Virus genome (UHGV): UHGV-0128598
Reading direction: 5' to 3' (one strand)
Length of the DNA stretch: 11,616 nt
Origin: a virus
Part shown: positions 1 through 11,616 of the stretch, piece after piece
Layout of the letters: each line of letters opens with the position of its first letter
Numbering within the stretch: the stretch's first letter is position 1
The notes under the pieces: generated by a model
Database searches by the model: none
What the model saw: only the letters and a program-made list of their open reading frames with translations
Told to the model about the DNA's origin: nothing
Position numbers and translations under genes: made by a program

Positions 1-182
1 TGCGGGAAAGCAGACGCAAGAAATAGCGGCAATGTCTGTCCGTCCAGTCGAGCATCGGCGCGATGGAAAAACGTGAAGGGCTGTATCCCGGCGTTTTTCC
101 TCTGTTAACGCTGTTCTGGTGTGGGTTGTGCGATTCTTTATTTTCGTGCATTTTTTGTCTTTATGTCGTATTTTTTCTTTAT

Positions 183-220
183 CAGCACCCCCAACAGCAC
201 CCCAGATTCATGGGGTGCTG
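183..220 (+). promoter_or_regulatory. Tandem direct repeat (CAGCACCCC x2) and perfect 9-bp inverted repeat (CAGCACCCC-8 nt-GGGGTGCTG) in the integrase 5' leader
   Basis: Read directly: cagcaccccc at 183-192 and cagcacccc at 195-203; the latter pairs with ggggtgctg at 212-220. It lies about 20 nt upstream of the int ATG (241) and just 5' of an AAGGA ribosome-binding site. A T-rich imperfectly repeated tract lies further upstream (about 130-180). Function (operator, arm-type site, or leader structure) is inferred. Confidence 0.4.
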
Positions 221-240
221 AACGAAGGTAAAGGAAAAGC

Positions 241-1329
241 ATGGCCTACTATAGCATAGAAAAACGTCAACGCGCCGATGGGACTTTACGCTACCGCTGC
301 ACCGTGGGCGTAAAAGAAGGTGGGAAATATATCTACCGGGAAAACCGAACATTCAGCAAACAGGCCCATGCCAAAACGTGGGGTGCTGGTAGGGTTGCTG
401 AACTGGAAACAAATGGGGTGCCGACCACCAACGACTTAAACAAAATGGTTGTTGGCGATCTGCTCAAACGCTATATCAACGATCCCAACCTCGGCGGCAA
501 AGCCGGGCGCACAAAACGTTATGTACTGGATATGTTGCTGGACTGCAACATCGCCGAAACCCCTCTGACAGACCTTTCAACCAGCCACGTTATCGAGCAT
601 TGCCGCCACAGAAACGGCGCTGGTGCCGGTCCTTCTACTATTAACCACGATGTAAGTTACCTTTCTTCCGTTCTGGCATCCGCCAAACCCGTCTACGGTA
701 TCGACTACACGACCAATCCCGCAACAGATGCAAGACCTCTACTGCTCCAGATGGGGCTGATTGGCAAATCCAAACGCCGCAGCCGCCGCCCTGTGAGCGA
801 CGAACTGGATAGACTGCTCGCAGGGCTTGAGGCCAGAAGCGATCACGTCGCAGCAAAAATCCCCTTCGTTGATATTCTTAACTTCTCAATCCTCAGTTGT
901 ATGCGAGTTGGCGAAGTGTGCAAAATCCGCTGGGAAGATGTAGACGAAAAACAAAAGGCCGTGCTGGTCAGAGACAGAAAAGACCCGCGCAAAAAATCCG
1001 GTAACCATATGCTGGTACCACTTCTCGGCGATGCCTGGAACATAGTGCAACGTCAGCCCAAAATCAGCGAGTTAATTTTCCCTTATAACTCTCGTTCTGT
1101 AACTGCGGGTTTTCAACGTGTCAGGAACGCCCTGGGCATTGAAGACTTGCGCTACCACGATATGCGCCGGGAGGGGGCCAGCAGGCTTTTTGAGGCGGGT
1201 TTTAGTATAGAAGAAGTGGCCCAGGTTACAGGCCATCGGTCTCTTAATGTACTCTGGCAGGTTTATACTGAACTGTTTCCGAAATCCCTGCATGAAAAGT
1301 ACGACGCGCTGCACGCTAAAAAGAAGTAG
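241..1329 (+). CDS. int: Phage tyrosine integrase (site-specific recombinase)
   Basis: 362-aa ORF with ATG start and AAGGA ribosome-binding site 6 nt upstream. C-terminal catalytic region shows the tyrosine-recombinase pattern: R in CMRVGEVCKIRWEDV, H-x-x-R in YHDMRREGASRLF, and H...Y in VTGHRSLNVLWQVYTELF. Sits at the edge of a phage gene block. Confidence 0.85.
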   Translation: MAYYSIEKRQRADGTLRYRCTVGVKEGGKYIYRENRTFSKQAHAKTWGAGRVAELETNGVPTTNDLNKMVVGDLLKRYINDPNLGGKAGRTKRYVLDMLLDCNIAETPLTDLSTSHVIEHCRHRNGAGAGPSTINHDVSYLSSVLASAKPVYGIDYTTNPATDARPLLLQMGLIGKSKRRSRRPVSDELDRLLAGLEARSDHVAAKIPFVDILNFSILSCMRVGEVCKIRWEDVDEKQKAVLVRDRKDPRKKSGNHMLVPLLGDAWNIVQRQPKISELIFPYNSRSVTAGFQRVRNALGIEDLRYHDMRREGASRLFEAGFSIEEVAQVTGHRSLNVLWQVYTELFPKSLHEKYDALHAKKK

Positions 1330-1561
1330 CTTTATACCACGCCTGCCAGCGATACTTATCCTGCCGCAGCTGGCGCAGACATTCAGCAGTTTCTATATCA
1401 GCCTGCAGATCTTCATCGCTGTCTGTTCCAGCTTTGCTCGCTCCCTTGCACGGCTCCTGCATCAAATCCGCTGATGGAGTTGGCCGCATCGAGGGCGCGC
1501 TGACGCAACTGCACAGCGTGATCGTCAAAATCGCACTTAGTATGATTCGGGTCGTTAACAT
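1316..1561 (-). CDS. Rz1-like outer-membrane spanin (o-spanin), overlapped with Rz
   Basis: 81-aa ORF in a different frame from Rz, starting inside Rz (ATG at 1561, GGTGA 5 nt upstream) and running past the Rz stop. N-terminus MLTTRIILSAILTITLCSCVSAPS looks like a lipoprotein signal with Cys at 17 and 19, though the lipobox is not canonical. Position directly after the endolysin and Rz. Its last 14 nt overlap the 3' end of int. Confidence 0.5.
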   Translation of the reverse strand: MLTTRIILSAILTITLCSCVSAPSMRPTPSADLMQEPCKGASKAGTDSDEDLQADIETAECLRQLRQDKYRWQAWYKATSF

Positions 1562-1796
1562 ATTTCACCACATCGCGATAAATGGTCCGGTAAATCACTT
1601 TGCCTTCTGCGCTGGACGCTGCCGCTTTCTGTTCGCCGGTTGCTACAGCCTTCTCAGCCTTTTTACTCTTCTCCTGATATTCGCTGTTTATCTTGTCACT
1701 GTGCGCGTACCAGCCTTTCAAGTAACCCGCGTAATACGCACCGACGAGCAACGCCAGCAGAACGGCCAGCGCTAACAATTTTGTTTTAAGGGTCAC
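1413..1796 (-). CDS. Rz-like inner-membrane spanin (i-spanin)
   Basis: The ORF track gives 1413-1814 (GTG start). A GTG at 1796 overlaps the endolysin stop as GTGA with GGGGGA 7 nt upstream, giving [25 protein letters not shown]..., a basic N-terminus followed by one transmembrane segment and a charged, helix-like periplasmic region. This is the typical Rz layout and position. Start codon is uncertain between 1796 and 1814. Confidence 0.65.
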   Translation of the reverse strand: MTLKTKLLALAVLLALLVGAYYAGYLKGWYAHSDKINSEYQEKSKKAEKAVATGEQKAAASSAEGKVIYRTIYRDVVKYVNDPNHTKCDFDDHAVQLRQRALDAANSISGFDAGAVQGSEQSWNRQR

Positions 1797-2323
1797 TGGT
1801 CTATCCCCCAGCACGTCAGCGCGCTTTCCTGGTCACGACGGGATACCTGCCCGTAGCAGTTATTGGAACGGATCCGGCAATCGCGTCCACCGTCTTTTAT
1901 CCACCACCTGATTGCTTCACATGCCCCCTTCCGATCGCCGGCATTGATTCGCTTATAGAACGTGGATGGGAAACACTTGCCGGGGCCGATATTGTACGGG
2001 CAGAACGACGCAATACCTGCTTTCTGCGGTTCAGTCAGCGGCACTTTGATATTGTGCTCTACCCAGGCTAGCGCTTTATCGCGTTCGATAGCGTTTACCT
2101 GGTCACATTTTGCCTGCGTCAGCTTCATACCCTTCACTACAGGCTTACCATCAACCATCGTGGCACCACGGCAAATCGTCCAAATTCCTCCAGCGTCACG
2201 GTATGCGGAGAGACTGTTGCCCTCTTTCTCATTCAGGAACTGATCGAGAATAACCGATGCTGGCGCACCGGCGAGTACCAGTCCCAGAACAGCAGCGCTA
2301 AGCTTAGTCCTGTTGCTGGTCAT
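1793..2323 (-). CDS. SAR endolysin (T4-type lysozyme fold, phage 21 R-like)
   Basis: 176 aa with ATG start and AGAGG ribosome-binding site. N-terminal Gly/Ala-rich weakly hydrophobic segment [19 protein letters not shown] (signal-anchor-release type) followed by the catalytic triad spacing E-x8-D-x5-T in [16 protein letters not shown]. Start overlaps the holin 3' end by 20 nt; stop overlaps the Rz start. Confidence 0.85.
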
Positions 2324-2540
2324 AGAGTTGAGCCTCTTTGCGACGGTCTTCTTTGATTTTGAAATAGAGATTGGTCAGGTAGGTAACCAGCCCCAGAAAT
2401 ATACTCGCCAGCACACCGATAGCAGCCCACTGGCTTGGGCTGACTTTATCGAGTAATTGCAGTAACCAGAAGACGCCACTGCCCCCGGACGTAATATAGG
2501 AAGCACCTGCCGCCAGACCTGAATGGTTGTTCATCCTCAT
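2304..2540 (-). CDS. Pinholin, phage 21 S-like class II holin with dual-start motif
   Basis: 78 aa with two predicted transmembrane segments and a charged C-terminus ([11 protein letters not shown]). Strong resemblance, from memory, to phage 21 S pinholin ([12 protein letters not shown]...[16 protein letters not shown]). Starts M-R-M (ATG AGG ATG), the Met-basic-Met arrangement used for holin/antiholin dual starts. Directly upstream of a SAR endolysin. Confidence 0.8.
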
Positions 2541-2587
2541 ACCTTACCCCCCGTAGGGAACACTATTAAGTGCTCCGAGGGTAAGGT
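2541..2587 (-). promoter_or_regulatory. Hairpin enclosing the holin ribosome-binding site (perfect 9-bp inverted repeat, 29-nt loop)
   Basis: Plus-strand ACCTTACCC at 2541-2549 is the exact reverse complement of GGGTAAGGT at 2579-2587. On the sense (minus) strand the 3' arm GGGUAAGGU sits immediately 5' of the holin AUG and contains the Shine-Dalgarno-like G-rich element. Confidence 0.4.
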
Positions 2588-2595
2588 GGTGATGT

Positions 2596-2610
2596 GGTCG
2601 GAATCCTGAC
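2596..2610. repeat. Copy A (degenerate) of the 16-bp inverted-repeat motif GGTCGGAATCCCGACC
   Basis: GGTCGGAATCCTGAC read directly; differs from copies B and C by one substitution, with the final base absent (next base is T). Lies in the acyltransferase-holin intergenic region, 55 nt upstream of the holin ATG. Confidence 0.6.
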
Positions 2611-2651
2611 TATTGGAGGTATTGACCCGAGAGCCAACATAATGAATTCAT

Positions 2652-3755
2652 TTAGGGTGTATTTAACCCTTTAATTTTTTTATGGCTTAGCAAGCCGAAC
2701 AGGCCCCATATTTTATTAAAGGCGCGTGTTACTTTTTTATCCAGAAGCTTTATGTACAGCGCTGCAATAGTAAACGATATTAACATCGAAATAACTATCG
2801 TCACCTCATAGTTAACAAAAGTCTTCGTAACCGGATATTCAACCCACCACTTCCTTTCAAACATAGCGTGAGACCAAAATCCGATATCGGCATGTATTAA
2901 ATACAGTGGGTATGTCATCGCCCCAAGAAACTTAACAACATTATAAAACTTACCGACTTCAGATACGTTAGATGCACACCAGGTTAACGTAACAAGAGAG
3001 ATACATGCGAGCAGAAGAGATGCATCAGAAACTGAATACCCAAAACTTCCATTTACATATGAATTAAAACCCAACATTCTATTATATATGAGGATCACAC
3101 TAAGAACCATCAAGACGAAATCAAAAGGAGATGGCTTATTTTTCATTATGTCATATATTACTATCCCTGCAATGAAATGACCGGCATGTTCAGTTATAAA
3201 TAGCGCATCAACAAAGCTAGAATGGATTAAAAATTGATTGCTGTATGAAATCACCAACCATGCAAAGCAAATCTCCCTTCTGTAACCACTCCAAATGTTA
3301 AATAACATCATAATGAAAACCAATATATAAAATGTCACCTCTTTCTGAATTGTCCAATAGATATCGCTAAAAAAATGATATCCGAACACTTGGGGGAAAA
3401 ACGTAAAGCTATAGAATAAAGAAACAATCCTTTCCTTAAAATCAACCATTGGTATAAAGCACTGAAACACTAAAACTATAAATCCAAATATTATAAAGGT
3501 GGGTACTATCCTATTAATCCTTGACTTAATAAATTCAACAGGTGTTCTTCCAACTGATGAAAGTGATATTACAAATCCACTTATAATGAAAAATAAATCA
3601 ACACCAAAGTCCCCAAAATAGAAGGCATTAACTGTTAACTCTTTCGGTAGGAAGCCTGAGATAGGCCCAGCGAACAAGTAGTGGTACAACATCACCATCA
3701 TAAATGCCATAAAGCGAAGACCGTCGAGCGCTTCAATCCTTACTGTGGTTTTCAT
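2652..3755 (-). CDS. Integral-membrane acyltransferase, Acyl_transf_3 (OafA/Oac) family; probable O-antigen O-acetyltransferase
   Basis: The track starts at TTG 3758; ATG at 3755 is the likely start (AGAGGA upstream), about 367 aa. Highly hydrophobic with many predicted transmembrane segments and the family motifs: R-x10-H (LDGLRFMAFMMVMLYH), FFxISG (VDLFFIISGFVIS) and RI.P (RINRIVPTF). Markedly AT-rich compared with its neighbours. Confidence 0.85.
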   Translation of the reverse strand: MKTTVRIEALDGLRFMAFMMVMLYHYLFAGPISGFLPKELTVNAFYFGDFGVDLFFIISGFVISLSSVGRTPVEFIKSRINRIVPTFIIFGFIVLVFQCFIPMVDFKERIVSLFYSFTFFPQVFGYHFFSDIYWTIQKEVTFYILVFIMMLFNIWSGYRREICFAWLVISYSNQFLIHSSFVDALFITEHAGHFIAGIVIYDIMKNKPSPFDFVLMVLSVILIYNRMLGFNSYVNGSFGYSVSDASLLLACISLVTLTWCASNVSEVGKFYNVVKFLGAMTYPLYLIHADIGFWSHAMFERKWWVEYPVTKTFVNYEVTIVISMLISFTIAALYIKLLDKKVTRAFNKIWGLFGLLSHKKIKGLNTP

Positions 3756-3760
3756 CAAAT

Positions 3761-3803
3761 CCTCTGGAGTATGCTTTTTACTAAGGAAATCATACCCCAG
3801 AGG
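3761..3803 (-). promoter_or_regulatory. 13-bp inverted repeat (17-nt loop) between tailspike and acyltransferase, enclosing the acyltransferase ribosome-binding site
   Basis: Plus-strand cctctggagtatg (3761-3773) and cataccccagagg (3791-3803) are reverse complements with one mismatch. On the minus-strand RNA that mismatch is a G-U wobble, so all 13 bp pair; on the plus-strand RNA it would be a C-A mismatch. The 3' arm contains the AGAGG element 5 nt before the start. Confidence 0.4.
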
Positions 3804-3819
3804 CTTTACTAATCAAAGT

Positions 3820-6321
3820 TTATCTTGTCAATCGCGCGACGATACCCGCCATGACAAAAACGATTATCTGGTCGTAGTTTAATCCGTATGTGTCGGCCTC
3901 TACATCATGCTCAATCATTTTATACTTTCTGTAATCAAGCCCGTGTCTAGCCATTACCTTCATGACATGCTGTACGGTATACCCAATGTTAACCCCCGCC
4001 TGCTCGCCAAAGTCTCGGCAATCCTTGAGCCACCGGAAAGTACCTGCGCCTAATGCAAGCTCCTGGGATGCTGCAATCTCGGCATCAGTAAATGGTTCAA
4101 TCTCAGTTTTCTGGCGTGCATCAGAGGTAGTAACCACGCCACCTGCTGAATATACACTAGCCCATCTCCTTGAAGAGTTTCCAAGTGTGTAAGTATTGTC
4201 AATATGGGGACCACATGCCCCATTAACATCAAGAGGAAATATTGGATTATCAGTGTTAACCCCAACATTACCACCGCGTGGGTTAATAACTACCTGGTAG
4301 TTATTACCTGATGAATCACTACCCTGAATAAAACCGCCATTAGAACCAGAGTTGCTTAAACATCCAAACTGTAACTCTCTACCACCATCATTATATGAAG
4401 ATCTAAATATTGCTGATGTTTTCAACGTTGAATCTGACAGCGGAATATTTGTTTTATTATCTACAGAAAATAATGCCCTTGGTGTTCCTCCCGTATTCAT
4501 TACCCCAACAAGCCCGCCTGGTGTTATCTCCATAACTTTATGTGGCTTATAGGCCCCATCATCACCATTGTAGAACCGTATGGGGTAATAGTATCCGTTG
4601 CCAGCTATACCGGCTCTAATCTCGTATTCACCAGTCGCTTTTGCAGATATACTGAGATTTTCTTCATCAGCCCCCGTAGTCTTCTGCACGCGGATCGTAC
4701 TTATCTGCGCCCCAATATCGTCACGAATTTTATATGTTGCGCCTGTAGCATTTATAGACGTGTCCTGTAAATTACAGGTGTTGCCGTTATTTGAAATACT
4801 GACAACAGTGCGTAGCGTACCGTTCAGCCAGAATTTATAGGCTCCACTACCGTAACCGAAGAAAAAAAACGGGTCCCCTGACGTTCTGGTGCAAACACCG
4901 TTAATCACGTCACAAATGCCACCACCAGTGGTGTACACATAATGGAATTTTGAGTGCGTACCCACTGCCGCAGTAAGATCCCCGCCGCCTATTTCTGTTA
5001 CGGAAATCTGCCCTGTTGAGGTTAATGCAGTAATTACCAGCGCCCGTTCAAATGCGTATATAGCATCGCCTACTGACCACTTATCTAAGTCGAATAAAGA
5101 GCCACCCTCTCTGACCAGAATATTTTGTGATTGGTGGACTAGTTGACCTTGTGCAGCAGAGCCGTATACAACCACTTCTGAAGGATTGTAATTTTTACTA
5201 GTCTGAATACGCATCCAATTTGCATGACCATCAGATGATAAAAACATACCGTCACCTGAATCCATTAAAGCCCCACCACCGACCTTGAATCCCCCTGAGT
5301 TAGTAGTGGTACCTGCCGAAACAACGCCAGCCCCAAATTTGGTCTCATCTCGTTTACGATACTGGACATTAAGGAATGCCGAGAACGATACTGCTGGTGA
5401 TAAGATTGCCTCGGAGTCCACAACCAGTGTTGGGAGTTTCGCCCACACTAAAGCTATTGGTGTATTGCAAACATAATTCCCCTGCGGAACGTGCAAAGTG
5501 GTACACCCGGAAGGTAGGTTGGATATCATAGAAGCCCAAGCCGCGCTCTCGTCCGAACCATCCCCCCTGACCCCGAAATCTTTTACGCTCAGTGTGTCGG
5601 CGTTTTTATCATGCTGTGTACGCCCCACAGATCCAGAATATGGCTGTTTTACCCCGATAAGAGCATCGCCCTTGCCGCTATCGGTGCTCGCGAGATCTAC
5701 CAAAACATCAGCAGCGCTACCACTCTCTGGACGAACAAATATCGGAGCACCCTCAGCATTGTAAGCCTGTAATCTGTTTGCACGCTGCTCAGCTGGTGCA
5801 AGCGGTGCCACGTAGTTTTCAGGCACGCGCAATGCCCTGTTAAGATTGGTCTGCCCGACCTCCTGCACGTATTTTTTGGTTGCTGCGTCCTGGTCATTAA
5901 CCGGATCCGCAAGGCCGGATATGCGATACCCTTCTGCGTTAAACGGTCCTCCAAGCAACGGGCGACGTAACGCCAGTCCGAGATAAATAAAAGAACGCTG
6001 GATAGCCATCCAGAGGCGGTCAAAATCTTTATTGACGGTATCTGCCAGCAGATCGCCATTGTCCTGGTAATCAGTCAGGCGATAGGTAGGAACAACACGT
6101 TCCAGCATAACAACCGTGCCGTTAGCAGGTGGGGTTAAAAACGTAAGATCACCACCGCTAACGTTACCCACTCCCGACACAGTAAATCCAGTAGTAACAG
6201 GCGTACCATTAAGACTCACCTGAATATCGCTGGCGCTGATGATGTAGAACTCAAAGGGAAAAACGGTCGTCAGACCGTTGGCGTTATAAATAATATAGGG
6301 GGTCTGATTCGGTACCGACAT
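3820..6321 (-). CDS. Tailspike/tail fibre: T7 gp17-like N-terminal anchor, pectate-lyase-like beta-helix depolymerase, C-terminal peptidase S74 intramolecular chaperone
   Basis: 833 aa, ATG start. The N-terminal 150 aa or so resemble, as recalled, the T7 tail-fibre N-terminal domain (VFPFEFY, ERVVPTYRLTDY, ISGLADPVNDQDAATKKYV). The mid region carries the pectate-lyase-3 start signature SVKDFGVRGDGSDESAAWASMISNL. The C-terminus has the autoproteolytic chaperone motif ...SSRRWASVYSAGGVVTTSDARQKTEIEPF. Confidence 0.9.
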   Translation of the reverse strand: MSVPNQTPYIIYNANGLTTVFPFEFYIISASDIQVSLNGTPVTTGFTVSGVGNVSGGDLTFLTPPANGTVVMLERVVPTYRLTDYQDNGDLLADTVNKDFDRLWMAIQRSFIYLGLALRRPLLGGPFNAEGYRISGLADPVNDQDAATKKYVQEVGQTNLNRALRVPENYVAPLAPAEQRANRLQAYNAEGAPIFVRPESGSAADVLVDLASTDSGKGDALIGVKQPYSGSVGRTQHDKNADTLSVKDFGVRGDGSDESAAWASMISNLPSGCTTLHVPQGNYVCNTPIALVWAKLPTLVVDSEAILSPAVSFSAFLNVQYRKRDETKFGAGVVSAGTTTNSGGFKVGGGALMDSGDGMFLSSDGHANWMRIQTSKNYNPSEVVVYGSAAQGQLVHQSQNILVREGGSLFDLDKWSVGDAIYAFERALVITALTSTGQISVTEIGGGDLTAAVGTHSKFHYVYTTGGGICDVINGVCTRTSGDPFFFFGYGSGAYKFWLNGTLRTVVSISNNGNTCNLQDTSINATGATYKIRDDIGAQISTIRVQKTTGADEENLSISAKATGEYEIRAGIAGNGYYYPIRFYNGDDGAYKPHKVMEITPGGLVGVMNTGGTPRALFSVDNKTNIPLSDSTLKTSAIFRSSYNDGGRELQFGCLSNSGSNGGFIQGSDSSGNNYQVVINPRGGNVGVNTDNPIFPLDVNGACGPHIDNTYTLGNSSRRWASVYSAGGVVTTSDARQKTEIEPFTDAEIAASQELALGAGTFRWLKDCRDFGEQAGVNIGYTVQHVMKVMARHGLDYRKYKMIEHDVEADTYGLNYDQIIVFVMAGIVARLTR

Positions 6322-6342
6322 GGCGTGTAACCTCTGGCAGGG

Positions 6343-7953
6343 TTAATAATCGACTTCGACCTCATGGTCTCCGTCACTTAACTGCCAATGTTCCCGCGAT
6401 TGTCCGGTCGGAATCCCGACCACTTTGCCGATACGAACCGGCGTTGCACTAATAGCACCCGCACCAGAATCAATGAAATCGTCCGGCTGGTTGGTCAGTG
6501 CCGGGTTAAAGTCCCGCATCTGGTCGTACATCGGGCCATCAAGCACGTCAGTGTGCGCCCACAGGAAACGGGAAGACAAAGGAGCTTCGAACGCATCAAG
6601 GATACGCTTCTGCTTGTTTGTCACGCTGAATTCTTCCCGCACGCCGCACCCGGTACCTTTTAACGCCTGCCGCAGCAGTTTTCCCGCAAAGCCGCCGGGG
6701 CCGTTTACCTCGACACAAACAACGGGGATCTGGTATCGGATAACCAGCTCTTTAATCTGGGCGACCTGCCCGCCAGTAATCTTGTCGTTATCGTCAAACT
6801 CTGCCAGTTCACCAGTCAGCTCCTTGCAAACATGCCAGTACAGATGTCCGCGCGCGTCAGTCAGTATCAGGGATAACGCTGAGGCGTCCGCTTTCACTTT
6901 ACCGGTTGCCACGTCCCACCACGCCACAGCACCAACAATTTGCGTGCTGCCGAGCCACATCGAGGCGGTACGGTTGGCGTAGCGAATTTCAGGATGGATG
7001 TTGTACTCACGGATGCGATCAGGATCGAGACGAACGTCGCCAACGGGTTTACTGTGCAGCTGGTACTGGCTGTCCCACTCGTTAACGGTGCGACATTCTT
7101 TACGGCGCAACTCCAGCTCGTCATGATCGAATCGCTCAGGCCAGGCACATCCGGCGTAGAAATCAATAACCGTCTCTGGCGCCGCAGCAAACTCCACGCC
7201 GTCGGCGGTCAGCTTGTAGTCAACATCCTCGACCAGCAGTCGCGCCGCTTTATGGATGCCCGCGAAAACGTACTCCGGCCGGAACGGAATAACGTAGCGC
7301 AGCTGCGTGGCATCCTTCGCCTCGATGCGCTTTTCTTTCTCAAACAGTTTAATGGTCAGACAGTCAGCACCTGCCGATTCCATTTCATCGTAGAGGCTGT
7401 CATGTGTGTGCGGTGTACCGATAAAGAGCTTTCGCCCGCCGGGGATCAGGATGTGAGTTTGCTCGCTCAGGCGGTATCGCAGTTTCTCACGCGCTTCCGG
7501 CGTCTGGATGTTGCCGGGGACTTCCACGTCGTCGTTCTGGCACTCATTTGCACGCGCGCCGGTAACGTTCGACAGGATACCTTTTGCGAACATGCTCGCG
7601 TTACGCATATCCAGCGAACCGTTAACCCACCACTGCTCGACTGTGCCGAGTCCATCCGGCAACATGCCTTTTGTCAGGGGGTGATTGCGTAAAACGTTCT
7701 GCGTATCGCGGCTGGTTTTGCGCGCTGTGGAATCTGATTCAGACTGGTGCAGGACCCGGTACTGGCGGTCGCAGTAATATCGCCATGCGTTATAAACGCC
7801 CAGTATGGTAGATTTACCGAAACCACGAAAACAGCGAAGCACCGCAAGATTTCCGCGATGCTCCAGCCAGTGACAGGCACGATAGTGGCAGTCCGGAACG
7901 TCCCAGTTCATCCGCTCCGCCCACATTAAAAAGAAGGCGAGGAACGAAATCAT
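6343..7953 (-). CDS. Terminase large subunit, T7 gp19-like (DNA maturase B)
   Basis: 536 aa, ATG start. Walker A in RGFGKSTILG, plus DDVEVP...AREKL and FIGTPHTHDSLYDE, which resemble T7 gp19 as recalled (AFRGIGKS, ADDVEIP...AREKL, YLGTPQT..LY). Start overlaps the upstream gene stop as ATGA. Confidence 0.85.
   Translation of the reverse strand: MISFLAFFLMWAERMNWDVPDCHYRACHWLEHRGNLAVLRCFRGFGKSTILGVYNAWRYYCDRQYRVLHQSESDSTARKTSRDTQNVLRNHPLTKGMLPDGLGTVEQWWVNGSLDMRNASMFAKGILSNVTGARANECQNDDVEVPGNIQTPEAREKLRYRLSEQTHILIPGGRKLFIGTPHTHDSLYDEMESAGADCLTIKLFEKEKRIEAKDATQLRYVIPFRPEYVFAGIHKAARLLVEDVDYKLTADGVEFAAAPETVIDFYAGCAWPERFDHDELELRRKECRTVNEWDSQYQLHSKPVGDVRLDPDRIREYNIHPEIRYANRTASMWLGSTQIVGAVAWWDVATGKVKADASALSLILTDARGHLYWHVCKELTGELAEFDDNDKITGGQVAQIKELVIRYQIPVVCVEVNGPGGFAGKLLRQALKGTGCGVREEFSVTNKQKRILDAFEAPLSSRFLWAHTDVLDGPMYDQMRDFNPALTNQPDDFIDSGAGAISATPVRIGKVVGIPTGQSREHWQLSDGDHEVEVDY
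6406..6421. repeat. Copy B of the 16-bp inverted-repeat motif GGTCGGAATCCCGACC (6-bp arms, 4-nt spacer)
   Basis: Exact 16-mer shared with copy C. Lies inside the last 26 codons or so of the terminase gene (encoding ...VGIPTG...), 84 nt upstream of the tailspike ATG. Confidence 0.65.
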
Positions 7954-8291
7954 TTTTTGCCTTTCTGCAGGCGCTCGATAATGGCGAGGGCTTCACGCTC
8001 CGCCTTCGATACCTGCTGCCCCAGCGCAAAGGCTTCATCATCCTGCCCGGGGTTATCTGAAGGCGTACCACCGCGCGTTTGCATGCCAATAAGGGAATGC
8101 ACCTTAATCAGCAGCGTCAGCGAAGCCGCCGCGTTCTTCTTGTCCCAGTATCGATCGCCGCGCTCGTCTTTGGTCAGTTCGCTGGGTTTCTTCCCCGCCC
8201 CCGGCCAGTTGTCCGGATCGGCTTCTTCGAGCACCACGTCAGTGAGTTTATCGCTCAGCGCGGTAAGGCGTGTCTTGTAATCCTGATGCAT
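7950..8291 (-). CDS. Putative terminase small subunit (called by position only)
   Basis: The track extends to a TTG at 8375, but that would read through a terminator-like hairpin and the 3' end of the upstream gene. The first ATG is at 8291 (MHQDYKTRLTALSDK..., 113 aa). Acidic/charged small protein whose stop overlaps the large terminase start (ATGA). No sequence motif recognised. Confidence 0.45.
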   Translation of the reverse strand: MHQDYKTRLTALSDKLTDVVLEEADPDNWPGAGKKPSELTKDERGDRYWDKKNAAASLTLLIKVHSLIGMQTRGGTPSDNPGQDDEAFALGQQVSKAEREALAIIERLQKGKK

Positions 8292-8319
8292 AAAAAAGCC
8301 CTGTAGTGAATACAGGGCT
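8292..8319 (-). terminator. Intrinsic-terminator-like hairpin (9-bp stem, 5-nt loop) followed by T6 on the minus strand
   Basis: Minus strand reads AGCCCTGTA-TTCAC-TACAGGGCT-TTTTT and then the ATG at 8291. Lies between the gp16-like gene stop (8356) and the small terminase start. It leaves no room for a Shine-Dalgarno element, so it may instead be a leader or processing structure. Confidence 0.5.
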
Positions 8320-8337
8320 ATGGTGTATGCTTTTTGA

Positions 8338-8353
8338 GGTCGGAATCCCGACC
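8338..8353. repeat. Copy C of the 16-bp inverted-repeat motif GGTCGGAATCCCGACC
   Basis: Exact 16-mer, starting 2 nt after the stop of the gp16-like gene on the minus strand, 46 nt upstream of the small terminase ATG and just upstream of the terminator-like hairpin. Confidence 0.65.
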
Positions 8354-8355
8354 GA

Positions 8356-9870
8356 TTACCGCATGCCGGGGTCAACCTGATTTATCAGCGGCGCTATCCA
8401 GAAAAGATTATTACCCGGCAGCAGCGTACGCACGTTATGCAGTACCCGATCGCCAGCATCACCGTTGAGCACTCCGGCGGTCACATCGGTGACGGTATCC
8501 AGCAAGCCAAACGTCGGGCCGAGAGCGGAGCCAATAAAGCCACGGCTGGCATAGCGAGACTGTGTGCCGGTACCGAGCAGTGCACCCAGCCCCACCATAC
8601 CGCCGGAGGCTTTTTCTGCCATGTTGTTATATTCCATCAGCGGGCCGAGAATACCGGACCGGTCGATACCTTCAATGGCCAGTTTCTGAGGCGACCAGTC
8701 AACCTCTTTACCATTTGCGGATTGTTTAAGTGCGTACGTCAGTGCGCCGAGGCTAATCTGGAAAGCGGTACCGTAATAAAACTGTCCGGTTCCCTCCTGC
8801 AGGCCGCCCAGCGTTGCGCGGTTGTAGGACGCGGTAGCGAACGATTTAAACTGGAAGATAGTTTTACCCAGTGGCGTGCTGGCCCACAATGGCGTATCGC
8901 CGATCCCCGGTGTGATAACTGTATTGTTAACGTCTTTGAGCACGGCCGACTGAAAAACGCCAGCCACATGCTGATCGTCCCATTTTTCAAAATTGCCGAT
9001 ATGCCAGCCATTGATTACCTCACCGTGTTTTTCGAATTCGCTGCGAATACGCGCGGCCATATTGTCGTTAATGCCGAGCTTGGCAAGGCGGCGGCCCGCA
9101 AACGCGCCGGACAGAATGCCGTCGGAGGTGATCATGCCGTTTACCGATTTGTTCATATCGTCGAAGTGGCCCATCAGCGTGAGCTTGCCGAACGCATCGG
9201 TGACGCGCTCCATTCCCGCCTCTACCGCTGTAGTGCGGGAGGAGCTGTCTACCAGGTCACCCATCGTACGCGCACGGGTATGCAGGATGGTTTCCAGCCC
9301 GACGGCCATTTTTAACTGTTCGGCCCGGCTGGCCTTGAATGCCGGCGACCGGGTTATCAGCGCAGAGTAACCGCGCATGGTATTGCCAAACCCGTTAACC
9401 ATCACACCGCGGGCGAGATCAGGAATAGCGGAAACGGTCATACCGCCCAGCTTGGTGACAAAGTTGGCGCTACGCAGAAACGCACCGGCGCGAACGAAAA
9501 ATGATGATGGGTCATCCGGCATACCGTAGGTACCGACGAGGCGATCGCGAAGCGCCAGAATATCGCGCAGATCGGCTTCGCGCGCCTTCGCCAGCTTTTC
9601 CTGCTCTGCCGGGCGTAACCGCATCAGCGCGTCGTATTCGTCCTGGATGGCAGCGAGCTGCGAATCCAGCGACTTGTTGCCAAAGGTACGGGTTAATTCA
9701 ATTTCCGCTGAGGCTTCGCGGATATGACGCTGCAGGACGTAGTTTGCATCGCTCTCCAGATAATCTTTCATCAGGCGATCGGGAACGCTCAACGTACGCG
9801 ATTTGGTGCTGCCCGGCGATTTCAGCATCTTCGCGGGACATGGTTTTCTCACCGCGTGACCACCAGTCAA
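8356..9870 (-). CDS. Internal virion (ejection) protein, T7 gp16-like, C-terminal portion; apparently separated from the N-terminal portion by a frameshift
   Basis: 504-aa ORF. Gly/Ala-rich hydrophobic stretches and a FQFKSF motif resembling the C-terminal part of T7 gp16 as recalled. The first 30 codons or so look non-protein-like and overlap the upstream ORF, so the true N-terminal boundary is probably the frame junction near 9795-9802. Confidence 0.6.
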   Translation of the reverse strand: MTGGHAVRKPCPAKMLKSPGSTKSRTLSVPDRLMKDYLESDANYVLQRHIREASAEIELTRTFGNKSLDSQLAAIQDEYDALMRLRPAEQEKLAKAREADLRDILALRDRLVGTYGMPDDPSSFFVRAGAFLRSANFVTKLGGMTVSAIPDLARGVMVNGFGNTMRGYSALITRSPAFKASRAEQLKMAVGLETILHTRARTMGDLVDSSSRTTAVEAGMERVTDAFGKLTLMGHFDDMNKSVNGMITSDGILSGAFAGRRLAKLGINDNMAARIRSEFEKHGEVINGWHIGNFEKWDDQHVAGVFQSAVLKDVNNTVITPGIGDTPLWASTPLGKTIFQFKSFATASYNRATLGGLQEGTGQFYYGTAFQISLGALTYALKQSANGKEVDWSPQKLAIEGIDRSGILGPLMEYNNMAEKASGGMVGLGALLGTGTQSRYASRGFIGSALGPTFGLLDTVTDVTAGVLNGDAGDRVLHNVRTLLPGNNLFWIAPLINQVDPGMR

Positions 9871-11182
9871 CCAGCATATTGCGGAATTTATCTCGCTCGC
9901 TAACGATTTTACCCACCTTGTACACGCGCGGAAAATAGCTGGTCTGTCCCATCGCTTTCAGTTCGGCATCCGGCGGGAGTAAGCCCAGTTCCTGCTGGGC
10001 TGTCTTCACGCGGTTAATGACCGTACGCATTGCCTGCGCAGCTTCCTGCACTTTTGCATTAACGTGCACGTCGCCGTTACGCAGCGCCTCGCCAACCTGT
10101 TCACGGAAGGCCGTATAACCCAGATCGCCGCCTTCGGCTTTATACTGGGTGTATGCCTGCTTATTCGCAGTAACGACGGCCGCCTCTTCGCGGTGCCAGC
10201 CACGTACGCGCGTCTCGGCTGCTACCGGTGTTTCGATACCGCGCAGGTTGCCTTCCAGCGTGAAGTTATTCTCCGCCAACTCCAGCGCTGTCCGGCGCGC
10301 TTCTTTTGATGGGGATTCCATCAGGCGGGTGATCGGCGTCAGATAGCTACCGGCCTTTTTAGCCAGCTTGCCGAGCGGGCCGCCAGACACCGGTGTGAGG
10401 TCTTCCAGCGTTGCTTCGCGAATACGCATGGCGCCGACGCTGCCACCGTTCGGTAAAGTATCCGCCAGGGCGTCAGCTGCGTTGTTAATCGTTGGCGCGG
10501 CATTCATGTTATCGAGCGCCTCCGCCACTTCCCGTGTAGCCGCGTTTCTTACCGATGGGGTGATCATCGCGCCAGCAGTAGCAAATACACCGCTGAGAAG
10601 CGCGCCGGCTGTAATGTGCGCGGCGCTCTCCCTTGCTGTTCTGGTGTACTGCTCGTTATTGAGCGCAACCTCGCTAAGTGCGGTACCGGCGGCGCCAATA
10701 GCAATCTGAGAACCAATACGAGCAGCCAGGCTTCCCTGCGCACCGGGAATAAACATCGATGCGACCGTGACAGGGTCGATAACCCCGGCGGCGATACTGG
10801 CCAGAGTTCCTTCAGCGCCTGCCTCAGACAAAACCCGACGGTCTTCATTTTCATCGTCTATCTGGTTTTTTATCCAGGCGGTTTCCTCTGGCGATCGAGA
10901 ATCCGCAAAGGCGGATCCCCATTGTTCGTACCCCTTTAGTTCGTTTTTATCAGAATAAGGGTTATACCCGTCCGCCGGTTCGAATTGTTTGGCCGAGCGG
11001 AACATTCCAGCCAGCAGGTTATTCTGACGAAATGCAGCGCCCCACACAGACGGCTCATCCTGCTGAGGTGCTGGGTTAGTACCTTCAGGCAAAGGCACAT
11101 CAAATCCGGTAGGTGCAGCCAGGACATTACCCGCCGGAGTGAATCCGTTATTGAGTTCTTCAGGGGTGGCGTATACCGGCAT
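9698..11182 (-). CDS. Internal virion (ejection) protein, T7 gp16-like, N-terminal/central portion
   Basis: 494-aa ORF, ATG start overlapping the upstream stop (TAATG). Motifs resemble T7 gp16 as recalled: TPEEL, SEAGAEGTLASIAAGVIDPVTVASMFIPG (compare AGIIGAGVDPLSYVPMVG) and EKTMSREDAEI (compare AKMSREETRY). The last 30 codons or so are low-complexity and overlap the next ORF in another frame. No N-terminal transglycosylase-like region is evident. Confidence 0.6.
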   Translation of the reverse strand: MPVYATPEELNNGFTPAGNVLAAPTGFDVPLPEGTNPAPQQDEPSVWGAAFRQNNLLAGMFRSAKQFEPADGYNPYSDKNELKGYEQWGSAFADSRSPEETAWIKNQIDDENEDRRVLSEAGAEGTLASIAAGVIDPVTVASMFIPGAQGSLAARIGSQIAIGAAGTALSEVALNNEQYTRTARESAAHITAGALLSGVFATAGAMITPSVRNAATREVAEALDNMNAAPTINNAADALADTLPNGGSVGAMRIREATLEDLTPVSGGPLGKLAKKAGSYLTPITRLMESPSKEARRTALELAENNFTLEGNLRGIETPVAAETRVRGWHREEAAVVTANKQAYTQYKAEGGDLGYTAFREQVGEALRNGDVHVNAKVQEAAQAMRTVINRVKTAQQELGLLPPDAELKAMGQTSYFPRVYKVGKIVSERDKFRNMLVDWWSRGEKTMSREDAEIAGQHQIAYVERSRSPDERLSGERCKLRPAASYPRSLSGN

Positions 11183-11577
11183 TATTCAGTGCTCCACGAA
11201 AAGTAATTTTTAACCCTGTCCATGCGCTCGTTATGCAGGCGCTTGTACTGCTCATCGAGCGCACGGTGCTTATCTTTGAACCCACGAATATCCTGCCCGC
11301 GTTGCAGCTCATTGCGATCATGTTCTTCGCGCTCTTCCTGCATTTTTTTGTATGGCGCCCACTCTTCCAGTGACGGTTTCCAGCGCATCGGCCTGCCGTA
11401 CGAATCGTAGAACGGTTGTACCGCCTCGATACCATCCTTATCTTTTGTTCGCACCATGATGGCGTAATCGCCATTGCGGGCCGTCAGTACATCAGGGGTA
11501 ATTTCCAGATCGCCGCCAATACGCGACTCCGGCGTTTTGCTGGTGACAGGCGCTGCGTTACCGGGTGATGCTGCCAA
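11182..11577 (-). CDS. Hypothetical protein, translationally coupled to the gp16-like gene
   Basis: The track ORF starts at a TTG (11577) with no ribosome-binding site. The first ATG is at 11457 (MVRTKDKDG..., about 91 aa). Charged, helix-like C-terminus. Stop overlaps the next start (TAATG). A different frame is open from the window edge to a stop at 11484-11486, so an upstream gene may be cut by the window. Start and reality of this ORF are uncertain. Confidence 0.35.
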   Translation of the reverse strand: MAASPGNAAPVTSKTPESRIGGDLEITPDVLTARNGDYAIMVRTKDKDGIEAVQPFYDSYGRPMRWKPSLEEWAPYKKMQEEREEHDRNELQRGQDIRGFKDKHRALDEQYKRLHNERMDRVKNYFSWSTE

Positions 11578-11616
11578 CTTACTGATTTAGTGTATGATGG
11601 TGTTTTTGAGGTGCTC

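Follow-up and report, generated by a model that had tools for sequence, protein, structure and literature searches.

The DNA analyzed here, hereafter called the window (11,616 nucleotides; UHGV virus genome UHGV-0128598), shares 100% identity over bases 1 to 1400 with E. coli STEC383 (NZ_CP091026.1). According to the RefSeq annotation of this genome, two divergent and adjacent genes are found there, dusA at 1 to 151 (minus strand) and int at 241 to 1329 (plus strand), separated by a divergent spacer of 89 bp. To the right of int, the prophage carries lysis genes and the genes for a tail fibre, terminase, portal, and capsid, and it also encodes a VapE primase, a LexA-family repressor, a DNA polymerase, and an SNF2 helicase. 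Its far end consists of a PrtN-family gene followed by a leftover dusA 5' fragment and then by host zur. The PrtN-family gene, rdfN (L003 33752-34003, where L003 is the STEC383 locus), matched the Pfam family PF11112 PyocinActivator (E = 5.8e-26), and the PrtN homologue RdfN has been described as the excision factor of dusA elements (PMC8409611).

The 5' end of dusA is a known target of dusA-specific integrases, which recognize a 21-bp core and replace the 5' end of the gene (Farrugia et al. 2015; PMC4482086). The divergence of int and dusA, together with rdfN and the dusA fragment at the far end, is the signature of dusA-specific integrase elements (PMC4482086). Scans of the window for tRNA genes and Rfam families gave no match, indicating that the target is neither a tRNA gene nor a known RNA element. 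Judging from these comparisons, the window belongs to an E. coli prophage of 34 kb whose insertion site is the 5' end of dusA; among dusA-specific integrase prophages it is typical, and the locus is of a known kind. Beyond base 77, the sequence was carried by only 3 of 5426 complete E. coli genomes, and in the approximately 4,380 E. coli records with an empty site the match was confined to bases 1 to 77. The region upstream of int that had been flagged by the first-pass annotation (120-240) is thus absent from non-lysogens. The positions of all features are given in the table.

Features of the int-dusA region and of the far prophage end (window positions unless preceded by L003)
Feature	Position	Strand	Basis or remark
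Host dusA CDS (tRNA dihydrouridine synthase A), chromosomal side of attL	1-47	-	Annotation; ~4,380 E. coli records
Semi-conserved att core motif, TCCAGTCGAGCATCGGCGC	~43-61		Contains TCGAGCAT
Crossover segment, TCGAGCAT	48-55		Four-way alignment
Phage-supplied dusA 5' replacement, codons 1-32	56-151	-	Annotation; continuous translation; in frame with host dusA
T-rich tract	130-182		33 of 53 T (62%); first dusA codons, dusA 5' leader, TATTTT block
Arm-type site P'1, CAGCACCCC	183-191	+	Candidate
Arm-type site P'2, CAGCACCCC	195-203	+	Candidate; 12-bp period from P'1
Arm-type site P'3, inverted copy, TGGGGTGCTG	211-220	-	Candidate; with P'2, hairpin potential at 195-220
int Shine-Dalgarno, AAGGA	231-235	+	Read from sequence
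dusA-specific tyrosine integrase, 362 amino acids	241-1329	+	Pfam Phage_integrase, residues 187-346
Predicted arm-binding domain, int codons 1-62	241-426	+	AlphaFold2
Possible extra arm-type copy in int, TGGGGTGCT	380-388	-	W-G-A codons
Possible extra arm-type copy in int, GGGGTGCCG	415-423	-	G-V-P codons
P-arm repeats, two copies, CAGCACCCCtaTAGCACCCC	L003 34015-34034		~43-62 bp from core, beside rdfN

The window and the STEC383 prophage differ by 77 bp, which are present in STEC383 and missing from the window (window 9814-9830; L003 9819-9890). This loss splits a virion gene of 967 amino acids (8356-11259 in STEC383) into two overlapping open reading frames (8356-9870 and 9698-11182); either it is a true frameshifting deletion or the window comes from another strain. 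In addition, the palindromic sequence GGTCGGAATCCCGACC is found five times in the prophage (window 2594-2619, 6404-6429, and 8336-8361; L003 18560-18585 and 22021-22046), mostly at gene boundaries and on the late-gene strand, and may represent a repeated terminator or a regulatory hairpin. An identical integrase (100% at the protein level and 99.66% at the DNA level over 3.2 kb) was found in Shimwellia pseudoproteus DSM 3038 (L067), and a 97%-identical one in a Klebsiella pneumoniae cluster (P0001). The presence of the same integrase in these genera, set against its rarity in complete E. coli genomes, points to a recent intergeneric spread.

We aligned attB (the empty dusA of strain 0H25), attL (the window), attR (the far prophage end), and the attP of YeP1, a Yersinia phage with 79% integrase identity to the window. 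TCGAGCAT was the sole stretch identical in all four sequences. Indeed, attL agreed with the empty-site attB through position 55 and differed to the right, with host sequence up to 47, the common TCGAGCAT, and phage sequence from 56 on, while attR, in which the copy of TCGAGCAT lies at L003 34077-34084, showed the mirror pattern. Similarity in the flanks of TCGAGCAT was shared by all four sequences. By this four-way comparison, recombination took place inside TCGAGCAT. For the Stx phage phi1720a-02, the crossover has been mapped experimentally to a 7-base core within attB TCCAGTCGAGCATGGGAGC (PMC6328086), and the window integrase is 69.6% identical to the Int of this phage. Together with the alignment, this core sets the prophage boundary within the window, about 70 bp to the left of the flagged interval. 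The boundary had been expected in that interval or just left of the window; it is close by but falls inside the window, and the interval itself, which had been thought to include a possible att core, is entirely phage DNA. For annotation purposes, the prophage boundary is now fixed to 8 bases.

The same comparison shows that the phage supplies its own in-frame dusA start. The ATG start codon is located at 151-149 on the minus strand, the open reading frame runs unbroken across the junction, and the native 5' fragment, displaced to the far prophage end, persists there as a pseudogene (L003 34076-34180). GTGCAT, corresponding to the ATG-CAC of dusA, was invariant among 24 diverse relatives. The phage dusA start resembles the native 5' end (L006 ~400-510) in its length, which is equal, in its ATG-CAC start, and in sharing CGTGCATTTT across the start codon; the phage-borne segment was probably captured from a host dusA. 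Similarly, in another dusA element, a replacement 5' end/N-terminus and a new, weaker promoter have been demonstrated by lacZ fusions (PMC8409611). The left third of the flagged interval (120-151) thus contains a dusA start on the minus strand that the first-pass annotation had missed, and what looked like an intergenic regulatory region codes in part for the beginning of a host tRNA-modification enzyme whose expression the phage has to maintain.

The T-rich tract described in the same interval was confirmed, and 130-182 is even the T-richest 53-nt stretch of the window. Part of this richness is explained by the dusA codons at 120-151 (ATG CAC GAA AAT AAA GAA on the minus strand). The imperfect direct repeats that had been reported within the tract (TTTTTTGTCTTTAT at 151-164, TTTTTTCTTTAT at 171-182, and TTCTTTAT twice) did not hold up: they are low-complexity matches, and we set them aside because the left copy was not conserved in relatives such as YeP1. 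A TATTTT block (169-174) was conserved in the 24 relatives, exactly 17 nt from GTGCAT and just before P'1. Located between core and arm sites, the tract may serve as a promoter, as a segment of bent DNA, or both. The TATTTT block could be a weak int promoter or, read on the other strand, part of the dusA signals, and bending of the long arm might come from the T-runs centred near 142, 153, and 173, which show approximate helical phasing.

Between this tract and int, the tandem repeat noted by the first-pass annotation was recovered as two direct copies of CAGCACCCC, followed by a third, inverted copy; two further copies were found at the far prophage end. The motif AGCACCCC occurred eight times in the 49 kb around the prophage, compared to 1.12 expected, and none of 100 shuffles reached this number. 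Six of the eight copies were located within ~340 bp of the att core: the three P' copies at 183-220, the intragenic copy at 380-387, and the far-end pair. The attP reconstructed from the two ends spans ~235 bp and contains two plus three candidate arm sites.

Predicted attPs were also found in the free-phage relatives YeP1, EKP1, and mEp460. That of YeP1 harbors the same five 9-mers with different spacers (P arm, CAGCACCCCaaTAGCACCCC; P' arm, CAGCACCCCataCAGCACCCC...GGGGTGCTG; class AGCACCCC). EKP1 carries GGTACACCaaTAGTACACC in the P arm and CAGTACACCaatgAGTACACC...GGTGTACC in the P' arm (class GTACACC), and mEp460, 4F5, Lys8385Vzw, and SKA5 carry GGGTTCCCaaTAGG(C/A)TCCC and AGGTTCCCgcacAGGTTCCC...GGGAACC, respectively (class GGTTCCC). 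Across these three repeat classes of intact phage attPs, all five sites change together and the spacers differ. The two-plus-three layout, distinct from the core and present on both arms, was seen in seven phage attPs. Similarly, a pair of direct copies with a 12-bp period was constant among 45 distinct int-upstream regions (IMG/VR and GTDB genomes), in which the 9-mer switched in concert by lineage (CAGCACCCC, CGGTACACC, CAGGACACC, CAGGTTCCC, CAGTACGCC, and others). Class purity was lower in the P-arm sites than in the P' sites: IME1369_02 has CAGGACACC together with TAGCACCCC, and the P-arm sites of Kp4882-1 harbor one mismatch each. In four relatives (L085, L009, L062, and L072), int is a truncated pseudogene (144 to 277 amino acids) and the arm repeats are intact; these appear to be immobilised, decaying elements.

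Two attP-like junctions in chromosomes or prophage contigs, L189 (4590-4900) and L088 (2740-3000), combine rdfN and a P arm of one class with the core and a P' arm of another, the latter adjoining a deleted or decayed int. They are probably tandem arrays of dusA elements from different classes. Collection scans with GTACACCN{4,5}GTACACC and GGACACCN{4,5}GGACACC were unspecific and returned unrelated contigs, L189 being the only relevant one among the matches listed. A locus search based on rdfN gave few paired arms, most contigs ending right after rdfN.

We also searched for sites of the DNA-bending protein IHF. The sole exact match to the IHF consensus (WATCAANNNNTTR) in the 49 kb, AATCAATAAGTTA, lies in the interval from the P-arm repeats to the core (L003 34044-34056). 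Versions with one mismatch were present at the same place in YeP1, EKP1, and mEp460. Between the core and the P' sites, no IHF-like site was found at up to 1 mismatch.

The integrase was then modelled with AlphaFold2, using a 75-sequence alignment. The predicted N-terminal domain consists of three strands (residues 2-10, 16-26, and 29-38) and a helix (41-58), with a pLDDT of 86 to 88, and a low-confidence linker (61-70) joins it to the core-binding and catalytic domains. With the whole model, the top Foldseek match was full-length lambda integrase (1z1b; E = 1.7e-10), aligned over the whole length. No Pfam arm-binding family matched residues 1-70, a PDB sequence search with the integrase retrieved catalytic domains only, and fold searches with the isolated N-domain gave no decisive match.

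We compared the N-terminal domain among four repeat classes. Residues 5-7, 21-24, and 29-35 varied with the class of the repeat, reading SIE/TVGV/KYIYREN in class AGCACCCC, NIV/TAGV/KH(L/I)HRET in class GTACACC, TI(D/S)/SVS(V/I)/KRIYNES in class GGACACC, and NIE/TV(L/M)I/(V)ITFRES in class GGTTCCC. The helix that follows the sheet (41-58; KQAHAKTWG..RV.ELE) was conserved across classes. Integrase pairs of the same class differed in 3 to 8% of residues 1-38 and in 17 to 27% of the remainder. Pairs of different classes with a backbone divergence of 15 to 16% differed in 24 to 37% of residues 1-38. At a backbone divergence of 15 to 17%, 9 to 14 of these 38 positions differed between classes, compared to 1 of 38 within a class. 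The exceptions to this co-variation of sites and N-domain were the mixed P arm of IME1369_02 and the hybrid junctions L189 and L088.

Taken together, these data lead us to propose, with a probability of roughly 80%, that positions 48-240 comprise the core and the P' arm, the half nearest int, of the att site of a 34-kb temperate phage and that the repeats are arm sites of its Int. The first-pass annotation had suspected that prophage att-arm DNA lies just upstream of int, and the candidate arm repeats at 183-220 agree with this suggestion. Co-variation and analogy make the three CAGCACCCC copies most likely arm-type sites for the integrase N-domain, because copies are present beside the core at the far end, all five sites change in concert, and the N-terminal sheet of the integrase changes with them.

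It is unlikely, in our view, that the selected feature is instead an RNA hairpin at 195-220, formed in the int leader or in an antisense/dusA transcript and controlling translation or mRNA stability. The first-pass annotation had described a perfect 9-bp hairpin; the pairing is indeed perfect, but the stem is 10 bp long, with arms at 195-204 and 211-220 (100% complementary) and a 6-nt loop. This hairpin lies 10 nt upstream of the int Shine-Dalgarno, folds as RNA with -22.3 kcal/mol (z = -2.9 versus shuffles; z = -3.5 for the minus strand), and its arms co-vary across lineages. However, P'1 and the two P-arm copies 34 kb away co-vary as well, outside any hairpin. Xenorhabdus relatives lack the inverted copy, Serratia relatives have a direct copy in its place, and in several GGTTCCC and GGACACC lineages P'3 fits P'1 (9/9) better than P'2 (7/9), to which it should pair. 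A terminator can be dismissed because no U-run follows the hairpin: there is no T-run past 220 on the plus strand or before 195 on the minus strand. A scan for consensus promoters and terminators did not flag the hairpin either, and found no sigma-70 promoter in 1-1500. The 10-bp stem exists because P'3 is an inverted copy of P'2, and the hairpin, by sequence comparison, looks like a by-product of the inverted site, the conserved entity being the set of sites rather than the hairpin, to which the first-pass annotation had given too much weight. A secondary effect of the hairpin on the int mRNA is possible in the phage of the window.

Quite unlikely, too, is that the repeats are bound by the PrtN-like directionality factor RdfN and not by the integrase. 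Directionality factors do bind att arms, and rdfN directly adjoins the P-arm repeats, which in one relative (L114) even overlap its 3' end. Nevertheless, these factors usually take one arm, and five copies distributed over both arms are the pattern of an integrase. Furthermore, the class of the repeat follows the integrase N-terminal sheet and does not track RdfN, since the RdfN of one GTACACC-class element is 76% identical to that of the prophage and the RdfN proteins of same-class elements are 53 to 84% identical to it. Finally, mEp460-type phages have kept the five sites without rdfN beside the P arm. The first-pass annotation had also named an operator region as a possibility. An operator reading in which a prophage repressor or host regulator would act on the divergent int and dusA promoters through sites unrelated to recombination is hardly tenable: an 89-bp divergent spacer with repeats and inverted repeats has a geometry typical of operators, but AGCACCCC is absent near the LexA-family repressor gene (L003 25342-25965; immunity region ~25,000-26,000), its other prophage copies are found either next to the att core or within a coding region (15,635), the far-arm copies beside the core have no promoter to regulate, and the repeats co-vary with the integrase.

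Further copies of the arm-type motif are found inside int. The two intragenic copies of class AGCACCCC (int +139 and +174) lie in the region coding for the N-domain, each in a frame of its own. Relatives of the GTACACC class have GGTGTACC at the G-V-P codons of +174; the change is synonymous and agrees with their class. Over four classes, own-class 7-mers amounted to 1.19, 1.0, 0, and 0.65 per int gene, compared to ~0.03 for the motifs of the other classes. These numbers are suggestive of extra sites and are confounded by coding constraint and shared ancestry; the copy at 380-388, in particular, is weak because coding constraint largely explains it. That 380-388 and 415-423 are real integrase sites kept by synonymous codon choice is the smaller possibility. 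A GGGAACC at +759 in GGTTCCC-class int genes was set aside, as it encodes an invariant G-N-H and occurs in closely related sequences.

Under the arm-site reading, the dusA-specific tyrosine integrase that inserted the phage at the 5' end of E. coli dusA would bind, through its N-domain, the three P' sites and the two P-arm sites beside rdfN. As in lambda, integrase molecules on the bent DNA would link arm sites to core sites, giving rise to integrative and excisive complexes. Integrase bound at 183-220, approximately +2 to +40 of the putative TATTTT promoter, would repress its own gene, as has been described for KplE1 intS; such autorepression is probable because the sites lie between the TATTTT block and the int ribosome-binding site. 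The transcription signals for continued dusA expression would likewise have to lie in, or run through, the 89-bp divergent spacer. For the flagged region we infer both int autoregulation and a phage-supplied dusA promoter.

As a more tentative extension, which we hold to be possible rather than probable, dusA integrases might share one chromosomal core and fall into discrete classes of arm site and N-domain (AGCACCCC, GTACACC, GGACACC, GGTTCCC, and others), switchable via a few beta-sheet residues. Competition of elements for the same site may drive this diversification, and the hybrid junctions L189 and L088 as well as genomes with two classes hint at coexisting classes. If this is true, elements of different classes could share a tandem or a genome without excising or capturing each other. 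The dusA-targeting elements, for which the attP map is of interest, include Shiga-toxin phages and mobilisable islands. Additionally, N-domains and arm sites matched by class at high overall identity could offer a data set on how a small DNA-binding fold reads sequence, and the class series could be a source of orthogonal integrase/att pairs with one chromosomal target.

The arrangement can be compared with several known systems. The attP of lambda contains the arm-type sites P1, P2, and P'1 to P'3 as well as IHF sites, and lambda Int has an N-terminal arm-binding domain. The reconstructed attP likewise shows two plus three candidate arm sites, a similar span (~235 bp), and an IHF consensus between arm sites and core. 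In the AlphaFold2 model, the integrase begins with a small domain of sheet plus helix, followed by the low-confidence linker, which may correspond to the arrangement in lambda Int. However, the sequences are unrelated, and the third site of the window is inverted. Unlike in lambda, int is transcribed away from att, and 20 bp lie between its 5' end and the last arm site. The int side carries the long arm (~130-170 bp from the core), which contains coding sequence of a host gene and lacks a detected IHF-like site.

In KplE1, attL overlaps Pint and the integrase IntS represses its own gene (Panis et al. 2010, PMC2951348). Similarly, int of the window adjoins attL, the candidate integrase sites have the putative promoter region on one side and the start codon on the other, and the gene for the excision factor is located at the opposite end and controlled separately. 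The target of KplE1 is a tRNA gene, whereas that of the window is the 5' end of a protein-coding gene, and the window promoter is putative. Functionally, and by analogy, the system would combine lambda-type heterobivalent recombination with a KplE1-like gene order. SXT/R391 elements also integrate into the 5' end of a gene, prfC (PMC8409611), but differ from the window in integrase family, target gene, and element type.

The closest resemblance is to the dusA elements described so far (PMC4482086; PMC6328086; IMEVchUSA3, PMC8409611). In these, as in the prophage analyzed here, int is divergent from dusA, insertion occurs ~100 bp into dusA at a semi-conserved core with TCGAGCAT, a new in-frame dusA 5' end is provided, and the old fragment and a PrtN-like excision factor are found at the far end. 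In the literature searched, arm sites of dusA integrases were undescribed, co-mentions of dusA and arm-type sites being incidental, and the arm sites, the IHF site, and the classes thus appear to be undescribed. Published work (PMC4482086, PMC6328086, and PMC8409611) covers the core and the 21-bp motif only, and none of the three papers uses the word arm; to this, the present analysis adds five arm repeats, an IHF site, and the repeat classes, which together with the core provide a full attP map that can be tested.

Follow-up and report, generated by a model that had tools for sequence, protein, structure and literature searches.

The window analysed here, the whole 11,616-nucleotide stretch of the UHGV virus genome UHGV-0128598, opens with the 5' end of dusA, encoding tRNA dihydrouridine synthase A (positions 1 to 151, minus strand), as annotated in RefSeq for the identical region of Escherichia coli STEC383; this gene had been overlooked by the first-pass annotation. 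Next to dusA, as read directly off the sequence, a tyrosine integrase of the dusA-associated type is encoded on the plus strand at 241 to 1329 (Pfam Phage_integrase, 2.6e-19), which also matches PHROG 1, 25190 and 22184, and in which inspection identified R222, H306, R309, H332 and Y342 as the catalytic residues. The displaced original 5' end of dusA, MHGNSEMQKINQTSAMPEKTDVHWSGRFSVAPMLDG, lies at the far end of the prophage and differs from the prophage-supplied version, and comparison of the translations showed that the first ~33 codons of the present gene come from the prophage; in STEC383 this displaced end and a gene encoding PrtN are found 34 kb away from the dusA/integrase side. The left attachment site, attL, is a 21-bp imperfect repeat, TCCAGTCGAGCATCGGCGCGA, located at 43 to 63 by its match to attR in STEC383 (TCCCATCGAGCATTGGTGCAA, 8845 to 8865 of locus L002), the second repeat that the first-pass annotation had suggested seeking beyond the window; the two agree at 16 of 21 bases and attL contains the exact 8-bp core TCGAGCAT at 48 to 55. 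In the passages of Farrugia et al. (2015, PMC4482086) that describe dusA-associated islands and prophages, the common features are a tyrosine integrase beside dusA, a replaced dusA 5' end, semi-conserved 21-bp imperfect flanking repeats, with which the att repeats of this element agree, and a PrtN homologue at the far end. What defines the islands there is their integration module, while their cargo is highly diverse, and podovirus cargo of the present kind is not named in those passages. A dusA-associated integrase has thus placed the element within the 5' end of dusA. Of 75 loci of the same terminase lineage, only one other, in a Pluralibacter MAG (L016), has both a dusA and an integrase homologous to this one no more than 10 kb from its terminase gene.

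Convergent with the integrase gene and adjoining it, a phage-21-type lysis cassette is located on the minus strand, and both assignments, made earlier from inspection, are borne out by family matches. It comprises a class II holin of the pinholin type (2304 to 2540; PF04971 'Bacteriophage P21 holin S', 1.4e-30), possibly with dual starts at M1 and M3, a SAR-type endolysin of the T4-lysozyme fold family (1793 to 2323; Pfam Phage_lysozyme, 1.2e-25), displaying a hydrophobic Gly/Ala-rich N-terminal segment at about residues 8 to 27 and the residues E34-x8-D43-x5-T49, and the i-spanin Rz (1413 to 1814, RefSeq start at 1796; PHROG 2536 Rz-like spanin, 1.1e-46), which has an N-terminal transmembrane segment. 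Inspection also revealed an unannotated 81-aa ORF (1316 to 1561, minus strand) as a candidate o-spanin Rz1, which overlaps the 3' end of Rz in another frame and the integrase stop by 14 nt, and carries a signal-like segment at its N-terminus, followed by a lipobox-like LCSC and a mature end rich in proline; a family search returned no match for it.

Between the lysis genes and the fibre gene, a moron encodes an AT3-family membrane acyltransferase (2652 to 3758, minus strand; Pfam Acyl_transf_3, 1.2e-23 over residues 9 to 332; PHROG 3333 O-acetyltransferase, 2.4e-35), with a GC content of 32-42% against 50-60% in its flanks. The acyltransferase noted earlier is thus confirmed, but its identity to the proven O-antigen acetylases, those of Salmonella phages, is only ~26%. 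Based on these family matches the enzyme is probably an O-antigen O-acetyltransferase. The gene is present in only two of 5426 E. coli genomes and in none of the 75 related terminase-lineage loci, and a promoter scan, which bears on its expression, gave no signal above chance.

The tail fibre or tailspike gene (3820 to 6321, minus strand) encodes an N-terminal particle-docking domain (Pfam Phage_T7_tail, residues 8-153, 3.4e-11), a variable receptor-binding middle part, similar to the Sf6 tailspike at residues 212-284, and, at the C-terminus, a chaperone domain that is self-cleaving (Peptidase_S74, residues 733-795, 6.2e-7). The likeness to T7 gp17 noticed previously is real at the level of this domain, but BLASTP places the N-terminus closer to epsilon15 gp20 (35% over 241 aa, E 1e-35) than to T7 gp17 (32% over 97 aa, E 8e-4). 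It is followed by the gene of the large terminase subunit TerL (6343 to 7953, minus strand), a 536-aa protein of the T7 type according to NCBIfam NF033889 termin_lrg_T7 (293.7 bits, E 2.7e-87, with the cut-off of this T7 equivalog set at 150 bits). TerL shares PHROG 38 with T7 gp19, aligns with it by BLASTP in the ATPase domain (31% over 195 aa, E 2e-21), as had been anticipated, and matches the T7 terminase structures 4bij/8dgc (E ~1e-17). Overlapping the terL start by 4 nt, a gene for a 113-aa protein (7950 to 8291, minus strand) is kept directly upstream of terL in 44 of the 75 related loci; from its position the product is a putative small terminase subunit, although it belongs to a PHROG of unknown function (9277), PDB, Pfam and NCBIfam searches gave no match, and its model, a three-helix bundle, is uninformative as to function. 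Between this gene and that of the internal virion protein, a terminator-like hairpin (8297 to 8319, minus strand; 9-bp stem with 5 GC pairs, followed by TTTTTT) matches the consensus, in a scan that was overall not clearly above chance.

Positions 8356 to 11182 (minus strand) hold a pseudogene of internal virion protein D, a member of the T7 gp16 family that is devoid of a transglycosylase domain and is encoded by a single 967-aa CDS in STEC383 and in E. coli B379. In BLAST comparisons, a stretch of 77 bp bounded by the imperfect repeats CGGCGCTTTCACCAT and CGGCGATTTCAGCAT is absent at about 9814 to 9828 (codon ~452), and the resulting frameshift splits the gene into ORFs of 494 aa (9698 to 11182; PHROG 342, 8.8e-79) and 504 aa (8356 to 9870; PHROG 342, 1.5e-111). 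The two ORFs had been taken as gp16-like proteins, and their family assignment stands, as PHROG 342 also holds T7 gp16, but they are halves of one gene, direct BLASTP against T7 gp16 is collinear yet weak (E 0.02-0.04), and no sequence match was found in the PDB. Further along, at 11182 to 11563 (minus strand), lies the 3' remnant (last ~127 codons) of a 902-aa transglycosylase internal virion gene cut by IS1; the 131-aa ORF predicted at 11182 to 11577 aligns with the end of the SLT-domain CDS of STEC383 and B379 and with the intact 902-aa ORF of contig L007, and its TTG start codon is within IS1. The last positions, 11564 to 11616, comprise the terminal inverted repeat and first bases of IS1, matching at 100% database records that are labelled 'insertion sequence: IS1 / terminal IR of IS1', and the window and its source contigs stop there, so that the sequence is seen only as far as IS1. 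Neither the deletion nor the IS1 at the start of the 131-aa ORF had been noticed before.

Since short-read assemblies break at IS elements, and metagenome contigs to which the window is identical end in such a repeat, both lesions might be assembly artefacts in a prophage that is really intact. We regard this as very improbable: five contigs from public assemblies encode the exact 494-aa frameshift product, both of the contigs examined, of separate sources (ENA and JGI), contain the window at 100% with the two lesions, and the junction falls precisely at the IS1 terminal repeat within coding sequence, as a real insertion predicts. Moreover, the deletion is flanked by direct repeats matching at 13 of 15 bp, a pattern characteristic of slippage, and repeats of this length are too short for a k=127 assembly to collapse. 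The copy in the window is disabled by the deletion and the IS1 insertion, intact alleles being found in B379 and L007, and it is accordingly a fairly ordinary decaying prophage, whose lineage presumably cannot make infectious particles without complementation or reversion. The completeness of the element, held earlier to be beyond judgement, can in this copy be answered.

Apart from the 77-bp indel, bases 1-11564 are matched at >99.9% by genomes in which the sequence runs on into a complete prophage of ~34 kb, found at full length in B379 and STEC383, and the window is very probably the att/integrase-proximal arm of such a temperate podovirus prophage in the 5' end of E. coli dusA. The first-pass annotation had proposed an integrated phage of the T7 supergroup, and much of its description proved accurate: the T7-type TerL, the gp16-family protein, the T7-type fibre N-terminus, the acyltransferase and the lysis cassette lie co-directionally on the minus strand where it had placed them, with family-match statistics far beyond chance, and curated or clustered families group TerL and the gp16-like ejection protein with T7 gp19 and gp16, respectively. 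These three T7-type proteins, and the fact that some temperate T7-like phages encode an RNA polymerase (PMC10134795), would also accord with a true, potentially inducible member of the Autographiviridae type having its RNA polymerase, replication and capsid genes just outside the window. In fact, no single-subunit RNA polymerase gene, which had been expected there, is found in the full-length copies of STEC383 and B379. Instead, these harbor a divergently transcribed lysogeny/replication region with a CI-like repressor (HTH_3 + Peptidase_S24), VapE, DUF2800, DUF2815, a DNA polymerase (PolA), VRR-NUC, SNF2 and PrtN, and taken together with the epsilon15-type virion proteins described below and the two essential genes disrupted in the window's copy, they render an integrated autographivirus extremely improbable. 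T7 and the element have in common the TerL PHROG and equivalog, the gp16 family, the PF03906 fibre N-terminus, the PF12236 portal family and the overall order of portal, scaffold, capsid, tail tube and internal virion proteins. Unlike T7, however, the element is temperate and has no T7-like replication genes, its transglycosylase domain resides on the preceding internal virion protein and not on the gp16 homologue, its terminase genes precede the fibre gene, and most of its virion proteins belong to other PHROGs.

These other PHROGs are those of epsilon15, and the supergroup reading holds for TerL and the gp16-family protein but not for the portal (PHROG 332), tubular A (394), tubular B (376), the 155-aa internal virion protein (418) and the 902-aa SLT protein (1044), whose T7 counterparts belong to PHROGs 449, 446, 457, 805 and 1339, respectively; in BLASTP all five match epsilon15 only and none matches a T7 protein. 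Since a GNAT-like protein is also shared by PHROG, both genomes run in the order fibre, conversion gene(s), holin, endolysin, Rz/Rz1 and att/int, both phages are temperate, epsilon15-type tailspikes are the nearest matches of the fibre N-terminus and internal virion protein D has a counterpart of 73.5% identity in the lambdoid-regulated podovirus TL-2011b, the element might simply be an epsilon15-like (Uetakevirus-type) prophage, its resemblances to T7 reflecting deep homology common to most podoviruses. We consider this unlikely, because the terminase is of the T7 type by a curated equivalog model and its gene is situated after the internal virion genes and before that of the fibre, whereas that of epsilon15 is of the Sf6 type, to which no match was found, and is placed at the other genome end. 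Likewise, internal virion protein D scores 1e-111 in the PHROG of T7 gp16 against 3e-15 in that of epsilon15 gp17 (PHROG 684, not 342), and no homologues of epsilon15 gp16 and gp8-10 were detected in the full-length copy. epsilon15 further differs in its extra gp16 and decoration proteins, its lambdoid recombination/replication genes, which make its replication module entirely different, its integrase and att site, and its conversion genes, an O-antigen polymerase plus inhibitors instead of an acyltransferase. Based on the missing phage RNA polymerase, the CI-like repressor and the epsilon15-family portal, tail tube and small internal virion proteins, we are largely confident that the element is a mosaic temperate podovirus, in which a T7-type packaging enzyme is joined to virion parts of the epsilon15 type, rather than an integrated autographivirus.

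The working of an intact copy of this mosaic podovirus, its regulation and packaging mode included, may be inferred as follows. The integrase would recombine the 21-bp attP with the dusA codons for ...APMLDW..., and as the phage supplies a replacement 5' end, dusA stays intact. Lysogeny would be held by the CI-like HTH-S24 repressor, presumably responding to the SOS response, and after induction the element would replicate through its own PolA/VapE/DUF2800/DUF2815 module, and, as it lacks an RNA polymerase, the late genes would depend on that of the host for transcription. The particle is expected to combine epsilon15-type portal, scaffold and tubular A/B proteins, a GNAT-like protein, and small and transglycosylase internal virion proteins with the T7-type internal virion protein D and a T7-type large terminase acting with the 113-aa presumed small subunit. 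The fibre would dock by its T7/epsilon15-type N-terminal domain and mature through S74 chaperone self-cleavage, and lysis would proceed by pinholin, SAR endolysin and the Rz/Rz1 spanins. We hypothesize that the low-GC acyltransferase is probably expressed as a lysogenic-conversion gene acetylating surface polysaccharide.

Integrated relatives had been called uncommon, but the terminase lineage occurs as prophages at no fewer than 75 loci in species-representative proteobacterial genomes, many on long chromosomal contigs, and related temperate podoviruses have been published (PMC6548840, PMC9022569). By sequence comparison, the nearest described phages are the Yersinia podoviruses YeP4, YeP5 and YeP6 (MK733262-4; unclassified Caudoviricetes), with 77% identity in TerL and 53% in the fibre N-terminus (YeP4). 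They have the same ~35-kb layout as the element, with an integrase, SNF2 helicase, PolA, DUF2815/DUF2800-like genes, repressor and primase in the early part, and portal, scaffold, capsid, tail tube, internal virion proteins, small protein, TerL, fibre and lysis genes in the late part. YeP4-6 were induced with mitomycin C and display podovirus morphology (PMC6548840). They differ from the element in host, in the partition of the internal virion proteins, in the receptor-binding part of the fibre, in lacking the AT3 acyltransferase and in their integrase: that of the window has no near (megablast) match in YeP4-6, and a 74% nucleotide match to the unrelated YeP1-3. More distant are Alcaligenes phage Piluca (TerL 47% identical), a temperate podophage with headful packaging (PMC9022569), and Escherichia phage vB_EcoM_APEC (43.5%), both of ~35 kb with T7/epsilon15-like tail and internal virion protein genes and temperate markers, but with other early regions, hosts and lysis genes, the replication genes of vB_EcoM_APEC being of the lambdoid O/DnaB type. 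In E. coli itself the terminase lineage is rare, being present in 4 of 5426 complete genomes.

The prophage carried in the window represents in E. coli a known, unclassified kind of temperate podovirus, and its virion, seen in the framework of Hardies et al. (PMC4819975), is mosaic inside the broad 'T7 supergroup', combining a tail ensemble of the epsilon15 subgroup with a T7-type terminase and with internal virion protein D, a 967-aa protein of the gp16 family. The full element, as found in the ~34-kb prophages of E. coli STEC383 and B379, is not a T7-like phage in the strict sense. A first-pass annotation made from the sequence had read the region as an integrated T7-supergroup module with autographivirus affinity. 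The genes that it listed are real and far from chance, as seen in the map of the window obtained by ORF listing and family searches, and it proved right that the integrated element contains a T7-supergroup module, but the autographivirus affinity does not hold in view of the missing RNA polymerase gene, the S24 repressor and the epsilon15-type virion families. In fact, the single-subunit RNA polymerase that was expected to lie outside the window is not found among the CDSs of the full-length STEC383 and B379 copies, all of which have been accounted for. In these copies an HTH_3 plus Peptidase_S24 repressor gene is oriented divergently from the genes for a small HTH protein and a VapE primase-helicase, and DUF2800, DUF2815, a DNA polymerase, VRR-NUC, SNF2 and PrtN are encoded as well. 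What is shared with the Autographiviridae is the T7-type large terminase, whereas the integrase on the opposite strand and the divergent early region with its HTH-S24 repressor set the prophage apart. We hypothesize that lysogeny would be kept by the S24-type repressor, with SOS-responsive induction as in the Yersinia podovirus YeP4, that replication would be carried out by the element's own module, and that the late genes would be transcribed by the host polymerase.

The likeness to Uetakevirus/epsilon15 resides in the families of the portal, tail tube and small internal virion proteins. The portals of the prophage and of epsilon15 belong to PHROG 332 and that of T7 to PHROG 449, and the same division is observed for tubular tail A (PHROG 394, as opposed to 446 in T7), tubular tail B (PHROG 376 and 457, respectively) and the 155-aa internal virion protein (PHROG 418 and 805, respectively). 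The SLT protein, a 902-aa transglycosylase internal virion protein (C), falls in PHROG 1044, which is the second-best family for epsilon15 gp15 (best 992), the T7 families being PHROG 1339/342. Likewise, in BLASTP the portal, tubular A and B, 155-aa and SLT proteins match epsilon15 only and not T7, the E values ranging between 1e-5 and 1e-47 overall and between 1e-9 and 1e-47 in the comparison of the portal, tail tube and small internal virion proteins. The genes of tubular tail A and B and of the small internal virion proteins are situated beyond the window and are present in the full-length copies, with a Pfam Phage_nozzle match at 5e-8, and the gene order also runs parallel to that of epsilon15 through fibre, conversion gene, holin, endolysin, Rz/Rz1 and att/int. 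In contrast to epsilon15, there is no Sf6/P22-type terminase and no gp17-type (PHROG 684) internal virion protein D. T7-type genes are therefore no marker of an autographivirus, a T7-type terminase and a gp16-like gene belonging here to an ordinary temperate phage, and this caveat bears on prophage annotation and on therapeutic phage screening.

The kinship of the large terminase (TerL; 6343-7953, minus strand) with that of T7, already proposed at first pass, was confirmed. TerL scores 293.7 bits against the T7 equivalog termin_lrg_T7 of NCBIfam (NF033889, cut-off 150), shares PHROG 38 with T7 gp19, to which it is 31% identical over 195 aa (BLASTP, E 2e-21), and aligns with T7 terminase structures, and BLASTP gave no match between TerL and epsilon15 gp2. 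The 113-aa protein encoded at 7950-8291 (minus strand) belongs to PHROG 9277, a family of unknown function, and searches of Pfam, NCBIfam and PDB sequences gave no match; its single-sequence AlphaFold2 model is a three-helix bundle (pLDDT 77), for which Foldseek returned generic helical bundles only (best E 0.12). From the position of its gene only, this protein is likely to be the small terminase subunit, with which the T7-type terminase would fill a procapsid of the T7/epsilon15 type. A strong hairpin with a 9-bp stem followed by TTTTTT is located at 8297-8319 (minus strand), in the 64 bp that separate the stop of the internal virion protein D gene from the 113-aa gene start, and may constitute an internal terminator, an attenuator or a site of processing upstream of the terminase genes; the terminator scan of the whole window returned 18 terminator-like sites, compared with 12.6 ± 4.3 expected.

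In the window, internal virion protein D is represented by two overlapping ORFs of 504 and 494 aa (8356-9870 and 9698-11182, minus strand), and PHROG 342, the family of T7 gp16, matches the two halves at 1.5e-111 and 8.8e-79. The family assignment of protein D (1e-111 in PHROG 342) is far stronger than its match to the epsilon15 gp17 type (3e-15 in PHROG 684). Direct BLASTP comparison with T7 gp16 yields weak, collinear segments (E 0.019 and 0.041) and the intact 967-aa protein has no match among PDB sequences, so that the relation to gp16, which the first-pass annotation had recognized and which we retain, rests on the PHROG profiles and these collinear segments. The N-terminal transglycosylase domain of gp16 is absent from the 967-aa protein and sits on the preceding 902-aa SLT protein. 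By this reading the internal virion proteins would be ejected and bridge the envelope, the SLT domain cutting the peptidoglycan. The 833-aa tail fibre (3820-6321, minus strand) displays an N-terminal Phage_T7_tail domain (PF03906, 3.4e-11; 43.5 bits, cut-off 25.2) and a C-terminal Peptidase_S74 domain. The N-terminal docking domain is of the T7 type, as first suggested, but its closest kin is not T7, since the match to epsilon15 gp20 (35% over 241 aa, E 1e-35) is closer than that to T7 gp17 (E 8e-4). The fibre would bind via its variable central and C-terminal region once the S74 chaperone is cleaved off.

When the whole window was compared with phage genomes by megablast, no phage exceeded 10% coverage, and protein-level searches were needed. 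The nearest phages for TerL (tblastn) are the inducible Yersinia podoviruses YeP4-6 (77%), followed by Alcaligenes phage Piluca (47%), Acinetobacter phage TPWB-05 and E. coli phage vB_EcoM_APEC (43.5%), while true autographiviruses align only in part, at 21-33%. YeP4, whose overall gene order is alike, is a podovirus induced by mitomycin C and forming turbid plaques (PMC6548840), and Piluca has been described as a temperate podophage that encodes CI, Cro, an integrase and T7/epsilon15-like tail proteins and packages its DNA by a headful mechanism (PMC9022569). The lambdoid-regulated phage TL-2011b encodes, as gp38, a protein 73.5% identical to internal virion protein D. The genome of vB_EcoM_APEC (MT664721), published as a myovirus induced from Chitinimonas, encodes a terminase of this prophage's lineage along with a T7-type head-to-tail connector and both tail tubular proteins, A and B, and its annotation holds no contractile-tail genes; the reported morphology may come from a different particle in the lysate.

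Integrated relatives had been considered uncommon at first pass, and outside E. coli this did not stand: the terminase lineage is found in 75 loci of species-representative genomes, with hosts that include Enterobacterales, Pseudomonas, Acinetobacter and Burkholderiales, though terL occurs in only four of 5426 complete E. coli genomes. The block conserved in these loci comprises tubular B, GNAT, the small internal virion protein, variable C and D, the 113-aa protein, TerL and the fibre N-terminus. Homologues of the 967-aa protein were detected in only 17 of the 75 loci and those of the 902-aa SLT protein in only seven, which suggests that the large internal virion proteins are exchanged like cassettes. 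The GNAT-family gene (33439-33888 of the STEC383 locus L001), placed between the tail-tube B and internal virion protein genes, is found in 52 of the 75; in epsilon15 this position is taken by gp13, whose annotation reads internal virion protein and notes a GNAT-like match by HHpred. Through the element, a widespread yet unclassified podovirus lineage, mosaic between the structural subgroups of epsilon15 and T7, gains a further member in E. coli, one with precisely defined att sites. As a tentative proposal, which could well prove wrong, the YeP4/STEC383-type prophages may form an unclassified temperate podovirus lineage of genus to family level, widespread in Gamma- and Betaproteobacteria, dependent on the host RNA polymerase and characterized by an epsilon15-type portal and tail and a T7-type terminase, in some cases with a gp16-type ejection protein. 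If this were true, the lineage could represent a temperate, polymerase-less stock ancestral to T7-like phages, or equally a recombinant bridge between two podovirus subgroups in which the internal virion protein C/D cassette is exchangeable. The mosaic of epsilon15- and T7-type parts is the sole aspect that is perhaps worth a proper phylogenomic study.

Bases 1-11564 of the window are present in two of the 5426 complete E. coli genomes, STEC383 and B379, at more than 99.9% identity (megablast), and in both the integrase gene adjoins dusA. The dusA 5' end occupies positions 1-151 (minus strand), as established by translation and comparison with the STEC383 annotation, and the tyrosine integrase is encoded at 241-1329 on the plus strand (Pfam PF00589, 2.6e-19), its residues R222, H306, R309, H332 and Y342 constituting, by inspection, the R-H-R-H-Y catalytic set. 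At the other end, the ~34-kb element of STEC383 and B379 terminates at a PrtN-family gene, beyond which 105 bp of the original dusA 5' end remain. The DusA N-terminus supplied by the phage begins with MHENKES, the displaced original reads MHGNSEMQK...RFSVAPMLDG, and the two sequences meet at the APMLDW codons. The second att repeat, for which the first-pass annotation had proposed a search, is located in STEC383, where attR is identical to attL (window 43-63) at 16 of 21 positions and shares with it an exact 8-bp core, TCGAGCAT. In the description of the dusA-associated integrase family (PMC4482086), the dusA 5' end is replaced, the repeats are semi-conserved and 21 bp long, PrtN is present in 64% of the islands, and prophages make up about half of them. 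The junctions of STEC383 and B379 bear the signature of this family, with which the element shares the R-H-R-H-Y tyrosine recombinase, the dusA 5' replacement and the 21-bp imperfect direct repeats. The integrase would accordingly act at the dusA attB and regenerate a working dusA, and it is the resulting junction structure that is observed. Scans of the window for tRNA and Rfam families gave no match, hence the integration target is not a tRNA. Positions 138-1298, covering the integrase and its upstream region, share 74% nucleotide identity with the integrase gene of YeP1-3 (MK733259-61), long-tailed Yersinia phages that are otherwise unrelated to the prophage, indicating that the integration module moves independently of the virion module. 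Among the 75 related loci, only one other has both dusA and a homologue of this integrase less than 10 kb from the terminase gene.

The first-pass annotation mentioned neither the insertion site, located here at the dusA 5' end, nor the two lesions of the window copy, a 77-bp deletion and an IS1 insertion. Internal virion protein D is encoded by a single 967-aa CDS in STEC383 and B379, of which 77 bp are missing from the window at 9814-9828 (BLAST against STEC383, L001 28814-28905), breaking the frame at about codon 452 and giving rise to the 494-aa and 504-aa ORFs. The deletion is flanked by imperfect 15-bp direct repeats, CGGCGCTTTCACCAT and CGGCGATTTCAGCAT, identical at 13 of 15 positions, an arrangement that, judged by sequence, is typical of replication slippage. 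A 131-aa ORF (11182-11577, minus strand) corresponds to the final ~127 codons of the gene for the 902-aa SLT protein, which is interrupted from 11564 onward by an IS1 end with its terminal inverted repeat (11564-11616), and the TTG start of this ORF falls within that repeat. B379 and the metagenome contig L007 have an intact SLT gene (902 aa); in STEC383 it is annotated as frameshifted (L001 30259-32966), either a second independent lesion in this prophage or a sequencing error. Both the deletion and the IS1 insertion look real, since the exact 494-aa product occurs on five contigs from public assemblies and the window is contained at 100% in two of these, which are of different source (ENA human gut and JGI) and both end in the same IS1. 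When metagenome contigs were searched for the far side of the IS1, only two relatives were found, L007 and L008, both free of IS1.

The products of the two disrupted genes are homologous to T7 gp15 and gp16, ejection proteins that are essential to that phage, and by analogy the prophage copy of the window should give no infectious particles. A domesticated remnant similar to a tailocin or a gene transfer agent was considered and rejected, in view of the intact 34-kb copies with their full phage gene set and of the recent date of the lesions, which follows from the single SNP (window 11350) that, besides the deletion, separates the window from STEC383 across 11.5 kb. The window copy is a snapshot of prophage decay, combining a slippage deletion with an IS1 insertion. 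At tRNA-Thr in E. coli EC2 (NZ_CP058571.1 18109-27378), a related prophage of about 80% identity has been cut down to the corresponding arm only: besides terL and the fibre and 113-aa genes, it retains the lysis genes and an acyltransferase gene in opposite orientation. There IS1 directly abuts the remnant by the genes next to terL and is followed by an integrase, suggesting that IS1 has repeatedly eroded prophages of this type.

The gene at 2652-3758 (minus strand) encodes a protein of the Acyl_transf_3 (AT3) family (PF01757, E 1.2e-23, aa 9-332), with multiple hydrophobic segments that by inspection form a polytopic AT3 membrane domain. Its GC content of 32-42% is low compared with 50-60% in the surroundings, and the gene is present in two of the 5426 complete E. 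coli genomes and absent from all 75 related loci. The AT3 domain agrees with the serotype-conversion type proposed at first pass, but the best phage matches, to Salmonella phage g341c and BTP1 GtrC, are at 26% identity (E 2e-6), and the similarity to proven enzymes is likewise only about 26%. Most simply, the AT3 protein would act as a lysogenic-conversion O-acetyltransferase, and this private, low-GC gene may alter the O-antigen in the few lineages having it. A sigma-70-like TTGATT-16 nt-TATGAT match (3789-3816, minus strand), located in the short interval that separates the acyltransferase start from the fibre stop, may be a moron promoter. The promoter scan of the window found 11 promoter-like sites, against 12.1 expected, and offered nothing usable for an independent acyltransferase promoter.

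The phage-21-type lysis cassette reported beside the tyrosine integrase was also verified. The holin (2304-2540, minus strand) is a class II holin of the S21 family, matching Pfam PF04971 'Bacteriophage P21 holin S' at 1.4e-30 (105.5 bits, cut-off 26). The lysozyme-family endolysin (1793-2323, minus strand; PF00959) presents, by inspection and hydropathy, an N-terminal SAR-like segment and an E34-x8-D43-x5-T49 motif, from which release from the membrane is predicted. The Rz i-spanin is encoded at 1413-1814 (minus strand; PHROG 2536, 1.1e-46), and its 3' part is overlapped in a different frame by an unannotated 81-aa ORF (1316-1561, minus strand), which is likely to encode the Rz1 o-spanin, given its signal-like N-terminus, LCSC lipobox-like motif and proline-rich segment; at its end this ORF shares 14 nt with the stop region of the convergent integrase gene. 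Lysis would be accomplished by the pinholin, the SAR endolysin and the spanins together. The holin ORF opens with M-R-M, allowing two possible starts (78 and 76 aa), which is reminiscent of the S gene of phage 21 and its holin/antiholin dual-start motif.

Follow-up and report, generated by a model that had tools for sequence, protein, structure and literature searches.

Among two-component spanins, the overlapped class is the most frequent (228 of 528; PMC6139136). In the prototype, the lysB/lysC pair of phage P2 (Summer 2007; Kongari 2018; PMC6139136), the i-spanin has an N-terminal transmembrane segment, and the gene of the lipoprotein o-spanin begins within the i-spanin gene, in the +1 frame, and runs past its end. 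The two genes are the last of a holin-endolysin cassette, and the o-spanin gene has been missed by automatic annotation; o-spanins of this class are usually missed by gene callers (PMC6139136). Each of these features is also found in the locus described here.

A second described system is that of the dusA-associated integrases. An island or a prophage replaces the 5′ end of dusA and is flanked by semi-conserved att direct repeats of approximately 21 bp; such elements have only the integrase gene in common, and their cargo varies greatly (PMC4482086). The tyrosine integrase gene beside and divergent from dusA, the replaced dusA 5′ end and the att repeats are all shared by the present prophage.

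In lambda sib retroregulation, the expression of int depends on sequence beyond the int 3′ end and on the integration state. The E. coli genes mscL and arfA have a tail-to-tail geometry with complementary transcript 3′ ends (PMC10070815), and the same geometry is found at the junction considered here.

We analyzed a stretch of 11,616 nucleotides from the virus genome UHGV-0128598 (hereafter, the window), in which an integrase gene (int) on the plus strand and an o-spanin gene (Rz1) on the minus strand overlap at their 3′ ends (Table 1). The components are all of known kinds, namely a dusA-associated integrase, an overlapped spanin and a short convergent overlap. The int/Rz1 overlap is real, and we consider it probable that it is an ordinary, neutral and compact junction of two modules rather than a regulatory device.

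Table 1. Features of the left prophage end, with positions in the window.
Feature	Position	Strand	Basis
dusA 5′ end (tRNA dihydrouridine synthase A)	1–151	−	PGAP on the near-identical STEC383 locus; direct reading
attL core, TCGAGCAT(C/T)GG(C/T)GC(G/A)A	48–63		Alignment of the two prophage ends in STEC383
Three copies of CAGCACCCC	183–191 and 195–203 (direct); 212–220 (inverted)		Repeat search
int, dusA-associated tyrosine integrase, 362 aa	241–1329	+	Stop TAG 1327–1329; Pfam, PHROG
int/Rz1 tail-to-tail overlap, 14 nt	1316–1329		int and Rz1 ORF coordinates; same geometry in L003 and L032
Rz1-type o-spanin (outer-membrane lipoprotein), 81 aa	1316–1561	−	PHROG, homologues, dN/dS; stop TAG 1318–1316
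Rz-type i-spanin, 127 aa from GTG at 1796	1413–1796	−	phrog_2536 'Rz-like spanin' (E 1.1e-46); PGAP coordinates
Endolysin, phage lysozyme family	1793–2323	−	PF00959 (E 1.2e-25); phrog_7
Holin, class II (P21 S-type)	2304–2540	−	PF04971 (E 1.4e-30)

Prophage end and attachment site

The window represents the left end of a prophage, and over bases 1–2700 it does not differ from E. coli STEC383 and B379 (100% identity). The element is a temperate podovirus-type prophage in the 5′ end of E. coli dusA. In STEC383 (prophage locus L005), it is approximately 34 kb long and is bounded by the rebuilt dusA and a displaced dusA 5′ fragment. The other loci compared below are those of CAVP773 (L003), GCA_047498715.1 (L032) and Shimwellia NZ_WBXP01000027.1 (L006). 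The rebuilt dusA is a hybrid gene, in which the start codon (151–149) and roughly the first 29–34 codons are supplied by the prophage; Salmonella dusA matches window bases 2–73 at 90–98%. The displaced 5′ end persists as a pseudogene at L005 34076–34180, approximately 34 kb away, together with the attR repeat. The late operon on the minus strand is arranged in the order internal virion proteins, terminase, tail fibre, acyltransferase moron, holin, endolysin, Rz and Rz1, and no gene other than int lies on the plus strand at this end.

The int product matches the Pfam family Phage_integrase (PF00589, E 2.6e-19) and PHROG integrase families. Candidate catalytic residues are R222, H306-x-x-R309, H332 and Y342, as judged from their motif positions. 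Relatives of this integrase were collected from 25 loci in Enterobacterales and a few other Proteobacteria, with identities of 57–100% and a single one of 39%, and dusA adjoins them in the three loci examined on that side. In the window, the dusA coding sequence, which ends at position 151, is divergent from int, and the prophage belongs to the dusA-associated integrase elements. The attL core (approximately 48–63) sits inside dusA, upstream of int, and the same TCGAGCAT.GG.GC.A is carried on the attR side, approximately 34 kb away. The original prediction had placed the att site not between int and the lysis genes but on the other side of int, where it is indeed located. The core appears to fit the semi-conserved att site that Farrugia et al. 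2015 (PMC4482086) describe for dusA.

The region between attL and int contains three copies of CAGCACCCC. The second and third of these form a perfect 10-bp inverted repeat directly upstream of the int ribosome-binding site, and additional inverted copies lie within the 5′ part of int (379–387 and 414–422). The megablast homology of the Yersinia phage YeP1 begins at position 138 and so covers the upstream copies. These repeats may be arm-type Int sites or an operator. A 13-nt inverted repeat with 92% complementarity was also observed between the att core (CATCGGCGCGATG, 53–65) and the first codons of int (CAACGCGCCGATG, 268–280); it could be a chance occurrence or a second core-type site.

The 90-bp divergent spacer between dusA and int (152–240) yielded no sigma-70-like promoter for int, even at a relaxed threshold of 8/12 matches, and no good promoter for the rebuilt dusA. 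Near attR, at the far end, the final plus-strand gene (L005 33752–34003) is annotated as PrtN-family, and no terminator-like site was found between this gene and attR. In the circular genome, attP and int would immediately follow the PrtN-family gene, without an intervening terminator-like site. This gene is a putative excisionase gene, and integration may split a transcription unit consisting of PrtN, attP and int.

A copy of this prophage end is also present in Shimwellia pseudoproteus DSM 3038 (L006), with 99.7% identity across 3.2 kb, and the int, Rz1, Rz, endolysin and holin proteins of this copy are all 100% identical to those of the window. The host flank in the Shimwellia record is alignable to E. 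coli only in part; therefore, the record is not simply a mislabelled E. coli sequence. The comparison suggests a recent cross-genus transfer.

Further inside the prophage, the window lacks, at position 9819, a segment of 77 bp that is present in STEC383 (L005 9819–9895) between the imperfect repeats GGCG[C/A]TTTCA. Its absence splits the gene of a 967-aa internal virion protein (STEC383 CDS 8356–11259) into two ORFs (8356–9870 and 9698–11182). In STEC383, a frameshifted SLT-transglycosylase gene adjoins the internal virion protein gene. Both prophage copies may be defective. The window also differs from STEC383 by a single mismatch at 11350 and by mismatches from 11565 onward, where identity is lost in the last ~50 bases (11565–11616). 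Therefore, the window derives from a genome other than STEC383. The divergence in 11565–11616 may represent a further mosaic boundary or an indel.

Spanin genes and the 3′ overlap

The Rz1 ORF matches three PHROG 'Rz-like spanin' families, of which phrog_5672 is the best (E 8.8e-19), and phrog_16495 aligns almost end to end (residues 5–79 of Rz1 with profile positions 4–78 of 82). The lipobox of Rz1 is L-C-S-C, and the predicted lipoylated residue, Cys19, follows MLTTRIILSAILTITLCS; among the aligned homologues this column reads LCSC, LCGC or the canonical LSGC. Cys61 is invariant and Cys38 is near-invariant in the alignment, and both are periplasmic candidates for intermolecular disulfides. 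Rz1 lies in the +1 frame of Rz and has 32 codons past the Rz stop, which corresponds to the overlapped architecture. The full-length homologues examined in their genomic context have the same start inside Rz, the same +1 frame and an extension of approximately 30 codons past Rz.

The most conserved part of Rz1, DEDLQADIETAECLRQLR...YRWQAWY, is located wholly beyond the Rz stop. For the Rz1 frame, the 28 codons past this stop have a pS of 0.69 and a pN of 0.16, and comparisons with three diverged cassettes gave pS values of 0.55–0.75 and pN values of 0.16–0.17. In the other five frames over the same codons, pS does not exceed pN in four, and antisense frame 1 has a weaker excess (pS 0.50, pN 0.20). 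As judged from these substitution patterns, Rz1 is under purifying selection in its own frame beyond Rz.

PGAP leaves Rz1 unannotated in the near-identical E. coli STEC383 record, and no Pfam match was obtained for the 81-aa ORF. Both facts would agree with an ORF-calling artefact, in which 1316–1561 is not expressed in the called form or Rz1 terminates sooner, with no true overlap as a result. The PHROG spanin matches, the conserved lipobox and Cys residues, and the frame-specific purifying selection beyond Rz make such an artefact extremely improbable. In addition, a Shine-Dalgarno-like GGTGA can be read upstream of the Rz1 ATG at 1561, and o-spanins are commonly unannotated (PMC6139136). 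The invariant Ala78 codon (1330–1328) alone already overlaps the int stop codon. An embedded or short Rz1 is ruled out by the 23 homologues found in the databases, every one of which extends approximately 30 codons past Rz and ends within 1–2 residues of the end of the window Rz1. None of them ends inside Rz, as an embedded type would, and the reading frame and stop that the original prediction had assigned to Rz1 are thus confirmed by comparison with homologues.

Upstream of Rz1, the longest ORF of Rz begins at 1814, and the start at 1796 overlaps the endolysin stop as GTGA. The hydrophobic stretch KLLALAVLLALLVGAYYAGYL forms the N-terminal transmembrane segment of Rz. The N-terminal segment of the endolysin is hydrophobic and SAR-like, and the cassette at 1793–2540 looks like a pinholin and SAR-endolysin system. 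The locus is predicted to encode a two-component spanin of the overlapped type with a role in outer-membrane disruption. An acyltransferase-family gene for an integral membrane protein (2652–3758 as the longest ORF, 368 aa; 2652–3755 in PGAP) is inserted between the tail fibre gene and the lysis cassette, and it is probably an O-antigen-modifying moron. In the related EC2 prophage, the acyltransferase gene has the opposite orientation.

The 14-nt overlap was described correctly by the original prediction with respect to its coordinates (int stop TAG at 1327–1329 and Rz1 stop TAG at 1318–1316), the reading frames and the identities of the two genes. The int share of the overlap comprises part of A359, K360, K361, K362 and the stop, and the Rz1 share comprises part of A78, T79, S80, F81 and the stop. 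The opposed TAG stops read GCTA...TAGC. The int tails beyond LH[ED]K[FY] vary across the 25 loci in both sequence and length, and intact integrases range from 360 to 367 aa. In the Rz1 homologues, Ala78 is followed by 2–3 context-dependent residues (...WY[KRN]A plus 2–3). The endings ...ATSF and ...ATSS, each followed by the stop, occur only beside this integrase; the ending is ...ATE in EC2 and L031, and ...AVK, ...AVSK or ...AIAL elsewhere, with VK and VSK in lambdoid contexts. The DNA downstream of Rz1 is unrelated between these contexts. Because the ATS[F/S] ending is confined to the neighborhood of this integrase, the last Rz1 codons and the stop are read from the antisense strand of int.

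The megablast homology of YeP1 int ends at 1298, and that of the integrase-free EC2 lysis cassette begins at 1326. Taken together with the context-dependent Rz1 tails, these limits indicate that the int and lysis modules abut without a spacer. The heptamer TAGCGTG after the EC2 Rz1 stop was considered as a remnant of int, but it is probably not one; the sister locus L031 has TAGCCCG at this place, both run into the same non-int sequence, and we judged the resemblance to be a coincidence.

The origin of a neutral junction may be envisaged as follows. The late minus-strand operon ends in an overlapped-type o-spanin gene, and the dusA-specific int ends against this operon. The conserved body of Rz1 stops at Ala78, and the last 2–3 codons and the stop represent the first in-frame stop in the antisense of the Lys-rich tail of int. 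The overlap would then have arisen by extension of the 3′ end to the next stop, which is the usual origin of convergent overlaps; according to Kingsford 2007 (cited in PMC3887535), the length distribution of such overlaps is explained by random 3′ extension. Both proteins tolerate the overlap, since they share nothing but unconserved tails.

The int-Rz1 junction is rare: among 5,426 complete E. coli genomes, 3 contain it. Three sequence lineages carry the junction (that of the window, CAVP773 and L032), and the overlap is exactly 14 nt in each, while their lysis cassettes differ by 18–35% at the protein level. CAVP773 is 100% identical to the window up to approximately position 1000, and the identity drops to approximately 71% from approximately 1300 on. 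L032 has 60–70% identity over the 5′ two-thirds of int, 97% over 1201–1300 and 77–93% over the spanin genes. The recombination breakpoints fall inside int (approximately 1000–1200) and inside the lysis genes, not at the junction; therefore, the persistence of the junction is explained by co-inheritance. Related integrases elsewhere have unrelated convergent neighbors at +16 to +31 nt (a tail fibre gene at +20), with a gap instead of an overlap. These varied neighbors and the co-directional integrase of the phage YeP4 indicate that neither the integrase family nor the phage type as such entails the overlap. An exact-pattern search of IMG/VR for the junction (AAGAAGTAGCYYTRTACCA) gave no true match, and its four hits were AT-rich chance matches.

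Transcription across the junction

A pattern scan of bases 1–2700 revealed no promoter-like site and three terminator-like sites, compared with 2.9 expected from shuffled sequences. One of the three adjoins the junction on the minus strand (1316–1304), directly after the Rz1 stop; its stem consists of 5 pairs, 3 of them G-C, and its U tract is poor. Folding of 141 nt across the junction gave no significant structure on either strand (z = +0.35 and −0.05), and no match to an Rfam family in the window reached the gathering score. Neither the pattern scan nor the single folds nor the alignment fold revealed, at the junction, a G+C-rich hairpin between A and T tracts that is conserved among relatives. 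The original prediction, that neither strand has an intergenic terminator, is borne out in the sense that no intrinsic terminator above the shuffle expectation and no significant fold were detected.

These results bear on the idea that a cryptic bidirectional terminator or hairpin within the overlapping coding sequence (GCTA...TAGC and its flanks) ends both transcripts, so that there is little antisense transcription. The opposed TAG stops make a short inverted repeat, CAVP773 has a 13-bp stem centered on the overlap (z = −2.9), and the weak minus-strand site directly after the Rz1 stop would also be in keeping with such an element. However, the stem is only 4 bp in the window and folds no better than shuffles there, and sites like the one on the minus strand occur in the number expected from shuffling. 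The extended stem of CAVP773 is not conserved in the window or in L032, and the three junction variants give a weak consensus fold that carries a covariation penalty. A cryptic terminator is thus very unlikely.

Since no intrinsic terminator was detected, the convergent transcripts must be expected to overlap to some extent. Downstream of the int stop, the plus-strand RNA has C-rich and G-poor stretches (C/G 1.5–2.1 at 1330–1489 and 1650–1729), and the minus-strand RNA past the Rz1 stop has a C/G ratio of 1.9 at 1235–1156. Such untranslated, C-rich and G-poor antisense RNAs are compatible with Rho-dependent termination, and Rho would probably end the overlapping transcripts once translation stops. 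In the prophage state, any minus-strand read-through of the late operon past int would enter dusA in the sense direction. For a neutral junction, an antisense effect would be a by-product that at most damps int at a late stage of the lytic cycle, after the need for integrase has passed. A search of a literature library found no report on convergent antisense transcription of prophage integrase and lysis genes.

The mutual transcriptional interference between integration and lysis that the original prediction envisaged is plausible only as a possibility, and its sole ground is the absence of a detectable terminator. In a stronger form, the terminator-less overlap would be a selected regulatory device. 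Late antisense transcription would shut off int by interference or by double-stranded RNA and RNase III, and antisense RNA from int would restrain Rz1 and Rz, so that integration or excision and lysis become mutually exclusive; in the circular genome, early plus-strand read-through across attP might feed int. The lack of an intrinsic terminator on both strands agrees with such a device. Selection could also yield the overlap of exactly 14 nt that is kept in three mosaic lineages despite the divergence of their cassette proteins. Since neither a sigma-70-like int promoter nor a terminator after the last plus-strand gene before attR was found, read-through across attP is conceivable. The E. coli mscL-arfA pair provides a precedent for a regulatory convergent 3′ overlap (PMC10070815), and the CAVP773 hairpin hints that structure is possible at this place in some variants.

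A selected device is nevertheless unlikely in our opinion. The overlap is confined to the unconserved tails, and its conservation is explained by co-inheritance. Related integrases have unrelated convergent genes 16–31 nt away, and the integrase of YeP4–6 is a different one and is co-directional. In addition, the junction is rare, int is required before the late genes turn on, and Rho probably curtails both antisense RNAs. A related proposal regards the overlap as the meeting point of two large convergent units in the circular genome, namely the early operon, which would run via attP into int, and the late operon. The overlap would be retained since collision or antisense pairing prevents int from being expressed together with the late or lysis genes, and integration would rewire the arrangement by cutting int from the early operon and placing dusA downstream of the late read-through. 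We regard this proposal as rather improbable. If the overlap did couple the expression of int and the lysis genes, dusA-targeting phages would possess a compact switch that depends on the integration state.

A neutral junction of modules remains our preferred reading of the overlap. For annotation, the locus contains an o-spanin gene that is predicted to be functional and is missing from the RefSeq annotation of these prophages, which is of value for annotation and calibration.

Comparison with described systems

For both mscL-arfA and lambda sib, antisense or RNase III effects and defined RNA structures have been shown experimentally; the present junction shares geometry alone with them, and no conserved structure was found.

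Among sequenced phages, the Yersinia enterocolitica temperate phages YeP1–3 and YeP4–6 are the closest. YeP1–3 share the integrase (74% at the nucleotide level and 79% at the amino acid level) and the region upstream of int. In YeP1, however, an unrelated convergent gene follows int at +16 nt, and there is no int/Rz1 overlap. YeP4–6 are the closest phage relatives by terminase (77% amino acid identity). They have their podovirus-type structural and replication modules in common with the prophage, as well as the order tail fibre, lysis cassette and integrase, but they carry a different integrase. In YeP4, this integrase gene is co-directional and lies 318 nt after Rz, and an int/Rz1 overlap is again absent.

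A lysis cassette abutting int is not among the features given for the dusA-associated integrase elements in PMC4482086; the convergent neighbor of int in the other members retrieved is a tail fibre gene or an unrelated gene 16–31 nt away. The similarity of Rz1 is to PHROG spanin families and not demonstrably to P2 LysC. Compared with the P2-type spanins, the 3′ end of the o-spanin gene enters the antisense of a converging int, a case that is absent from the spanin survey (PMC6139136), and the locus provides a clear example of a convergent overlap at a mosaic junction, in which the tail of one gene is read from the antisense of its neighbor.

Follow-up and report, generated by a model that had tools for sequence, protein, structure and literature searches.

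A conserved leader with nested hairpins ahead of a Met-Arg-Met holin gene in an Escherichia coli dusA prophage

Described holin starts and the prophage under study

The time of host lysis depends on holin dosage and on the antiholin:holin ratio. To our knowledge, the RNA logic of either is known in detail essentially for lambda S alone. In lambda, a hairpin located just upstream of the start sites controls ribosome access and sets the ratio (bioRxiv 10.1101/2020.05.17.100420). Phage 21 S, with its S21-71 antiholin and S21-68 pinholin, and EssD are members of the Pfam family PF04971, to which the holin described here also belongs. The start of this holin resembles the dual-start logic of phage 21 S with its added basic residue, an extra positive charge on the longer form being a known antiholin principle (PMC9636201).

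The stretch of DNA analysed, hereafter the window (11,616 nt), is a defective E. coli dusA prophage, that is, a podovirus with T7-type structural genes and without phage RNA polymerase. It matches with 99.9–100% identity a prophage of about 34 kb present in dusA of E. coli strains STEC383 and B379. The window copy is damaged, with a 77-nt deletion in a large virion-protein gene and a terminus in IS1. Its minus strand carries genes for a spanin-like protein, a lysozyme (PF00959), an S21-family holin (PF04971), an acyltransferase moron, a tail fibre with a T7-type N-terminus and a T7-type large terminase. The early region of the prophage includes genes for a LexA-like repressor, VapE, DUF2800, DUF2815, PolA, a small PerC/ANR-like protein, VRR-NUC, SNF2 and a PrtN-family protein; no phage RNA polymerase gene was found in the prophage. 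As judged by TerL comparison, the nearest named phages are the Yersinia prophages YeP4-6 (77% identity). Phage Piluca has the structural module in common with the prophage but a different, lambdoid early region. Literature searches on PrtN and late promoters, and on dusA and T7-like prophages, returned nothing about this phage group.

Against the PF04971 profile (P21 holin S) the holin scored 105.5 bits (E 1.4e-30; gathering cut-off 26), and its identity to EssD of DLP12 is 65%. As for phage 21 S and EssD, the holin gene is followed by a gene for a lysozyme with a SAR-like N-terminus and by a spanin-like gene. The lysozyme shows 34% identity to RrrD across the catalytic domain, and its N-terminus is, by inspection, hydrophobic and Gly/Ala-rich. 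The features discussed below are collected in Table 1.

Table 1. Features of the holin locus (window coordinates)
Feature	Position	Strand	Remarks
Lysozyme	1793..2323	-	Pfam PF00959; overlaps end of holin gene
S21-family class II holin (pinholin type)	2304..2540	-	78 aa from AUG1, 76 aa from AUG3
AUG3, start of shorter form (MNNHSG...), proposed holin	2532..2534	-	start chosen by PGAP
AUG1, start of longer form (MRM...), proposed antiholin	2538..2540	-	Arg codon 2 kept by four codons
Lower stem 3′ arm GGGGGUAAGGU	2541..2551	-	contains both Shine-Dalgarno elements
Mini-hairpin UUCCC-UACG-GGGGG	2547..2560	-	3′ arm is the G-run, Shine-Dalgarno element for AUG1
Upper stem GGAGCACU / AGUGUUCC, UAAU loop	2557..2576	-	folding
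Predicted transcription start A	2571	-	preceded by C, 7 nt past hexamer; in upper stem
Lower stem 5′ arm ACCUUACCCUC (anti-Shine-Dalgarno arm)	2577..2587	-	folding; helix 1, 91.9% of cells paired
-10-like hexamer TACCCT	2578..2583	-	12 nt past box; inside long hairpin 5′ arm
Palindromic box AGTCAGGATTCCGACC	2596..2611	-	degenerate copy of GGTCGGGATTCCGACC; proposed upstream promoter element, about -40 to -25

The first-pass annotation of this DNA had pointed out that the holin begins Met-Arg-Met, and the minus-strand ORF 2540-2304 indeed reads AUG-AGG-AUG, with codon 2 (AGG, 2537-2535) between AUG1 and AUG3. In 27 of 27 unique holin starts, taken from loci picked by the upstream 15-mer alone, we found ATG-Arg-ATG, with AGG, CGA, CGC or AGA as codon 2. 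A wider set of leaders, gathered by BLAST and pattern scans, comprised 53 unique sequences. Both AUG1 and AUG3 are invariant in this set, and ATG-Arg-ATG is present in 52 of the 53, the remaining one being MGM. Arg2 is the sole charged residue ahead of TMD1 and adds one positive charge to the longer form. Since this arginine is kept through four different codons, it appears to be selected at the protein level; as judged by this codon usage, AUG1 of the holin gene is predicted to be translated.

The same annotation had likened this start to those of lambda S and phage 21 S. The likeness holds for the conserved ATG-Arg-ATG and for the phage 21 S family of the protein, but not for the register. 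EssD starts with MKSM; Met3 of the present holin (AUG3, 53/53) aligns with EssD Met1, leaving 'MR' as an N-terminal extension, and there is no equivalent of Met4. As aligned, the start register thus differs from the MKSM arrangement of EssD and phage 21 S. The EssD leader (..GCGAGGUGGGGUUAUG) contains no sequence similar to the hairpin described in the next section.

Nested hairpins of the leader and their conservation

A perfect 9-bp inverted repeat, ACCTTACCC (2587-2579) and GGGTAAGGT (2549-2541) on the minus strand, precedes the holin gene, with 29 nt between the arms and the 3′ arm abutting AUG1. All of this is as previously annotated, and the annotated coordinates 2534-2587 are exact for the repeat and the start codons; the functional unit exceeds that span and extends over 2611-2532. 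Taken alone, the 9-bp repeat is not unusual: about 6 perfect repeats of at least 9 bp with real loops within 60 nt occur in the window, against an estimated 3 or so by chance. The hairpin is significant because it extends to a 19-bp two-tier structure and because it is conserved in the 53 leaders.

RNA folding, proposed with the first annotation as a check, placed the repeat at the base of this 19-bp hairpin (2587-2541). An 11-bp lower stem (2587-2577/2551-2541) is separated by a 5-nt 3′ bulge (CUACG) from an upper stem of 8 bp, which is capped by a UAAU loop; in the outer arm, ACCUUACC pairs with GGUAAGGU. The minimum free energy is -33.4 kcal/mol against -18.6 +/- 3.1 kcal/mol for shuffled sequences (z -4.85), and 0 of 200 shuffles were equally stable. 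The hairpin is followed by AUGAGGAUGAAC, with no U-run, and a terminator scan of 2300-2900 found no intrinsic terminator on the minus strand. An Rfam scan of 2200-2900 at E <= 10 returned no relevant family.

In the full-length leader, the G-run is unpaired with a probability of 0.17 and UAAGGU with one of 0.05. The hairpin had been thought to cover a G-rich Shine-Dalgarno-like element and possibly to set the ratio of the two products. The first part stands, the G-run lying in the 3′ arm, and UAAGG is buried as well. Concerning the second, folding predicts that the long helix silences both starts near-completely rather than tuning their ratio.

Besides other E. coli prophages, the leader was recovered from many IMG/VR prophage contigs and from Raoultella phage Ro1, where a leader fragment is fused to the tailspike; a truncated leader is present in a Klebsiella Uetakevirus. 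A looser contig scan with GGATTCCGACC-N50-60-ATGNNNATG over 596 Gb gave 120 further loci (L130-L249). These were left out as chance hits from unrelated phyla, the pattern being too loose for 596 Gb.

Across the 53 unique leaders, 91.9% of lower-stem cells are paired, and pairing over the whole structure reaches 77.9%, against at most 50% when partner columns were slid. In window-type leaders, support for the lower stem comes mostly from sequence conservation and one-sided wobble, covariation is modest, and shuffle controls were only modestly exceeded: substitutions are mostly wobble-compatible transitions and one pair only changed on both sides. In YeP4-type leaders the 3′ arm is altered to GGUGCUUA and faces a complementary 5′ arm UAAGCACC. 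In another subgroup a different 5′ arm, CCUCAUGCC, pairs with GGCAUGAGG across AUG1. An arm directed against the initiation region is therefore kept in three sequence forms, those of the window-type leaders, the YeP4-type leaders and the CCUCAUGCC subgroup. The upper stem varies in sequence among relatives and is often still paired (GGAAC/GUUCC, AUCACUA/UAGUGAU, CCACU/AGUGG); one subgroup is devoid of it.

The hairpin, two stems of 11 and 8 bp separated by the 5-nt 3′ bulge, would also fit an RNase III processing site in shape, and the phage has structural genes of the T7 type. The RNase III signals of the T7 R1.1 type are two-tier helices of roughly 20 bp, interrupted asymmetrically on the 3′ side by an internal loop or bulge, and, compared by shape, such a helix lies here between cistrons of a podovirus late region. 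Cleavage would free the holin cistron from the upstream mRNA and expose its ribosome-binding site. However, 19 bp is at the lower limit and, unlike in the T7 R1.1 context, there is neither a T7-type RNA polymerase nor a T7-like transcription scheme, while part of the family does without the upper stem. Processing would moreover leave the conservation of the C-run and the dual start unexplained. We therefore hold RNase III processing to be quite improbable.

A second, smaller structure is nested in the leader. In 53 of 53 leaders a C-run is followed after 0-3 nt by a G-run, just ahead of UAAGG/UGAGG-N-AUG. RNAalifold over the 53 leaders called this mini-hairpin as the sole consensus structure; its columns are invariant in this set, with no two-sided changes and no covariation signal. 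When the RNA was folded from 2571, only the mini-hairpin formed, with an unpaired probability of 0.26 for the G-run and 0.53 for UAAGGU. By inspection, the G-run is located 6 nt before AUG1 and UAAGG 7 nt before AUG3, and this spacing suggests that the two Shine-Dalgarno elements serve the two starts. As a Shine-Dalgarno element the G-run is weak; in one relative (L011) its place is taken by GGAGG. Another small hairpin, between AUG3 and 2525-2521, was dropped, since by eye relatives that have other codons downstream do not keep it.

It is this mini-hairpin that brings the locus close to lambda S. The initiation regions are alike nearly base for base (GGGGGUAAG-N2-AUG-Arg/Lys-AUG): in both, AUG, a basic codon and AUG follow each other, the longer form gains one positive charge, and a C-run/G-run hairpin directly upstream has the G-run Shine-Dalgarno element as its 3′ arm. 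Lambda has CCCC-UUAUU-GGGG in the same place, and lambda CCCC-UUAUU-GGGGGUAAGACAUGAAGAUG is nearly identical to CCCC-GC-GGGGGUAAGACAUGCGAAUG of the relative L005. The resemblance to the lambda sdi (structure-directed initiation element) noted in the first annotation had been attached to the 9-bp repeat; by sequence, the counterpart of the lambda sdi would be the nested mini-hairpin found in all 53 leaders. Differences from lambda S are also clear. The holin here is of class II (S21 family) and that of lambda of class I, and Arg replaces the lambda Lys. Unlike lambda S, the present leader has a second long-range arm, by which the helix reaches 19 bp (-33 kcal/mol) and takes in both Shine-Dalgarno elements, and it lies 8 nt downstream of a promoter-like box, whereas lambda S is about 600 nt downstream of pR'.

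A repeated box ahead of late genes

This box, AGTCAGGATTCCGACC, is a 16-mer located 8 nt upstream of the long hairpin. The prophage contains five copies of GGTCGGGATTCCGACC, all on the same strand, against 0.32 expected, and the window contains three copies of the box followed by N12 and nAnnnT, against 0.01 expected. Box copies precede the head-gene block, the capsid gene, a putative small terminase gene ('terS', an unannotated ORF just upstream of terL), the tail fibre gene and the holin gene, all on the late strand. Copies at equivalent places were found in dozens of related prophages, including G+C-rich ones. We looked for the box in phage Piluca and found none.

Downstream of the box, strong information is present only at A +14 and T +18 (99 of 120 copies each), as exemplified by the hexamers CATCAT, AACAAT, GATACT, GAATAT and CACACT. 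Among the non-holin box classes, both bases are present in 44 of 68 copies. C +24 and A +25 are enriched across all box copies. In holin leaders, CAC at the predicted start is at least 90% conserved, even in those where CAC has no pairing partner. The 5′ arm of the long hairpin could owe part of its conservation to a role as promoter element.

The surroundings of other copies agree with this geometry. Two of them directly follow intrinsic terminators. At the terS copy, the hexamer (8325-8320) leads directly into a 9-bp terminator hairpin (8319-8297), which is followed by U5 and abuts the ATG (8291); from the putative terS promoter, expression is therefore expected only when transcripts begin within this hairpin, at about G8313. 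The head-block copy is followed by a hairpin sequestering the Shine-Dalgarno element, whose 5′ arm is at +22 to +26. Of the unique copies of the holin box, 21 of 31 are degenerate, against 0 of 26 for the capsid box. Such degeneracy would be in keeping with a lysis-clock promoter that is weaker or acts later.

A sigma-70 scan of 2300-2900 (-35/-10 with 16-18 bp spacing) found no match on the minus strand, only the -10-like hexamer, and by eye the box fits none of the sigma-54 (GG-N10-GC), sigma-32, sigma-28 and ECF consensus sequences. A start upstream of the box is also unsupported, as the A/T-rich bases 5′ of it form no consistent -10 element. A full-text search of the accessible literature for the box sequence returned an unrelated primer match only and no description.

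A box that is palindromic, could form a hairpin and at two copies precedes a terminator-like or sequestering hairpin might instead act as a recruitment or antitermination signal (nut-, ops- or put-like), on elongating RNA polymerase or on RNA, with a factor that opens the downstream hairpins at terS and holin. Several observations make this very unlikely. Two copies stand right after terminators, where nothing would arrive to be modified. A boxB-like RNA hairpin of the box was rejected, since the common A-for-G variants break two of its pairs and are uncompensated. A constant distance of 12 nt to an A/T-anchored hexamer is typical of promoters, and no NusG-, N- or Q-like gene is annotated in the prophage.

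Instead, box-N12-nAnnAT looks like an activator-dependent late promoter with a weak -10 and a start at +25. Activator-dependent late or middle phage promoters without a -35 include those of the T4 MotA box, Mu C/Mor and P2 Ogr, the pho box of PhoB being a bacterial analogue. As in the T4, Mu and P2 promoters, an upstream box would replace the -35 at a fixed spacing from a weak -10, and several copies per genome lie each ahead of a late gene block. In sequence, GGTCGGGATTCCGACC, a dyad centred near -32/-33, matches none of these, pho box included. The PerC-like and PrtN-family proteins are candidate activators.

As a broader and tentative proposal, which we hold to be somewhat doubtful, GGTCGGGATTCCGACC-N12-nAnnAT would define an undescribed class of activator-dependent late promoters in a widespread family of temperate podophages that combine T7-type structural genes with the lack of a phage RNA polymerase, in hosts from E. 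coli and Yersinia to G+C-rich bacteria. The 5′ arm of a hairpin would lie between the -10 and the start, and the hairpin (a terminator at terS, an anti-Shine-Dalgarno structure at holin) would be present only in read-through RNA. The promoter of origin would then decide whether holin is translated, and a portable sdi/dual-start cassette would set the antiholin:holin ratio. The repeated box may also give access to late transcription in these enterobacterial prophages, which are common but unstudied.

A model for holin synthesis and its alternatives

The leader is a real element. To the narrower reading, that it is a translational control leader of a dual-start pinholin gene combining two nested RNA structures with promoter gating, we give an even chance. 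AUG1 would yield the longer Met-Arg-Met product (antiholin) and AUG3 the shorter holin, to be compared with lambda S107/S105 and phage 21 S71/S68. The mini-hairpin would tie up the G-run of AUG1 and leave the UAAGG of AUG3 freer, so that initiation would be biased to the holin according to the sdi principle. If present, the outer arm ACCUUACCCUC would pair with GGGGGUAAGGU and stack with the upper stem into the -33 kcal/mol hairpin burying both Shine-Dalgarno elements, and RNA carrying it would be essentially untranslatable for holin.

We infer the promoter-gating step from the repeated motif. In the phage-specific late promoter postulated here, the outer arm would be placed between the predicted start and the -10-like hexamer. 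Transcripts that read through from the structural and moron genes upstream (tail fibre, acyltransferase) would carry the full hairpin and be silent, while transcripts begun at about A2571 would lack the outer arm and be translated under sdi-type control. Holin dosage, hence lysis timing, would be set by the weaker degenerate holin box and not by the abundant structural-gene mRNA. The extra long-range arm could turn holin translation fully off, and the geometry points to a simple means of making holin synthesis independent of bulk late mRNA. Of these elements, the sdi with a dual start is of a kind already known from lambda S, and the protein is a member of the phage 21 S family; the start register differs from the MKSM of EssD and phage 21 S, and the second long-range arm and the tie to a promoter-like box are further differences.

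Weighing against promoter gating, the long hairpin is retained in a relative with an upstream terminator (L022) and in two with an opposite-strand gene (L002, L003), in all of which read-through should be rare. These cases would be accommodated if transcripts started upstream of 2587 and the whole 19-bp hairpin, present in every holin mRNA, was itself the sdi, its breathing setting the AUG1:AUG3 ratio. That the hairpin is conserved and abuts AUG1, and that YeP4 has a compensating arm, would fit as well. Nevertheless, a helix of -33 kcal/mol over both Shine-Dalgarno elements should close both starts instead of partitioning them, all 53 leaders contain within it a conserved, separate C-run/G-run hairpin homologous to the lambda sdi, and the fixed box-N12-hexamer geometry puts the likely start within the hairpin. 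On balance, a single-hairpin sdi seems unlikely.

The leader is also not bound to one holin. The same start cassette fronts an unrelated 109-aa holin in four loci (L003, L022, L038 and L127). The YeP4 holin, which starts with M-K-M (Lys codon AAA), matches the HP1 holin family of Pfam only weakly and below threshold. With the S21-like proteins, the cassette was thus found before three unrelated holin types. Its presence before unrelated holins, together with the fragment fused to the Ro1 tailspike, would be expected of a recombination junction, i.e. a conserved promoter and ribosome-binding-site linker for module exchange, without RNA function, in which pairing is incidental and one AUG is used. 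An explanation of this kind has very little chance of being right: an incidental 11-nt complementarity would not recur with other sequence in YeP4 or in the CCUCAUGCC subgroup, and Arg2 would not be kept through four codons. The reuse of a lambda-type initiation cassette ahead of at least three unrelated holin families suggests instead a portable regulatory module.

Box copies before the late gene blocks

The palindromic box GGTCGGGATTCCGACC is present in five copies, all on the same strand, with one located before each late gene block (Table). Downstream of every copy, a 12-nt spacer (N12) is followed by a hexamer of the form nAnnAT. The five copies are probably phage-specific late promoters. 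No description of this box was found in the available literature.

Table. Coordinates of the box copies, the terminase-proximal hairpin and the YeP4 sites
Feature	Location	Coordinates	Strand
Box copies	window	2596-2611, 6406-6421, 8338-8353	minus
Box copies	L001 (locus with two further copies)	37562-37577, 41023-41038	same as window copies
9-bp hairpin followed by U5, before putative small-terminase gene	window	arms 8319-8311 / 8305-8297; region 8291-8325	minus
YeP4 sites	L308 (Yersinia phage YeP4)	1915-1996, 17955, 21349	

The copy in front of the putative small-terminase gene is accompanied by a U5-tailed 9-bp hairpin, whose 5′ end (8319) comes immediately after the -10-like hexamer CACCAT and which directly adjoins the ATG (8291) of the gene. 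Read-through transcripts would be terminated by this hairpin, and transcripts initiated around 8313 would be unable to form it.

In Yersinia phage YeP4, the holin copy carries a box of the E. coli type with a near-consensus hexamer, TAAAAT. The holin itself has a dual start, M-K-M, and the complementary arm pair differs from that of the E. coli-type leader. A variant box, GGTCGGGAAACCGAAC, is present at the other late copies of this phage, which suggests either that the specificity has diverged or that the lysis module was acquired by transfer.

The lysis leader joined to other genes

The leader is also found in front of genes other than the S21-family holin. In Raoultella phage Ro1, a virulent myovirus, an annotated tail fibre gene (NC_048682 gp206, L006 3005-5359) opens with the box, the hairpin and the dual start. 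The N-terminal part of gp206 corresponds to the first ~33 residues of a holin of the S21 type, and the body of a sialate O-acetylesterase tailspike follows in fusion with it. This fusion is a recombination scar, and its source is the prophage family to which the window belongs. At L003 (5326-5743), and also at L022, L038 and L127, the same box and hairpin together with ATGAGGATGAA precede an unrelated gene for a 109-aa holin-like protein (MRMNPQNNWLSW...) without Pfam match, the exchange point being located directly after codon 4. Klebsiella Uetakevirus Kp4865-1 (L007 2504-2560), an epsilon15-like phage, has a truncated remnant of the leader, with the box and the hairpin's 5′ half but neither the 3′ arm nor a holin.

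Upstream gene content, codon 2 and state of the prophage

In the window, the holin leader is separated from the tail fibre by an acyltransferase moron (2652-3758, minus), which has the same orientation as the leader. The moron has the opposite orientation in strain EC2 (L002 3482-4636, plus) and is absent from strain 23GD11002; read-through into the holin leader must therefore differ among relatives.

Codon 2 of the holin (2535-2537 in the window, and in homologues) is almost always AGG, CGA or AGA, which are rare arginine codons in E. coli, and might damp translation from the first AUG.

The window copy of the prophage is probably defective. Compared to the near-identical prophage of E. coli STEC383, 77 nt are missing at ~9814-9828, inside a 2.9-kb virion-protein gene, and this loss divides the gene into ORFs 8356-9870 and 9698-11182. 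An IS1 terminal repeat is located at the window end (11565-11616). Near the other end, the interval from the end of dusA to the integrase gene contains perfect inverted repeats of 10 bp that overlap each other (TCAGCACCCC / GGGGTGCTGA, 182-221); they could represent a terminator for dusA or a site associated with att.

Follow-up and report, generated by a model that had tools for sequence, protein, structure and literature searches.

A palindromic motif as the putative upstream element of activator-dependent late promoters in T7-like Escherichia coli prophages

Promoters activated by T4 MotA, PhoB and lambda cII lack a -35 element. The activator's box (the MotA box and the pho box in the first two cases) lies ~10–13 bp ahead of a -10 hexamer of the sigma-70 type, and its binder replaces or remodels -35 recognition. 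These boxes are asymmetric or direct repeats and are bound by proteins of unrelated folds. In phage T7, promoters for the phage polymerase stand before the capsid and tail fiber genes, in some cases within the last part of the gene ahead. Phage P1 has 11 late promoters with a common 9-bp inverted repeat, which is the binding site of Lpa (PMC10695390). In the annotated P1 record, lpa lies immediately upstream of LPpac, the late promoter driving the packaging genes (pacA).

A defective prophage (~34 kb) adjoins dusA in E. coli, and the stretch of DNA analyzed here (11,616 nucleotides, hereafter the window) is its late-gene end. The virion genes of this prophage are T7-like, and in the window all of them lie on the minus strand. 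Several are preceded by a 16-bp palindromic motif. We consider it probable that this motif is the upstream element of activator-dependent phage late promoters, for which HTH91, a 91-aa XRE-type helix-turn-helix protein (WP_001619027.1 in strain STEC383), is the candidate activator.

The likeness to P1 is one of layout. In both cases late promoters are many and dispersed, an inverted repeat replaces the -35 element and is accompanied by a -10 hexamer, and the gene of the activator, or candidate activator, is found just before a late promoter, which for HTH91 is the first one. The components differ, however. HTH91 and Lpa show no sequence similarity (BLASTP E = 1.9), and Lpa has 150 residues as against 91. 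The P1 element comprises 9 bp, is annotated as the '-22 region' and stands 4 bp from the hexamer, whereas the prophage element comprises 16 bp, stands 12 bp from the hexamer and is unrelated in sequence. Since there is neither Lpa homology nor a shared element geometry, the prophage system is analogous to the P1 Lpa promoters and not a member of that group. Restriction-modification controller (C) proteins share with HTH91 a small XRE-type helix-turn-helix fold, but their identity to it is only 14–15%, and the prophage annotation contains no restriction-modification genes, near HTH91 or elsewhere. Each promoter here has a single palindrome, in contrast to the double operator of C-boxes, and no motif site lies upstream of the HTH91 gene; sites are found downstream of it and at four distant places, without the autoregulatory upstream site of a C-box. 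With the MotA, PhoB and cII promoters, those described here share a box upstream of the -10 and the lack of a -35, but the box is palindromic, its candidate binder is XRE-type, and no co-factor resembling T4 AsiA is evident. The T7 group has a similar set of virion genes and similar promoter placement. Unlike T7, the 34-kb prophage has no annotated single-subunit or other phage RNA polymerase gene, and its sites combine a palindrome, a variable spacer and a sigma-70-like -10, as opposed to one continuous asymmetric sequence of ~23 bp.

Motif copies and late genes in the window

The motif (GGTCGGAATCCCGACC on the plus strand, GGTCGGGATTCCGACC when read on the late, minus strand) had been reported from an earlier, sequence-only reading as two exact copies and one near copy, and sequence matching confirmed all three. 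The exact copies lie at 6406-6421 and 8338-8353, and the near copy at 2596-2611 differs by one mismatch over 15 nt and by two over the full 16-mer. When up to three mismatches are allowed, five matches are obtained against 0.05 expected, a number reached by none of 200 shuffles, in keeping with the earlier statement that chance repetition is unlikely. The relevant features of the window are as follows.

1413-1814, minus strand: Rz-like spanin gene of the lysis cassette (PHROG spanin family)
1793-2323, minus strand: lysozyme gene of the lysis cassette (PHROG endolysin family)
2304-2540, minus strand: holin gene (PHROG holin family), first gene of the lysis cassette, served by copy A
2578-2583, minus strand: TACCCT, the -10-like hexamer 12 nt past copy A
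2596-2611, minus strand: motif copy A, whose variant sequence AGTCAGGATTCCGACC departs from the exact copies at two positions of the upstream half-site
3820-6321, minus strand: tail fiber or tailspike gene (PHROG tail-protein families; 'phage tail fiber protein' in RefSeq), the first that copy B serves
6343-7953, minus strand: terL, whose 3' end contains copy B
6388-6393, minus strand: GAACAT, the -10-like hexamer 12 nt past copy B
6406-6421, minus strand: exact motif copy B, within the terL 3' end and coding there for V-G-I-P-T
7950-8291, minus strand: terS-like gene directly upstream of terL (RefSeq CDS, identical STEC383 prophage), first gene served by copy C
8292-8319, minus strand: terminator-like hairpin AGCCCTGTA-TTCAC-TACAGGGCT followed by TTTTT (terminator scan)
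8320-8325, minus strand: CACCAT, the -10-like hexamer 12 nt past copy C
8338-8353, minus strand: motif copy C, exact (exact match and sequence context)

The distances to the start codons are as previously given: 55 nt from copy A to the holin ATG (2540), 84 nt from copy B, which is indeed embedded in terL, to the tail fiber ATG (6321), and 46 nt from copy C to the ATG at 8291, which belongs to the gene preceding terL. Copy C begins 2 nt past the stop codon of the internal-virion-protein gene. The gene behind copy C had been called the small terminase. It does adjoin terL, but the label derives from that position only, since the encoded protein matches PHROG 9277, to which no function is assigned. 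In sequence context, copies A and B are read as upstream elements of putative promoters for the lysis cassette and the tail fiber gene, respectively, and copy C as that of a putative terS-like/terL promoter (at about -40 to -25), with transcription predicted to start near 2571, 6381 and 8313. As the window prophage is damaged, these sites may be out of use.

The hairpin at 8292-8319 starts right behind the -10 hexamer of copy C and stops at the terS-like ATG, and its stem shows compensatory changes in relatives (AGCCTC..GAGGCT versus AGCCCC..GGGGCT). Because the predicted start lies inside its 5' arm, only transcripts reading through from upstream could form it. Transcripts of terS initiated at the promoter would thus be expected to bypass the terminator.

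Conservation of the sites and their architecture

In an intact relative (E. coli STEC383; L001), two further copies, outside the window, precede the capsid gene and the first late gene, so that five copies, each in the orientation of the late genes, stand before the first late gene, capsid, putative terS, tail fiber (in terL) and holin. The L002 prophage, whose early and immunity genes are unrelated to those of L001, has five at the same places. Loci for a wider comparison were picked by capsid or TerL homology, independent of the motif, which was found at the expected places in 96–100% of them. Among capsid-selected loci, a site precedes the capsid gene in 77/77, and all 202 profile matches are co-oriented (1.46 Mb). 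Among TerL-selected loci, the motif is present in all 67 unique terL 3' ends, before terS in 76/78 and before holin in 47/49, with 212/212 profile matches co-oriented; the sequence-only reading had proposed a search for just this association with tail fiber, terminase and lysis genes, and it is consistent. In both samples pooled, 414/414 matches are co-oriented. Across viral contigs, 201 matches are co-oriented and 7 opposite, almost all of them at the five fixed positions in one phage family.

An A at +14 and a T at +18 after the motif occur in 169 of 187 unique contexts, whereas any other offset reaches at most 30; a hexamer nAnnnT therefore stands exactly 12 nt past the motif. No -35 element accompanies it. 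The corresponding position matches TTGACA at 0/6 bases, an extended -10 is absent, and two consensus scans made no canonical -35/-10 promoter calls at motif sites. The sole canonical late-strand matches within the late-gene block belong to the acyltransferase accessory gene, inside it and a short distance ahead of it. The hexamers are weak, with no enrichment of T at the first position, and differ by site: CATCAT, CATTAT or CACCAT at terS; GAAGAT, GAACAT or GAGCAT at the tail fiber gene; and TACCCT in 19/24 contexts at holin. Their invariant A and T appear as the hallmark of sigma-70-type -10 recognition. Most relatives have a terminator immediately ahead of the capsid copy, which calls for a new promoter at this point.

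Three roles had been proposed for the motif, namely a phage promoter or operator, an RNA-processing hairpin and a module-boundary recombination site, and these were held to be inseparable from sequence. That is true of one window, whereas a comparison of relatives does tell them apart. The hexamer at 12 nt, the missing -35, the strict orientation and the conserved positions before late gene blocks in hundreds of related phage contigs strongly support the promoter or operator role.

The copy inside terL is conserved beyond what it encodes. Over 67 unique 3' ends, third-codon entropy is 0.18 bits in the motif as compared with 0.98 bits elsewhere, and the final T of the GAACAT-class hexamer at the tail fiber site, a synonymous third-codon position, is invariant in 67 sequences. 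Nucleotide-level selection acts on the motif inside the terL coding sequence, as had been supposed from its persistence under coding constraint. The sites are not all equally perfect. The capsid site almost always has the perfect consensus, whereas the upstream half-site is often degenerate at terS and holin; the variant AGTCAGGATTCCGACC recurs at the holin site of the L002 prophage and makes up 7/24 unique holin-site contexts. This contrast suggests that promoter strength or timing may be graded among the sites. Phages of 63–67% G+C with HTH91 homologues retain GGTCGGGAAACCGACC + 12 nt + GATACT, and in a lineage whose protein is 35% identical and differs in its recognition helix, the spacing is unchanged and the motif reads GGGCTGGAAACCGCCC.

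HTH91 as candidate activator

HTH91 is encoded outside the window, where the early region ends, by a gene immediately upstream of the first motif copy. A homologue is present in 65/65 capsid-selected loci, in 63 of them with a site directly behind it, and three relatives that have no close homologue lack the motif as well. The HTH91 proteins of L001 and L002 are 60% identical although the remaining early regions differ; HTH91 travels with the late module. A confident structural model (pLDDT 86.9) has an XRE/Cro-type fold and most resembles the P22 c2 repressor and the controller proteins of restriction-modification systems, all of them dimeric DNA binders. Pfam helix-turn-helix models scored below threshold on HTH91. 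A correspondence tentatively drawn between one residue of the recognition helix and one base of the half-site was not borne out. The protein family comprises 842 cluster representatives and has no curated family, and the only GenBank phage records that carry the regulator are three, Yersinia phages YeP4-6.

From synteny and co-occurrence we infer that HTH91 acts at these sites. Each promoter would open with a short flank rich in A/T, followed by the palindrome; a variable spacer of 12 bp would then lead to a weak -10 of the sigma-70 type (nAnnnT). The palindrome would span about -40 to -25 (center about -32.5) and stand in for the -35 element. An intact prophage would have five such promoters, for the first late gene, capsid, terS-like/terL, tail fiber and holin, three of which would fall in the window. 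A dimer of HTH91 would bind both half-sites and recruit host RNA polymerase, activating rather than repressing, and transcription would begin about 7 nt past the hexamer.

A more far-reaching version, in which HTH91 belongs to a new, widespread class of factors that replace the -35 outright and in which promoter placement also decides translation and termination, seems doubtful. If it were true, one 91-residue protein would do what T4 does with MotA plus AsiA, and a T7-like virion module would need no phage RNA polymerase, being expressed from five dispersed promoters. With the holin and terS starts lying within the 5' arms of hairpins, only promoter-initiated transcripts would then evade masking of the ribosome-binding site or termination.

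Alternative explanations and implications

A position near -32, over the -35 region, is a classic place for a repressor, and the motif, whose center near -32.5 overlaps that region, could be an operator from which HTH91 or another phage protein keeps the late promoters off. The family name of HTH91 in PHROGs, an automatic label, is 'transcriptional repressor', and at AhdI a controller-protein site represses at -29 and activates at -44 (PMC2275141), so that C.AhdI provides a case of repression from a comparable place. We nevertheless regard repression as improbable. Given the 0/6 match to TTGACA, the absent extended -10 and the weak hexamers, there would be nothing to repress; in addition, the motif is retained in prophages with unrelated immunity repressors, and the HTH91 gene ends the early operon just before the first late promoter, like P1 late activators. 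It is decidedly improbable that motif and hexamer are read directly by an unrecognized phage polymerase, sigma or sigma-remodeling factor. The T7-like virion module with sites placed like T7 phage-polymerase promoters, the resemblance of a 16-bp element in place of the -35 to a MotA box, and several late-region proteins without a Pfam match would fit such a factor. However, neither the annotation nor Pfam searches of large or unassigned proteins revealed an RNA polymerase or sigma domain, the palindrome points to a symmetric dimer more than to a sigma domain, and the invariant A and T are typical of a sigma-70-type -10.

The motif could also act in late transcripts as an RNA hairpin (GGUCGG-GAUU-CCGACC) for processing, stabilization or antitermination. 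The consensus folds at -9.5 kcal/mol, the motif sits between gene blocks, and one distant lineage alters both arms symmetrically, in a way that would preserve pairing, although symmetric changes in a palindrome alone cannot tell a dimer-binding site from a hairpin. The hairpin proposed earlier fares poorly in the comparison of relatives and is very unlikely: the covariation score was equalled or beaten by 394/500 shuffles, and at positions 5/12 (278 contexts: G/C 203, A/C 55, G/T 18, A/T 2) the A/T pair occurs twice against 4.1 expected under independent variation. The frequent variant AGUCAGGAUUCCGACC folds at -2.1 kcal/mol, no better than shuffles, and the common variant AGTCAGGATTCCGACC likewise does not surpass shuffled sequence; an Rfam search gave no match; and a hairpin leaves the hexamer at a constant 12-nt distance unexplained. 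Owing to the terminator just upstream of the capsid site, transcripts from upstream would also rarely include the motif there. There is only a slight chance that the motif is primarily a recombination signal marking the boundaries of exchangeable modules. The sequence-only reading described the junctions rightly: the tail fiber and acyltransferase genes beside the sites vary among relatives, and homology often stops just upstream of the motif, with 19–25% of pairs at the capsid and terS sites being at least 70% identical downstream and unrelated upstream. The reverse case never occurs, and these one-sided breaks indicate that the motif moves together with the genes behind it, as expected of a promoter, and that crossover does not take place at the motif itself, which makes its place at module boundaries secondary. 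The terL-internal copy shows no break (mean identity 0.74 and 0.79 on the two sides), no recombinase is linked to the motif, and recombination does not explain the fixed -10 hexamer or the strict orientation. As a short G+C-rich palindrome, the motif resembles a host REP-type element lying in the prophage by chance, a notion to which we attach next to no credence. Scattering through the host chromosome had been named earlier as evidence that would speak for a host repeat, but 64 kb of flanking E. coli DNA contains no match at ≤3 mismatches, viral matches lie almost wholly at five fixed positions of one phage family, and the motif is retained in phages of hosts with 63–67% G+C.

The activator-dependent promoter system proposed here is a new example of a familiar type of phage regulation. 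The temperate podophages concerned form a large family that has hardly been studied, with the terminase encoded by more than 500 viral contigs. For these phages it provides a concrete regulatory map that comprises five late promoters, their consensus and, as candidate master activator, a member of a protein family without assigned function. It suggests that T7-like virion genes can run on the host polymerase, from promoters at places where T7 uses its own polymerase. Late transcription units of such prophages can be recognized with the 38-bp profile. If the proposed mechanism is true, HTH91 and its site may offer a compact orthogonal expression switch.

The prophage and its late genes

The window is 99.9-100% identical to a dusA-adjacent prophage in E. 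coli STEC383 and B379. PHROG searches assigned its minus-strand genes to internal virion proteins, a small terL-adjacent gene, the large terminase, a tail fibre, an O-acetyltransferase, a holin, an endolysin and an Rz-like spanin; the integrase lies on the plus strand. The intact STEC383 element, L001, is ~34 kb long and combines a T7-like virion module (portal, scaffold, capsid, tail tube and internal proteins) with an early region encoding a LexA-like repressor, a VapE primase-helicase and a family A DNA polymerase. No phage RNA polymerase was found in this ~34-kb element. By capsid similarity, the nearest named relatives are the Yersinia phages YeP4-6 (85%), with Acinetobacter TPWB-05, Alcaligenes Piluca and the Pelagibacter HTVC010P group more remote.

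The copy of the prophage in the window is defective, since its internal-virion-protein gene is split and an IS1 end at 11565 (11565-11616) lies inside the next virion gene. Relative to STEC383, ~77 bp are absent from the split gene (window 9814-9828), giving ORFs 8356-9870 and 9698-11182. The element is also rare in E. coli. The full region around HTH91, a 91-residue XRE-type helix-turn-helix protein encoded outside the window (WP_001619027.1 in STEC383), was present in 2 of 5,426 complete E. coli genomes, and among 50,697 GenBank phage records this regulator was found in YeP4-6 only.

Distribution of the motif

On the coding strand, the 16-bp inverted repeat reads GGTCGGGATTCCGACC. The sequence-only reading had reported two exact copies and one near copy, at 6406-6421, 8338-8353 and 2596-2610 (2596-2611 as a full 16-mer); these positions are confirmed (chance expectation, 0.05 matches), and the distances it gave to the start codons of the tail-fibre, terS-like and holin genes (84, 46 and 55 nt) are correct. 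The intact relative L001 carries the motif at five places:

L001, late-gene strand: copy before the first late gene
L001, late-gene strand: copy before the capsid gene
L001, late-gene strand: copy before the gene upstream of terL (terS-like gene)
L001, late-gene strand: copy within the end of terL, before the tail fibre
L001, late-gene strand: copy before the holin gene

The late genes of L001 recur in another E. coli prophage, L002, whose early/immunity region is unrelated and lambdoid; the motif occurs there at the same five places. Three copies are retained in a prophage remnant of strain EC2, namely those belonging to genes that are still present. An exact-match scan of viral contigs returned at least 120 stretches, mostly on ~35-kb contigs, and the sites among the matches listed fall into the same five classes, 201 being co-oriented with the late genes and 7 not.

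Because this contig sample was chosen by the motif itself, two further samples were picked by protein homology, one with the capsid protein and one with TerL. In the capsid-selected loci (1.46 Mb), a site lies within 400 nt upstream of the capsid gene in 77/77 cases, and all 202 profile hits are co-oriented, with 0 opposite. In the TerL-selected loci, where 212/212 profile hits are co-oriented, the motif is found in all 67 unique terL 3' ends, before the terS-like gene in 76 of 78 loci and before the holin gene in 47 of 49. The perfect consensus makes up 92% of contexts at capsid sites, 58% at holin sites and 46% at terS sites, a gradient that would fit graded promoter strength or timing. Neither the 16-mer nor its reverse complement was found in searchable papers.

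At the first late site (L001 23796-23811 and its equivalents in relatives), 17 of 66 contexts carry a fully symmetric variant, GGTCGGGATCCCGACC, whose centre is a Dam methylation site (GATC) and which is rare in the other four site classes. Where the motif falls within a coding region it is read in one frame, V-G-I-P-T, both in terL of the E. coli phage (window 6406-6421) and where it overlaps the C-terminus of the regulator gene in a G+C-rich relative (L131 359-378).

Promoter-like architecture of the sites

When all unique contexts were aligned on the motif, a second conserved element appeared at positions 13-18 after it, the hexamer nAnnnT (for example AACAAT, CACACT, GACAAT, CATCAT, GAACAT and TACCCT). 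Of 187 contexts, 169 have both its A and its T, compared with at most 30 at any other offset; sigma-70 recognition of a -10 element depends chiefly on these two bases. The spacer between motif and hexamer is fixed in length and variable in sequence. Taken as a -10 element, the hexamer would place the palindrome at about -40 to -25. At the -35 position, the bases GGATTC match TTGACA at 0/6 positions, and the TG extension is also absent. A consensus promoter scan called no motif site a canonical promoter, and canonical matches in that scan were no commoner than in shuffled sequence. The element is directional despite its symmetry, since a short A/T-rich stretch (ATTT) precedes the palindrome and a tendency to G/C follows it.

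Selection evidently acts on the DNA sequence of the motif inside terL, and the earlier claim that it is held there against coding drift is supported by the third codon positions. These have a mean entropy of 0.18 bits within the motif, versus 0.98 bits for the 137 third positions outside it within the final 150 terL codons, of which 3.6% are invariant. The last T of the hexamer also occupies a synonymous position and is unchanged in 67 sequences. The test rests on the TerL-selected loci, as motif-selected sequences would make it circular.

The late region is interrupted by predicted terminators, one of them lying after the scaffold gene and immediately ahead of the proposed capsid promoter, and another after the capsid gene; in most relatives a terminator lies directly upstream of the capsid copy. 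A leader of ~125 nt (L001 20200-20320) separates the capsid promoter from its gene and has a conserved G+C-rich stem, CCGGCG..CGCCGG, a few bases past the predicted start, which might be a 5' stabilising hairpin. The O-acetyltransferase gene (ORF 2652-3758) sits between the tail fibre and the holin promoter and has its own sigma-70-like consensus match (window 3789-3816, minus strand: TTGATT, 16 nt, TATGAT) in which the palindrome is absent; this arrangement would suit an accessory gene that the prophage expresses while resident. The corresponding gene of strain EC2 is encoded on the other strand.

Further hairpins were seen near two start codons. At the holin site (window 2542-2586, minus strand), the -10 region CCTTACCCT can pair with the ribosome-binding site GGGTAAGG immediately ahead of the holin ATG, and this complementarity is kept in 19/19 relatives examined via one-sided G-U changes, with no double compensatory change. 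Since the predicted start lies downstream of the 5' arm, the ribosome-binding site could be masked in read-through transcripts only. Between the hexamer of the terS promoter and the ATG lies a terminator-like hairpin of 9 bp with a T-run (window 8292-8319, minus strand); the predicted start falls inside its 5' arm, and the region has no separate Shine-Dalgarno spacer. This hairpin is evidently real, since relatives show compensatory changes in the stem (AGCCTC..GAGGCT versus AGCCCC..GGGGCT), and it could terminate transcripts arriving from upstream but spare those started at the promoter. The label of small terminase given to the downstream gene (window 7950..8291) agrees with its position directly upstream of terL and is without family support. 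The product of the first late gene (L001 23328-23747, outside the window), a 139-aa protein of PHROG 17476 (unknown function) with the N-terminus MGRPKKP, may instead be the genuine small terminase, or some other protein that binds DNA.

A candidate regulator and its rivals

The gene for HTH91 lies directly upstream of the first motif copy. Its counterpart in L002 is 60% identical, and the remainder of the two early regions is unrelated. HTH91 gave no more than weak, sub-threshold helix-turn-helix hits in Pfam and no hit in NCBIfam, and belongs to PHROG family 16553, automatically named 'transcriptional repressor'; a profile search returned 842 cluster representatives, nearly all of 70-120 residues. 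The predicted structure is a confident XRE/Cro-type fold (pLDDT 86.9), closest to the P22 c2 repressor and to restriction-modification controller proteins, which bind DNA as dimers. Although the fold resembles that of the controller proteins, their genomic logic is absent here.

Co-occurrence supports a link between HTH91 and the site. Among the capsid-selected loci, 65 extend far enough upstream to be informative; a homologue is encoded in all of them and is directly followed by a site in 63. Three relatives with 41-53% capsid identity have neither the motif nor a close homologue. Essentially the same site and spacing accompany homologues from phages of 63-67% G+C and a 48% identical homologue on a short metagenome contig. 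In a lineage whose protein is 35% identical and has a different recognition helix, GGGCTGGAAACCGCCC stands at the same distance from GACCAT. Some homologues, 48-59% identical, come from loci without the motif, and k-mer counting there found no replacement for it; they probably represent related proteins of other phage types. A proposed coupling of recognition helix to half-site (SKSA with GACC; SKST or AKAT with GAAC) fails, as G+C-rich AKST homologues use GACC. Scanning bacterial genomes with a regulator alignment yielded 6 loci, the search patterns being too specific, and an alignment of 43 diverse sequences had diverged too far to be useful for finding loci.

The motif sites are most likely activator-dependent late promoters. 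HTH91 would be expressed as the last product of the early operon or, alternatively, from its own sigma-70-like promoter candidate (L001 24371-24344); its dimer would bind the palindrome and bring host polymerase to a promoter having just a weak -10. A protein bound at the palindrome might instead repress, since the site centre lies near -32 and related proteins repress from such a position, an example being C.AhdI at its proximal site, -29 (PMC2275141). This alternative is given little weight, as the sites lack a -35 element that could be occluded. The immunity repressors are ruled out as readers of the motif, because they are unrelated between L001 and L002 while the motif is the same.

An RNA hairpin rather than a DNA site, one of the roles raised by the sequence-only reading, would have in its favour that the consensus folds (-9.5 kcal/mol). 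However, the common variant AGUCAGGAUUCCGACC, conserved at holin and terS sites in many phages, reaches only -2.1 kcal/mol, no better than shuffled sequence. Counts at positions 5/12 were G/C 203, A/C 55, G/T 18 and A/T 2, the last versus 4.1 expected under independent variation. In a formal pair count over 20 distinct variants, covariation was no better than in shuffles (394/500 score at least as high), and Rfam at a permissive threshold gave no match to the motif. A hairpin role, which these results argue against, would also leave unexplained the fixed hexamer and the terminator that most relatives have right in front of the capsid copy. Three other identities for the motif, a pac site, replication iterons and a terminator, were rejected as well, given five dispersed co-oriented copies, the downstream hexamer and no T-run.

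The closest functional analogue of the proposed activator-dependent promoters is found in phage P1, in which Lpa binds a 9-bp inverted repeat common to 11 late promoters (PMC10695390) and lpa itself is immediately followed by a late promoter and packaging genes. The present system is not a member of that family, since HTH91 and Lpa have no sequence similarity and the geometry of the P1 late promoters differs. The feature itself is real and strongly conserved. Judged from sequence comparison, it is best explained as a set of late promoters with a candidate activator: a well-known kind of phage regulation, in which the late-promoter set itself belongs to an unstudied family of temperate phages.

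Follow-up and report, generated by a model that had tools for sequence, protein, structure and literature searches.

The DNA analysed here is a stretch of 11,616 nucleotides of the virus genome UHGV-0128598 (hereafter the window), and it carries a compositionally foreign, independently acquired cargo gene (moron) of a temperate podophage. Judged by its sequence, the product belongs to the PF01757 family that includes the phage O-antigen acetylases, and we refer to it as AT3. By analogy with characterised phage systems we consider it probable that AT3 is a receptor-masking glycan O-acetyltransferase, acting most likely on the O-antigen and carried as a prophage moron.

The prophage and its cargo gene

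The window comes from one end of a temperate prophage of about 34 kb that is integrated in dusA of E. coli (Table 1), and two complete genomes, those of STEC383 and B379, carry this prophage at 99.9-100% identity. In STEC383 dusA lies directly left of the prophage and a residual dusA fragment is found at the other end; with the integrase at the dusA 5' end, this layout fits the family description of the dusA-associated integrase elements (PMC4482086, Farrugia et al. 2015). An integrase and a LexA-family repressor are annotated in the STEC383 prophage. The T7-type terminase and the fibre adaptor are shared with the T7-like phages (Autographiviridae), but the strictly lytic life is not, and a check of the annotation found no phage single-subunit RNA polymerase anywhere in the 34-kb STEC383 prophage. 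The large terminase was used as the marker for collecting the lineage; its relatives comprise 75 genome loci and 542 IMG/VR loci, and the hosts are Enterobacterales, Pseudomonas, Acinetobacter and other Proteobacteria. The window's own prophage is defective, with a frameshift in a virion gene and an inserted IS1, and its AT3 gene is intact; in the STEC383 copy the SLT gene is frameshifted.

Table 1. Features of the window, with positions, strand and the basis of each assignment.
Feature	Positions	Strand	Basis
dusA 5' part (host gene, attL side)	1..151	-	RefSeq of identical STEC383 sequence; Salmonella dusA match
Tyrosine integrase adjoining dusA attachment site, prophage end	241..1329	+	PF00589
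Rz-like spanin	1413..1814	-	PHROG 2536, 159 bits
Endolysin (phage lysozyme)	1793..2323	-	PF00959, 90.7 bits
P21-type class II holin, dual-start M-R-M (ATGAGGATG)	2304..2540	-	PF04971, 105 bits
Lysis-cassette backbone leader, downstream edge of cargo slot	2541..2613	-	Strong hairpin overlapping holin RBS
Cargo cassette, ~1.2 kb: leader, AT3 gene and 38-nt tail	2614..3819	-	Homology breaks, G+C
AT3-only membrane O-acyltransferase gene, 367 aa	2652..3755	-	PF01757, PHROG 3333, motifs, AF2 model, dN/dS, G+C
AT3 leader (putative)	3756..3819	-	Promoter scan, RNA folding, conservation
Tail fibre/tailspike-type receptor-binding protein, 833 aa	3820..6321	-	Pfam PF03906, PF13884
Variable receptor-binding region	~3830-5580	-	
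S74 intramolecular-chaperone domain	~3937-4125	-	PF13884, 30 bits
T7 tail-fibre N-terminal adaptor	~5863-6300	-	PF03906, 43.5 bits
T7-type large terminase	6343..7953	-	NCBIfam termin_lrg_T7, 294 bits (cut-off 150)

The AT3 gene is a single long ORF (2652-3758). The mechanical call starts at a TTG at 3758, one codon before the ATG at 3755 that is the probable start and matches the RefSeq annotation, and the ORF list of the window holds no competing ORF of at least 50 aa on the opposite strand over the gene. The minus strand is also that of the late genes; the strand of AT3 was missing from the first-pass annotation. As that annotation had placed it, the gene lies between the tail-fibre gene and the lysis cassette, with 64 nt separating it from the fibre stop (3820) and 111 nt from the holin start (2540). 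It is about 2.5 kb from attL/dusA, i.e. near the prophage end.

The proposal that this AT-rich gene was acquired separately is borne out by its composition. Its G+C is 35.5% against 53% in the rest of the window (for the whole cassette 0.358, against 0.529), which corresponds to z = -4.75 in comparison with 821 other 1104-bp windows, none overlapping the cassette (mean 0.536, sd 0.038, min 0.431). GC3 is 37%, while the neighbour genes have a G+C of 47-58% and a GC3 of 55-67% with the exception of the tail fibre (42%). Codon usage is deviant as well: the cosine to the backbone is 0.65 for AT3 and 0.88-0.97 for four backbone genes (terL, lysozyme, integrase and internal virion protein). The edges of the cassette are given by related prophages, whose homology to the window ends at ~3830/3820 and restarts at ~2611-2613. 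The exact AT3 protein was found in about 187 sample blocks, where all contexts inspected were the same dusA prophage, and the gene is present in 2 of 5426 complete E. coli genomes.

Family, motifs and fold of the AT3 protein

The PF01757 (Acyl_transf_3) profile matches the protein from end to end (residues 9-332 on profile positions 2-325 of 326; 84.2 bits, cut-off 31), as had been predicted, and PHROG 3333, named 'O-acetyltransferase', matches at 123 bits. The family motifs are recognizable throughout. Firstly, R14-X10-H25 corresponds to the R/K-X10-H motif of TMH1 (R14/H25 in OafA), whose histidine is invariant in 31 characterised enzymes (PMC7448272); H25 is invariant in our 81-sequence alignment. 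Secondly, residues 55-60 read FFIISG, i.e. an FFXISG motif of TMH2, in which four positions (F55, F56, S59, G60) do not vary among the 81 homologues. Thirdly, R76-I-N-R79 aligns to R73-A-R-R76 of Oac, the RXXR motif (reference residues R73/R76 in Oac and R69/R72 in OafA), and R79 is invariant in the 81 homologues. Finally, the conserved transmembrane glycine is G197, again invariant in all 81, with G202 as its OafA counterpart. The AF2 model (pLDDT 95) is all-helical with about 10 long hydrophobic transmembrane helices; a PDB fold search with this model gave no informative match (best E = 0.18, TM <=0.2) and a PDB sequence search with the protein found nothing.

Within the Pfam search the 367-aa protein has the PF01757 match alone, and the C-terminal SGNH domain (PF19040), which follows an 11th helix in the OafA/OafB-type fusions, is absent. 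The architecture is therefore Oac-like and not OafA-like, so that of the OafA/Oac family assignment made earlier it is the Oac half that stands. Even so the relationship is not a close one: identity to characterised O-antigen acetylases is about 19-26%, with 19% for Sf6 Oac (alignment A2) and ~25-27% in tblastn comparisons with the g341c, BTP1 and SPN1S genes (E 1e-6 to 6e-4), and among the curated NCBIfam equivalogs (WecH, OpgC and similar) none matched. Because of this low identity and the missing equivalog, the substrate and the acyl group are extrapolated. The gene is under purifying selection, dN/dS being 0.08 in comparison with its nearest relative, the L182 copy (80% identical, ~22% DNA divergence).

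The tail fibre and the fibre-holin slot

The protein encoded next to AT3 had been called a depolymerase-type tailspike, a label that we could not confirm. There is a short match of fibre residues 212-284 to the beginning of the Sf6 tailspike beta-helix (2vbe/7sg7, E ~2e-10); the beta-helix Pfam family PF12708 has no match in the window protein, its homologues P0134 and P0141 score 25-26 bits, below the cut-off of 27, and the AF2 model built from a 22-sequence alignment has a mean pLDDT of 46 and is unusable. The C-terminus matches the S74 structures 7y5s, 4uw8 and 3gw6, and an S74 chaperone is present in many, though not all, beta-helix tailspike depolymerases. GC3 in the middle part of the fibre gene is 0.39.

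We surveyed the position between fibre and holin in 87 related prophage loci. Thirty-nine of the slots are empty or small, 24 contain gtrABC (GtrA, GT2 and GtrII confirmed by Pfam), 14 have AT3 genes and the remaining 10 something else; an EpsG-like gene occurs in one locus. The 14 AT3 slots comprise AT3, AT3-SGNH or AT3 plus a GDSL protein; the AT3-SGNH form, with PF19040 present, occurs in L107 and L158. The gtrABC slots are AT-rich (G+C 0.42) like the AT3 cassette. Slot cargo is mostly on the opposite strand, and since this applies to 11 of the 14 slot AT3 genes, the orientation seen in the window is the minority one. In relatives with an empty slot the holin leader is the sole sequence between fibre and holin, a gap of ~70 bp. 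This leader is 92-98% conserved in L003 and L100, and for the 120-nt region the folding energy is -40.7 kcal/mol (z = -3.86).

The fibre-holin junction is thus a hotspot for O-antigen-modification genes in this lineage; a published account of such a hotspot was not found within the literature collection searched. The first-pass annotation held that a conversion gene in a T7-like backbone would be unusual. The T7-type terminase and fibre adaptor are indeed there, but the backbone is that of a common temperate lineage, and with AT3 or gtrABC in 38 of 87 slots conversion cargo is its rule rather than an oddity.

For fibre types seen more than once the presence of cargo is concordant, and the sole mixtures are gtrABC versus AT3: the fibre type of the window carries gtrABC instead of AT3 in L100, and its pairing with AT3 is kept in the diverged L182 copy. 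In P0134 and P0139 this receptor-binding region is fused with a head-binding domain of P22 type, and P22-like prophages have the same receptor-binding region followed by gtrABC; region and gtrABC form one 4.6-kb block, with 86% identity, that is common to both backbones. The receptor-binding region and the cargo can therefore move as a block, and fibre and cargo, though linked, can be exchanged. The earlier suggestion that fibre and acyltransferase form one unit is right as far as the block is concerned, but the same fibre type is also found with gtrABC.

Leader of the AT3 gene and time of expression

The AT3 leader contains a promoter-like sequence with a -35 TTGATT (3816-3811), a 16-nt spacer and a -10 TATGAT (3794-3789), i.e. 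9/12 matches; note that 7 promoter-like sites were found in the region and 5.2 were expected from shuffling, so there is no enrichment. A hairpin of 13 bp is formed by a 5' arm at 3803-3791 and a 3' arm at 3773-3761, the latter including the Shine-Dalgarno GAGG (3764-3761) of the AT3 start codon. It folds at -22.3 kcal/mol (z = -4.05), while an RNA that starts after the -10 is unfolded (-1.3). Blocks of the leader, the promoter-like hexamers included, are conserved in 4 contexts, two of them non-phage, and the fold is kept in L182 (phage context), weak in L019 and lost in L017 (chromosomal copies). One of the four contexts is a stand-alone AT3 copy in Biostraticola, which must have its own promoter. 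From these features we infer that the leader may serve as a promoter and a Shine-Dalgarno-sequestering hairpin. An Rfam scan of 2400-3950 matched no family. Pattern scans for further copies of the leader gave 0 in IMG/VR and 4 matches in metagenomes, identical to two known types except for one chance match.

The role that we propose would then be as follows. The AT3 protein, with its ~10 helices, would take an acyl group, most likely acetyl, from cytoplasmic acyl-CoA, pass it across the inner membrane and attach it as an ester to the hydroxyl of a sugar in a surface polysaccharide, the most probable acceptor being the O-antigen repeat. Expressed in the lysogen from the promoter-like site 3816-3789, it would bring about a change of serotype and mask the receptor of the phage's own fibre and of the fibres of kin phages. 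This masking would lead to superinfection exclusion and would protect the O-antigen from the fibre, as in the case of Sf6 Oac and BTP1 GtrC/OafB.

The same activity could also be exerted mainly in the late lytic phase, from a fibre-AT3-holin transcript. It would then mask the receptor on dying cells and cell debris, and released virions would be spared re-adsorption; such a role is compatible with lysogenic conversion, and T5 Llp has an analogous receptor-masking role. AT3 is co-oriented with the late operon and embedded in it directly behind the fibre stop, in the orientation that is otherwise rare among slot AT3 genes, and a terminator scan found no intrinsic terminator between AT3 and the holin gene on their strand, so expression of AT3 may be mainly late. 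A terminator-like site on the + strand (2654-2680) was set aside, being antisense to AT3 and belonging to a class of sites that is no more frequent here than in shuffled sequence. However, on a read-through RNA the leader hairpin would bury the Shine-Dalgarno, which argues against efficient late translation, and the conserved promoter-like site just upstream of AT3 points in the same direction. The characterised analogues, Oac and BTP1 GtrC, act in the lysogen (PMC4413052, PMC9558356), and the survival of an intact AT3 in a defective prophage agrees better with an advantage for the host than with one for the progeny. We therefore regard a mainly late function as unlikely.

The acceptor

A second alternative concerns the acceptor, which might be an envelope glycan common to all E. 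coli, e.g. the enterobacterial common antigen, the LPS core, colanic acid or capsule, or periplasmic glucans, so that the benefit would be independent of O-antigen type. AT3-only proteins modify many glycans (PMC9558356), and the distant identity to known O-antigen acetylases, with no curated equivalog, would also suit this explanation. Moreover, the identical prophage is found in two hosts whose O-antigen clusters are unrelated, i.e. a rhamnose type (Onovel26) in STEC383 and a mannose type riddled with IS elements in B379, and one acceptor-specific enzyme together with one fibre cannot easily fit both. AT3 could not be tied to a known O-antigen chemistry, Onovel26 being without a published structure and the B379 cluster being unrelated to it. 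Onovel26 also occurs in strains without the prophage, e.g. AL.H8 and CI5. On the other hand, the nearest homologues with an informative context sit in O-antigen or glycosyltransferase loci: P0006 (71%, intact) and P0010 (67%) are the final gene of a wzm/wzt O-antigen locus, and P0008 and P0009 adjoin GT8/GT2 glycosyltransferases. The O-antigen cluster of STEC383 itself contains no acetyltransferase. The alternative occupants of the slot are gtrABC operons, and cargo presence tracks fibre type, the latter suggesting a connection with the phage receptor. A general envelope acceptor thus seems improbable to us, and we prefer the O-antigen.

That AT3 is a recent, unexpressed or functionless capture, hitch-hiking beside a recombination-prone fibre gene, would agree with its rarity in complete genomes and with the lack of a terminator or a strong promoter, but it is very improbable given an intact reading frame with all catalytic motifs, the low dN/dS over ~22% DNA divergence, the fibre-type pairing kept in diverged L182 and the integrity of the gene inside an otherwise decaying prophage.

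A possible two-part module

We speculate that the proposed masking function could be part of a wider arrangement. In this arrangement a receptor-binding region and a receptor-modifying cassette would travel together, as an exchangeable module, between the unrelated P22-type and T7-type/dusA backbones of temperate podophages; one fibre type would alternate between two masks, glucosylation by gtrABC and acetylation by AT3, whereby kin with the same fibre would be excluded and exclusion by the other chemistry escaped; and a promoter located inside the Shine-Dalgarno-sequestering hairpin would allow the lysogenic transcript to be translated while late read-through is silenced. An exchangeable fibre/mask module, mask alternation and a self-gated AT3 leader, taken jointly, are a tentative and somewhat doubtful combination, though a possible one.

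Phage-borne O-antigen modification changes the serotype, the recognition by vaccines and antibodies and the susceptibility to phages. The present locus adds an uncharacterised AT3 clade, with an identity of only about 20-26% to the enzymes studied so far. The pig/human E. coli lineage concerned produces Stx2e and has an O-antigen, Onovel26, that is undescribed. It also draws attention to a widespread and little-studied temperate podophage lineage that uses the fibre-holin junction as a slot for O-antigen-modifying cargo, which is of importance when host range, superinfection immunity and escape from phage therapy are to be predicted.

Comparison with known systems

It is instructive to compare AT3 to the acyltransferases of other temperate phages. 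Sf6 Oac, g341c gp15 and the enzymes of phiV10 and SPN1S (oac) are, like AT3, AT3-only proteins of ~330-370 aa, and Sf6 Oac shares the R-X10-H, FFXISG and RXXR motifs. The placement is also similar: in Sf6, a temperate podophage, oac comes directly after the tailspike gene and is followed by int, and AT3 likewise comes after the fibre gene, near the integrase end of the prophage. Sf6 Oac acetylates the O-antigen and thereby blocks Sf6's own endorhamnosidase tailspike (PMC9558356). The Sf6-type phages differ in having a P22-type virion module, in contrast to the T7-type one of the window prophage, and Sf6 oac has an annotated dedicated terminator, whereas AT3 is without one and is co-oriented with the late genes.

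In BTP1 (GtrC/OafB) an acyltransferase gene adjoins the tailspike gene in the same manner as AT3 adjoins the fibre gene. BTP1 GtrC is expressed in the lysogen, is necessary and sufficient for protection from phage, and shields the O-antigen from the resident tailspike (PMC4413052); for the role proposed here it is the best functional model. OafB is an AT3-SGNH fusion that acts on rhamnose (PMC7448272, PMC9558356), and it differs from AT3 in having the SGNH domain and in an identity of only ~26%.

The gtrABC cassettes occupy exactly the same slot, and they occur behind the same fibre type as well as behind P22-type tailspikes. They modify the O-antigen, at least in the characterised cases (PMC3688519). 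They differ in that they act by glucosylation through GtrA/B/C, consist of three genes and lie on the opposite strand in this lineage.

Among chromosomal genes, the AT3s of O-antigen loci (Klebsiella-type wzm/wzt locus, L022/L183) come closest of all homologues whose context is informative. They too are AT3-only, they are the terminal gene of the locus and they are 67-71% identical to AT3, and WbaK is an earlier case of an O-antigen cluster to which an AT3-only gene has been added (PMC9558356). Unlike the phage-borne AT3 with its own leader, they belong to a biosynthetic operon, and the sequence preceding them bears no relation to the leader in the window.

As regards the backbone, the Yersinia phages YeP4-6 have the same order of fibre, lysis genes and integrase, and the TerL is 77% identical to that of YeP4, but the slot of YeP4 is without AT3 or gtr cargo. 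APSE was considered as an explanation of the slot and was rejected: its early genes are common to the YeP4 type, but the APSE toxin slot and virion module differ. Receptor disguise by phage cargo is already well known and the gene in the window is a fresh putative example of it, which extends the Sf6/P22/BTP1 paradigm to another backbone and does not overturn the current understanding.

Prophage context

The window derives from an E. coli chromosome: over 1-11564 it matches strain STEC383 at 100% identity, and its identity to strain B379 is 99.9%. The element in STEC383 is a prophage of ~34 kb, integrated by way of a dusA-associated integrase, with dusA at one end and a residual fragment of dusA at the other. 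Products of the early region are a LexA-family repressor, a VapE-type primase, DUF2800 and DUF2815 proteins, DNA polymerase A, VRR-NUC, SNF2 and PrtN, and no RNA polymerase is annotated in these ~34 kb. The backbone combines, as a mosaic, early genes of the BPP-1/APSE type with a virion module of the T7 type; among its relatives are the induced Yersinia phages YeP4-6 (TerL 77%). The first-pass annotation regarded a cargo gene in a T7-like backbone as unusual; temperate T7-like phages are already on record in the literature.

Two lesions make the window copy of the prophage defective, nonetheless leaving the acyltransferase-3 (AT3) gene intact. A stretch of 77 bp, present in all relatives and in STEC383 (100% identical elsewhere), is absent; the deletion is flanked by short direct repeats, CGGCG(C/A)TTTC, and frameshifts the gene for a 967-aa internal virion protein into two overlapping ORFs. 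In addition, an IS1 terminal inverted repeat breaks the virion gene region, where the STEC383 prophage runs on uninterrupted. The virion/internal-protein module of the lineage also contains a conserved gene for a 149-aa GNAT family N-acetyltransferase, an unusual location for such a gene.

Coordinates of features in the window and in the related loci
Feature	Sequence	Position	Strand	Remark
dusA 5' end	window	1-151	minus	annotation/homology
Tyrosine integrase	window	241-1329	plus
Rz-like spanin, lysozyme, P21-type holin	window	1413-2540	minus
Hairpin and dual start, holin	window	2532-2613
AT3 gene	window	2652-3755	minus	367 aa
Cassette, from homology breakpoints	window	~2614-3819
Leader hairpin, paired arms	window	3803-3791, 3773-3761		13 bp
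Sigma-70-like site	window	3816-3789		TTGATT-16-TATGAT
Tail fibre	window	3820-6321	minus	833 aa
T7-type large terminase	window	6343-7953	minus
Small gene, large internal virion protein gene	window	beyond terminase
Overlapping ORFs of frameshifted gene	window	8356-9870, 9698-11182
77-bp deletion	window	9814-9815
IS1 terminal inverted repeat	window	11564-11616
GNAT gene	L001 (STEC383 prophage)	33439-33888
GNAT gene	L004	18021-18470
AT3-SGNH fusion	L107	13897-15942
AT3-SGNH fusion	L158	14457-16325
AT3-only gene, then GDSL/SGNH protein	L121	13365-15547
Tailspike-gtrABC block	L100	12374-16966
Tailspike-gtrABC block	L185	7418-12010
IS-laden slot	L003 (CAVP773)	14882-18739
P0010 in O-locus	L022 (Klebsiella pneumoniae)	8001-9020
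Stand-alone AT3 gene	L017 (Biostraticola tofi)	2491-3678
gnd, ugd, IS1, hisIE	L195 (STEC383)	1934111-1938514
ISAs1 in O-antigen cluster	L197 (B379)	1872374-1879295

The acyltransferase gene and its product

The AT-rich cargo ORF proposed between fibre and lysis genes is real and is the sole long ORF at its position. Its G+C content is 35.5% (GC3 37%) as against 47-58% in its neighbours (z = -4.75 against 821 other windows of equal length, none of which falls below 43%), and no other gene in the window departs as far in codon usage (cosine 0.65 to the backbone). Since GC3 is low along with GC1 and GC2, the dip is more than a by-product of a hydrophobic protein.

The product matches the full length of Pfam Acyl_transf_3 (84 bits against a cut-off of 31) as well as PHROG 3333, 'O-acetyltransferase'. 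As a yardstick for its motifs we used the conserved features from the comparison of 31 characterised AT3 carbohydrate acetyltransferases by Pearson et al. 2020 (PMC7448272), and the protein has R14-X10-H25, F55-F-I-I-S59-G60, R76-x-x-R79 (aligned to R73/R76 of Oac) and the conserved glycine G197. An AlphaFold model built with 81 homologues, of very high confidence (pLDDT 95), is helical throughout and has about ten helices that are long and hydrophobic. The proposed OafA/Oac membership needs to be narrowed: the protein lacks an SGNH domain and so has the AT3-only architecture of Sf6 Oac, unlike OafA/OafB, in which AT3 and SGNH are fused. Characterised phage acetylases share little identity with it (19% for Sf6 Oac, ~26% for the g341c, BTP1 and SPN1S genes), and no NCBIfam equivalog applies to the protein. 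A dN/dS of 0.08 relative to the copy in locus L182 (80% identical) indicates, for this pair of coding sequences, strong purifying selection on the gene.

Homologues in other genomes

The exact protein is indexed in ~187 sample blocks, and all contexts read are the same dusA prophage. In L182 the gene is preceded by the same fibre type, and homology covers all of 3900-2541 (78% DNA identity). The relatives at 71% (P0006, L183) and 67% (P0010, L022) close a wzm/wzt-type O-antigen locus beside rml, ugd and gnd, and two further relatives adjoin GT8/GT2 glycosyltransferases. P0010 is without the R-X10-H region of the first transmembrane helix, its opening residues being unrelated; this copy may be frameshifted or mis-called, and its counterpart P0006 is intact.

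Two chromosomal copies, L019 and L017, retain ~70-100 bp of upstream homology, and since part of this is left over from the 3' end of the fibre gene, a phage origin is suggested for both. The L017 gene (63% identical) stands alone beside folD and a Peptidase_S24 gene; its upstream homology takes in the final ~40 nt of the phage's fibre gene, and it looks like a domesticated remnant of the phage cassette.

A cargo slot between fibre and holin

DNA comparison delimits the cassette, as homology to related prophages ends at the fibre stop codon (~3820-3830) and restarts at ~2611-2613, just before a conserved hairpin overlapping the holin ribosome-binding site. In relatives with an empty slot only ~70 bp separate fibre and holin. 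The hairpin is strong, lies directly 5' of a dual start, ATG-AGG-ATG (M-R-M), and is part of the phage backbone rather than the cargo; we take this arrangement to resemble the sdi-type control of holin/antiholin starts in lambda S.

A survey seeded by TerL covered 75 genome loci and 80 of 542 IMG/VR loci, and the slot was classified in the 87 loci where both fibre and lysis genes could be located. It is empty or holds only a small ORF in 39, and contains gtrABC on the opposite strand in 24 (GtrA, GT2 and GtrII confirmed by Pfam), AT3 genes in 14, an EpsG-like gene in one and other ORFs in nine. Eleven of the AT3 genes are on the opposite strand and three have the orientation of the late genes. 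Two of the 14 are AT3-SGNH fusions, and one is an AT3-only gene after which a GDSL/SGNH protein is encoded separately, a split form of the two-domain enzyme. All slot cargo is AT-rich (G+C 0.35-0.45 vs 0.53-0.56 in terL). These contents identify the slot as a hotspot of O-antigen-modification genes, which is the strongest contextual argument for the function of the window gene. The slot of L003, a remnant of a dusA prophage, is occupied by a 430-aa ORF without Pfam hit, followed by IS421, a window-type fibre fragment and more IS elements, a layout indicating that the region is targeted by IS-mediated decay.

The fibre and its link to the cargo

The fibre consists of a T7 N-terminal adaptor, a part (residues 212-284) similar to the beginning of the beta-helix in the Sf6 tailspike, and an S74 chaperone domain. 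Searches for Pfam beta-helices gave no match in the window fibre itself, its homologues falling just under threshold, and the depolymerase proposed earlier is an unproven candidate. The receptor-binding region of the window fibre is found again in P22-like prophages (66-79% protein identity), fused to a P22 head-binding domain and with gtrABC following it. P22-like L185 and L100, of the T7-type dusA lineage, have in common a continuous 4.6-kb block (86% DNA identity) from the tailspike receptor-binding region through gtrC, gtrB and gtrA.

The survey distinguished 70 receptor-binding types in 88 loci. Presence or absence of cargo was concordant in all 10 types seen more than once, and the three mixed types were all cases of gtrABC versus AT3. 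L100 (TerL 99%) carries the window fibre type at 88.6% DNA identity with gtrABC in the slot. The idea that fibre and modifier form one unit therefore holds in that receptor-binding region and modifier move together, but the chemistry of the modifier is swapped within a fibre type.

Timing of expression

The 64-nt leader of the AT3 gene contains a sigma-70-like site and a hairpin (-22.3 kcal/mol, z = -4.05) whose 3' arm includes the Shine-Dalgarno sequence; RNA starting past the -10 hexamer would lack the 5' arm and is predicted to be unfolded. This layout suggests that AT3 may be translated from a lysogenic transcript and silenced on late read-through. Hexamers, anti-SD block and SD/start are kept in four contexts; the phage-context relative retains the fold, which is weak in one chromosomal copy and lost from the other, and no further leader diversity for covariation was found. 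As the promoter is matched only modestly, and the stretch between the AT3 and holin genes shows no terminator, expression mainly late in lytic growth, from a fibre-AT3-holin transcript, is a live alternative to lysogenic translation.

The host O-antigen

STEC383 is of serotype Onovel26:H30 (PMC8705337). Its small Wzx/Wzy rhamnose-type O-antigen cluster is without an acetyltransferase, and the addition of an acetyl group would fit with this. In B379 the same prophage (99.9% identity) occurs together with an unrelated, mannose-type, IS-riddled cluster, and because of this mismatch we consider action of the AT3 gene on the O-antigen probable, with some reserve. Possible explanations are that receptor and acceptor are something other than the O-unit, that the O-locus was replaced after lysogeny, or that one host is in effect rough. 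The STEC383 genes run gnd, ugd, IS1, hisIE, and wzzB, the O-antigen chain-length regulator found at this point in B379, seems to be absent. In the B379 cluster, several copies or fragments of ISAs1 lie between galF, a glycosyltransferase, the flippase and the next glycosyltransferase, and the O-antigen of this strain may be defective.

Comparison with known systems

Within the literature searched, we found no paper that treats the slot as a hotspot of O-antigen modification. Only the modular exchange between gtrABC and AT3, together with the AT3 leader, reaches somewhat further than textbook knowledge. In Sf6 (Oac) and BTP1 (GtrC/OafB) the product of an acetyltransferase gene beside the tailspike gene masks, in the lysogen, the receptor of the phage itself. 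The window gene fits this paradigm in position and, by inference, in function, and is probably a further, uncharacterised example of an established type of phage receptor masking.

Follow-up and report, generated by a model that had tools for sequence, protein, structure and literature searches.

What is a long and stable hairpin doing on the ribosome-binding site of a cargo gene that lies between the tail-fibre gene and the lysis genes of a prophage? The window, i.e. the whole 11,616-nt stretch of DNA that was analysed (UHGV virus genome UHGV-0128598), is an Escherichia coli prophage integrated at dusA. Its positions 2400-4400 are 100% identical to the prophage of E. coli STEC383 and 99.9% identical to that of B379, and hundreds of draft assemblies contain the prophage. 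Among cultured phages, the Yersinia phages YeP4-6 are closest to it (TerL identity of 77%). The gene content includes a LexA-like repressor, a DNA polymerase, and a VapE primase; it includes no phage RNA polymerase, so the relevant enzyme is the host sigma70 RNA polymerase. When searched as DNA against 50,697 phage records, the spacer that holds the hairpin gave no match, and the whole window matched only in the integrase, the lysozyme, and IS1. All genes around the hairpin are on the minus strand (Table 1). An earlier, sequence-only reading of this DNA had named its neighbours a tailspike and an acyltransferase. The latter assignment stands (Acyl_transf_3), and the upstream protein is better described as a tail fibre of 833 aa with a T7-type N-domain and a Peptidase_S74 domain. 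The tail-fibre gene is the presumed source of read-through late transcripts.

Table 1. Coordinates of the features of the locus, numbered from the first letter of the window.
Feature	Position	Strand	Remarks
Large terminase	7953-6343	-	First in transcription order
Tail-fibre gene	3820..6321	-	833 aa; T7-type tail-fibre N-domain and Peptidase_S74 C-terminal intramolecular chaperone
Tail-fibre stop codon	3822-3820	-	TAA
Moron insertion	approx. 2612..3819	-	Promoter, hairpin, CDS, and short tail, as compared with the cargo-free relative L196
-35-like hexamer	3816-3811	-	TTGATT; promoter scan; begins 3 nt past the tail-fibre stop
Hairpin 5' arm	3803-3791	-	CCUCUGGGGUAUG; made up of the anti-SD mimic CCUCU of the promoter spacer and the first bases of the -10 box
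-10-like hexamer	3794-3789	-	TATGAT; promoter scan; bases 1-4 (UAUG) form the top of the 5' arm
Hairpin loop	3790-3774	-	17 nt
Hairpin 3' arm	3773-3761	-	CAUACUCCAGAGG
Shine-Dalgarno (SD) of the acyltransferase gene	3765-3760	-	AGAGGA; 5 nt before ATG 3755
Acyltransferase CDS	2652..3755	-	367 aa; Acyl_transf_3/OafA-like; ATG at 3755
Class II holin	2540/2534-2304	-	
Lysozyme (endolysin)	2323-1793	-	
Tyrosine integrase	beside dusA	opposite to the other genes	

Some features of the window concern the state of this prophage copy. The right end of the window (11565-11616) is an IS1 terminal repeat, inserted in the gene of an internal virion protein with an SLT domain. At about 9814-9828, the window is devoid of roughly 50-60 nt that STEC383 has inside a virion gene of 967 aa, and this deletion splits the gene into the ORFs 8356-9870 and 9698-11182. 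The SLT gene of the STEC383 prophage copy is frameshifted. The window copy is thus probably defective, and both prophages may be.

The two arms of the hairpin pair over 13 consecutive base pairs in the minus-strand RNA, with a single wobble (G3796-U3768). Folded alone, the hairpin has a free energy of -20.0 kcal/mol (z = -4.5), and none of 200 dinucleotide shuffles folds as well. In a scan of both strands of the 11.6-kb window that required a stem of 12 bp or more, no more than one G-U pair, and a loop of 3-20 nt, the hairpin at 3761-3803 was the only match. Local shuffling of the sequence yields, per window, 0.06 stems of 13 bp or longer. The upper segment of the 5' arm (GGGGUAUG) has its partner at 3773-3766, clear of the SD. 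The covariance models of Rfam 15, run on both strands of the region 2300-4100, gave no match at 3761-3803; the sole match in this region lies elsewhere and is at chance level (E = 0.81). The sequence-only reading had placed a 13-bp inverted repeat at 3761-3803, with an AGAGG element in its 3' arm, and had proposed in-silico folding as a check. The coordinates are exact, the element is part of the SD 5 nt upstream of the start codon, and folding recovers the 13-bp sense-strand hairpin.

That reading had also held that the hairpin is strand-specific and that this asymmetry speaks for a function at the level of RNA. It is correct that the wobble position becomes an A/C mismatch in the plus-strand RNA, yet the antisense hairpin still reaches -18.9 kcal/mol, a gap of only about 1 kcal/mol. 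In the 86-nt context, the sense strand folds at -23.8 and the antisense strand at -22.8 kcal/mol, with z-scores of -3.6 vs -3.8. Among the homologues, the difference between sense and antisense has no consistent sign. The asymmetry is therefore a weak argument.

A feature that the earlier reading overlooked changes the way in which the hairpin can be interpreted: the 5' arm also contains a promoter-like element. The spacer between the tail-fibre stop and ATG 3755 is only 64 nt long, and within it the promoter scan finds a sigma70-type match consisting of TTGATT, 16 nt, and TATGAT. Taken alone, this match is no better than chance, as 10 promoter-like sites were found in 4.1 kb vs 8.4 expected. 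No other promoter-like site lies on this strand in the spacer or close to it, and this one overlaps the 5' arm. As far as the sequence tells, the putative promoter thus lies within the DNA of the 5' strand of the helix. Given the usual spacing from the -10 box (about 7 nt past it), transcription would start at about A3782/G3781, i.e. inside the loop of the hairpin. With a start within the loop, the RNA initiated at this promoter could not form the hairpin.

The conservation of this arrangement was analysed in seven distinct upstream regions of homologous genes, whose proteins are 63-89% identical. One of them is the window region, identical in E. coli and Shimwellia, and the others are those of L093 (89% protein identity), L008 (80%, identical to Phytobacter L206), L171 (73%), L009 (72%), L172 (72%), and L011 from Biostraticola (63%). 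All seven have a -35-like hexamer (TTGATT in three regions, TTGATA in two, TTAATT and GTCATA in one each) followed, after exactly 16 nt, by TATGAT (six of the seven) or TATTAT (one of the seven), and the motif stands 31-43 nt before the start codon. The start of the acyltransferase is itself kept as ATGAAAAC. The promoter is the best-conserved feature of the spacer: mean pairwise identity is 0.88 for GG plus the -10 box and 0.77 for the -35 hexamer, to be compared with 0.83 for the SD, and with 0.35 and 0.31 for the non-stem half of the promoter spacer and the loop, respectively. L171 and L093 still have the promoter although they have lost the hairpin. Two parts of the stem are explained by neither the promoter nor the SD: the anti-SD part of the 5' arm (0.65) and the upper 3' arm (0.57; CAUAC in the 5' UTR). 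Both are conserved above the background, at about twice the level of the adjacent non-stem bases, and this supports a role of the hairpin in the RNA.

The pairing itself was evaluated in two ways. Column-wise covariation in the alignment of the seven sequences is not significant, with 83% of the cells paired vs 83.8% in partner shuffles, and there is one compensatory pair. What keeps the pairing is thus mainly the conservation of the sequence, in a set of no more than seven related regions. We then measured the complementarity between the promoter spacer plus -10 box and the 5' UTR plus SD, keeping the -10 and the SD fixed and shuffling the free partners. In this comparison, four of the seven regions are more complementary than their shuffles: the window (p = 0.001), L008 (p = 0.002), L172 (p = 0.004), and L011 (p = 0.010), which also favours a role in the RNA. 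There is no such excess in the remaining three, i.e. L093 (p = 0.17), L009 (p = 0.35), and L171 (p = 0.78). The stems of the homologues have 7-10 bp. In L172, the SD (AGGUGAU) is matched by the 5' partner GAUUACC in a shifted register, in addition to a 10-bp upper helix, and in L011 it is the lower helix that has been lengthened instead (CCCUCUG/CAGAGGG).

The genomic context of these regions also differs. There is no trace of a tail-fibre gene upstream in L009 and L171, both of which are at chance level for complementarity, and the other homologues have at least a fragment of the S74 C-terminus upstream. It is thus suggestive, and only that, that retention of the hairpin tracks the phage context; the link is weakened by most homologues carrying mere fragments of the tail-fibre gene, since the upstream ORF is intact only in the E. 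coli/Shimwellia type. Fifteen E. coli and Shimwellia copies were compared, and they contain no natural variants of the spacer, all of them being identical. The cassette comprising the tail-fibre end, the spacer, and the acyltransferase gene is found at 99% identity in another genus, in L013, L012 (Shimwellia pseudoproteus), and L098. There, the acyltransferase gene is split between two contigs near residues 150-179, perhaps by an inserted IS element. The 80%-identical homologue of L206 (3411-7095, in a Phytobacter/Citrobacter bitternis chromosome) has the same promoter and a degraded hairpin, and it lies in a small integrase-associated island adjoining a retron-type defence gene, with only a fragment of the tail-fibre C-terminus upstream. 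This island looks like a decayed prophage that kept its cargo.

Broader searches did not enlarge this set. The protein-guided search of IMG/VR with a single protein found nothing, and with an alignment as query it yielded no relatives above 40% identity, and the upstream regions of those that it did yield are unrelated. The pattern TATGAT...CAGAGG...ATGAAAAC had seven matches in IMG/VR; all were chance matches and none involved an acyltransferase. The covariance model of promoter, hairpin, and SD, run against about 180 fetched loci (~0.95 Mb), recovered the training sequences and one chance match (E = 0.3).

How did the acyltransferase gene come to lie in this operon? Morons, the "more DNA" of HK97- and lambda-type phages, are units of promoter, gene, and terminator inserted between late genes. 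The acyltransferase gene is a moron. Its GC content is 29-41%, compared with about 50-56% in the flanking backbone of lysis and terminase genes, and it separates two backbone genes that are neighbours in a relative. In L196 (E. coli 23GD11002), there is no cargo gene: the tail-fibre stop is followed by 2 nt and then by TCAGGATTCCGACC and the holin leader, and the backbone sequence of L196 resumes in the window at about 2611. The homology of L181 to the window resumes at about 2629. At the same site, L195 (E. coli EC2, 3658-4812) has an unrelated acyltransferase (21% local identity, E = 0.017) in the opposite orientation; with this orientation, the cargo there cannot be translated from late RNA either. 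The junction between tail fibre and holin is thus a cargo hot-spot of this prophage family, found empty or with cargo in reverse or forward orientation. In L196 (region 2811-5100), in which the junction is empty, the tail protein is annotated as sialate O-acetylesterase. The window insertion has, in the conserved motif described above, a candidate for its own promoter; it has no terminator of its own on the sense strand between the stop at 2652 and the holin start, and the holin leader folds but has no U-tract. With no sense-strand terminator after the cargo gene, transcription begun at the moron promoter might continue into the holin leader. On the plus strand, a terminator-like hairpin followed by a T-run (AGGGTGTATTTAACCCT TTAATTTTTT, 2654-2680) lies antisense to the acyltransferase gene and overlaps its stop codon.

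The closest non-phage homologues of the acyltransferase are 58-71% identical (L173, L178 (Klebsiella), L174-L177, and L179). They are encoded in enterobacterial polysaccharide or O-antigen clusters, together with glycosyltransferases, WsaF-like proteins, and ABC transporters, and their upstream regions are unrelated to that of the window. This suggests that the phage took the acyltransferase gene from such a cluster and gained the leader with promoter and hairpin separately. We take the cargo to be an acyltransferase of the O-antigen/LPS type.

The holin gene that follows the cargo has a long hairpin of its own just before it (2542-2586, minus strand). Its outer stem is CCUUACCC...GGGUAAGG and its inner stem GGAGCACU/AGUGUUCC; it buries a purine-rich SD region and abuts the dual start AUG-AGG-AUG (M-R-M), formed by ATG 2540 and ATG 2534. 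For the 161-nt holin leader, the folding energy is -55.3 kcal/mol (z = -4.1). Three other prophages (L181, L195, and L196) share the outer stem and the dual start; their inner stem has a different sequence that can still pair. This hairpin resembles the "sdi" structure of lambda S, which sets the ratio of holin to antiholin.

The consequences of the acyltransferase hairpin for translation should depend on where the RNA begins. Opening the 10-nt SD region is predicted to cost 15.8 kcal/mol in the read-through RNA vs 2.8 in an RNA that begins at the predicted +1. When the upstream part is shuffled, the cost is 4.8 +/- 2.1 kcal/mol, and none of 100 shuffles reaches 15.8. The short RNA of 42 nt (3782-3741) folds at only -1.3 kcal/mol, no better than its shuffles. 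The occlusion of the ribosome-binding site that had been suggested from the sequence is thus supported, with the SD lying in silico within a stable helix on transcripts initiated upstream. Predicted occlusion varies among the homologues. Only the window reaches a high cost (15.8); L093 and L008 are intermediate (about 9-10), L172 shows weak occlusion, and L009, L011, and L171 show none.

The reading that we prefer, and to which we give a little less than an even chance, is that the hairpin is a translational lock that acts on read-through late RNA only and is bypassed by the cargo gene's own promoter in the 5' arm. Read-through transcripts from the tail-fibre gene would carry both arms as they cross the 64-nt spacer; the anti-SD mimic CCUCU and the bases that follow it would then pair with the SD region, and ribosomes would not initiate on the acyltransferase ORF. 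The DNA of the 5' arm would double as the spacer and -10 box of the sigma70-type promoter, whose RNA, starting in the loop (about 3782), would be free of the 5' arm and essentially unstructured, leaving the SD accessible. In the lysogen, where no other transcription is expected, the acyltransferase would thus be translated from RNA of its own promoter; it would be translationally silent on the late read-through RNA, which must cross the gene to reach the holin and the endolysin. The benefit could be, e.g., that a polytopic membrane protein is not over-produced or that the timing of lysis is not disturbed.

The hairpin might instead be part of every acyltransferase mRNA, if the true start lies upstream of 3803, and keep expression low or stabilise the 5' end of the transcript. 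The SD does lie in a stable helix and the arm partners are more conserved than their surroundings, as this would demand, yet no promoter-like site is visible upstream of 3803; the sole one in or near the spacer overlaps the 5' arm and is the best-conserved element. Quantitative work on the structure of ribosome-binding sites indicates that a helix of -20 kcal/mol over the SD should almost abolish initiation, which would leave the cargo gene nearly useless in the lysogen, and homologues without the hairpin (L171, L093) have nonetheless retained the promoter. We therefore regard this explanation as improbable. The sequence-only reading had raised such throttling of the cargo gene, which may be right for the read-through RNA of the tail-fibre gene (the more likely case) and is unlikely for the gene's own mRNA: with a conserved sigma70-type promoter overlapping the 5' arm, its transcripts would lack that arm. 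The hairpin is also no candidate for an RNA thermometer, as a 13-bp stem of -20 kcal/mol is far too stable when compared with ROSE and fourU elements. It could rather punctuate the transcript, either as a weak intrinsic terminator or as a site where RNase III or another activity splits the tail-fibre mRNA from the downstream RNA. The stem is intergenic with a GC-rich base, it is flanked by AAAG upstream and AUUU downstream, and its full arms extend to 21 nt and are 86% complementary. The flanking AAA/UUU pairs are not predicted to form, so that the stem stays at 13 continuous bp, shorter than the substrates typical of RNase III, which span roughly two helical turns (around 20 bp), and the stems of the homologues are shorter still. 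Nor is it convincing as a Rho-independent terminator, and the partial termination proposed earlier finds no support: the stem is followed by UUU only, without a U-tract, the tail AUUUGAUG has 4 U in 8 nt, the loop is of 17 nt, the terminator scan is silent, and the tail differs in the homologues (GUUCC in L093, GGUAU in L011). Moreover, the downstream holin and endolysin genes rely on the same late transcription. Punctuation of the transcript seems slightly less probable than a general throttle of expression.

The repeat could also act as DNA, with the 13-bp arms binding a dimeric regulator from -14 to about +22 of the moron promoter. It overlaps the -10 box and the early transcribed region and, as DNA, is symmetric at 12 of 13 positions; against this, a search of the prophage that allowed up to 2 mismatches gave no other copy of the arm, where operators tend to recur at the promoters under their control, the centres of the arms are 30 bp apart, a spacing atypical for operators, and L009 and L172 pair via G-U wobbles or in a shifted register, which in DNA are mismatches. 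The SD already accounts for one arm and the -10 box for the other. A repressor operator is thus very unlikely. A different kind of objection is that the hairpin has no selected function. It could be inherited baggage, or the trivial encounter of a CU-rich promoter spacer with a purine-rich SD, in an E. coli copy that is young and clonal. With so few sequences, all of them related, and without covariation, this has to be taken seriously, although on balance we find it unlikely. It would fit the non-significant covariation, the degraded or chance-level hairpin in three of the seven homologues, the identity of all E. coli copies, and the fact that the prophage copies may be defective. It does not easily account for a perfect 13-bp stem, which is expected 0.06 times per window, being placed exactly on the SD in a 64-nt spacer, for the elevated conservation of the arm partners, or for L172 and L011 keeping the SD paired by different sequences and registers.

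If the translational lock on read-through RNA is real, it shows how a cargo gene can be housed in an essential late operon without interference between the expression programmes, using one 64-nt spacer as promoter, 5' UTR, and read-through-specific lock. It would extend to lysogenic conversion genes (lysogen vs late) a mechanism of lytic T4 (early vs late). It would also provide a sequence signature by which other morons could be screened, namely a promoter spacer that contains an anti-SD, and it would imply that after induction, RNA-seq reads over such cargo genes are no proof that the protein is made. One may go further and see in the anti-SD within the promoter a general device by which late operons insulate the morons that they carry in forward orientation, an idea that we consider conceivable and rather doubtful. 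Such a device would make translation of the cargo specific to the lysogen promoter and let late transcription pass, untranslated, to the lysis genes; the insertion in opposite orientation at the same site of the sister prophage would then be an alternative solution to the same problem. The finding is computational and concerns seven related sequences, and it is a well-defined, testable hypothesis rather than a discovery.

The locus shares features with several known systems. With Rho-independent terminators and insulating hairpins, it has in common an intergenic, GC-based stem-loop right after a stop codon; it differs from the terminators by the missing U-tract, the length of the loop, and the unconserved tail. 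The acyltransferase resembles the phage O-antigen acetyltransferases, of which Sf6 Oac is a phage-borne example, in being a membrane enzyme of the Acyl_transf_3 family encoded by a temperate podovirus beside a receptor-binding tail protein. The known phage O-acetylases (Salmonella BTP1 GtrC, g341c) are only about 26% identical to it, and in the literature searched no comparable promoter or hairpin is documented at phage O-antigen acetyltransferase genes. Like morons, the insertion is an extra gene of deviant GC content between backbone genes, with a promoter-like element and a function of the lysogenic-conversion type; unlike the unit that defines morons, it has no predicted 3' intrinsic terminator, and it has an anti-SD built into its promoter. 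We found in the literature searched no equivalent arrangement of promoter and anti-SD in morons or lysogenic-conversion genes, the only precedent there being T4.

In T4, the long transcripts of e, soc, 49, and I-TevI sequester the ribosome-binding site, and promoters in the DNA of the 5' strand give short transcripts that can be translated (PMC3014915). The class formed by T4 e (lysozyme), soc, 49, and I-TevI, which also includes Aeh1 mobE, thus combines an RBS-sequestering hairpin with a promoter in the 5'-strand DNA, as seems to be the case here, and the predicted geometry is identical, with the -10 in the 5' arm and the putative +1 in the loop. There is no sequence homology between them, and the candidate promoter is of the sigma70 type, as opposed to the T4 late promoter TATAAATA. 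The timing would be reversed: here it is the late RNA that would be long and silent, and the short active RNA would belong to the lysogen or be made constitutively. Moreover, the gene concerned is a horizontally acquired cargo in a temperate prophage. With these differences, the spacer may represent, in our tentative judgement and with nearly even chances, an instance of the known T4 mechanism in a new setting, that of a lysogenic-conversion moron.

What the first reader, a model, noticed from the sequence alone, without database searches (positions are those of the whole stretch)
3820..6321. Mosaic tailspike with three distinct parts and uneven base composition
Three parts can be read in the translation: an N-terminal domain resembling the T7 tail-fibre anchor, a pectate-lyase-type beta-helix signature (SVKDFGVRGDGSDESAAW...) indicating a polysaccharide depolymerase, and a C-terminal S74-type self-cleaving chaperone (TSDARQK). 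Sampled composition is about 48-50% G+C in the N-terminal coding part and about 33-37% in the central and C-terminal parts. This suggests the receptor-binding cassette was exchanged horizontally onto a conserved anchor. The substrate (O-antigen or capsule) is unknown and would define host range.
Basis: partly seen in the sequence, partly recalled or inferred. Interest (0 to 1): 0.6.

Follow-up and report, generated by a model that had tools for sequence, protein, structure and literature searches.

The report
Mosaic prophage tail fibre, self-cleaving end

Summary
The 833-aa ORF at 3820-6321 (minus strand) is real and intact. It is the only receptor-binding protein of a temperate T7-like podoviral prophage inserted at dusA.

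- **Confirmed modules:** a T7 tail-fibre N-terminal anchor (Pfam, aa 8-153) and a C-terminal S74 self-cleaving chaperone (aa 733-833). The S74 part keeps all four mechanistic residues at the spacing seen in T5 pb1: D708, R719, S733, K738.
- **Mosaicism is proven by comparison, not by composition.** Sister prophages keep 96-97% DNA identity up to codon 240-250, then carry unrelated cassettes. The same cassette sits on P22-type and other anchors elsewhere.
- **G+C numbers were overstated.** Values are 51% for the N part, 45% for the centre and 48% for the C-terminus. Values of 33-37% occur only in local 150-nt windows; the neighbouring acyltransferase gene averages 35.5%.
- **The beta-helix depolymerase reading is not supported.** Only a roughly 50-aa cap motif and a short stub look pectate-lyase-like. 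The confidently modelled core (aa 349-609) forms beta-barrels with no strong match among solved structures.
- **Receptor unknown.** Carrier strains have different O-antigen gene clusters, or none at the usual locus.

An ordinary kind of object with an uncharacterised middle module.

The parts
5857..6321 (-). aa 1-155: N-terminal T7 gp17-type tail-attachment (anchor) domain
   Evidence: Pfam PF03906 aa 8-153, 43.5 bits vs cut-off 25.2. 95-100% identical in P0021/P0022/P0026, which carry other cassettes. T7-like tail tubular proteins are present in the same prophage.
5590..5856 (-). aa 156-244: linker/neck with the conserved joint (ESGSAADVL aa 199-207, GKGDALIGVK aa 216-225, RTQHDKN aa 234-240)
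   Evidence: aa 212-284 aligns to Sf6 tailspike residues 129-203 (E 2.4e-10 to 3.2e-10). The left breakpoints of cassette exchange fall here: aa 192 against L009, aa 240 against L007, aa 248-250 against L002/L006.
5335..5589 (-). aa 245-329: pectate-lyase-3-like cap motif (SVKDFGVRGDG...) and a short beta-helix stub
4486..5334 (-). aa 330-612: conserved core of the receptor-binding cassette, an uncharacterised family with tandem beta-barrel-like repeats
4126..4485 (-). aa 613-732: predicted trimeric stalk preceding the cleavage site; lowest G+C of the gene (39.2%); aa 620-640 is an insertion specific to close relatives
   Evidence: Low pLDDT in monomer models. aa 692-732 aligns to the pre-cleavage segments of T5 pb1 and Kp7 depolymerase. 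Alignment occupancy 0.01 at aa 620-640. G+C.
3820..4125 (-). aa 733-833 plus stop: Peptidase_S74 intramolecular chaperone; predicted scissile bond T732|S733, released fragment 11.5 kDa
   Evidence: Pfam PF13884, 30 bits vs cut-off 22. phmmer to 7y5s E 1e-19, 4uw8 E 1.6e-12, 3gw6 E 2e-4. Foldseek to 3gud/3gw6 E 7e-4, probability 1.00. D708/R719/S733/K738 match pb1 D1239/R1250/S1264/K1269 in spacing.
2652..3758 (-). Adjacent Acyl_transf_3 (O-acetyltransferase-like) gene, 35.5% G+C; part of the block replaced between sister prophages
   Evidence: Pfam PF01757 E 1e-23 and PHROG 3333 O-acetyltransferase. G+C. The block from window 5572 to 2616 has no DNA match in L006, which carries a beta-helix cassette plus a GtrC-like gene instead.

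Best explanation
The gene encodes the single receptor-binding tail fibre of a temperate podovirus with a T7-like virion module, integrated at the 5' end of dusA in E. coli.

**How it most likely works.**
- *Anchor (inferred from family knowledge).* The N-terminal 155 residues dock the trimer onto the T7-like tail tube/adaptor.
- *Neck as recombination joint (shown by comparison).* A conserved neck (aa 156-250), also found in Sf6-, P22- and epsilon15-type tailspikes, acts as the left-hand joint at which receptor-binding cassettes are swapped.
- *Receptor-binding cassette (function inferred).* It spans aa 245-732: a short pectate-lyase-like cap/stub, a conserved core of tandem beta-barrels, and a trimeric stalk. 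It most likely binds a surface glycan. The barrel region (aa 400-560), which varies most between close relatives, is probably the specificity surface.
- *Binding rather than cutting (inferred).* I consider a lectin-like binding role more likely (about 0.6) than a depolymerase role (about 0.35).
- *Self-cleaving chaperone (residues shown, cleavage inferred).* The C-terminal S74 domain (aa 733-833) nucleates trimer folding of the stalk. It then cuts itself off at T732|S733 using the Ser733-Lys738 dyad, with Arg719 of a neighbouring chain and Asp708 acting as a folding sensor. This leaves a 77.6-kDa mature subunit and an 11.5-kDa fragment.

The falling G+C is a family-wide signature of a horizontally shuffled host-range/seroconversion island: backbone 56%, anchor 50%, cassette 40-45%, seroconversion gene 31-35%.
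For: - **Domain hits above curated cut-offs**.
- **Prophage context.** Integrase, dusA, lysis genes, terL, internal virion proteins, tail tubular proteins and portal. The closest isolated phages are the inducible podoviruses YeP4-6 (terL 77% aa, anchor 53%).
- **Breakpoints, protein level**.
- **Breakpoints, DNA level**. L006 is 96.4% identical to window 5573; L007 is 96.9% identical to 5603; L009 matches only 5746-3819; L002 matches only 5580-3830.
- **Same cassette on a P22 head-binding domain** inside a P22-like prophage.
- **S74 residues and spacing identical to T5 pb1**, with fold matches to 3gud/3gw6.
- **Graded G+C in four related loci**.
- **Core family breadth.** It is widespread and sits in other phage tail contexts.
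- **Sub-domain variation.** aa 401-560 is only 65-72% identical in P0006, while its flanks are mostly 82-97%.
Against: - No experiment exists; trimerisation, cleavage and receptor are all inferred.
- The structure models are monomers. The full-length model is poor (pLDDT 62.8) and the stalk is unmodelled.
- Conserved D364/E382/E553/E554 could be a catalytic site, so an enzymatic role is not excluded.
- In the window itself the prophage is defective, with an IS1 end at 11565-11616 and a 77-bp frameshifting deletion in an internal virion protein gene. The fibre may therefore no longer be used in this strain.
Confidence: 0.75

Rival explanations
1. One reading: the central part is a canonical right-handed beta-helix polysaccharide depolymerase, a tailspike that cleaves a specific O-antigen or capsule.
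For: - Cap motif SVKDFGVRGDG...AAW, typical of the Pectate_lyase_3 family.
- Neck/cap similarity to the Sf6 endorhamnosidase tailspike.
- Conserved acidic residues in the core.
- O-antigen-modifying genes lie next to the fibre gene in this and related prophages.
Against: - No beta-helix Pfam hit in the protein; relatives match only PF12708 positions 1-50/65.
- The only convincing viral fold match is an uncharacterised S74 protein of phage vB_EcoP-ZQ2.
- Carriers of the cassette have unrelated O-antigen clusters or none at the usual locus.
- The adjacent modification gene is not co-inherited with this cassette.
Confidence: 0.2
2. The uneven composition reflects amino-acid and codon constraints of a glycine/serine/threonine/asparagine-rich fibre, not horizontal acquisition.
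For: The within-gene difference is modest (50.9 vs 44.9%, p=0.01). GC2 is similar to other genes. The anchor itself is already below the backbone.
Against: GC3 also drops, from 48% to 38%. Mosaicism is shown independently by sharp DNA identity breakpoints in four related loci. Unrelated cassettes on the same backbone show the same or a stronger drop.
Confidence: 0.05
3. In the strain that gave this window the gene is a relic. The prophage is defective and the fibre is no longer assembled into particles, whatever its ancestral function.
For: - The window ends in an IS1 terminus (11565-11616, 96% match to an IS1 end in STEC383) where the SLT-domain internal virion gene should continue.
- A 77-bp deletion near 9814-9828 splits the 967-aa internal virion protein into two ORFs.
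- STEC383 also has a frameshifted SLT-domain gene.
Against: The fibre ORF is intact and 100% identical to that of STEC383, and 99.9% identical to that of B379, whose prophage genes are all intact. This reading concerns present use, not what the protein is.
Confidence: 0.5

Closest known systems
Coliphage K1F endosialidase tailspike (gp17; chaperone structure 3GW6)
   Same: Same three-part plan: T7-type N-terminal anchor, exchangeable receptor-binding/catalytic middle, and a C-terminal S74 intramolecular chaperone released by Ser-Lys autoproteolysis (sequence E 2e-4; fold match).
   Different: The middle is a sialidase beta-propeller in K1F. Here it is a cap/stub plus beta-barrel core with no detectable similarity to it.
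Bacteriophage T5 L-shaped tail fibre pb1 (4UW8; PMC4690869)
   Same: S74 chaperone with the same residues at the same spacing: D1239/R1250/T1263-S1264/K1269 against D708/R719/T732-S733/K738. It has a non-beta-helix receptor-binding domain with no known enzymatic activity that binds a sugar.
   Different: pb1 is a siphovirus side fibre with a different anchor and a 'bullet' receptor-binding domain. There is no similarity outside aa 692-806.
Klebsiella phage Kp7 depolymerase (7Y5S)
   Same: Best solved-structure sequence match for the stalk end plus chaperone (aa 695-810, E 1e-19). It shows the T7-like adapter plus cassette logic described for such phages (PMC12737672).
Shigella phage Sf6 tailspike (2VBE/2VBK, 7SG7)
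   Same: The neck and first cap of the receptor-binding domain (aa 212-284 against Sf6 129-203, E about 2.4e-10; Foldseek 127 columns, 34% identity).
   Different: Sf6 continues as a 13-coil beta-helix endorhamnosidase, has a P22-type head-binding domain and has no S74 domain.
P22-like prophage tailspike of E. coli/Enterobacteriaceae (P0014 cluster, 726 aa)
   Same: Same cassette from aa 245 to the end: about 80% aa and 72.9% DNA identity, including the S74 domain.
   Different: P22 Head_binding domain (PF09008) instead of the T7 anchor, with gtrABC downstream instead of the acyltransferase.
Escherichia phage vB_EcoP-ZQ2 1073-aa S74 protein (UniProt A0A8F3HKT3) and relatives FH3, 1-6af/bf
   Same: The only viral predicted structure resembling the central model (Foldseek E 5e-23, 521 columns). 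tblastn shows 24-26% identity over aa 212-742.
   Different: Belongs to a virulent phage with a genome of about 72 kb, has a different N-terminal part, and is itself uncharacterised.
Temperate Yersinia enterocolitica O:9 podoviruses YeP4-YeP6 (PMC6548840)
   Same: Closest isolated phages to the prophage backbone (terL 77% aa; fibre anchor aa 1-211 53%). Inducible, with a short non-contractile tail.
   Different: Their fibre shares only the anchor; the cassette differs.

Membership tests
Phage_T7_tail (PF03906) N-terminal tail-fibre anchor | Profile match above the curated cut-off at the N-terminus | tested here: met
   aa 8-153, profile 7-149/157, 43.5 bits vs 25.2.
Phage_T7_tail (PF03906) N-terminal tail-fibre anchor | Encoded in a genome with T7-type tail tubular, internal virion and terminase genes | tested here: met
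   Tail proteins PHROG 394/376, the portal (PHROG 332, labelled 'head-tail adaptor' there), internal virion protein PHROG 342, and the T7-type terminase RNaseH-like domain.
Phage_T7_tail (PF03906) N-terminal tail-fibre anchor | Physical attachment of a trimer to the tail | not testable with these tools
   Needs virion proteomics or cryo-EM.
Peptidase_S74 / C-terminal intramolecular chaperone | Profile match above the curated cut-off at the C-terminus | tested here: met
   aa 733-795, profile 1-58/58, 30 bits vs 22.
Peptidase_S74 / C-terminal intramolecular chaperone | Catalytic Ser with Lys five residues downstream | tested here: met
   S733 and K738 in SDARQK align to pb1 S1264(A)/K1269.
Peptidase_S74 / C-terminal intramolecular chaperone | Upstream Arg (S-14) and Asp (S-25) that couple cleavage to correct trimer folding | tested here: met
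   R719 and D708 have the same offsets as pb1 R1250 and D1239.
Peptidase_S74 / C-terminal intramolecular chaperone | Chaperone fold | tested here: met
   Foldseek to 3gud (TM 0.62 on target, probability 1.00) and 3gw6. The model has pLDDT 78-90 over aa 741-832.
Peptidase_S74 / C-terminal intramolecular chaperone | Autoproteolytic release of the domain | not testable with these tools
   Predicted products are 77.6 and 11.5 kDa; needs SDS-PAGE of wild type against S733A.
Pectate_lyase_3 / right-handed parallel beta-helix depolymerase | Profile match to the beta-helix family above threshold | tested here: not met
   No hit at E<=0.01. Relatives score 25-26 bits against a cut-off of 27 and cover only profile positions 1-50/65 of 213.
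Pectate_lyase_3 / right-handed parallel beta-helix depolymerase | Extended beta-helix (many coils) in the structure | tested here: not met
Pectate_lyase_3 / right-handed parallel beta-helix depolymerase | N-terminal cap motif (xVKDFGAxGDG...) | tested here: met
   aa 245-262. The profile of relatives aligns this stretch to GH55 and iota-carrageenase.
Pectate_lyase_3 / right-handed parallel beta-helix depolymerase | Polysaccharide-degrading activity | not testable with these tools
   Needs halo or LPS/CPS degradation assays.
O-antigen-specific tailspikes of temperate enterobacterial podoviruses (P22/Sf6/epsilon15 type) | Carriers of one cassette share one O-antigen gene cluster | tested here: not met
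   Six of 5426 complete E. coli genomes carry the cassette. The rml-type cluster of STEC383 is in none of the other five. B379 has a different man-type cluster. E89 has only an IS1 between galF and gnd. Small sample.
O-antigen-specific tailspikes of temperate enterobacterial podoviruses (P22/Sf6/epsilon15 type) | Fibre gene adjacent to O-antigen modification genes | tested here: met
   Acyltransferase_3 here; gtrABC next to P0014; a GtrC-like gene or other acyltransferases in L006/L007/L009. The modification gene differs between carriers of the same cassette.

The most novel reading that the evidence does not exclude
The conserved core (aa 330-612) defines a widespread receptor-binding module of phage tail fibres that has not been structurally or functionally characterised. 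It has at least 212 clusters at the 50% identity level and no Pfam or NCBIfam model. It is built from tandem beta-barrels on a vestigial pectate-lyase cap instead of a beta-helix. Near-identical copies (>=90% protein identity) occur in E. coli strains with unrelated O-antigen clusters, and in Enterobacter and Citrobacter; the related P22-type cluster (about 80% identical) also has a Klebsiella member. It may therefore recognise a receptor that is not serogroup-specific, for example a conserved enterobacterial glycan, or carry a new kind of glycan-processing site around D364/E382/E553/E554.
Probability: 0.25. Interest if true: 0.5.

Novelty: new member of a known kind. Interest (0 to 1): 0.3.

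Why it matters
Modular tail fibres set phage host range. This locus is a clean natural example of cassette exchange at defined joints, the neck/cap motif on the left and the stop codon or S74 domain on the right, between T7-like, P22-like and other temperate phages.

The practical lesson is a caution. The 'VKDFGxxGDG' cap motif alone does not identify a beta-helix depolymerase. The middle module is common in metagenomes yet has no solved structure or known ligand, so a structure and a receptor assignment would fill a gap in host-range prediction. Otherwise the finding is an ordinary prophage tail fibre, already annotated as such in RefSeq (WP_001619042.1).

Tried and rejected
- **Full-length AlphaFold model** with 43 sequences was too poor to use for the middle (pLDDT 62.8). 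It was replaced by a model of aa 240-740 built with 137 sequences.
- **Megablast of the gene against 50,697 phage records** found nothing. tblastn found only anchor matches and weak full-length matches of 24-26%.
- **Profile search of solved structures** hit only the cap region, plus spurious beta-trefoil designs.
- **NCBIfam** gave no family.
BFVD gave one real hit.
- **The search for related loci with the core alignment** failed because no stretch was conserved enough.
- **The third homologue search, with the core profile,** returned only four proteins and no names.
- **O-antigen concordance test.** I hoped to name the receptor from host serogroups. STEC383 is Onovel26:H30 (PMC8705337). The other carriers have different clusters or none at the usual locus, so no receptor can be assigned.
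- **Co-transfer idea rejected.** I considered that the low-G+C acyltransferase and the cassette move as one unit. A different phage (L009) shares the cassette exactly up to the stop codon and has another acyltransferase.
Full report
**What is there.** The window is the right end of a prophage.

- On the minus strand it carries two overlapping ORFs of an internal virion protein gene (9698-11182 and 8356-9870), a small ORF (7950-8375), and a T7-type large terminase (6343-7953).
- These are followed by the 833-aa ORF of the finding (3820-6321), an Acyl_transf_3 gene (2652-3758), a holin, a lysozyme and an Rz-like gene.
- On the plus strand there is a tyrosine integrase (241-1329).
- The gene is 100% identical to 'phage tail fiber protein' WP_001619042.1 in E. 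coli STEC383 and 99.9% identical to that of strain B379. In both it lies in a prophage inserted beside dusA. Only 2 of 5426 complete E. coli genomes have it.
- The prophage has T7-like tail tubular proteins, portal and capsid.
- Its nearest isolated relatives are the inducible temperate podoviruses YeP4-6 of Yersinia enterocolitica O:9 (terL 77% aa identity).

**Checking the observation.** The ORF, its coordinates and both quoted motifs are correct.

- Pfam supports the N-terminal T7 tail-fibre domain (aa 8-153, 43.5 bits) and the C-terminal Peptidase_S74 domain (aa 733-795, 30 bits), both above the curated cut-offs.
- The composition claim is only partly right. The N-terminal third is 50.9% G+C, the centre 44.9% and the C-terminal part 48.1%.
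- Only N versus centre differs (p=0.01; GC3 p=0.012). The C-terminal part does not differ from the N part.
- By segment the lowest value is the stalk, aa 613-732, at 39.2%.
- Values of 33-37% occur only in 150-nt windows at aa 596-680. The region that truly averages 35.5% is the neighbouring acyltransferase gene.

**Mosaicism.** This is shown directly and does not depend on composition.

- *Protein level.* P0021, P0022 and P0026 are 95-100% identical to the query over most of aa 1-240 (77% in the aa 121-160 bin) and below 30% afterwards. P0009 and P0012 have a different anchor (30-37%) and the same cassette from aa 200. P0014, P0019 and P0020 carry a P22 Head_binding domain fused to the same cassette from aa 245.
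- *DNA level, sister prophages.* A Klebsiella quasipneumoniae prophage on the same backbone (L006) is 96.4% identical from the internal virion genes through terL to window 5573 (codon 250). It then has no similarity until 2615. In place of the missing block it carries a true beta-helix cassette plus a GtrC-like gene. A second sister (L007) breaks at 5603 (codon 240) and resumes weakly (65.8%) only in the S74 region.
- *DNA level, other phage types.* An unrelated prophage (L009) matches only 5746-3819, which is codon 192 to the base after the stop. A P22-like prophage (L002/L003) matches only 5580-3830.
- *Where the joints lie.* The left joints fall in the conserved neck and cap (ESGSAADVL ... 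RTQHDKN ... SVKDFG). The right joint is the stop codon, or the conserved S74 domain.
- *Independent histories.* The three parts have separate histories. P0021 shares the anchor at 95-100% over most of its length, the core at 20-25% and the S74 part at 54-65%. P0031 and P0142 have the core without S74.
- *Composition across the family.* The G+C gradient is family-wide: backbone 56-57%, anchor about 50%, cassettes 40-45%, seroconversion genes 31-35%.

**The C-terminal chaperone.**

- The region aa 692-810 aligns to the Kp7 depolymerase 7Y5S (E 1e-19), T5 pb1 4UW8 (E 1.6e-12) and the K1F endosialidase chaperone 3GW6. The model matches 3GUD and 3GW6 by fold.
- The pb1 paper describes cleavage of the Thr1263-Ser1264 bond by Ser1264 activated by Lys1269. 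Arg1250 of a neighbouring chain and Asp1239 make cleavage depend on correct trimer folding (PMC4690869).
- The query has D708, R719, T732-S733 and K738 at exactly those offsets.
- Autoprocessing into 77.6 and 11.5 kDa products is therefore a well-founded inference, but it is untested.

**The middle part is not a classic beta-helix.**

- No pectate-lyase or beta-helix family matches the protein. In relatives PF12708 covers only the first 50-65 of 213 profile positions, at or below threshold.
- The AlphaFold model of aa 240-740 (pLDDT 76.5, pTM 0.66; pLDDT 90-98 over aa 349-609) consists of long hairpin strands.
- Profile self-comparison finds an internal repeat, aa 418-447 against 494-524, at probability 91%.
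- The only convincing viral fold match is an uncharacterised 1073-aa S74 protein of phage vB_EcoP-ZQ2.
- The core (aa 330-612) is a large family: 212 representatives at E<=1e-3. It has conserved D364, W369, E382, R544, E553, E554 and N555. It occurs in other phage contexts, including an N4-like contig.
- The depolymerase inference therefore rests on a cap motif alone. An enzymatic role remains possible but unsupported.

**Receptor.**

- O-antigen-modifying genes flank the fibre gene in every relative examined, which suggests a glycan receptor. The modification gene is not inherited together with this cassette, however.
- Six complete E. coli genomes carry the cassette.
- STEC383 (Onovel26:H30, PMC8705337) has an rml-type cluster that none of the other five share.
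- B379 has an unrelated man-type cluster.
- E89 has only an IS1 between galF and gnd.
- Copies in the same 90%-identity protein cluster, or 92% identical, also occur in Enterobacter and Citrobacter. The P22-type relative (about 80% identical) has a Klebsiella member.
- Pas et al. interpret such serogroup inconsistency as pointing to a non-O-antigen receptor (PMC10408124).
- The sample is small, so I leave the receptor open.

**Verdict.**

- The finding is real and its modular, horizontally exchanged nature is well supported.
- The composition figures were exaggerated and the 'beta-helix depolymerase' label is not supported.
- It is a new member of a well-known kind, a modular phage receptor-binding protein with a T7 anchor and an S74 chaperone. 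Its middle module is common but uncharacterised.

Noticed in passing
window 11565-11616: The last 52 bases do not continue the prophage's SLT-domain internal virion protein gene. They match, at 96% over 48 nt, the end of an IS1-family element just upstream of its transposase in STEC383 (L010 17035-17082). The source strain therefore has an IS1 inserted in that virion gene.
   Followed up: partly
window about 9814-9828 (ORFs 9698-11182 and 8356-9870): There is a 77-bp deletion relative to STEC383, B379, L006 and L007, flanked by a short CGCCG microhomology. It frameshifts the 967-aa internal virion protein gene into two overlapping ORFs. Together with the IS1 insertion this makes the prophage in this window probably defective.
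   Followed up: yes
window 2652-3758: An Acyl_transf_3 (O-acetyltransferase-like) gene at 35.5% G+C is the true low-G+C island of the window. In sister prophages this slot holds a GtrC-like glucosyltransferase or a different acyltransferase on the opposite strand, so it is a variable seroconversion slot next to the fibre gene.
   Followed up: partly
window 3757-3807: A 21-nt inverted repeat (86% complementary, 9-nt loop) lies between the fibre stop codon and the acyltransferase. One arm covers the acyltransferase's ribosome-binding site and start (ATG 3755 / TTG 3758). It may be a terminator or a translational control hairpin.
   Followed up: no
window 1-151 (minus strand) and 241-1329: The 5' end of dusA abuts the prophage integrase, so this is a dusA-targeting integrase. 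The same arrangement is seen in E. coli STEC383 and B379 and in a Klebsiella quasipneumoniae contig (L006).
   Followed up: partly
window 2304-2540 compared with L006/L007: The holin is also swapped between sister prophages. The window has a P21-type class II holin, while the sisters have an unrelated 107-aa gene. Only about 85 nt upstream (2529-2615) and the lysozyme-to-integrase region (82-84% identity) are shared.
   Followed up: no
window 4642-5121 (aa 401-560 of the fibre): Within otherwise more than 90% identical relatives (P0003, P0006) identity drops to 65-72% over the barrel region. aa 601-640 drops to 47-50% in P0012/P0014/P0019. These look like sub-domain patches of exchange or diversifying selection inside the cassette.
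   Followed up: partly
L016 (E. coli E89, NZ_CP121157.1 2891506-2895189): A strain carrying the P22-type version of the cassette has only an IS1 element between gnd and galF. It has no O-antigen gene cluster at the usual locus.
   Followed up: no

Follow-up and report, generated by a model that had tools for sequence, protein, structure and literature searches.

Temperate short-tailed phages with a T7-type terminase are already represented among isolates. YeP4, YeP5 and YeP6 of Yersinia (MK733262-4; unclassified Caudoviricetes) are induced podoviruses; YeP4 was induced with mitomycin and imaged as a podovirus (PMC6548840). Alcaligenes phage Piluca (MZ326864) is temperate and plaque-isolated, was predicted from its tail proteins to be a podophage, and has headful packaging indicated by PhageTerm (PMC9022569). 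In Piluca and in vB_EcoM_APEC (Escherichia, MT664721), three large internal virion proteins are followed by terS, terL, fibre, holin, and endolysin, with an integrase added in Piluca. Other described layouts place these genes differently. Across T7, SP6, and phiKMV (Autographiviridae), a gene with the gp17-type N-terminal domain directly follows the gp16-like gene and precedes the terminase; SP6 has the adaptor gp38 in this position and separate tailspikes, gp49 and gp50, after the terminase. The fibre genes of Bordetella phage BPP-1 (Rauchvirus) and Burkholderia phage BcepC6B (Ryyoungvirus) directly follow the internal virion proteins because the terminase lies before the portal.

We analyzed a stretch of 11,616 nt (UHGV virus genome UHGV-0128598), referred to below as the window. 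It is the late (right) arm of a dusA-integrated Escherichia coli prophage of ~34 kb in full, with 100% identity to STEC383 and 99.9% to B379, two complete E. coli genomes. Integration was into host dusA, whose 5′ end forms positions 1–151 (minus strand; annotation of the identical STEC383 region) on the attL side. The adjoining gene encodes a tyrosine integrase of the dusA-associated type (241–1329, plus strand; Pfam Phage_integrase, E=2.6e-19). This integrase gene abuts the dusA 5′ end and the far end of the prophage carries a dusA fragment, which marks a dusA-associated element; the integrase family has been described (PMC4482086). The full STEC383 prophage encodes a LexA-family repressor and an HTH gene, a temperate switch of the cI/cro type; small regulators of the PrtN and ANR families are also among its genes. 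On the minus strand, the window presents in order an internal virion protein D-like gene, a 113-aa terS-like gene, TerL (536 aa), tail fibre, acyltransferase, holin, SAR-type lysozyme, and Rz/Rz1; the lysis cassette ends the late arm and is followed by integrase and dusA.

Two lesions make this copy of the prophage defective: a 77-bp deletion affects the gp16-like gene, and IS1 has inserted into the gene for the SLT protein. The gp16-like gene, for internal virion protein D (8356–11182, minus strand; PHROG 342, E=1.5e-111 and 8.8e-79), is frameshifted and split by the deletion at about 9814–9828, as judged relative to STEC383 and all relatives compared; in STEC383 the gene is intact and encodes 967 aa. 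Its product is weakly similar to SP6 gp37 and phiKMV gp37 (E about 3e-8). The C-terminal part of an SLT-domain internal virion protein gene (11182–11562, minus strand; PHROG 38128 and 1044, STEC383 annotation) is cut by IS1, whose end, an inverted repeat, occupies 11563–11616 (unstranded; 94% match, at a distance of 4 nt from the IS1 transposase annotated in EC2). In STEC383, the SLT gene carries a frameshift. The whole window matches 9761 E. coli records at a median of 10 places per genome, although no more than a handful contain its phage part; positions 11560–11616 on their own match unrelated phage records. An Rfam scan of the window gave no match.

The segment at 6343–8291 holds two minus-strand genes, ORF 7953..6343 (536 aa) and ORF 8291..7950 (113 aa), the latter overlapping the start of the former by 4 nt. 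The 536-aa product (6343–7953) is a T7-type large terminase, as an earlier note on this DNA had proposed: phmmer matched it to the T7 gp19 structures 8dgc and 4bij over the ATPase domain (E=6.5e-18 and 2.7e-17), residues 3–529 match PHROG 38 "terminase large subunit" (E=1.1e-85), and the Pfam profile for the T7-terminase RNaseH-like nuclease domain is just above threshold (27.2 bits, cut-off 27). Its identity to the TerLs of T7, SP6, and phiKMV is 24–31%, limited to the N-terminal 160–200 residues, with no preference for the SP6 or the phiKMV protein.

The 113-aa product (7950–8291) is a conserved three-helix protein of PHROG 9277 (function unknown), and we regard it as a putative small terminase by position, size, start/stop overlap with terL, and conserved placement. 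The gene lies upstream of terL in 77 of the 79 phage and genome loci scanned—the two exceptions being GC-rich loci where the script returned a spurious long ORF—and the Piluca homologue is annotated as terS. A Pfam scan of 35 family members gave no match, hhalign of the family against T7 gp18, SP6 gp40, and phiKMV gp42 gave a probability of 0.2, an AlphaFold three-helix model (pLDDT 82) had no Foldseek fold match in PDB or BFVD, and the source names recovered in a homologue search were all "hypothetical protein." Pfam, PHROG, and phmmer thus bear out the identities that the earlier note gave to TerL, the gp16-like protein, the fibre, the acyltransferase, and the lysis genes; its small terminase is assigned by position. 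Only 64 nt separate the gp16-like gene from the 113-aa gene, with no gp17-type gene between them. A GC hairpin with a T-run (8297–8319, minus strand) ends at the terS ATG; it is terminator- or attenuator-like and conserved in the alignment, with 93.5% of cells paired and compensatory changes in 3/7 pairs. This hairpin overlaps the likely Shine-Dalgarno sequence.

To place this order among relatives, we used a TerL-based scan of 185,579 species genomes, which yielded 80 loci with 45–92% TerL identity; selected by TerL similarity, these loci describe the order in this TerL clade alone, not in all T7-like morphogenesis modules. Seventy-seven of them include DNA beyond terL and are informative. 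In 75, a co-oriented gp17-N-domain gene begins close behind terL, at a median distance of 22 nt; in the remaining two it is about 1.2 kb downstream, and none of the 77 has it upstream of terL. Hosts of the 75 terS–terL–fibre loci are Enterobacterales, Pseudomonas, Burkholderiales, and Acinetobacter (four bacterial orders), and YeP4, Piluca, and vB_EcoM_APEC, all isolated phages, are arranged likewise. The order is ordinary because it is standard in a widespread prophage family: a terS–terL pair between the internal virion proteins and the fibre is, with high confidence, the usual layout of these temperate short-tailed elements. A comparison of the records upholds the earlier note in that T7, SP6, and phiKMV have their gp17-N-domain gene before the terminase and this element has it after terL. 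The prospect raised there, that the order might be the norm of a described genus, is essentially realized: it is the norm in a clade that contains YeP4, Piluca, vB_EcoM_APEC, and 75/77 loci, but the genus is unnamed. We count the layout as known from deposited genomes and not from an account of it, the clade being without an ICTV genus name; as a gene-order curiosity it carries little weight, the family being already in databases with isolated members.

Downstream of the terminase pair, the sole PF03906 gene of the window encodes a tail fibre/tailspike of 833 aa (3820–6321, minus strand; T7 tail-fibre N-terminal domain, E=3.4e-11). Fibre residues 8–153 are a T7-gp17-type anchor, residues 212–284 resemble the start of the Sf6 tailspike, and residues 733–795 are a C-terminal S74 intramolecular chaperone. 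Beside it lies an Acyl_transf_3 membrane acyltransferase gene (2652–3755, minus strand; PF01757, E=1.2e-23; PHROG 3333 "O-acetyltransferase"), whose product shares 26% identity with the O-antigen acetylases GtrC of g341c and BTP1; the GtrC alignment spans 92% of its length. Judged from its sequence, it is probably an O-antigen acetylase and a lysogenic-conversion moron, with O-antigen as the presumed substrate. A sigma-70 promoter scan did no better than shuffles (10 sites found, 10.0 expected). The string TTGATT-16-TATGAT stands before the acyltransferase gene, a weak hint of a moron promoter.

The lysis cassette comprises a holin of the phage-21 S type (class II, pinholin-family; 2304–2540, minus strand; Pfam PF04971, E=1.4e-30; PHROG holin families) and a lysozyme with a Gly/Ala-rich hydrophobic N-terminus (1793–2323, minus strand; Pfam Phage_lysozyme, E=1.2e-25). 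The lysozyme translation contains an E-x8-D-x5-T triad, and the protein is probably a SAR-type endolysin. An Rz-like inner-membrane spanin (1413–1796, minus strand; PHROG 2536, E=1.1e-46; CDS as annotated in STEC383) is overlapped at its 3′ end by an Rz1-like outer-membrane spanin (1316–1561, minus strand; PHROG 5672 and 16495, both "Rz-like spanin," E=8.8e-19 and 2e-6), whose N-terminus, MLTTRIILSAILTITLCSC, is signal/lipobox-like.

We therefore read the window, very probably, as the late arm of an unnamed, widespread clade of temperate podoviruses. Internal virion protein, terS, terL, fibre, lysis, integrase is on this reading an ancestral order that the clade has kept, and not a recent hybrid. 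The full architecture of the prophage runs from a cI/cro switch through a DNA-pol/SNF2/DUF2800/DUF2815 arm, portal, capsid, tail tube A/B, and three internal virion proteins to fibre, lysis, and integrase. What defines the clade is that a T7-type terS-like/terL pair follows the last internal virion protein and precedes the fibre, in place of an unrelated pre-portal terminase; the direction of this ancestral rearrangement is our conjecture. Host RNA polymerase would express the co-oriented, closely spaced or overlapping genes as late transcription units, and the conserved gp17-type N-terminal domain would dock the fibre on the tail. Recombination between phages may then swap the fibre distal to the N-domain together with an adjacent O-antigen-type acyltransferase moron, with one crossover in conserved anchor-coding DNA and the other at a conserved sequence before the holin gene.

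The extent of homology bears on how much of this region is new. Distal fibre and acyltransferase form an exchanged cassette (about 2614–5776, minus strand) without homology to relatives, among them loci L011–L016, L091, and L092 and YeP4. Homology breakpoints against nine relatives fall at about 2613 and at 5776–5997: on the left, homology to eight relatives ends at 2610–2615, and on the right, nucleotide homology stops at fibre residues about 108–182. Had the whole fibre gene been inserted with the acyltransferase gene after the terminase in this element alone, the position of the host-range gene would be derived; low GC over 2500–5000, an acyltransferase gene missing from 80/80 related loci, and a cassette present in only 2/5426 complete E. 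coli genomes would all suit such an event. It is nevertheless highly improbable, given that the fibre gene sits at the same position in 75/77 relatives and that its first 108–182 codons are homologous to those of relatives at backbone-level identity, with 70–84% nucleotide segments entering the gene. GC content is 42% in the cassette, 35.5% in the acyltransferase gene, and 53–57% in the flanks; the N-terminal part of the fibre gene, at 50.6%, speaks against its arrival with the cassette. What was swapped in is the fibre beyond its gp17-like anchor plus the acyltransferase, and the swap leaves the position of the fibre gene unexplained. The cassette of tailspike and acyltransferase envisaged in the earlier note survives for the distal fibre and the acyltransferase but not for the anchor, which is homologous to relatives. 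As to a donor, megablast of 2614–5776 against the 5426 E. coli genomes gave only the same prophage, and the phage collection gave distant protein matches only. Among other E. coli variants, one has an esterase-type fibre without the acyltransferase, and one has an acyltransferase on the opposite strand. The block neatly illustrates host-range and serotype-conversion genes moving as a unit.

A hybrid of SP6/K1-5 and phiKMV layouts, the other idea of the earlier note, does not hold up. A recent recombinant of SP6-like and phiKMV-like Autographiviridae phages would account for the T7-type TerL and for two superficial resemblances, to SP6 in the receptor-binding gene behind the terminase and to phiKMV in the terminal lysis cassette. 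No RNA polymerase was found, however: tblastn with T7 RNAP gave no match in the full STEC383 prophage, YeP4, Piluca, or vB_EcoM_APEC (phiKMV control, 1e-15), and none of T7 type is annotated in these four. TerL, at 24–31% identity, is no closer to SP6 or phiKMV; the 64-nt gap after the gp16-like gene lacks an SP6-type adaptor; the replication, portal, and tail genes are BPP-1/BcepC6B-like; and the gene order is kept in four bacterial orders, even at TerL identities as low as 45%. Nor is the end-located lysis cassette a sign of phiKMV ancestry, since BPP-1 and BcepC6B have theirs likewise and the holin belongs to the phage-21 S family. We give such a recombinant hardly any credence. An order produced by prophage decay (IS1-mediated or deletion-associated rearrangement) or by misassembly is scarcely conceivable. 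The IS1 end and the 77-bp deletion in the window copy, together with the frameshifted SLT gene in STEC383, do attest decay, but the identical order recurs in two complete E. coli genomes, in the induced, particle-forming YeP4, and in the plaque-isolated Piluca; moreover, 3.2 kb separate IS1 from the terminase genes, and the deletion does not extend beyond a single gene.

Within the preferred reading, an ancestral order in a temperate clade, a repeated motif may bear on how late modules are exchanged. The 15–16-nt motif GTC(G/A)GGATTCCGACC occurs at five prophage sites in one orientation, upstream of the first late gene and of the capsid, terS, fibre, and holin genes. Three copies lie in the window, all on the minus strand: AGTCAGGATTCCGACC at 2596–2611, 61 nt upstream of the holin ATG and coinciding with the left edge of the cassette; GGTCGGGATTCCGACC at 6406–6421, 84 nt upstream of the fibre ATG, within the 3′ end of terL, where it encodes VGIPT; and GGTCGGGATTCCGACC again at 8338–8353, 46 nt upstream of the terS ATG. 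In YeP4 the same motif marks all five positions in a variant of the phage's own, GTCGGGAAACCGAA being present in four copies; equivalent sites in Piluca carry a repeat unrelated to it. Tentatively, in a T7-like lineage without an RNA polymerase of its own, the motif could be a phage-specific late promoter or activator-binding site that also serves as a linker for the exchange or permutation of late modules. If so, the terS–terL pair, with a copy on either side, could have been moved relative to the fibre gene; the cassette of fibre and acyltransferase would be expected to end exactly at the holin copy, and each phage to carry its own concerted variant. An RNA hairpin was rejected as an interpretation of the motif, two stem positions being unpaired in about half of the sequences. 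The motif and the covarying pre-terS hairpin offer leads on late-gene control in phages of the clade.

Set against the described groups, the prophage shares with T7, SP6, and phiKMV a TerL of T7 type. It differs from these Autographiviridae in having no single-subunit RNA polymerase and in being temperate, with a cI/cro switch and an integrase, and its fibre follows the terminase. Unlike SP6, it has no adaptor in the gp17 position, one 833-aa gene supplying both anchor and spike. With phiKMV it shares a terminal holin, lysozyme, and Rz/Rz1, whereas the phiKMV fibre genes precede terS/terL. A bacterial chromosome with "T7-like" structural and terminase genes need not harbour an Autographiviridae prophage. 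The temperate T7-like phages LUZ100, Pasto, and HTVC019P were also considered; they encode an RNAP, with the integrase beside it, and form a different group. P22-like phages (Sf6 with Oac; BTP1 and g341c with GtrC) likewise carry an O-antigen acetylase-like gene beside the receptor-binding gene, near the att/int end, but the acyltransferase here is only 26% identical to GtrC and the virion module of the prophage, of the T7/BPP-1 type, is unrelated to theirs. Xfas53, which the APSE paper groups with YeP4, was set aside as a relative, since its P22-like late module has no bearing on the order.

BPP-1 and BcepC6B resemble the prophage in whole-genome architecture, in the cI/cro switch, and in a DNA-pol/SNF2/DUF2800/DUF2815 arm with 38–68% identity (DNA polymerase 57–68%, SNF2 59–66%, DUF2800 44–45%). 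Identity is 26–29% for the portal, 30–32% for tail tube B, and 34% for the fibre N-domain; portal and tail tube A/B together span 26–34%. In both phages a fibre with a gp17-type N-domain is followed by lysis genes; the integrase comes after the lysis genes in BcepC6B and at the other end of the genome map in BPP-1. Their pre-portal terminase is unrelated to that of the prophage, and tblastn against the two genomes found no match for terS, terL, capsid, or scaffold. For annotation and classification it helps to recognise the clade as BPP-1/BcepC6B-like, with a T7-type terminase placed behind the internal virion proteins, and as lacking a genus name.

Within the clade, Piluca and vB_EcoM_APEC are the more distant isolates, with TerLs 44–47% identical to that of the prophage; lambda-like replication and recombination genes replace the DNA-polymerase module, the lysis genes differ, and the repeated motif of Piluca is another one. 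YeP4 differs in its integration site and integrase, in a fibre of only 465 aa with a 155-aa gene behind it and no acyltransferase, and in two reverse-strand genes between the last internal virion protein and terS. Like Piluca and the prophage, it is temperate, with an integrase by the lysis cassette and a cI/cro-type switch. Its TerL is 77%, terS-like protein 68%, portal 79%, capsid 84%, and DNA polymerase 74% identical to those of the prophage, and its internal virion proteins, terS-like gene, terL, fibre, holin, lysozyme, Rz, and integrase stand in identical order.

The minus strand carries all phage genes of the window: the C-terminal part of an SLT-domain internal virion protein (11562..11182), the gp16-like internal virion protein D (11182..8356), a 113-aa terS-like gene (8291..7950), a 536-aa terL (7953..6343), an 833-aa tail fibre (6321..3820), an acyltransferase (3755..2652), a holin (2540..2304), a lysozyme (2323..1793), Rz (1796..1413), and Rz1 (1561..1316). 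The tyrosine integrase maps to 241–1329 (+) and the 5′ end of host dusA to 1–151. Late genes are co-oriented and close together, with a 4-nt terS/terL overlap, a 21-nt terL–fibre gap, and overlaps between holin and lysozyme and between lysozyme and Rz. Reference orders were taken from sequence records: T7 runs gp16, gp17, holin, gp18, spanins, gp19; SP6 runs gp37, gp38 adaptor, holin, terS, terL, lysis genes, tailspikes gp49 and gp50; and phiKMV runs gp37, fibres gp38–41, terS, terL, holin, lysozyme, Rz. Each of the three has a gene with a gp17-type N-terminal domain after the gp16-like gene, whereas in the window only 64 nt separate the gp16-like gene from the 113-aa gene. The order difference therefore stands: gene map and domain matches confirm the earlier note's placement of the terminase genes between the gp16-like gene and the tail fibre, and the synteny comparison distinguishes the window from each reference. 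Relative to T7, the layout amounts to two adjacent modules exchanged.

By sequence, the 536-aa protein is a T7-type large terminase, the identity on which the claimed order depended. Its N-terminal ATPase domain aligns to the T7 gp19 structures 8dgc (E=6.5e-18) and 4bij (2.7e-17), PHROG 38 "terminase large subunit" covers residues 3–529 (E=1.1e-85), and the Pfam T7-terminase RNaseH-like nuclease domain scores slightly over its cut-off. The neighbors are likewise as described. The gp16-like gene matches PHROG 342 (E=1.5e-111 and 8.8e-79), with weak similarity to SP6 gp37 and phiKMV gp37. The fibre combines a conserved anchor with a variable distal part, carrying the T7 gp17 N-terminal domain (PF03906) at residues 8–153, a stretch similar to the Sf6 tailspike at residues 212–284, and a C-terminal S74 chaperone. 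A holin of the phage-21 S family and a Gly/Ala-rich hydrophobic segment at the lysozyme N terminus make a pinholin and SAR endolysin a reasonable reading of the lysis pair.

The small-terminase label is the weak point of these assignments. No member of the 113-aa family matches any Pfam model, hhalign gives a probability of 0.2 against T7 gp18, SP6 gp40, and phiKMV gp42, and all 101 of 101 database homologues are named "hypothetical." The AlphaFold model is confident (three helices, pLDDT 82), with no significant match in PDB or BFVD. Size, the 4-nt terL overlap, and a conserved place upstream of terL suggest a small terminase: a homologous small ORF immediately precedes terL in 77 of 79 loci scanned, a scan in which the script gave a spurious long ORF in two GC-rich loci.

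The terS–terL–fibre layout is ordinary for a common, under-described prophage clade. In the phage collection, the nearest TerL proteins belong to Yersinia phages YeP4-6 (77% identity), Alcaligenes phage Piluca (47%), Acinetobacter phages TPWB-05 and MD-2021a (47%), and Escherichia phage vB_EcoM_APEC (44%). In YeP4, Piluca, and APEC alike, the small gene, terL, and fibre come after three large internal virion proteins and before holin and endolysin; an integrase is next in YeP4 and Piluca. YeP4-6 were induced and are podoviruses by imaging (PMC6548840); Piluca is a plate isolate described as temperate, with headful packaging indicated by PhageTerm (PMC9022569). When one genome for each bacterial species was scanned with a TerL profile, 80 loci came out, with TerL 45%–92% identical to that of the window; their hosts include Enterobacter, Raoultella, Pectobacterium, Serratia, Sodalis, Pantoea, Pseudomonas, Burkholderia, Herbaspirillum, Comamonas, and Acinetobacter. 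Downstream order was readable in 77 of the 80 (DNA present past terL). A gene with the gp17-type N-domain lies on the same strand, at a median of 22 nt past terL, in 75 of these; in the other two, from Orbaceae, it lies ~1.2 kb past terL behind three small ORFs, and no locus scanned carries it upstream of terL. The order is thus the norm of a clade, rather than of a described genus, as its isolated members carry no genus assignment.

Several features of these loci are recorded alongside. In both Orbaceae (Gilliamella) loci (L042 and L048, 11635–13475), the intervening ORFs encode 80, 161, and 163 aa, the middle one lysozyme-like, and the gp17-type N-domain sits in a short 217-aa protein reminiscent of an adaptor. 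A second hot spot for insertions lies where the last internal virion protein gives way to terS; it holds two opposite-strand genes in YeP4 (L003 31889–33018) and one in E. coli 23GD11002 (L091 11521–11913). YeP4 TerL (L003 33407–35017) is annotated from 33878 only, as "DNA packaging protein"; as the full 536-aa TerL aligns by tblastn from 33407, the 5′ part of the gene is probably missing from the deposited CDS.

Apart from a 77-bp deletion and an IS1 end, the window matches the E. coli STEC383 chromosome at 100% identity and that of B379 at 99.9%. In STEC383 the prophage is complete, ~34 kb long, and bounded by dusA at one end and a dusA fragment at the other. Beyond the window, going upstream, come the remainder of the SLT-protein gene and the genes for a 155-aa protein and a GNAT acetyltransferase; the head and tail genes (tail tube B, tail tube A, capsid, scaffold, and portal); a VapE-type primase, a cro-like HTH gene, and a divergent LexA-family repressor; and DUF2800, DUF2815, DNA polymerase, VRR-NUC, SNF2 helicase, and a PrtN-family gene. 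Across the clade, the small GNAT gene (STEC383 locus L001, 33439–33888) sits among the virion genes, with tail tube B on one side and the internal virion proteins on the other; GNAT genes occupy other positions in BPP-1 (L006 bbp24) and phiKMV (L010 gp28). The window's own copy is defective because of the deletion and the IS1 insertion. The 77 bp, missing at ~9814–9828 relative to STEC383 and all other relatives, frameshift the gp16-like gene into two overlapping ORFs (9698–11182 and 8356–9870), where STEC383 has an intact 967-aa CDS. The IS1 end (11563–11616) interrupts the SLT-domain gene and matches the EC2 sequence at 94%, 4 nt from that strain's annotated IS1 transposase. In STEC383, too, the SLT gene carries a frameshift according to its annotation.

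Two short sequence features offer modest leads on late-gene control. A 15–16-nt motif, GTC(G/A)GGATTCCGACC, occurs on the late strand only, in three copies in the window (8338–8353, 6406–6421, and 2596–2611, all minus strand) and five in the prophage (the others at L001 41023–41038 and 37562–37577), where chance would give 0.1 copies in the window and 0.5 in the 49.6-kb STEC383 locus holding the prophage. Each copy precedes a gene: the first late gene by 48 nt, the capsid gene by 149 nt, terS by 46 nt, the fibre gene by 84 nt (this copy lies inside terL, where the motif encodes VGIPT), and the holin by 61 nt. These positions are also occupied in at least 10 relatives, and the copy inside terL is kept in Pseudomonas and Burkholderiales loci. 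YeP4 has its own concerted variant (TAGTCGGGAAACCGAAC) at four of the sites. Since Piluca carries an unrelated repeat (ACACCCAACAAACCCC...) at the terS, late-start, capsid, and tail (tail-knob gene) sites (L004 6–32, 19458–19484, 22690–22716, and 24199–24225), phage-specific module-boundary repeats may be general in the clade. An RNA hairpin was rejected: the palindromic core is not kept as one, so a DNA site is more likely. The motif is a candidate late promoter or activator site, or possibly a module-boundary recombination sequence; the holin copy coincides with the left edge of a swapped cassette. Separately, a GC-rich hairpin with a T-run (8297–8319, minus strand) runs up to the terS start codon and overlaps the gene's likely Shine–Dalgarno sequence. 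It is kept in 11 relatives, with 93.5% of cells paired and both sides changing in 3 of 7 pairs, and looks like a putative terminator or attenuator that would limit terminase expression.

In the working scheme we propose, host RNA polymerase would transcribe the late genes after induction, a T7-type terminase would package the DNA (compare the headful indication in Piluca), the fibre N-domain would dock at the tube A/B junction, as in T7, and a pinholin-family holin, SAR-type lysozyme, and spanins would lyse the cell. The acyltransferase would be active in the lysogen.

Two origins had been offered for the layout: entry of the tailspike and acyltransferase as a cassette, or a hybrid of SP6 and phiKMV layouts. 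The cassette idea holds for the distal fibre and acyltransferase. Nucleotide homology to all nine aligned relatives (two other E. coli prophages, Enterobacter, Trabulsiella, Pluralibacter, two Raoultella, Rosenbergiella, and YeP4) is lost between ~2610–2615, an intergenic breakpoint before the holin, and ~5776–5997, at fibre residues ~108–182, the end of the gp17-type anchor. GC content is 42% in this block (35.5% in the acyltransferase) versus 53–57% in the flanks; just 2 of 5426 complete E. coli genomes carry the cassette, and none of the 80 TerL-scan loci has a counterpart of the acyltransferase. Other E. coli variants carry at this site an esterase-annotated fibre without acyltransferase, or a different fibre accompanied by an opposite-strand acyltransferase. 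The encoded Acyl_transf_3 protein, 26% identical to O-antigen acetylases of P22-like g341c and BTP1 (GtrC), is a predicted lysogenic-conversion product that would modify the receptor seen by the adjacent fibre. A sigma-70-like TTGATT-16-TATGAT (3789–3816, minus strand) between the fibre stop and acyltransferase start codons is a possible moron promoter, in a promoter scan that overall did no better than shuffled sequence. The cassette is limited to the distal fibre and acyltransferase and leaves the placement of the fibre gene unexplained.

The hybrid origin fails: there is no RNA polymerase, the order is standard in relatives, and the backbone resembles BPP-1 (Rauchvirus) and BcepC6B (Ryyoungvirus). 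T7 RNAP gave no tblastn match in the prophage or its relatives (phiKMV control 1e-15), so the element is not an Autographiviridae-type prophage; the temperate T7-like phages of the literature (PMC10134795) do not apply here because they encode RNAP. BPP-1 and BcepC6B share the prophage's replication arm, with identities of 57–68% for DNA polymerase, 59–66% for SNF2 helicase, 38–68% for DUF2815, and 44–45% for DUF2800, and, among virion proteins, 26–29% for portal, 32–34% for tail tube A, 30–32% for tail tube B, and 34% for the fibre N-domain; no similarity links their capsid and scaffold to the prophage's. BcepC6B has the prophage's map, in which fibre, lysis, and integrase close the late genes and the polymerase arm comes next, ahead of cI/cro and primase; the BPP-1 map is similar. 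Their terminase is unrelated and precedes the portal, so their fibre directly follows the internal virion proteins, whereas the clade places a T7-type terS-like/terL pair between the two. We therefore see the fibre, lysis, and integrase order as the conserved backbone and the terminase module as the part that varies in type and position.

Follow-up and report, generated by a model that had tools for sequence, protein, structure and literature searches.

How the packaging genes of a prophage are expressed when a terminator-like hairpin and its T-run end directly at the start codon of the first of them is the question raised by the locus analyzed here. The locus lies in a stretch of 11,616 nucleotides (hereafter designated as the window), in which a 113-aa ORF on the minus strand precedes the gene of the large terminase (terL) and starts with the ATG at position 8291. 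The first-pass annotation offered two options, namely partial termination combined with read-through and an S1-dependent translation start, or a 5' leader or processing structure, and both of them miss a repeated promoter-like element that abuts the hairpin (Table 1). We give a probability of roughly 0.5 to a reading in which the hairpin is an intrinsic terminator for the transcripts coming from upstream and a factor-dependent late promoter would start the mRNA of the putative small terminase gene (terS) and terL inside the 5' arm of the same hairpin, freeing the ribosome-binding site.

The window is part of an Escherichia coli prophage integrated at dusA, with 99.9-100% identity to strains STEC383 and B379. 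The complete prophage is 34 kb long and carries T7-like structural genes in a T7-like gene order. On the minus strand, the genes for a gp16-like internal virion protein, the 113-aa ORF, a T7-type large terminase, a tail fibre, an acyltransferase, a holin, a lysozyme and a further small ORF follow one another, and the integrase gene at the end of this order is on the plus strand. The gp16-like gene, with which the upstream structural transcription unit ends, is split in the window by a 77-bp deletion and is annotated as a single CDS of 967 aa in strain STEC383. Its stop codon and the ATG at 8291 are separated by 64 nt, and terL is predicted to be the second gene of the packaging transcription unit. 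Both the 34-kb prophage and YeP4, a related inducible Yersinia podovirus of the proven inducible phages YeP4-6 (PMC6548840), carry a CI/Cro-like switch, a VapE primase and a DNA polymerase. The annotations of the complete prophage and of YeP4 contain no RNA polymerase gene. Thus, the T7-like structural genes must be transcribed by the host RNA polymerase.

Table 1. Coordinates of the features considered in this study (positions in the window; promoter, terminator and ribosome-binding features are predictions).
Feature	Coordinates	Strand	Remarks
gp16-like internal virion protein gene, 3' part	8356..9870	-	matches to phrog_16310 and phrog_342; stop TAA 8358-8356
Upstream element (IR1), imperfect 16-bp palindrome	8338..8353	-	GGTCGGGATTCCGACC; would replace the -35; about -40 to -25 from the predicted start
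12-nt spacer	8326..8337	-	sequence variable, length constant
-10-like hexamer CACCAT (nAnnAT)	8320..8325	-	abuts the first stem base (8319)
Terminator-like hairpin	8297..8319	-	5' arm AGCCCTGTA (8319-8311), loop TTCAC (8310-8306), 3' arm TACAGGGCT (8305-8297)
Shine-Dalgarno-like AGGG	8299..8302	-	-11 to -8, 7 nt before the ATG; part of the 3' arm
T-run (U-tract)	8292..8297	-	six T; also the U-rich spacer between SD and AUG
113-aa three-helix protein (phrog_9277), in small-terminase position	7950..8291	-	stop overlaps the terL start (ATGA 7953-7950)
Large terminase (T7-type)	6343..7953	-	matches to phrog_38 and PF22530; terL in PGAP
Second copy of the element, GTCGGGATTCCGACC-N12-GAACAT	6388..6420	-	inside the 3' end of terL, 99 nt before the tail-fibre ATG (6321)
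Third copy of the element, GTCAGGATTCCGACC-N12-TACCCT	2578..2610	-	76 nt before the holin ATG (2534)

A 9-bp stem, a 5-nt loop and six T on the coding strand up to the ATG had been described in the first-pass annotation, and the sequence bears this description out. The stem consists of nine perfect Watson-Crick pairs, five of which are G-C, and is followed by TTTTT (8296-8292) and the ATG (8291-8289). The first T of the six-T run (8297) belongs to the closing pair of the stem, leaving five unpaired T residues, the last of which touches the A of the start codon; the tail directly after the stem can be read as UUUUU(A)U. The hairpin alone folds at -14.4 kcal/mol, and the 106-nt region around it has a folding z-score of -4.05, with none of 200 shuffled sequences folding as well. 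The window (11.6 kb, both strands) contains a single perfect stem of 9 bp or more that leads into a T-run, whereas such stems turned up in only 4 of 300 dinucleotide-preserving shuffles (mean 0.017); the structure is therefore a real feature rather than a product of chance. The consensus scan listed the same site. No Rfam family exceeded its gathering threshold in a scan at E <= 10; the best match was Thr_leader (20.2 bits against a threshold of 55), and the matches at that E-value were sub-threshold, terminator-like noise only.

We collected 93 related loci, from which 65 distinct upstream sequences of 110 nt were obtained, and the alignment of the 78-nt module comprised 60 distinct rows. A second scan of viral contigs with the protein alignment yielded the same 80 loci, and the distant relatives were found through contigs encoding the ORF. 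A hairpin followed by a U-run abutting the ATG is present in 60 of the 60 variants, with a mean folding energy of -13.3 kcal/mol (range -8.8 to -20.5), and the T-run measures between 5 and 11 nt. Paired cells make up 93.5% of the alignment at the hairpin, against 33-55% in the slid controls. Both sides have changed at three pairs (47-68, 50-65 and 52-63), and switches between U·G, C-G and U-A pairs are many. The arm pairs found in relatives include AGCCCTGTA/TACGGGGCT, AGCCCTATGG/CCACGGGGCT and AGCCTCATGG/CCACGAGGCT, those of YeP4 and Pantoea being AGCCTCATCA/TGATGGGGTT and ATAGCCTCTTC/GAAGAGGCTAT, respectively. We consider the covariation support modest, as it comprises few independent events among closely related sequences. 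The U·G wobbles fit only an RNA of the sense (late-gene) strand. The sole degenerate hairpin was found in Sodalis, ahead of a truncated pseudogene copy of the ORF.

A G+C-rich stem within the range of about 5-14 bp, a loop within that of 3-8 nt, an adjoining U-tract and pairing maintained in the relatives are what is expected of a Rho-independent terminator. The terminator-like nature of the hairpin noted in the first-pass annotation therefore stands, as the structure, located on the coding strand and conserved with covariation in 60 relatives, displays every sequence feature of an intrinsic terminator and probably acts as one. In the distant relatives, of which the small ORFs share 41-57% identity with that of the prophage, no terminator was found at this place, and in three of them the small ORF abuts the upstream gene. 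Thus, the terminator arrangement is specific to one clade and dispensable. In one relative (L176), the sequence ahead of the small ORF has a tRNA-like stretch, in which ARAGORN found nothing.

The start codon itself is well placed. PGAP starts the ORF at 8291, position 1 of phrog_9277 aligns there, and relatives down to 41% identity have retained the N-terminus MH.DYK.RL. The upstream TTG at 8375, which had been named as an alternative start, is excluded because a T-run of anything between 5 and 11 nt does not keep the frame and because the relatives have unrelated sequences beyond the module. Equally, the statement that the hairpin leaves no space for a ribosome-binding site was wrong: a Shine-Dalgarno-like AGGG is present at canonical spacing and is buried in the stem. 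AGGG, GGGG or GAGG occupies positions -11 to -8 in 59 of the 60 variants, the exception being the Sodalis pseudogene copy (GGCG), and the duplex energies with the anti-SD range from -3.1 to -6.2 kcal/mol among the variants. In an RNA reading through from upstream, the unpaired probability of the SD and AUG is 0.0. In RNAs starting at 8315-8311, the 9-bp hairpin cannot form, and the unpaired probability per base of the SD is 0.04-0.67.

The first-pass annotation called the product of the 113-aa ORF a small terminase. What holds of this assignment is the position upstream of terL with overlapping stop and start codons, an arrangement common to all the relatives examined; neither sequence nor fold lends it support. 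No match of the protein was found in Pfam, NCBIfam or PDB sequences, phrog_9277 is labelled as 'unknown function', and all sources describe the protein as 'hypothetical'. The AF2 model (three helices; pLDDT 81.8) had no Foldseek match with an E-value below 0.8 in PDB or BFVD. We therefore use the name putative TerS, which is drawn from gene position alone.

The feature that bears most on the expression of these genes lies immediately upstream of the hairpin. A 15-bp motif, GTC(G/A)GGATTCCGACC, followed by exactly 12 nt and a hexamer nAnnnT, is found five times in the prophage, each time on the strand of the late genes and in front of one of the following: the pre-portal ORF and the capsid, small-ORF, tail-fibre and holin genes. 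The hexamers of the five copies are CACACT, AACAAT, CACCAT, GAACAT and TACCCT, respectively. Shuffled sequences gave none of the five exact, co-oriented copies in the prophage; likewise, three matches to GTCRGGATTCCGACC-N12-nAnnnT exist in the window (8352-8320, 6420-6388 and 2610-2578), as compared to 0 in 200 shuffles. In the alignment of the relatives, the module is composed, in this order, of the palindrome GGTC(G/A)GGATTCCGACC, the spacer of constant length, the hexamer CA(C/T)NAT, the hairpin, the T-run and the ATG. The hairpin starts 0-1 nt past the hexamer in all the variants, including those of Serratia, Pantoea and YeP4, and A2, A5 and T6 of the hexamer are invariant in the 60 relatives at the small-ORF site.

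The same bipartite geometry recurs beyond this site. Among 90 distinct sites belonging to 16 classes, 88 have A at position +14 and 88 have T at position +18, a degree of conservation that is reached nowhere else downstream. The spacer measures 12 nt in all but two of the 90 sites; these two, with a spacer of 11 nt, are the exceptions to the A and T. YeP4 possesses five copies at equivalent places with a variant of its own (GGAAACCGAAC), and the holin-side copy has equivalents in both YeP4 and the relative L003. The centre of the motif changes in concert within phage genomes, each having a centre common to its own sites: GATCC in Rosenbergiella, GAAACC in Pectobacterium, GATTTCG in Pantoea, GATCCC in Sodalis and GATTTCGAAT in Serratia. 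The distant relatives of 41-57% identity retain the element in the 3' end of terL, and two of them (54-57%) have it ahead of other genes as well.

A-11 and T-7 are the two -10 bases captured by sigma-70, and the hexamers have A at position 2 and T at position 6. The hexamers CACCAT, GAACAT and TACCCT, as judged from their sequences, are weak -10 elements. No -35 hexamer resembling TTGACA is present, GGATTC being found at the corresponding position, and the consensus scan detected no sigma-70-type promoter here. With weak -10 hexamers and no -35 match, promoter activity would thus depend on a factor. We infer that the element is a putative promoter for a sigma-70-type holoenzyme acting with a phage-specific factor, on the grounds of the fixed bipartite geometry, the conservation of A-11 and T-7, the co-orientation of the copies before late-gene clusters and the concerted change of the upstream element. 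A promoter of the T7 group is not indicated, since continuous conservation over about 23 bp (-17 to +6) was not seen and the element is bipartite with a non-conserved 12-nt spacer. We also considered reading CATCATA in reverse as a leftward -10 (TATGAT), and rejected it because this string is found in the small-ORF copy only and is absent from the other four copies; the forward nAnnnT fits all five.

Comparison of the relatives shows that the 64-nt gap is one conserved unit, a module that remains joined to the ATG irrespective of its upstream neighbour. The latter can be the stop codon of the gp16-like gene, that of a co-directional insert or the start of a reverse-strand gene about 22 nt away. 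The place where the gp16-like gene meets the small ORF is an insertion hot spot: inserts of 400-1400 bp are found there on either strand and always upstream of the module, and the co-directional ORFs among them share one TAA stop, 36 nt ahead of the hairpin. Elsewhere in the prophage, terminator-like hairpins are found just upstream of motif copies 1 and 2, and a strong terminator lies directly after the capsid gene, downstream of another motif copy.

We propose the following mechanism. RNA arriving from upstream, either the long structural transcript or, in relatives, the transcripts of inserted morons, would terminate at the 9-bp hairpin and its U-tract. In any RNA reading through, AGGG and AUG would be base-paired, so that the packaging genes would be insulated twice from upstream transcription. 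The same DNA would serve as one of five clade-specific late promoters read by the host RNA polymerase, with the palindromic element of 15-16 bp in place of a -35 and presumably bound by a phage-encoded factor. The distance from a -10 hexamer to the transcription start is usually 6-9 nt, and CACCAT abuts the hairpin; initiation is therefore predicted at about 8315-8311, inside the 5' arm. An RNA initiated there would lack at least four of the nine stem bases and could not form the 9-bp terminator hairpin. The terS-terL mRNA would begin with about 22 nt of leader (GUAUUCACUACAGGGCUUUUUU), where what was the 3' arm would act as the ribosome-binding site. In this reading, which is the most economical one, one 64-nt segment would end the structural (or moron) unit and independently start the packaging unit.

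From the arrangement of these sequence elements, we consider a start of the terS mRNA inside the hairpin most likely. With its own start there, the mRNA would need neither read-through nor initiation without an SD. Such a promoter would be the simplest source of terS mRNA in the relatives in which reverse-strand genes start about 22 nt upstream. The proposed model also fits the cargo of either orientation found just upstream of the module and the terminator-like hairpins at other motif-bearing boundaries. The suggestion that the site may be a control point for packaging-gene expression is plausible.

A different arrangement of the same parts would be a read-through attenuator, in essence the first option of the first-pass annotation with antitermination added, which we regard as rather unlikely. 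Here, the terminator would be partial, the terS-terL mRNA would derive entirely from read-through, the motif would load an antiterminator either as an RNA of the nut/boxB type or as a Q-like DNA site, and translation would begin from the hairpin-masked or U-rich region. The absence of a -35 element, the strong terminator that follows the capsid gene downstream of another motif copy, and the position of the motif 19 nt upstream of the hairpin, where its RNA can fold as a 6-bp stem, are all in keeping with antitermination. The RNA helix is not maintained in the relatives, however: the central pair of IR1 is A·C in 30 of the 60, with one compensated case, and we rejected IR1 as a conserved RNA hairpin accordingly. 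The stem is not preserved by compensatory change in the manner of a lambda-type nut site (boxB), either. As the central pair of the helix is A·C in half of the relatives, the sequences argue for recognition of the palindrome as DNA rather than as boxB-like RNA. The attenuator moreover assigns no role to the near-invariant A at +14 and T at +18 at their fixed spacing, and five co-oriented copies before gene clusters resemble promoters rather than nut sites. It would require translation from a read-through RNA in which SD and AUG are fully paired and, where relatives carry reverse-strand genes upstream, transcription antisense across those genes. The layout in one distant relative, L179 (5804), speaks for the attenuator and against the promoter model. 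About 20 nt past the element, a complete hairpin with a T-run is present there ahead of the holin gene. An RNA initiated at that element would contain the hairpin, a hint that the factor may work through antitermination as well.

The hairpin could instead be a plain terminator at the end of an operon or moron, which would also stabilize the 3' end of the transcript and shield the terminase genes from read-through out of morons expressed in the prophage state, with the motif being an unrelated operator or DNA site and terS being expressed from another promoter or by low read-through. The inserts of 400-1400 bp, always upstream of the module, are in accord with this role; the co-directional ones, ending at their common TAA 36 nt before the hairpin, would have the hairpin as their terminator, and terminator-like hairpins precede motif copies 1 and 2. 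We nonetheless find a terminator and nothing more improbable, as it leaves unexplained the fixed bipartite geometry with a -10-like hexamer and the start of the hairpin 0-1 nt after that hexamer in all the variants, and provides no source of terS mRNA where the upstream neighbours are divergent genes.

The leader or processing option of the first-pass annotation takes the hairpin for a determinant of cleavage or stability, like the intergenic RNase III sites of T7, rather than a terminator. The conservation on the sense strand directly 5' of the AUG, the U·G wobbles and the T7-like gene order of the prophage would suit such a site. Against it, RNase III substrates are far longer than this 9-bp stem, the hallmark of intrinsic terminators, a U-run directly 3' of the stem, is invariant here, no Rfam family matched, and a stable hairpin masking the SD would inhibit translation rather than help it; we hold this option to be very improbable. 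Finally, pac or cos sites often lie immediately upstream of terS-terL, and the module has that position and a 16-bp palindrome, yet recognition of the palindrome or of the hairpin inverted repeat by terminase is scarcely credible, given five motif copies across the genome ahead of unrelated gene clusters, U·G pairs in the hairpin that are mismatches on the other DNA strand, and no contig end at the module among the loci from virus-derived contigs.

Returning to the factor-dependent promoter, we scanned a set of small proteins as candidates for its regulator. The scan revealed no homologue of Mor/C, MotA or Ogr among these candidates, which gave nothing but weak generic HTH matches and matches of the PerC-like or PrtN/excisionase kind. 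Just ahead of the first motif copy lies the gene of a 91-aa HTH protein (phrog_16553, labelled 'transcriptional repressor'), of which YeP4 has a homologue with 45% identity at the same place. This protein is a positional candidate for the cognate factor. The PrtN-family protein was rejected as a late activator, since its gene adjoins the attachment site and the protein is more likely an excisionase (phrog_1300).

The individual parts of the proposed module have parallels in well-known phages. Rho-independent terminators set gene dosage in phage late regions, as exemplified by Tphi after gene 10 of T7 and the internal terminators of PhiX174 and Ff. Like these, the prophage hairpin is a G+C-rich structure with a U-tract between highly expressed structural genes and genes needed at low levels. 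In contrast to them, it touches the next start codon, contains the SD of that gene and is overlapped by a promoter-like element; in contrast to Tphi, it would be encountered by the host polymerase rather than a phage RNA polymerase. Factor-dependent promoters lacking a -35 are exemplified by the late promoters of Mu (C), Pm of Mu (Mor), the middle promoters of T4 (a MotA box near -30, with AsiA) and the late promoters of P2/186 (Ogr/B). The prophage elements resemble them in co-oriented copies before late clusters, a -10 with A and T, the lack of a -35 and a phage-specific element at fixed spacing. The motif sequence, however, is unrelated, and we do not claim membership in those families.

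In lambda, PR'-tR' with the antiterminator Q is the gate to the late genes. A promoter-linked DNA element closely before an intrinsic terminator is common to lambda and the module described here, and the holin copy of L179 has that very layout. Unlike in lambda, the hairpin in the window directly follows the -10 hexamer and therefore cannot be part of an RNA initiated in the normal way, the element has five copies rather than a single one, and the analysis identified no Q-like gene. The inserts in turn recall the morons and insertion sites of temperate phages, a concept developed for HK97 and HK022: variable cargo of either orientation resides at one junction between conserved late genes, next to a terminator. 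The difference is that the terminator/promoter module belongs to the phage backbone and not to the cargo, which is always upstream of it.

Our literature search covering the motif, dusA T7-like prophages, YeP4, vB_EcoM_APEC and Piluca found no work on the promoters or terminators of this phage group and no experimentally mapped transcript ends for it. Intrinsic terminators between structural and packaging genes of phages and factor-dependent late promoters without a -35 are ordinary. Three things appear undescribed: the proposed promoter element as such, its map of five copies in phages that have T7-like structural genes and no RNA polymerase, and its fusion to a terminator of which the 3' arm would also be the ribosome-binding site. 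We put forward, tentatively and as a possibility worth serious consideration, that GTC(G/A)GGA..CCGAC-N12-nAnnnT represents an undescribed class of factor-dependent late promoters, which would provide temperate phages of the T7 supergroup lacking an RNA polymerase with a T7-like multi-promoter map read by the host polymerase; at the packaging genes it would be fused to a terminator, and its factor may be the phrog_16553 protein. For annotation, the lesson would then be that a terminator touching a start codon need not imply translation without an SD.

If the proposed reading is true, it would offer a defined 33-bp promoter element together with a candidate regulator, and a compact case of sequence sharing between terminator and promoter, in which one stem would stop the transcription of one RNA and provide the next with its ribosome-binding site. 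It would also give an explanation for the accumulation of cargo genes at the junction between the gp16-like gene and the small ORF. Above all, it would explain how the late genes are transcribed in the inducible podovirus prophages of enterobacteria that reside at dusA and possess T7-like virion genes but no phage RNA polymerase.

The gap between the stop codon of the gp16-like gene and the conserved module (the palindrome, -10-like hexamer, hairpin and T-run preceding the small ORF) was found to be a hot spot of cargo insertion. Across the related loci with such cargo (L003, L005-L012, L018, L020, L026, L053 and L064-L093), the inserts are 400-1400 bp in length, their genes encode products of 100-250 aa and may lie on either strand, and the palindrome is always located downstream of the inserts. 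A co-directional ORF of 106 aa, frequent among the cargo, ends at the same TAA. The coordinates of the features discussed here are summarized in the table.

Features of the window and of related loci
Feature	Sequence	Coordinates	Strand
Terminator-like hairpin at acyltransferase 3' end	window	2654-2670	plus
Acyltransferase gene	window	2652..3758	
Sigma-70-like promoter match 5' of acyltransferase gene	window	3789-3816	minus
Tail-fibre promoter-like element	window	6388-6420	
Cargo insertion junction	window	8353-8358	
gp16-like gene	window	8356..11259	minus
Overlapping ORFs from gp16-like gene	window	8356..9870; 9698..11182	
Site of missing 77 bp	window	9814-9828	
Segment without alignment to STEC383 prophage	window	11565-11616	
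phrog_16553 gene	L001 (E. coli prophage)	6274-6549	
phrog_16553 gene	L095 (YeP4)	17512-17748	
Hairpins 5' of promoter-like copies 1 and 2	L001	about 6675-6745; 10190-10219	
Hairpin 3' of major capsid gene	L001	11316-11334	
Truncated small ORF	L012 (Sodalis MAG)	3001-3252	
Promoter-like copy 5' of holin gene	L179	5804-5880	
Sigma-70-like promoter at module position	L181	9960-10000	

Between the hairpin and the ATG of the small ORF, the T-run varies in length, being 5, 6, 7, 9 or 11 T (L041, L042, L060, L067, L068 and L091), so that 6 to 12 nt separate the SD from the AUG. Thus, a slippage-prone homopolymer could tune the translation of the small ORF. In the Sodalis MAG, the small ORF is cut to 83 aa and the hairpin upstream of it, at -9.3 kcal/mol, has a mismatched C·C pair; the locus resembles a prophage in decay within the genome of a symbiont.

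Terminator-like hairpins were also found at other boundaries of the complete E. coli prophage (L001). A strong hairpin with a T-run and seven G-C pairs lies outside the window, directly 3' of the major capsid gene, where T7 has Tphi; weaker ones precede promoter-like copies 1 and 2 by 6-25 nt. The most deeply conserved promoter-like copy is the tail-fibre element: located 5' of the tail fibre gene, it sits within the 3' end of the terL coding sequence and is kept in the distant relatives L178-L181 (41-57% identity in the small ORF). In L179 (57% identity), the region 5' of the holin gene has a motif copy with the hexamer CATCCT and, about 20 nt beyond it, the hairpin CCCCGC..GCGGGG followed by CTTTCTTT. 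Since this hairpin falls inside the RNA predicted to start from the promoter, it is possibly a leader terminator, in a layout like that of lambda PR'-tR'. L181 (51% identity, with divergent genes upstream) possesses a conventional sigma-70-like promoter, TTGGGA-17-TACTAT, at the equivalent position; a short hairpin, GCCCA..TGGGC, directly follows it, 9 nt before the ATG and without a U-run.

In the E. coli prophage, as in the inducible Yersinia podovirus YeP4, the first promoter-like copy is directly preceded by a gene for a small HTH protein (phrog_16553; PHROG label 'transcriptional repressor'); the two proteins share 45% identity. Its position makes this protein a candidate for the factor reading the palindrome.

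Two copies of a 15-bp direct repeat flank a 77-bp stretch that is present in the near-identical prophage of E. coli STEC383 and missing from the window. Its absence breaks the gene for the 967-aa gp16-like internal virion protein into two overlapping ORFs, so that the prophage copy in the window may be defective or the assembly erroneous. The final 52 nt of the window show no alignment to the STEC383 prophage, although the remainder is 99.9% identical; the window is either of a different strain or mosaic.

The acyltransferase gene is probably a conversion gene that modifies the O-antigen. A sigma-70-like promoter match of its own (TTGATT-16-TATGAT) immediately precedes it, and at its 3' end lies a terminator-like hairpin, located on the other strand. 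These two elements suggest that the acyltransferase is expressed in the prophage state, independently of the late promoters.

Follow-up and report, generated by a model that had tools for sequence, protein, structure and literature searches.

A 77-nt deletion splits a gp16-family internal virion protein gene in what is probably a decaying dusA prophage

The window analysed here, the whole 11,616-nt stretch of the virus genome UHGV-0128598, appears from its sequence to be the right arm of a temperate podophage related to TL-2011b that has inserted into the 5' end of dusA in an E. coli-type host. At the start of the window the dusA 5' end (positions 1-151, minus strand) adjoins a tyrosine integrase gene (241-1329, plus strand). 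The minus strand carries an intact gene for an O-acetyltransferase with an Acyl_transf_3 domain (2652-3758), which lies between the lysis cassette and a tail fibre or spike gene (3820-6321, minus strand) whose product combines a T7 tail-fibre N-terminal adaptor domain with a C-terminal Peptidase_S74 intramolecular chaperone domain. A spanin-like ORF and genes for a lysozyme, a holin, the terminase large subunit and a 113-aa product are also present. The same dusA prophage is found in two E. coli strains, STEC383 and B379. The STEC383 copy measures about 35 kb, has a displaced 5' fragment of dusA at its far end (L006:14849-14953) and encodes a LexA-family repressor and a replication module of DNA polymerase, DUF2800, DUF2815, VapE and SNF2 genes. 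Apart from the broken genes described below, the genes of the window (the dusA end, integrase, lysis genes, O-acetyltransferase, fibre, terminase and 113-aa ORF) have the same lengths as those of STEC383.

Two long ORFs on the minus strand overlap. The ORF of 494 aa (9698-11182) begins with ATG, and the ORF of 504 aa (8356-9870) begins with TTG. They have 173 nt in common (9698-9870), and since (11182-9870) mod 3 = 1, the 504-aa ORF is read in the +1 frame with respect to the 494-aa ORF. A sequence-only reading of this DNA had described this overlap in different frames and had quoted peptides from both sides of it; the arrangement is present as it described, and the peptides are found in the translations. 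It had further proposed that the ORFs are the two parts of one gp16-family internal virion (ejection) protein gene split by a lesion that changes the reading frame. Residues 25-469 of the 494-aa ORF match positions 204-676 of the profile of PHROG 342 (E 9e-79), and residues 19-503 of the 504-aa ORF match positions 720-1226 of the same profile (E 1.5e-111). PHROG 342 is labelled 'internal virion protein with endolysin domain', and the parts of the profile matched by the two ORFs are consecutive and non-overlapping. The prospect raised in the sequence-only reading that the ORFs might match unrelated proteins is not borne out, as both match PHROG 342. A Pfam search gave no match for either ORF. 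The match is far beyond chance, and the 494-aa and 504-aa ORFs are the 5' and 3' fragments of a single gp16-family gene; this interpretation is strengthened by the existence of intact orthologues of 967 aa.

A megablast search of 5426 complete E. coli genomes placed the gene on three chromosomes. The copies in STEC383 and B379 are 99.9% identical to the gene in the window, but where they measure 2904 nt the window copy has only 2827 nt; in both strains the gene is annotated as a single 2904-nt CDS for a protein of 967 aa (WP_001619039.1), which in STEC383 occupies positions 4659128-4662031. Window positions 1-9828 align with positions 646-10473 of the STEC383 locus (L001), and window positions 9814-11564 align with positions 10536-12286. 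The two aligned pieces overlap by 15 nt and leave a gap of 77 nt in the window relative to STEC383. The missing 77 nt correspond to L001 10459-10535, although this placement can be shifted by up to 5 nt. In the intact gene the segment is flanked by an imperfect direct repeat with 13 of 15 positions matching (CGGCGCTTTCACCAT / CGGCGATTTCAGCAT). The 5-nt motif CGGCG is the only exactly shared part at the junction and the longest exact repeat there, and it is kept once in the window, at 9814-9818, as a microhomology that marks the deletion junction. A hairpin that might promote slippage was sought by DNA folding of the deleted stretch, and no signal was found (z = -0.17). Where the BLAST pieces overlap, positions 9819 and 9825 took on the look of SNPs; they are the two places at which the copies of the imperfect repeat disagree, and are no true differences.

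The alignment locates and redefines the lesion. The sequence-only reading had placed a frame change near 9795-9802, about 15 nt from the junction at 9814-9818, and where it had envisaged a plain frame change, alignment to intact homologues gives a 77-nt deletion instead. The split is caused by this deletion and by no one-base shift. The window lacks codons 457-481 and a further 2 nt (25 codons plus 2 nt), and the lost residues 457-481 are ADTTINRIVGAKIPQEFASVFMVKA. Because -77 is congruent to +1 mod 3, the two remaining ORFs stand in a +1 frame relation. Positions 9815-11182 correspond to native codons 1-456, and residues 1-456 of the 494-aa ORF are identical to those of the STEC383 protein; after these codons come 38 that are out of frame and then a TGA (9698-9700). 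The native sequence continues up to ...EDAEIA (residue 456) in the upstream ORF and resumes with PGSTKSR (residue 482) in the downstream ORF, in which positions 8356-9816 comprise native codons 482-967 and the stop codon. The first part of the downstream ORF (9817-9870) consists of 18 codons that are open by chance and that are the coding sequence of the upstream fragment read in the +1 frame. Inspection of the sequence ahead of the in-frame ATGs of the 3' fragment (M15 and M34) revealed no Shine-Dalgarno-like motif, and gene callers differ on the start of this fragment, predicting products of 471 aa and 422 aa.

Relatives of the gene indicate which state is ancestral. The 77-nt segment is kept in every relative checked, namely STEC383, strain 23GD11002 (in which the gene has 86% nucleotide identity and the prophage occupies a different integration site) and phage TL-2011b, and the 25 residues 457-481 are conserved in 17 of 17 homologues sampled from Escherichia, Enterobacter, Salmonella, Citrobacter, Serratia, Pluralibacter and Trabulsiella. 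The retention of the 77 nt and of the 25 residues in relatives therefore marks the window allele as a derived deletion and argues against an insertion elsewhere. The best 120 protein clusters at 90% identity are all 956-967 aa long, and 107 of them are exactly 963 aa. An exhaustive HMMER search returned 4725 representative clusters at E <= 1e-3, and the best 150 of these 4725 representatives at 50% identity are all single proteins of at least 758 aa, mostly of 950-1800 aa. Uninterrupted frames of 959-963 aa occupy four of six loci in species-representative genomes; the other two (in Raoultella scottii and in an assembly named 'Pseudomonas lundensis') hold remnants that are truncated in other ways and lack an upstream SLT gene. 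Homologues split into two genes with the same boundaries, which the sequence-only reading had named as evidence against a lesion, are absent from the best 120 clusters, the best 150 representatives and the six loci, and the related prophages or phages compared at this locus (STEC383, B379, 23GD11002 and TL-2011b) all carry a single in-frame gene. Megablast with the gene as query matched none of 50,697 phage records, and relatives emerged only by protein-level search.

The two remnants are independently truncated. In R. scottii the remnant (L011 4001-6172) covers residues 243-967 only, and in the 'Pseudomonas lundensis' assembly (L013 4001-4351) it covers residues 851-967 only. It is odd to meet an enterobacterial prophage fragment of 89% identity in a Pseudomonas assembly, and contamination may be the reason.

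A second lesion lies immediately upstream of the gp16-like gene. Positions 11182-11564 (minus strand) hold the 3' remnant, about the last 127 codons, of a gene for a 902-aa internal virion protein with an SLT domain that occupies the gp15 position; the remnant matches phrog_1044 and phrog_38128 at their C-terminal ends only. The stop codon of this gene and the start codon (ATG) of the gp16-like gene have 1 nt in common. Homology to STEC383 ends at 11564, and the last 52 nt of the window (11565-11616, plus strand) come from the left end of an IS1 element. This element interrupts the SLT-domain gene some 383 nt before its stop codon, at a boundary that is ambiguous by 2 nt (11563-11565). Another contig lengthens the IS1 stretch to 127 nt (L003:1-127), and this 127-nt stretch matches IS1-family elements in 4963 of the 5426 E. 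coli genomes. The junction between prophage and IS1 occurs in none of the 5426 complete E. coli genomes. The two carrier contigs that were examined break off within IS1. Independently of the deletion, IS1 breaks the internal virion gene adjacent to the gp16-like gene.

The SLT-domain gene differs between the two strains that carry the intact gp16-like gene. In STEC383 (L001:11904-14611) it is annotated as frameshifted and its translation contains four stops, whereas in B379 (L014:6904-9612) it is intact. The same prophage thus carries different lesions in different strains.

The sequence-only reading had likened the two ORFs to consecutive parts of T7 gp16. This kinship holds insofar as T7 gp16 itself belongs to PHROG 342 (1354 bits) and the intact 967-aa orthologue matches the PHROG 342 profile in one stretch (positions 204-1226, E 9e-195). 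Moreover, comparison of an alignment of 35 diverse homologues (A1) with T7 gp16 by hhalign gave a colinear match of 638 aligned columns to residues 517-1295 with a probability of 97.9% (E 5e-13). The relationship is nevertheless remote, and the protein lacks the N-terminal lytic transglycosylase (SLT) domain. Pairwise BLASTP against T7 gp16 detected no more than weak patches in colinear order (E 0.008 and 0.039), with about 25% identity, positions 1-203 of PHROG 342 were left unmatched, and no Pfam SLT match was obtained. A phmmer search of the intact protein against PDB sequences found nothing meaningful, and the best PDB match of the 35-homologue profile was weak (9vvp Gp29, E 0.08), with no solved T7 gp16 chain matched.

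Gene order supplies both likenesses and differences. As with T7 gp16, the gene closes the internal virion block, following a gp14-like gene (phrog_418) and a gene in the gp15 position, and in STEC383, 23GD11002 and TL-2011b it stands downstream of the tail tubular genes as the last internal virion gene. Unlike T7 gp16, which has 1318 aa, the intact orthologue has 967 aa, and the SLT domain is placed in the preceding gene, that of 902 aa. The host phage also differs from T7 in being temperate: it has an integrase, and the 35-kb prophage of STEC383 lacks an RNA polymerase gene. The name 'gp16-like' is fair if it is taken to mean remote homology with another distribution of domains. The case also has some minor value in showing that the transglycosylase domain of a gp16-family member has been relocated to a neighbouring gene.

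What, then, is the best explanation for the two overlapping ORFs? We put the probability at roughly 0.93 that they represent a gp16-like pseudogene recently inactivated by the 77-nt deletion in a decaying dusA prophage whose neighbouring virion gene is cut by IS1. A gene of 967 codons has lost 77 nt by illegitimate deletion between short imperfect direct repeats that share the 5-nt microhomology, presumably through replication slippage or microhomology-mediated joining. The deletion has removed codons 457-481 and moved the frame by +1, ending the 5' part after 38 nonsense codons and leaving of the 3' part only a reading frame that is open but not well provided with a start. Insertion of IS1 accounts for the truncation of the SLT-domain internal virion gene. 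That the sequence-only reading was right to list an inactivating mutation in a defective prophage is supported by the near-identical intact orthologues and by the finding that no homologue is split at this point.

The consequences for the phage follow from the biology of T7, in which gp14, gp15 and gp16 make the ejection channel and are needed for infection. Given this background, a truncated gp16 homologue and a partner gene cut by IS1, we infer that the ejection apparatus can no longer be built and that the prophage would yield no infectious particles. The gp16-like gene would be without function and the phage non-viable. The sequence-only reading had held that the lesion bears on the viability of the element, and this inference gains from the IS1 end at 11565-11616, which that reading did not see and which breaks the adjacent gene. 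Both the deletion and the IS1 lesion are recent, because the window differs from STEC383 by a single SNP (11350) besides the deletion over about 11.5 kb, and the gp16-like gene is intact there.

One alternative is that the true DNA is intact and that the 77 nt were dropped in sequencing or assembly. The exact 494-aa product occurs only in metagenome assemblies from ENA, JGI and Logan (five contigs read), all that is known of the allele coming from short-read metagenome assemblies, while the intact 967-aa sequence is found in more than 190 isolate contigs and the broken allele in none of the 5426 complete E. coli genomes. The deletion accordingly rests on assemblies, and the carrier contigs may derive from one or a few samples. 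Exact scans gave no further copies: a 28-mer spanning the deletion junction was absent from JGI metagenome contigs and from species-representative genomes, and a 30-mer spanning the IS1/prophage junction was absent from metagenome contigs. The JGI collection that was scanned apparently lacks the source contig, and these scans provide no independent count of carriers. Against an artefact stands the length of the longest exact repeat at the junction, 5 nt, which is far under any assembler k-mer (k=127, to judge by the name of the ENA contig); because the exact repeat is this short, repeat collapse cannot explain the loss. In addition, identical sequence was obtained from at least two sources and pipelines. 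A contig from ENA (SRR413712, ENA accession ERZ917291, with a name prefixed k127) and a contig from JGI (3300055891, 11,653 nt) both match the window over its full length at 100% identity, and Logan is also listed for the protein. A loss of 77 nt is also unlike a read error of the homopolymer type. The assembly error that the sequence-only reading had offered as an option is therefore very unlikely, even though the allele is known from assemblies only.

Another alternative is that the two halves function as separate polypeptides that the prophage or the host still uses. In many distant homologues the best alignment starts only at about residue 445-485 and runs on to the C-terminus, and one homologue, P0058 (956 aa), has an in-frame gap of 7 aa (PQDFANV) within residues 457-481. 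These alignment starts and the gap suggest that gp16-family proteins have a linker or module boundary at about residues 450-480, and that a conserved C-terminal module of about 500 aa begins near the break. It is conceivable, but we think highly improbable, that the fragments, or the C-terminal module alone, are still made and used as a split ejection protein or have been co-opted by the host. Several observations count against such a use. No natural two-gene homologue was seen in the best 120 and 150 clusters or at the six loci, and the 3' half shows neither a convincing start nor a Shine-Dalgarno motif, with gene callers disagreeing on where it begins. Furthermore, the upstream gene is destroyed by IS1, an insertion that is expected to be polar on the operon as well, and the allele is rare and very young, being separated from the STEC383 copy by one SNP. 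Were the halves nevertheless in use, they would expose a separable domain boundary in the large and poorly understood proteins of the gp16 family.

Programmed +1 (or -2) ribosomal frameshifting that fuses both ORFs into one functional protein, the remaining option of the sequence-only reading, would suit the +1 relation of the 173-nt overlap and has precedents in phage structural genes such as T7 10A/10B (annotation note) and in phage tail chaperones, but it is hardly credible here and we reject it, given that in near-identical orthologues the gene is single and in frame, that the overlap was made by the deletion, that no homologue examined keeps a two-frame overlap (0 split homologues in the best 120 clusters and the best 150 distant representatives), that a fusion product would still lack 25 conserved residues and would contain nonsense residues, and that the overlap, read by eye, shows no recognisable +1 slippery or stop-codon context.

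Reading the locus as a pseudogene in a decaying prophage has practical implications for annotation. The two ORFs should be recorded as one pseudogene and neither as two hypothetical proteins nor as a frameshift site, and the element is best classed as a defective prophage in which the gp16-like gene has suffered a deletion and the SLT gene is cut by IS1. The remaining intact parts, including the integrase, lysis cassette, tail fibre and O-acetyltransferase, may still affect the phenotype of the host. The O-acetyltransferase is probably lysogenic-conversion cargo that modifies the O-antigen, and it may remain useful to the host after the death of the phage.

The locus resembles what is known of cryptic-prophage decay in the Enterobacteriaceae. 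A frame-shifting microhomology deletion and an IS1 insertion have struck essential virion genes while other genes, including the likely conversion cargo, are intact, and two of the six species-representative loci are truncated as well. Nothing of substance differs from the deletions between short direct repeats and the IS insertions already described for such prophages; the window adds one very young instance. The gene decay seen here is ordinary.

Among deposited phages, the closest relative of the broken gene is gp38 of Escherichia phage TL-2011b (NC_019445, YP_007001989.1), a temperate podophage from EHEC O103:H25, with 73% amino acid identity over 100% coverage. A literature search on TL-2011b found nothing on gp38. 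In TL-2011b, too, an SLT or 'endolysin' gene lies upstream with internal virion proteins before it, and an O-acetyltransferase gene is present. TL-2011b differs in that its gene is a single CDS of 1004 codons that holds the stretch deleted in the window, and in its surrounding late-gene order and integration module.

Two features of the related prophages lie beyond the broken genes. In 23GD11002 a sialate O-acetylesterase gene occupies the tail-fibre slot, which implies that the receptor-binding module has been swapped. In relatives, a GNAT N-acetyltransferase gene lies between tail tubular B and the internal virion genes (L001:15084-15533; L002:15100-15549), outside the window and in an unusual position for such an enzyme.
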